Source: an uncultured archaeon (lineage in GTDB: Archaea; Asgardarchaeota; Lokiarchaeia; Sigyniarchaeales; SOKP01). Taken from it: a DNA stretch of 12,256 nt. This document shows positions 1 through 12,256 of this stretch, piece after piece. The stretch covers positions 1 to 12,256 of the forward strand of contig CAZGJX010000113.1 in NCBI GenBank assembly GCA_964525635.1, read 5' to 3'. Below the pieces are notes generated by a model. That model did not search any database. It had not been told where the DNA came from and worked only from the letters and a program-made list of their open reading frames with translations. Every line of letters starts with the position of its first letter. Position 1 is the first letter of the stretch. The position numbers and the translations under genes are program-made.

Positions 1-63
1 TATAATAACATCATTTGAAAAGGTAATAAAATGTTTTCTTAACTTAATGACATTGGCCCTAAA

Positions 64-81
64 CAGTACCGAGTATTTTTT
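64..81 (+). repeat. IS left terminal inverted repeat (preceded by TSD TAAA 60-63)
   Basis: cagtaccgagtatttttt, exact reverse complement of 1352-1369. Confidence 0.95.
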
Positions 82-145
82 TTAAATTCACATTCTTCTA
101 ATCTCATATTGAAACCTTTAAATCTTCGGCAATATTCATCTTTTT

Positions 146-1238
146 ATGACGTCAAAGAAGAAAAGAAGGAGAAGTATGAAAGATCTTTTTTTAATTAAGC
201 AAAATATTCCTAATTTTATAAATCTACATCGAGATTTACTTCTGCTTGATCTATTAAATGAATTACCTGCGTTTTCTATAAAAAAATATGAATCTTATGA
301 ATACTTTAAAATGTTTGAATATGCTTCACTTCATAATATTAGTCTTAAGCAAGGGTGTATTCTTTCACGATTTCAAGATCAGAGGGCACCTTCCCCTGAG
401 CAAATTATGAGGTGTTGTCGGAAGATTTCTTCAGAAGAAATGACACATTTCATTAATAAGTGCCTCACGCGGCAGTTTATTAACCTTCCAAAATCCATCC
501 AACAACAATTACTGCAATCAAGCATTATTTTTATAGATTTTCATCAGGATTGTTATTATGAAAATCCTAACAATCCTCATGTAAGAAAAGGAAGAGTAAA
601 GAGAAGTAAAACTTATTTTTATGAATATCTTACAGCAGACCTGTATTCTAAAAAGGGAAGCTTTACGATCGCAATTCTTCATAGAACACCACATGAAAAG
701 ATTATTTCTCTTATAAAAAAACTGATTGACTCTATTGAAACAATTTTATCGCCAAAAATTATAATCTTTGATGGAGAATTTGTACAAATAGATGTTTTAG
801 CACTATTAAAAGAGAAAGGGATAAGATTTCTTGCAAGAAAATCGAGGACTCAAAAGGTAAAGGAACATTTAAAAAAGTATTATAATTCTTCAAATTGGGA
901 GGAGAGAAGGAAATGGCGCTCAATTGAGTTTTGGTCTTGGAGATCAAAGATTAAAACTATTTCTGTTGATATTTGCCCGAAAAATGTTCATGGAGAGAAA
1001 AAAAACTATAATAAAATCCCCAGATTGGGTAATCACTCCCCAAAAAGCGGATGCACTATATGAACACCACTTTTGCATTGAATCAGGATATCGTGATAAA
1101 CATAAATTCCAAATATTCACCTTTACAAAGATCTTGAGCACACATCTTCTAATTTACCTATTTGCTATATTGTTGTGGAATTGTTGGCAGACTTATCTTA
1201 TTTGGGCAACATATATCACAAATAGCAGAAGCACTTAA
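146..1238 (+). pseudogene. Frameshifted DDE transposase (ISH3/IS4-like)
   Basis: Frame 146-1063 has IFIDFH and IIFDGEF (two acidic catalytic motifs). Frame 924-1238 has LYEHHFCIESGYRDK (degenerate YREK/catalytic E). Removing one A from the A8 run at 998-1005 fuses them (HGEKK-TIIKSP). A further C-terminal piece (WIRLYLEKLLFF*) may lie in another frame ending at 1311. Confidence 0.85.
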
Positions 1239-1351
1239 TTCAAGACAACAATCATTATGGTTTAGTATTACTTGGATACGCTTATATCTAGAAAAATTAC
1301 TGTTTTTTTGACAAATGAGAATAAAACAAATGAGGTGAGAAAAAATCGAAT

Positions 1352-1369
1352 AAAAAATACTCGGTACTG
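1352..1369 (-). repeat. IS right terminal inverted repeat (followed by TSD TAAA 1370-1373)
   Basis: aaaaaatactcggtactg, exact reverse complement of 64-81. Confidence 0.95.
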
Positions 1370-1419
1370 TAAAGGAAGTGGCATTCTCGCAATTAATTGG
1401 TAATATTTAGAATTTATAA

Positions 1420-1454
1420 ATATTAAAAATTGTAGTTACTACAATTTTTAATAT
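1420..1454. repeat. Perfect 17-1-17 palindrome upstream of the 1574 operon
   Basis: atattaaaaattgtagt-t-actacaatttttaatat; arms are exact reverse complements. Function unknown. Confidence 0.8.
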
Positions 1455-1573
1455 ATGGAGAAACACCTACCTGATTCTTTTTATATAATGAAATCTATTT
1501 TAAAATAACAATCAATTTTCTATTATTAGAAAATTGATATCAATTAATGAATCCTTAAAAGTGAAAATATAAG

Positions 1574-2122
1574 ATGGCTGAATCTACAATAAAAGAGAAT
1601 GCACATATTTATGTACCAATAAATTATTCAGATTTGAGTAAATCTATACCCGAAGGAGAAGATATAATTTATAGTACCTTAGCTAATGTCCATTTTCTTT
1701 CCGGAAATAGAGAGTATATTTCAAAAAAAACTCATGTATTAATGACTAAAAATGGTTTTGTATACTATTCGTTAAGAAAAAGAAAAGCACCTGAACCTGT
1801 ATATATTAAGTGGTGGGAAATTTATGGTGTAACATTAGGATTTAATCAACCACGTGCAGAAATTTATATATCTAGTAGAACATGGAATGTAAGATTTAAA
1901 CGAAATGAAAATTTTGAATCTAAAGAGATTTTTAAGCAAAGAAAGAAAAATTTTAAAAAATTTATTCTACCAATAATATTAGAATCTAAGAAACAAAGAT
2001 TACAATTTTTACAGGAAAATAGAAATAACAAAAAAGAATATAAGAAGAAATGGGAAAAATGGATTAGTAAGGAAGTAATAAAATTTGAGAAAAAAGTAAA
2101 AAAACATTGTGAAGAGTTCTGA
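1574..2122 (+). CDS. Hypothetical protein, possibly PH-like fold with basic C-terminal helix
   Basis: 182-aa ORF with ATG start. Pattern GEDIIYS...HVLMTKNGFVYY...YIKWWEI resembles prokaryotic PH-domain strand motifs; fold call is inference. Confidence 0.7.
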   Translation: MAESTIKENAHIYVPINYSDLSKSIPEGEDIIYSTLANVHFLSGNREYISKKTHVLMTKNGFVYYSLRKRKAPEPVYIKWWEIYGVTLGFNQPRAEIYISSRTWNVRFKRNENFESKEIFKQRKKNFKKFILPIILESKKQRLQFLQENRNNKKEYKKKWEKWISKEVIKFEKKVKKHCEEF

Positions 2123-2163
2123 TTTCGATATTTGAATAATAAAAAAATATATTGATAAAAAAA

Positions 2164-2748
2164 ATGACCGAATCTAATATCTTTCCAAATAAATGCTTAA
2201 AATGTAAAAAAGTGAGTGAAAAAACAGAAAAAGTTTATTTCAGTAAGACTAGAGGAATTGGGAATAATAAAAATTCAGTATCTATGGGATTTCCTGTTTG
2301 CGAAGAATGCTTACTGGGATTTAATAAATACTTAAAATTAAAAAAGATTGGTAATTTCAGTTTAAAACTTATTTATTTTATTCCTTTTCTATTCATTATG
2401 TATTTAGTTGGAACACACTTCTTCCCATTGATTACAAATTTATTCCCTATTGTTGCATGTATTTTATTTCTATGTTCTTTTCCTTTTATTATTATTTCTT
2501 ATATTAATCCATTTAGAATAACTAAATTTGTGAAACTAAAAATGGATGGAACATATATTATAAAAGATCCAGAATACAGAAATGAAATGATTCAATTATA
2601 CCAAAAATCAATAATTACAGAAGCTCATAATGAAATATATGAACCTGAAGGTATTAATACAGTTTTCTGTCCTAAATGTGGAAAAAAATATAATAAAAAT
2701 ACAGATTTTTGTTTAGTCTGTGGAAAAGATTTAAGATTATTAAAATAA
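2164..2748 (+). CDS. Membrane protein with zinc-ribbon domains
   Basis: N-terminal CLKC...CEEC, two hydrophobic TM segments, C-terminal CPKC...CLVC zinc ribbon. ATG at 2164 preferred over TTG at 2152. Confidence 0.8.
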   Translation: MTESNIFPNKCLKCKKVSEKTEKVYFSKTRGIGNNKNSVSMGFPVCEECLLGFNKYLKLKKIGNFSLKLIYFIPFLFIMYLVGTHFFPLITNLFPIVACILFLCSFPFIIISYINPFRITKFVKLKMDGTYIIKDPEYRNEMIQLYQKSIITEAHNEIYEPEGINTVFCPKCGKKYNKNTDFCLVCGKDLRLLK

Positions 2749-2766
2749 TAAAAAAAAAAAATACCG

Positions 2767-3060
2767 ATGAATCTTTTAAATTTTGATAATGATATATTTT
2801 TAATAGGATTTTTTTTAATAATTATCCTTATTATTGCATCAATTGGGTATGAAATATATAGGGTTCTTAAACATAGATCAGCAGAAAAAAAACAGGGAAA
2901 GTATTTAAAATCAAAAATCAGGTCAAAAGAACAATATAAAGAACTACATGGAGTAAATTACAATAAAAATATTGGGAAGAAATCACTTATTTGTCCAATA
3001 TGTAATATTCTTGCTGATCAAAATACTAATATATGCAGTAAATGTGGAAAAAAGTTATAA
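2767..3060 (+). CDS. Small membrane-anchored zinc-ribbon protein
   Basis: N-terminal TM helix and C-terminal CPIC...CSKC; starts 18 nt after the previous gene. Confidence 0.8.
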   Translation: MNLLNFDNDIFLIGFFLIIILIIASIGYEIYRVLKHRSAEKKQGKYLKSKIRSKEQYKELHGVNYNKNIGKKSLICPICNILADQNTNICSKCGKKL

Positions 3061-3064
3061 ATGG

Positions 3065-3114
3065 TTTTTTATTTTTTTTTATTTTTTTTTATTTTTTTTT
3101 ATTTTTTTTTATTT
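3065..3114 (+). terminator. (AT9)n tandem T-tract, probable archaeal poly-T terminator
   Basis: Four perfect ATTTTTTTTT units (3071-3110) plus partial flanks directly after the operon stop at 3060. Confidence 0.55.
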
Positions 3115-3130
3115 ATCTCTAAATTATAAT

Positions 3131-3205
3131 TCAATTAATCTCCTCAACTTTTAGTAAAGTATAAGTGGGGTTAAGATTCCTCCAAATTGAAAGATAATAA
3201 TACAT
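3131..3205 (-). CDS. Putative 24-aa micro-protein MYYYLSIWRNLNPTYTLLKVEEIN
   Basis: ATG to TGA ORF inside repeat copy 1; homologous to 5333-5413 with synonymous and conservative changes. Confidence 0.45.
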   Translation of the reverse strand: MYYYLSIWRNLNPTYTLLKVEEIN

Positions 3206-3295
3206 CTTAACCAATTGGGGGCTCTATTTTAATTAAGAATTATGACGAAAGTTGACAAAAATCATTATTTTGTACGCACAAAGTACGTACATATT

Positions 3296-3316
3296 GTTCG
3301 ATCCCCTCAATCCCTA
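3296..3316 (+). other. tRNA 3'-end fragment (T-loop + acceptor strand), putative att core 1
   Basis: G-TTCGATC-CCCTC-AATCCCT-A = T-loop, 3' T-stem strand, 3' acceptor strand, discriminator; no 5' tRNA half upstream. Confidence 0.6.
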
Positions 3317-3704
3317 TTTAAAACGTGCAGAGAAAACCTGCATAAACTAAACAATACTAATCTGCTCAATAAAAGGTATCATGGATCTTTAATCATCCGA
3401 GAAGGTTGGTAAAAAAAGAAGAAATCATTTACTATATTCTAGATGATTAATTATAACACCCCGAAAATATTATTAAAAAAATGAATTTAAATTACTTTTT
3501 TCTAAACTAAATAACTATTTTCAATAAACTAAGTATTATTTTTTTATTTTAGAATTATAATATTGTTTTTGTTTTTTATCGACTTTTAACAAAATCTGAA
3601 AATTTTTTACGAAAAAGATAAAATTTATATAAAATAGAATTATCACCAATTCATTAAAATTAATGATTAAAATATACAAAAACGTTAGTTTTAAGTGAAA
3701 AAGA

Positions 3705-5201
3705 ATGAAAAATCAAAAGATAAAAACAACATTGGGTTTATGTCTTTTGGTAACATTTTTAATCTCAATTATTAGTGTTATAGACAATAATCCTTTGGAA
3801 ACAAAAATAGATGTAAAATCAGCTGATCCTTATCGAACAGTAGGTTATATGAGATATTATACATTGGTTGGTGGATCATCAAGCGATTCTGCATATGCTG
3901 TTGTAGTTGATGATTTTGGTTGTACTTATATAGCAGGACATACATATAGTTCTGATTTTCCCACAACTACAGGTGTGATTGATGAGACTCCAAATGGTAA
4001 ATATGATGTATATATATGTAAGATTAATGCTGCTGGAACTGAATTAGAGTTTTCAACCGTTCTTGGTGGATCTGGAAGTGATCTTTTATATGATATTTAT
4101 GTCGATGAATTTGGTTCAATATATCTCTTAGGATTTACTGAAAGTGGTGATTTTCCCACGACTGCAGGTGTAATTGATGAAACTCCTAATGGAGGTTATG
4201 ATATATTCGTAAGTAAAATCAACAGTGATGGAACTGCAATAGAGTATTCAACATTACTTGGTGGATCGGCTAGTGATCAAGGAAAGGCTCTTGCTGTAGA
4301 TGATTCTGGTTGTGTCTATATTACAGGTAGTACTTATAGTATAGATTTTCCTACTACAAAACGTGCTATAGACAGGTCTCATAATGGTCAGGCTGATGTA
4401 TTTGTGAGTAAGATTAATGCAGATGGAAGTAGTCTACTATATTCAACATACCTTGGAGGTATAAAAATGGAATGTGGTCAAGATATTGTCGTTGATGATG
4501 AAGGGTGTGCTATTATTACAGGTTATACATATAGTTCCAATTTCCCAACAACATCAGGTGTAATTGACGAGACTCATGGTGGTGGAAATGATGTATTTGT
4601 TTGTAAAATTAGCGATAATGCAAGGAATCTACTATATTCAACCTTCCTTGGTGGTTCAGGAAATGATTGTGGAAATTCTATTGTTCTTTCTAATGATAAT
4701 TGTATAATTATTGCAGGATATGCACAGAGCACTACTTTTCCCACAACTACAGGTGTGATTGATGAAACTCATAATGGGTATTATGATGCTTTTATCACTA
4801 AGATTAATAGTGATGGAACTGGGATAATATTTTCAACCTTCCTTGGTGGTTCTGATTATGATTCTGTAAATGATATTATATTGGATAGTGCTGGTAATAT
4901 TTATATAACAGGATCAAGTAGAAGTCTAAATTTTCCTATGAGCTCCATGTGTATTGATCCTTTTAATACTGGGGCTTTTGACGTGATCTGGTGTAAAGTT
5001 AATAGCGATGCCACTGAGTTAATATATTCCACATTTGCAGGTGGTCAAAATTCTGAATATGGAATGGGAATCGCTGTCGATAGTGTTGGTGATGTCTATG
5101 TTGCAGGATATTCTTATAGTGACTGGAAATATTACACCATAGGGCCATGTGGAGCTACAGATTCAGATGCACTTATTATTAAATATGTATCAATTCCATA
5201 A
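3705..5201 (+). CDS. Secreted SBBP-repeat (seven-bladed beta-propeller) protein
   Basis: N-terminal signal/TM segment; repeats of YSTxLGGSxxD...VDxxGxxYITGxTxSxDFPTT...DxFVxKI with exact 65-aa (195-bp) period. Confidence 0.92.
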   Translation: MKNQKIKTTLGLCLLVTFLISIISVIDNNPLETKIDVKSADPYRTVGYMRYYTLVGGSSSDSAYAVVVDDFGCTYIAGHTYSSDFPTTTGVIDETPNGKYDVYICKINAAGTELEFSTVLGGSGSDLLYDIYVDEFGSIYLLGFTESGDFPTTAGVIDETPNGGYDIFVSKINSDGTAIEYSTLLGGSASDQGKALAVDDSGCVYITGSTYSIDFPTTKRAIDRSHNGQADVFVSKINADGSSLLYSTYLGGIKMECGQDIVVDDEGCAIITGYTYSSNFPTTSGVIDETHGGGNDVFVCKISDNARNLLYSTFLGGSGNDCGNSIVLSNDNCIIIAGYAQSTTFPTTTGVIDETHNGYYDAFITKINSDGTGIIFSTFLGGSDYDSVNDIILDSAGNIYITGSSRSLNFPMSSMCIDPFNTGAFDVIWCKVNSDATELIYSTFAGGQNSEYGMGIAVDSVGDVYVAGYSYSDWKYYTIGPCGATDSDALIIKYVSIP

Positions 5202-5232
5202 AGATACTTAAAAAATCTAATTAAAATTACCG

Positions 5233-5264
5233 AACCAAACCAGAAGTTGGTTTTTTTTTTTTTT
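5233..5264 (+). terminator. Putative terminator of SBBP gene
   Basis: Short stem aaccaa/ttggtt followed by a T14 run (5251-5264), about 30 nt after the stop codon. Confidence 0.55.
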
Positions 5265-5332
5265 CTTTATAAACATAGATAATTATGATTTGAAAATTGA
5301 TTTATTTTATTATTGTTAATATATAAATATAT

Positions 5333-5413
5333 TCAATTAATCTCCTCAATTCTAAGTAAGGTATAAATGGGTATTAAATCCTTCAAGATAGGAAATTGGA
5401 TGAATAAATTCAT
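5333..5413 (-). CDS. Putative 26-aa micro-protein MNLFIQFPILKDLIPIYTLLRIEEIN
   Basis: ATG to TGA ORF inside repeat copy 2; homologous to 3131-3205. Confidence 0.45.
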   Translation of the reverse strand: MNLFIQFPILKDLIPIYTLLRIEEIN

Positions 5414-5498
5414 ATAATAGAAAATATCATTTATTTAAGAATTGTGACGAAAGTTGACAAAAATAACGTGATTTGTAATGACATTGTGATGACAAATT

Positions 5499-5519
5499 GT
5501 TCAATTTCCTCAGTCCCCA
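5499..5519 (+). other. tRNA 3'-end fragment, putative att core 2
   Basis: G-TTCAATT-TCCTC-AGTCCCC-A. Confidence 0.65.
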
Positions 5520-5676
5520 TATTTTTTACACTTAGAACGCTTCTACATATTTATTATTTGCTTAATATAGATAAATAAAATAAAATCTTAGAAATCAAAA
5601 ATACAATTAAATTTTATGATATTAAAATTAAAATATTAATTGATAGGAAAAAAAAATAAATGAATAAACTATAAGT

Positions 5677-6525
5677 TTAGAGATTTCTAATCTCTTCTAT
5701 TATCTCTTTAGCTTCTTCTATTAATTTTTTCATAATCTCTTTAACTTCTGATAAAATTTCTTCTGATCCTTCCTTAATTATATTTAAGTTATAACCAGAC
5801 ATAATTCCTTGGAAAATATTCCCTAAATTATGAGAATATTTATCTTTTAAAAACTTCTTTTGATCAGATGATATATTATATTCTAAGTGAATCATAAAAA
5901 CTATAAGGATAAGGGTTGTTAAGATAATAGGGACATAAGAGAGAATAATTGCATTAATATTTTCAGTTTGGTATAATATATATGAATCACTACCTAATGA
6001 AAAAAAAATTGATAAAGGTATATAATATAAAATCGAAAAACAAGATAAATAGTACCATCTGATACTTTTACCTACTTTTTTCTTGAACTTGCGAAATTTC
6101 ATGATTGGTAAAAGTAAAAATATAAAATAAAATGAAAAAGTATAGATCCTACTTAAATAATATACAAAATTTAAACCTACTATAATAAAAAGAACTATAG
6201 AAATCAATATTGATAATATTAAAAAAAAGAAAATTTTAAAATGATATATTTTAAGATAATAAGAAGTTAATCCTACAAGTATAAGGATCAATGCAATTGG
6301 TCCAAGAATATAATTCAAAAATAGAAGAATTATTCCTATAGACGAGTTGTGTTCGCTCTCGTTAAGAATAATAAAAATTAAAGAAATAGCCCAAAGGCCC
6401 CATCCAATAAAAAAATAGATATACGTTTTAGATTTAGTGTCGTAATAGAAATCAGTAGATACGACAACTCCAACTAATCTTATGATAATCAAAACAATAA
6501 TACTGAAAAAAATAAGTTCATTCAA
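5677..6525 (-). CDS. 7TM membrane sensor-like protein with C-terminal HisKA-like H-box, no HATPase domain
   Basis: Seven hydrophobic segments, then DKYSHNLGNIFQGI (HxxxN H-box) and a helical tail ending IIEEIRNL; TTG start. Confidence 0.75.
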   Translation of the reverse strand: MNELIFFSIIVLIIIRLVGVVVSTDFYYDTKSKTYIYFFIGWGLWAISLIFIILNESEHNSSIGIILLFLNYILGPIALILILVGLTSYYLKIYHFKIFFFLILSILISIVLFIIVGLNFVYYLSRIYTFSFYFIFLLLPIMKFRKFKKKVGKSIRWYYLSCFSILYYIPLSIFFSLGSDSYILYQTENINAIILSYVPIILTTLILIVFMIHLEYNISSDQKKFLKDKYSHNLGNIFQGIMSGYNLNIIKEGSEEILSEVKEIMKKLIEEAKEIIEEIRNL

Positions 6526-6817
6526 TTATATTTTTGTCCTTAAGGTTTTTAACTACTTTGATCAACAATATATATGTCTAGTTTTTCTTATATAAATTTG
6601 GGATTTAAAAAATAAAAAAAAAATAGAAATTAATTCAAATAATTCAATTATATAAATCAATTTGTTAGAAACTGGATTAGCCTTAAATGATGATTGATGA
6701 AAACAGTTTCGAAAATTAGTTAAATAAATACTTCTGATTATTCATACTTTATTACTCCAATTTTTTACCCAGAGGTGAAAAACCGAGAGGAATATATATA
6801 TAATGTATATACAGAAT

Positions 6818-6838
6818 TTTTAATTCCCTCAGTCCCCA
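6818..6838 (+). other. tRNA 3'-end fragment, putative att core 3
   Basis: T-TTTAATT-CCCTC-AGTCCCC-A; shares CCTCAGTCCCCATAT with core 2. Confidence 0.65.
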
Positions 6839-7022
6839 TATATTTAATAAAATCAAGCTTGTTTTTTTCAAAATTAACTTAAAGAAATAGAGATCATAGT
6901 TTGTCTCTTTTCTTTTAATTTAATTGTTTTGATATTATTCCTGACAATTAAATTCGCGTATAACTAAAATATATTTTCAGAGATCAAAGAGAAATGTAAT
7001 TTAAAAAAAAAGAAAAATAAAT

Positions 7023-8876
7023 CTATTTAAAATGTTTCTTTCTAATGGATATTATTATTCCAATTATCGAAATTCCAATTGCTAAAGTAATGATTTCAAT
7101 TTCATATCCTGGAATTTTAGGTGGTGATTCAGGAAAACTTTCTATCACATAATCATAGTATAATTTTGCTAAGATATAACATTCTTTTGCATGGTGATGA
7201 GCTTTAATAAATTCTTCTGATTCAAAAAGGGTATAAATCATCGATTTATTTGTTTGGATATTAATTAGAATATTCTCTAAATATAAATTAAGTGTGTTAT
7301 TATTGTGATCTAATAATGTTCTATTAGCATTGTATAATAGATCCCAAGTTTCTTTTAGATACTCAATTGTATGAGCTCGAGCAATTGAATGTCTATCAAA
7401 AATACTGAAAGAGGTATCAAAATGAGCATATGCCATAGGTGTAGAGATAAAATCAAATAACCAATCCTGATATCTATATTCTTTTGAAAAATCATTTTCA
7501 TCAAGAGTCTCATATTCAAATGGATGAGGTAATCCCATTTCATGTCCTACTTCATGGATGATCAAATGAGAATAATATGAATAATCATGAGATATTGGAA
7601 GGTTATATCCTCCATCAATGATTACCAGTCCATTTCCGTAAGCAAGACCCCATGTTGTATTAAGGGACCCTGCTATATTATTTGGTAAAGCAAAAATAAT
7701 TACAGCAATTGTATCTTCGAATATACCTAACCCTAATTCATAATAGTGCTTCATTAGGAAATAATTATAAATTTTATCAAATCTTTCATATCCCTCCTCT
7801 GGATAATTTTGAGCTTCTAAAATCATTTGTTCTAATTCAGGATAATTATACAAATACTCCGGGACTATAGTTATATTCCATTTTGAATCAGGAATCAGTT
7901 CTTCAAACGTAGTTTTAATTAGAGTTGTATTAATGTGCTTATCTGGATTATTTGATATTTCATAATTAGTTGTGTTATCGAATATTAGAATTTTAATATT
8001 ATCATATTCTTCAGGTAAAATTGGATTGTTACAATAATATGGCAGATAAATAAAATCAACGATTTTTCGAATGTATTCAATCATATTATTGTTAAAGTCA
8101 GTATTATTTAGAGGAAATGTATAATTCCAAATTGGAGTAATCATCTCAGGAGAAACTATTTTTGTAGTTTCTGGAAGATCAGGAGAAAGCCAATCTGGAT
8201 AATAAATCGGTCCTGCTGATAAATCAAGAAAAACACCTCTATTAGGAAAATCTCCTCCATAAAGTATAGTATGATTCTCAAAGGAAGGTGTTCCTGTATC
8301 TGGATGATTAAAGTTAATTGAATAATAGTGATAATCTTCGATATAACCATATGTATAAAGATCTATTAGATAAAAGCAATAAGTGCAATTTACATTAGGA
8401 AAATAATTATTGATGTGATTATCTAACCATGTTATTGTGTCAATAGCAGAATGTTGTTTTGCGCTTATTGCTGTTGGATTATATGTTTGTAAATCCAATG
8501 GTGGAGTTATTACGGACTCAATTGAATTTAAATAAGTTACAAAATCTGTTTCTAAATTAGTAGCTTTTGAAAAATAATAATTATAATCTAAATTAAATTC
8601 TCCTCCCATATATTGATGAGTTGGACCATTATAAGTTGGTTTAATCAAATCTTTAACATTTTCGTTAATATATATTGTATTTATATTAGTAGTATTGAAT
8701 CCAATGAATATAATATTGATTGGAATTGTGGATTCAATAACGAAAGTATCTAAGGGATCATCTAAAATGACTGGTATATTTGAACTTTTTAATTTCTTTG
8801 CCTGAATGCTTGGAATTATCATTATAAAAGAAAAAAAAATAAAGATAGTTAATTTTTTCTTATTTTTATATAACAT
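7023..8876 (-). CDS. Cell-surface metzincin zinc metalloprotease with Loki-CTERM-type sorting tail
   Basis: Signal peptide; HEVGHEMGLPH (HExxHxxGxxH) with downstream Met-turn-like STPMAY; C-terminal IPGY + TM helix + RKKHFK. Confidence 0.88.
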   Translation of the reverse strand: MLYKNKKKLTIFIFFSFIMIIPSIQAKKLKSSNIPVILDDPLDTFVIESTIPINIIFIGFNTTNINTIYINENVKDLIKPTYNGPTHQYMGGEFNLDYNYYFSKATNLETDFVTYLNSIESVITPPLDLQTYNPTAISAKQHSAIDTITWLDNHINNYFPNVNCTYCFYLIDLYTYGYIEDYHYYSINFNHPDTGTPSFENHTILYGGDFPNRGVFLDLSAGPIYYPDWLSPDLPETTKIVSPEMITPIWNYTFPLNNTDFNNNMIEYIRKIVDFIYLPYYCNNPILPEEYDNIKILIFDNTTNYEISNNPDKHINTTLIKTTFEELIPDSKWNITIVPEYLYNYPELEQMILEAQNYPEEGYERFDKIYNYFLMKHYYELGLGIFEDTIAVIIFALPNNIAGSLNTTWGLAYGNGLVIIDGGYNLPISHDYSYYSHLIIHEVGHEMGLPHPFEYETLDENDFSKEYRYQDWLFDFISTPMAYAHFDTSFSIFDRHSIARAHTIEYLKETWDLLYNANRTLLDHNNNTLNLYLENILINIQTNKSMIYTLFESEEFIKAHHHAKECYILAKLYYDYVIESFPESPPKIPGYEIEIITLAIGISIIGIIISIRKKHFK

Positions 8877-9230
8877 AGAAATCGCACTAGTCTTTTCTAT
8901 TAAAGTTTTATATATTAATATATATATCAGTAAATAATTCCTGATATCATTATATCATATCATATTTAATCATATTAAAATTTTTTGAATCTTATCAATT
9001 TTTTTATTCCTTAAGGATTAATAACTTAAAATTATCATTTATAATATATATAGGAAAATATATTTTCTAGTAAAACCTATTTAACTATAAAATCTTTAAA
9101 TAAAAAGAGTAATATAATTCTAATATTTAGGTTTCTTTTTATTAACATACTTTAAACGATCATTATATAGATAATTTAATTAAAAAAAAAGGAATCCTAT
9201 ATAAAGGGATTGAAAATCCATCAATATTTT

Positions 9231-9740
9231 TTAATCAGATAATACTTCATGAACAACATTTTTGGTAAATTTTGCCATGATAAACAATAATCCTTGGAGA
9301 ATTAGACATATTATTAGAATTCCTAAAACAATAAAAACGATAAATATACCTATTGCACCTCCATAGACAGGAAATACACCATATTGATATATCAAAAAAA
9401 GTCCATAATATACCGCAGCACTAAAAAAGCAAATTGCAGCAATCCATATCCCTAAAACAATCTTCTCTGCTAATGTTTCTGATGGAAAATCTTTTTCTGA
9501 ACCAAGCAATTTTCCAAATCTTTTTCTTATTCGTATAAAAAACCCAATCCCAACAAGTGTTATTAAACAGGAACTCCCTAAAGAAATTAATACAAGTAAA
9601 ATATTTGTTTCAGTTCCAAAAAGTTTAGCACCTCCAAAAAATACAAAAAAGAGCAAGTATATTCCAAAAGAAAATAAGCAAAAAAGCTCAAAGATAAAAG
9701 TGAGGGTAAAAGCATTTTTAAAAAATTTATGTAGATTCAT
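9231..9740 (-). CDS. Hypothetical 4-TM membrane protein
   Basis: 169-aa ORF with ATG start and four hydrophobic helices. Confidence 0.75.
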   Translation of the reverse strand: MNLHKFFKNAFTLTFIFELFCLFSFGIYLLFFVFFGGAKLFGTETNILLVLISLGSSCLITLVGIGFFIRIRKRFGKLLGSEKDFPSETLAEKIVLGIWIAAICFFSAAVYYGLFLIYQYGVFPVYGGAIGIFIVFIVLGILIICLILQGLLFIMAKFTKNVVHEVLSD

Positions 9741-9940
9741 ATGACTTTTAAAAAAAAAATTATTTAAAGATTTTGATTTTAATAGAGATCAATGATGTCT
9801 TATAGCTAAAAGGTATATAACACGATTGCTTGATAAAATGAGATCTATAATATATGACAATTTCTATAATGTCATTAAAATATTTAATAATTTCGAGATT
9901 AAAAATTTAAATTATAAATATATTATTTCTATTGAATAAT

Positions 9941-10126
9941 ATGCAAACCATAAAAGAAAAAGTAATTGAATCAATTAAAAAACTTCCTGATGATGTTAAT
10001 TACGATGATATCATGGAGTCAATTTATGTTCAACAAATGATTACAAAGGGTATTGAGCAGTTGGATAATGGGGAATCCCTCTCCCACGAAGAGGTAAAAG
10101 AAAGGTTTAAGAAATGGGTGAAATAA
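9941..10126 (+). CDS. Type II antitoxin, partner of the RelE/ParE toxin
   Basis: 61-aa protein (KLPDDVNYDDIM...GIEQLDNGESLSHEEVK) typical of ParE-associated antitoxins; overlaps the toxin start by 13 nt. ATG at 9941 preferred over TTG at 9932. Confidence 0.8.
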   Translation: MQTIKEKVIESIKKLPDDVNYDDIMESIYVQQMITKGIEQLDNGESLSHEEVKERFKKWVK

Positions 10127-10398
10127 GATGGTCCCTTATAGCAAGTGATGATTATGATTCAATAATTAAGTATTATGAGAAAACCGCACCAAAATTTGCT
10201 CAAAACCTTGCTAAGAAAATTATGTATATCATTGATAACTTAATTCAATTTCCTAAAATGGGCAGGATGGTACCAGAATTAGAAAATGAGGAAATAAGGG
10301 AAATAATTTATAGAAATTTTCGAATAATTTATCGTCTAAAGGAAAATCTATTAGAGATTACTAGAATAATTCATGGTAGTAGTATCTTAAGAATTTAA
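10114..10398 (+). CDS. Type II toxin, RelE/ParE family
   Basis: IRWSLIA..D...I..YY; FPKMGRMVPE...IREIIYRNFRIIYR...ITRIIHGS; classic RelE/ParE signature. Confidence 0.9.
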   Translation: MGEIRWSLIASDDYDSIIKYYEKTAPKFAQNLAKKIMYIIDNLIQFPKMGRMVPELENEEIREIIYRNFRIIYRLKENLLEITRIIHGSSILRI

Positions 10399-11041
10399 TT
10401 TTTTAGTATTATAATTTATGATCCATATTAAGTTTTAAATATTTAATTTTCTTCCATCCCATTATCAAACGATTTTCTACTACATCATAATATTATTTTA
10501 TTCTTGGTATTTTATTTTATATTCTAAATGAAGTCTTAATGAATCACATTTAAAAAAGTCATTAAAATCTTGAGTATTATCTTAATATAAAAAAAGATTT
10601 TTCATGGAAAAGTTGGATAATTTAATGGAAAATAGAATCAAAACCTCTATTTAATTTTCTTTTGATCTCCATGTGAATAATAAAATAATCTACCAGCCTT
10701 TCCTGATAATGTTCTAGCTTTTGTGTATAAACTTCTTTGTCTGCTAAGTTTTTTTTTTAGCAATTCTTTTATTTCATCATTCCATTTTCCATTTTTTAAC
10801 AATCATCTTTTGATTTTCACAATCTCCTCAGTTATATATAATAAAAGTATATCTATTTATTTTTAAATGAAAAATAAGTAAAGTAACTTTTGAAATATTT
10901 ATTAATATTGATAATTATCTACTATTAGTCCTTTTTAATGATCTAATCCTTCAATATAGAGTTTCACAATACAACAACACCTATTTATATAATAGTTAGT
11001 TTTTATTTTTTTGTACCTTTTTTAAATTATTCTATATTTTT

Positions 11042-11073
11042 TAGTTACCAATGGTGAATTCCATTGGTAACTA
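11042..11073. repeat. Perfect 13-6-13 inverted repeat
   Basis: tagttaccaatgg-tgaatt-ccattggtaacta. Confidence 0.85.
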
Positions 11074-11266
11074 TCTCTTCACATAATTTTCCTTAAAATA
11101 AAAAAAGTGTGGCGAATTTTGTACCATAATCTTTTAAATCAATATTATTAATTTCTATTTTAGACTTTAGAATTTTATTAATTCTTAGCTTTCTACTAAT
11201 AAATATAAAAAATTATAATATAATACTGAATTCTGAAGAATTAAGAAAAAATAATGGATATTTATA

Positions 11267-12256
11267 ATGGAAAAAAAAAATATTTTGGTTTTAATTTTTT
11301 TTATCAGCATTACAATAATTGGAACAAGTTTTCTTCTAATTAATTATTTGAATTTTTCAGATCCAAACCAAACACCAATTATCAATTCAGTAACTCCTGA
11401 ATCAGATCCAACGATAGAAGAAGGAGATTCAATTATCTTTAGAGTTAATGTCTCAGATCCAGATAATGATCTTCTTATATTTAAATGGTCCTTTAATGAA
11501 ATACCTATCATATGTGATTCAGATGCTTATAATTATCAATCTAATCATTCATCTGCAGGTATTCATAAAATAGAGGTAACTATTTCTGATGGGAAGTTTG
11601 AAGTGTCTCATTCATGGATATTAACTATAGAACTAGGTCCAAATCAACCACTAGCCATAAGTTCTGTAAGTCCAACATCCAATCCTATAATAGAGGAAGG
11701 AGATTTGCTCTCTTTATCTATTAATGTTAATGATCCTGATGATGATCCTCTGTTGTATAATTGGACATCTGAAACAATATCTATAATATGTGATTCTGAT
11801 ACTTATAACTTTCAATCAAATCACACCTCAGCTGGTATTCATATAATTAATGTTAGTGTTTCTGATGGTGAATATAATGTATCTCATTCATGGATTATAA
11901 CCATATTAAAAGTACCTAATATGATAATGGATATATATACTGGGTATCTATCTTCTTATCCATTAAGTCTAATAATTATGGATGGAGTTCTTTATTTTTT
12001 TGCAAATGATGGTCAAAATGGAAGAGAACTATGGAGGACAAATGGTACAGTAGAAGGTACTTTTATGGTAAAAGATATTAATCCAACAGGCTCATCAATT
12101 CCCGAAATTAGAATTGATATAGTTGTTTTCAATAATAGCCTCTATTTTCAAGCAGATAATGGCGTTAATGGAAGAGAATTATGGAGATCAGACGGTACAG
12201 AAGGAGGGACCTATATGATAAAGGATATAAATAATGGTTCAAGTGGTTCTTATCCT
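11267..12256 (+). CDS. Surface protein with two Ig/PKD-like domains and ELWxxDGT repeats (3' truncated by window edge)
   Basis: Open frame from ATG 11267 to the window end (330 codons): MEKKNILVLIFFISITIIG TM anchor; two NQxPxI...EEGD...DPDxDxLxxxW...SAGIH...SDG repeats; then GRELWRTNGTVEGTFMVKDI and GRELWRSDGTEGGTYMIKDI. Absent from the supplied ORF track. Confidence 0.92.
   Translation, partial: MEKKNILVLIFFISITIIGTSFLLINYLNFSDPNQTPIINSVTPESDPTIEEGDSIIFRVNVSDPDNDLLIFKWSFNEIPIICDSDAYNYQSNHSSAGIHKIEVTISDGKFEVSHSWILTIELGPNQPLAISSVSPTSNPIIEEGDLLSLSINVNDPDDDPLLYNWTSETISIICDSDTYNFQSNHTSAGIHIINVSVSDGEYNVSHSWIITILKVPNMIMDIYTGYLSSYPLSLIIMDGVLYFFANDGQNGRELWRTNGTVEGTFMVKDINPTGSSIPEIRIDIVVFNNSLYFQADNGVNGRELWRSDGTEGGTYMIKDINNGSSGSYP

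Follow-up and report, generated by a model that had tools for sequence, protein, structure and literature searches.

The stretch of DNA analyzed here, called the window throughout, is 12,256 nucleotides long and lies on contig C113 of an uncultured Lokiarchaeia genome (G000). We compared four genomes of its genus, G000 and the sister genomes G001 to G003; three of the four are 98–100% complete, and the G003 assembly is fragmented. The window holds a row of accessory genes, divided into modules by three short copies of a tRNA 3' end (cores) that are flanked by longer arms, and an ISH3-type transposase, unrelated to this array, at 146-1063. The features of the array are as follows.

1574..3060, plus strand: cargo of the left module, three small ORFs of 182, 198 and 97 aa
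3129..3295, plus strand: arm 1, a P-type att arm, homologous to arm 2 and to arms in G001–G003
3134-3174, plus strand: 5' motif of arm 1
3237-3262, plus strand: box of arm 1, GAATTATGACGAAAGTTGACAAAAAT
3272-3291, plus strand: repeat doublet of arm 1, GTACGCACAAA/GTACGTACA
3296..3316, plus strand: core 1, a tRNA-Trp 3' fragment, 17/21 identical to the tRNA
3317..3526, plus strand: P'-type arm after core 1, homologous to the DNA behind the intact tRNA-Trp on contig C26
3325-3342, plus strand: small hairpin in the P'-type arm, GTGCAGAGAAAACCTGCA
3527..5201, plus strand: cargo of module 2, a conserved upstream region (3527-3704) and the SBBP gene (3705-5201)
5331..5498, plus strand: arm 2, P-type, homologous to arm 1 and to arms in G001–G003
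5336-5377, plus strand: 5' motif of arm 2
5439-5464, plus strand: box of arm 2
5475-5494, plus strand: repeat doublet of arm 2, GTAATGACATT/GTGATGACA
5499..5519, plus strand: core 2, a tRNA-Trp 3' fragment, 20/21 identical to the tRNA
5520..5545, plus strand: short P'-like remnant with hairpin TTAGAACGCTTCTA (5532-5545)
5677..6525, minus strand: cargo of module 3, a 7TM protein gene (282 aa, seven hydrophobic segments)
6684..6817, plus strand: arm 3, of a separate arm family, 71% identical to the DNA just 3' of tRNA-Cys (contig C88), inverted
6761-6782, plus strand: box of arm 3, TTTTTTACCCAGAGGTGAAAAA
6792-6812, plus strand: AT-rich repeats of arm 3
6818..6838, plus strand: core 3, a tRNA-Trp 3' fragment, 19/21 identical to the tRNA

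The three 21-nt cores lie exactly where the first-pass annotation had placed them, all on the same strand, and its parsing of them holds: each comprises T-loop, 3' strand of the T-stem, 3' strand of the acceptor and discriminator, with no 5' half preceding it. A 12-mer common to the cores, CCTCARTCCCYA, occurs three times in the window against 0.00 expected (200 dinucleotide shuffles), and a reversed-pattern control gave 0–1 matches per genome across 41 related genomes. Rather than being dispersed, the core motif is confined to this locus and absent from the rest of the 4.45-Mb genome; further cores are present in G001–G003. An intact tRNA with a GGGGACT acceptor had been forecast as the source of these fragments. 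Indeed, G000 has an intact, intron-bearing tRNA-Trp(CCA) at C26:40543-40647 (Rfam tRNA score 56 bits, anticodon CCA) that ends exactly in GAGGGTTCAATTCCCTCAGTCCCCA and has the acceptor predicted. Allowing up to 3–4 mismatches, we found no second tRNA-Trp 5' part in the G000 genome.

Because C26 and C113 are separate contigs, we infer their adjacency in G000 from G001. There, on a contig syntenic with C26 upstream of tRNA-Trp, the order is tRNA-Trp, 330 nt, arm 1 with core 1, SBBP and arm 2, and the tRNA lies 0.5 kb upstream of the SBBP module. The syntenic comparison proposed at the outset finds the same SBBP module directly behind tRNA-Trp. Two features of tandem tRNA-targeted elements and CIMEs are present: an intact target tRNA heads the array (physically linked to it in G001), and the element boundaries bear direct repeats of the tRNA 3' end, all on one strand.

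The arms were not part of the first-pass annotation. Upstream of core 1 and of core 2 stands a conserved arm of ~190 nt, composed of a 5' motif, a TGACGAAAGTTG box and a repeat doublet with an 11-nt period; the arm before core 3 is of another kind. Arms 1 and 2 are 69% identical, and their homologs in G001–G003 belong to a type that model R1 confined to this genus among 61 family genomes searched. The repeat doublets vary between arms, whereas box and 5' motif are conserved although the arms otherwise share ~69% identity. Behind all three cores lies a second arm type or its remnant, so the junctions look like attP. The P'-type arm after core 1 is 68% identical to C26:40626-40860 over 239 aligned nt and 73% identical to its G001 counterpart, and the hairpin motif found behind core 2 also stands behind the decayed core of G001 arm 3. 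In G001, arm 1 is decaying and so are the cores of arms 1, 2 and 3, which decay by C-to-T changes; the arm 2 box is still intact. The same layout of T/A-rich palindromic box, repeat doublet and tRNA tail occurs at tRNA-Cys and at another G000 tRNA, each with its own repeat sequences. We saw no similarity of the arms to the tRNA 5' part or its upstream DNA, and no significant long inverted repeats between Trp-type P and P' arms. In viral contigs the box pattern gave two chance matches inside coding regions and no autonomous element, and the repeat-plus-core pattern gave none; in genome contigs the box pattern matched three sister genomes and otherwise only chance bacterial sequences.

The cores delimit modules of 2203 and 1319 bp with one gene each, as the first-pass annotation had described. 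The left module, whose left end falls outside the window, has ORFs of 198 and 97 aa that end in zinc-ribbon motifs. In module 2, the SBBP gene encodes a secreted or anchored beta-propeller protein of 498 aa (Pfam SBBP, E = 9e-31) and has its own 390-nt upstream region, the last 178 nt of which are 88% conserved with G001. Arms stand on both sides of this module, and no recombinase domain was found in the cargo scanned (Pfam/NCBIfam), an arrangement typical of CIMEs. The 282-aa 7TM protein of module 3 has no Pfam or NCBIfam match, and its C-terminal tail resembles a histidine-kinase H-box and coiled coil. Its G001 relative (73% nucleotide identity) is on another contig, not at the tRNA-Trp array, and the 9 kb examined around it, ~4 kb to each side, contain no core-like motif; module 3 is defined by its flanking cores only. 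Across the four genomes, one-gene units of 0.5–2.2 kb with both arms carry SBBP, acyltransferase_3, PG_binding_1, HTH or zinc-ribbon proteins.

The SBBP module is far younger than the split between its hosts. Between G000 and G001, the SBBP proteins share 92% amino acid identity, and their genes 78% at four-fold sites; the corresponding values for six neighboring core genes are 55–71% and 40–65%. The module was found in only two of 25 family genomes, G000 included, and the only close protein among 5.8 billion is that of G001. The next-best relatives reach at most 47% and are mostly bacterial, or at most 56% in other families of the order; a search for further SBBP cassette copies found no exact record. 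Its GC content is 34% against 26% for the contig. Together, these data give the module a signature of horizontal transfer.

The comparison of breakpoints between relatives, expected at the cores, gave a mixed result. G001 and G003 share 96% identity as far as 1 nt beyond the tRNA-Trp 3' end, after which they are unrelated, so homology stops at the tRNA end itself. The block shared by G000 and G001, however, runs from 3117 to 5465, not from core to core, and its right end falls inside arm 2.

Apart from the ISH3-type transposase, no recombinase is encoded in the window, as had been claimed, among 10 ORFs scanned (nine complete ones of at least 94 aa and a contig-end ORF). None was found beside tRNA-Trp, among seven ORFs of at least 170 aa in ~10 kb upstream on C26, nor beside tRNA-Cys (C88) or the tRNA fragments on C103, C9 and C36. 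Six-frame searches showed no integrase remnants, two proteins of 676 and 969 aa encoded behind the G002 tRNA gave no informative match, and a cognate integrase for the arms was not found in the four genomes of the genus. Each of these genomes has one XerA-like tyrosine recombinase (PF00589); in G000 its gene, on C14 beside thioredoxin reductase, is the only full-length PF00589 match. Two further candidates were rejected. A PF00589 fragment at the end of G000 contig C211 is linked to no tRNA or arm, and its relatives, found patchily in three other genera, do not lie near a tRNA either; a weak 434-aa match on G002:C112 is unique to G002 and likewise has no link to a tRNA or arm.

Our best reading of these data, which we hold with moderate confidence, is that tiny, CIME-like integrative elements lacking an integrase accreted in tandem at tRNA-Trp. 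On this view a variable island would be anchored at tRNA-Trp(CCA), with the window as its distal part, and would have grown by repeated site-specific insertion of small integrative elements, with crossover in or just after the T-loop. Each insertion would leave a displaced tRNA tail of 17–21 nt at its far end, which would explain the succession of P arm, core and P' arm at cores 1 and 2; two tandem elements are expected to meet in just such an attP-like joint. The units, reduced to att arms and one accessory gene, would be cis-mobilizable (CIME-like) or satellite elements whose integrase has been lost or is supplied by an autonomous relative outside these assemblies. Later reshaping may have come from ISH3-type IS insertion, recombination between arms and core decay. 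We infer both the order of insertion and a tyrosine-type integrase acting via the repeat doublets and the box. Against accretion, random decay would not be expected to leave exactly one gene and both arms again and again, and a simple insertion model does not foresee arm 3, an inverted tRNA-Cys-type arm. The lack of a cognate integrase, the ends of the shared block at 3117 and 5465, off the cores, and the position of the 7TM relative elsewhere in G001 also speak against it.

The units might instead have been born small, as one-gene cassettes with complete arms that are moved at tRNA-Trp today by a recombinase encoded elsewhere, be it the host XerA-like protein, a small serine recombinase or an unrecognized enzyme. 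One-gene, two-arm units do recur with different cargo in all four genomes; the SBBP unit moved or was exchanged after the species split; and the retention of box and 5' motif in otherwise diverged arms, like the missing integrase remnants, fits such a system. We nevertheless think living exchange unlikely. Neither excision products or circles nor a reshuffled cassette order were seen, the arms and cores of G001 are decaying, and the 70–77% arm identity between G000 and G001 is approximately neutral when set against 78% at four-fold sites. Moreover, the doublets differ from arm to arm, which favors several donor elements over one trans-acting enzyme. Doubtful, too, is the wider proposition of a general Asgard system for swapping accessory genes without an integrase of its own, in which one-gene cassettes would carry a tRNA tail and a modular arm, made of the box and a cassette-specific repeat doublet, and a so far unrecognized recombinase encoded elsewhere would insert and excise them at tRNA genes. 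An account with no site-specific recombinase at all would have the tRNA-proximal region duplicated locally, after which the repeated arms underwent homologous recombination with one another; as portable homology, the arms would allow related strains to swap accessory genes. Consistent with this, G000 arm 2 looks like a hybrid, its left part matching G001 arm 2 (z = 23) and its right part and flank matching G001 arm 3 (z = 4.5); the switch lies near the box and removes or adds an acyltransferase gene, and the end of the shared block falls within an arm rather than on a core. Yet the arms are unlike the tRNA 5' part and its upstream DNA, near-identical genomes lose homology exactly at the tRNA 3' end, the tail-plus-arm layout recurs at other tRNAs with unrelated arm sequences, and the tails start in the T-loop, the classical mark of integrase crossover. 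Duplication is, in our judgment, decidedly improbable.

Two further readings treat the repeats as something other than integrase sites. Transposons with terminal inverted repeats, casposon-like or other, could target the tRNA 3' end and leave the tail as a long target-site duplication. Casposons target tRNA 3' ends, box and doublet flank the core on both sides in mirrored order, and arm 3 is an inverted copy of the tRNA-Cys-side arm. This origin is nonetheless very improbable: Trp-family P arms are not inverted copies of P' beyond short self-palindromic motifs, the motifs have the same orientation on both sides, and the repeat here is 17–21 nt, whereas casposons make target repeats of 14–15 nt. 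The single Cas1 of G000, on C197, adjoins Cas4 and is therefore CRISPR-type, and none was found in G002 or G003; a Cas1 casposase and family B polymerase between terminal inverted repeats, as in a casposon, were not seen. The arm-plus-core units could also be RNA genes, either 3' halves of split tRNAs or tRNA-like RNAs, which the splicing machinery would join or process; a TATA-like element does lie upstream of the box. We find this scarcely credible, since the window has no Rfam match even at E = 1, neither the arm 1 nor the arm 2 doublet has a reverse-complement partner in the G000 genome (up to 3–4 mismatches), the only tRNA-Trp 5' part in G000 is that of the intact gene, the arms lack a 5' T-stem or acceptor strand, and the G001 cores decay by C-to-T. 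A split tRNA gene would require a separately encoded 5' part with a trailer able to pair with the 3' part's leader, and none was found in the genome.

Scars of tandem insertion at tRNA genes are well known from textbooks. Less usual are units stripped to one gene with complete att arms, recurring with different cargo across a Lokiarchaeia genus in which none of the four genomes has a matching integrase. Should the units still move, they reveal how Asgard archaea exchange surface and sensor genes, and they imply a recombinase that awaits identification; even as fossils, they single out tRNA-Trp as a gene-flow hot spot in a lineage with scarcely described mobile elements. The combination of tRNA tail, repeat doublet and box provides a simple sequence grammar for finding such sites. 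A general swapping system, if true, would amount to a functional equivalent of integrons with tRNA genes as its base.

The first-pass annotation had proposed tRNA-anchored, non-autonomous cassettes forming an integron-like system. The tRNA anchor is supported by the tRNA, the locus-specific cores and the SBBP module behind the tRNA in G001, while the mobilization in trans that it also proposed is putative. The integron-like label is not supported: the likeness is limited to an array of mostly single-gene, recombinase-free units with short recombination sites at one chromosomal locus. There is no platform with an adjacent IntI gene, and we found no PF00589 match in the window or the C26 ORFs scanned. 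The junctions are not folded attC hairpins; they are tRNA 3' fragments with a long attP-like arm of 190 nt upstream and another arm downstream. Nor are the cassettes promoterless and of one orientation: the 7TM gene is on the minus strand and SBBP has its own upstream region.

In Prochlorococcus, genomic islands at tRNA genes contain tycheposons and partial tRNAs (10.1101/2020.12.28.424599). As proposed here, older elements are displaced outward each time a new one inserts at the same tRNA, and partial tRNAs lie scattered among accessory genes; tycheposons, however, carry tyrosine recombinases and replication genes, and their remnants include integrase fragments, which were not seen here. The tandem ssrA islands of Dehalococcoides have 20-bp repeats and insert midway along the T-loop; 16 of them, many kb long, carry a serine-recombinase module (dsiB) beside attL, and some lack an integration module, which their authors suggest are cis-mobilizable (PMC3146451). 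They resemble our array in standing several in a row behind one small-RNA gene with ~20-bp direct repeats of its 3' end, and differ in that no unit in our four genomes has a recombinase, the units are one-gene elements of 0.5–2.2 kb, they target tRNA-Trp and their host is an Asgard archaeon. CIMEs and site-specific accretion are known from ICESt1 and ICESt3 of Streptococcus thermophilus (reviewed in PMC5704250). There, CIMEs are defined against a known related ICE with a mobilizing integrase, and mobilization was shown experimentally; the units here have no known autonomous partner. What they share with CIMEs is the loss of integration and transfer genes, the retention of attL and attR, and a tandem position at the 3' end of the target gene.

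The 12,256-nt window is an entire contig, C113, of a 4.45 Mb assembly with 26.8% GC. The three 21-mers described by the first-pass annotation are indeed present on the plus strand, at 3296, 5499 and 6818, and a 12-mer common to them occurs three times in the window, against an expectation of zero; the 17-nt core sequence is ATTCCCTCAGTCCCCAT. Because neither ARAGORN nor Rfam detects a tRNA in the window, we regard these cores as tRNA fragments. The proposed single-gene modules are borne out by the ORF map and Pfam, which identify one gene for an SBBP beta-propeller protein and, on the opposite strand, one for a 7-TM protein. The modules had also been said to lack a recombinase, and no such domain is found in the 10 window ORFs scanned, with the exception of the ISH3-type transposase of an insertion sequence (IS) at about 56-1388.

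Window 56-1388: complete ISH3-type IS, with a 305-aa transposase ORF at 146-1063 and inverted ends of ~24-38 nt at about 58-94 and 1349-1387
Window 3296-3316, plus strand: core 1
Window 3317-5519: module 2, SBBP gene
Window 5499-5519, plus strand: core 2
Window 5520-6838: module 3, 7TM gene on the minus strand
Window 6818-6838, plus strand: core 3

The transposase matches NCBIfam ISH3 with E = 8e-18, a score below the curated cut-off. In G003, one of three sister genomes of the same genus, the end sequence of the ISH3-type IS recurs at many contig ends.

The tRNA predicted from the cores exists. When the genome under study (G000) was searched with mismatches allowed, the core motif turned up at a single further position, C26:40626-40646. 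It forms the 3' end there of an intact gene, which starts with GGGGACT and ends with GAGGGTTCAATTCCCTCAGTCCCCA, exactly as forecast.

C26:40543-40647 (10544-10647 of locus L170): tRNA-Trp(CCA) gene, Rfam tRNA 56 bits, anticodon loop CUCCAGA

Its variable region holds a 31-nt insert that forms a 9-bp hairpin, which is an extra arm or else an intron of non-canonical type. When G000 is compared with the sister genome G001, compensatory changes are seen both in the anticodon stem and in the insert hairpin, and they preserve the hairpin in G001. C26 ends 476 nt past the gene. Because its end and the start of C113 both enter IS-related sequence, it is plausible that the two contigs, separate in the assembly, are adjacent in the genome.

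Cores 1 and 2 each have an upstream (P) arm of ~190 nt, and the two arms are 69% alike; their sequence occurs nowhere else in the G000 genome. Alignment of the G000 arms with copies from the three sister genomes defined four elements.

Arm element 1: 5' motif, ATTAATCTCCTCAATTCTAAGTAAGGTATAAATGGG
Arm element 2: box, GAATTRTGACGAAAGTTGWCAAAAAT
Arm element 3: 9-nt repeat, present twice with an 11-nt period, its sequence varying between arms
Arm element 4: TTG, then the core

With a sequence model spanning box to core, arms were detected in each of the genus's four genomes, and only two marginal matches appeared among 57 further genomes from the family. On the other side, the 235 nt starting at core 1 are 68% identical to the 3' end of the C26 tRNA gene and the DNA beyond it, and a short remnant of the same downstream (P'-type) DNA directly follows core 2. 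Upstream arms combined with downstream homology to post-tRNA DNA give both cores the order P arm, core, P' arm, as a tandem pair of elements from one family would yield. The post-tRNA DNA of G002 and G003 holds fresh-looking repeats (GTRCGTACAAT) and the box. The order of the motifs is mirrored across the core while the orientation of each is unchanged, and the P and P' arms are not related to each other as long inverted copies. The arm of core 3 differs, being 71% identical over 139 nt, in inverted orientation, to the DNA immediately 3' of a tRNA-Cys gene on C88. Upstream of arm 1 and abutting it, a 10-nt unit (T9A) is repeated five times in tandem (3057-3117), right after the stop codon of a 97-aa ORF.

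Comparison with the sister genomes bears on the age of the SBBP module. A single contig of G001 carries genes syntenic with C26, the tRNA gene, a 330-nt stretch in which a tiny zinc-ribbon ORF lies, arm 1 with core 1, the SBBP gene, and then arm 2; beyond arm 2 lie an acyltransferase_3 gene, a third arm whose core has decayed, and more accessory genes. The block in common with the window (3117-5465) is 86.6% identical and its flanks are unrelated. Between G000 and G001, identity is 92% for the SBBP coding sequence and 78% at 208 four-fold sites. These identities exceed those of six core genes beside the tRNA gene (protein 55-71%, four-fold sites 40-65%), indicating from sequence divergence that the SBBP module is of far more recent age than the species split. 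The arms of the two genomes share 70-77% identity, which would be about the level expected from neutral change since the module diverged. The SBBP gene has a GC content of 34% and was found in only two of 25 family genomes, G000 included; other families and bacteria harbour relatives that are more distant. An AT-rich stretch 5' of this gene (3464-3540) has short matches of 75-100% identity in dozens of family genomes and on several G000 contigs, and could represent either a small dispersed repeat or a common motif of promoters or leaders.

G001 and G003 are 96% identical upstream of and across the tRNA gene, and all similarity is gone 1 nt past its 3' end; G003 also contains a single-gene PG_binding_1 unit flanked by two arm-core junctions. 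Arm 2 of G000 is hybrid-like: its left part resembles G001 arm 2 (z = 23), and its right part and flank resemble G001 arm 3 (z = 4.5). This suggests recombination arm by arm, through which the acyltransferase unit may have been lost or gained. The G001 relative of the 7TM gene (73% nucleotide identity) is located elsewhere, with no core-like motif within the surrounding 9 kb, and the flanking cores are the sole support for module 3 as a unit. Further along the window, 9897-10418 holds a ParE-type toxin gene (10114-10398) and a small upstream ORF, in DNA 90% identical to G002:C58; because this is far above the ~73% of G000-G001 core genes, the pair looks recently exchanged, as with the SBBP module.

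Related arrangements occur at other tRNA genes of G000.

C88:8290-8518: after tRNA-Cys, repeat doublet GTATATAC twice, then palindromic T/A box TTTTTTTACCTTTAGGTAAAAAA
C103:7780-7862: 17-nt tRNA-Cys tail, with the C88 elements upstream of it in reversed order
C9:228, C36:20288, C82:79 and C120:2456: four tails of the C174 tRNA, ATTCCCGTCAGGTCCAT with 1-2 changes

No recombinase was found among the scanned neighbours of the C88 tRNA-Cys gene and the C103 tail, which together look like another site anchored at a tRNA gene and sharing the grammar of tRNA-Trp. The upstream arms of the C9 and C36 tails are homologous (66% over 150 nt), and the C9 arm has its own repeat doublet, GATATCAC, present twice. 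Judged by such sequence patterns, the tail-repeat-box grammar appears to be general in G000; most of its tRNA genes with inspected flanks have plain T-rich DNA downstream. In G040, from another family of the order, a perfect 29-nt copy of the tRNA-Trp 3' end, GGTCAAGGGTTCAATTCCCTTAGTCCCCA, lies 127 nt downstream of the gene (C362; 1640-1800 of locus L177). This putative gene-less mini-scar would show that tRNA-Trp is an insertion site in that family too. Separately, G000 contig C54 (19098-26273) has two tight clusters that together comprise 22 tRNA genes and may be a viral or foreign tRNA array binned with this genome.

A six-frame PF00589 search of the four genomes yielded one XerA-like gene in each, adjacent to thioredoxin reductase and encoding SAM_1 with a catalytic domain, together with a contig-end fragment in G000 and a weak 434-aa match in G002; none of these matches is close to a tRNA gene or an arm. 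Small serine recombinases number 3-6 per genome, and the genes upstream of tRNA-Trp are exclusively of housekeeping type. Cas1, considered as the enzyme, was rejected as being of CRISPR type; G002 and G003 yielded no Cas1. It seems to us unlikely that the array is a living system, its one-gene units still exchanged at tRNA-Trp by a recombinase encoded elsewhere. The repeat doublets differ between arms, which favours several donor elements that each had an integrase of their own over one enzyme for all cassettes.

Overall, the array probably represents tandem accretion at a tRNA gene in a miniature form that lacks an integrase. We class it in this way, and not as an integron, because three of the four features that define integrons fail; the earlier interpretation is supported in part, for the tRNA with its forecast ends, the motif fragments and the recombinase-free one-gene modules, and loses its integron-like label. 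CIMEs and accretion have been defined previously (PMC5704250), Prochlorococcus islands carry partial tRNAs (10.1101/2020.12.28.424599), and insertion targeted to tRNA is already recorded in Asgard archaea (PMC8813620). Closest among published cases are the ssrA islands that lie in a row in Dehalococcoides, with 20-bp repeats, insertion midway along the T-loop and a conserved motif beside each repeat; some of these islands are without an integrase module, and the authors suggest that they are cis-mobilisable (PMC3146451).
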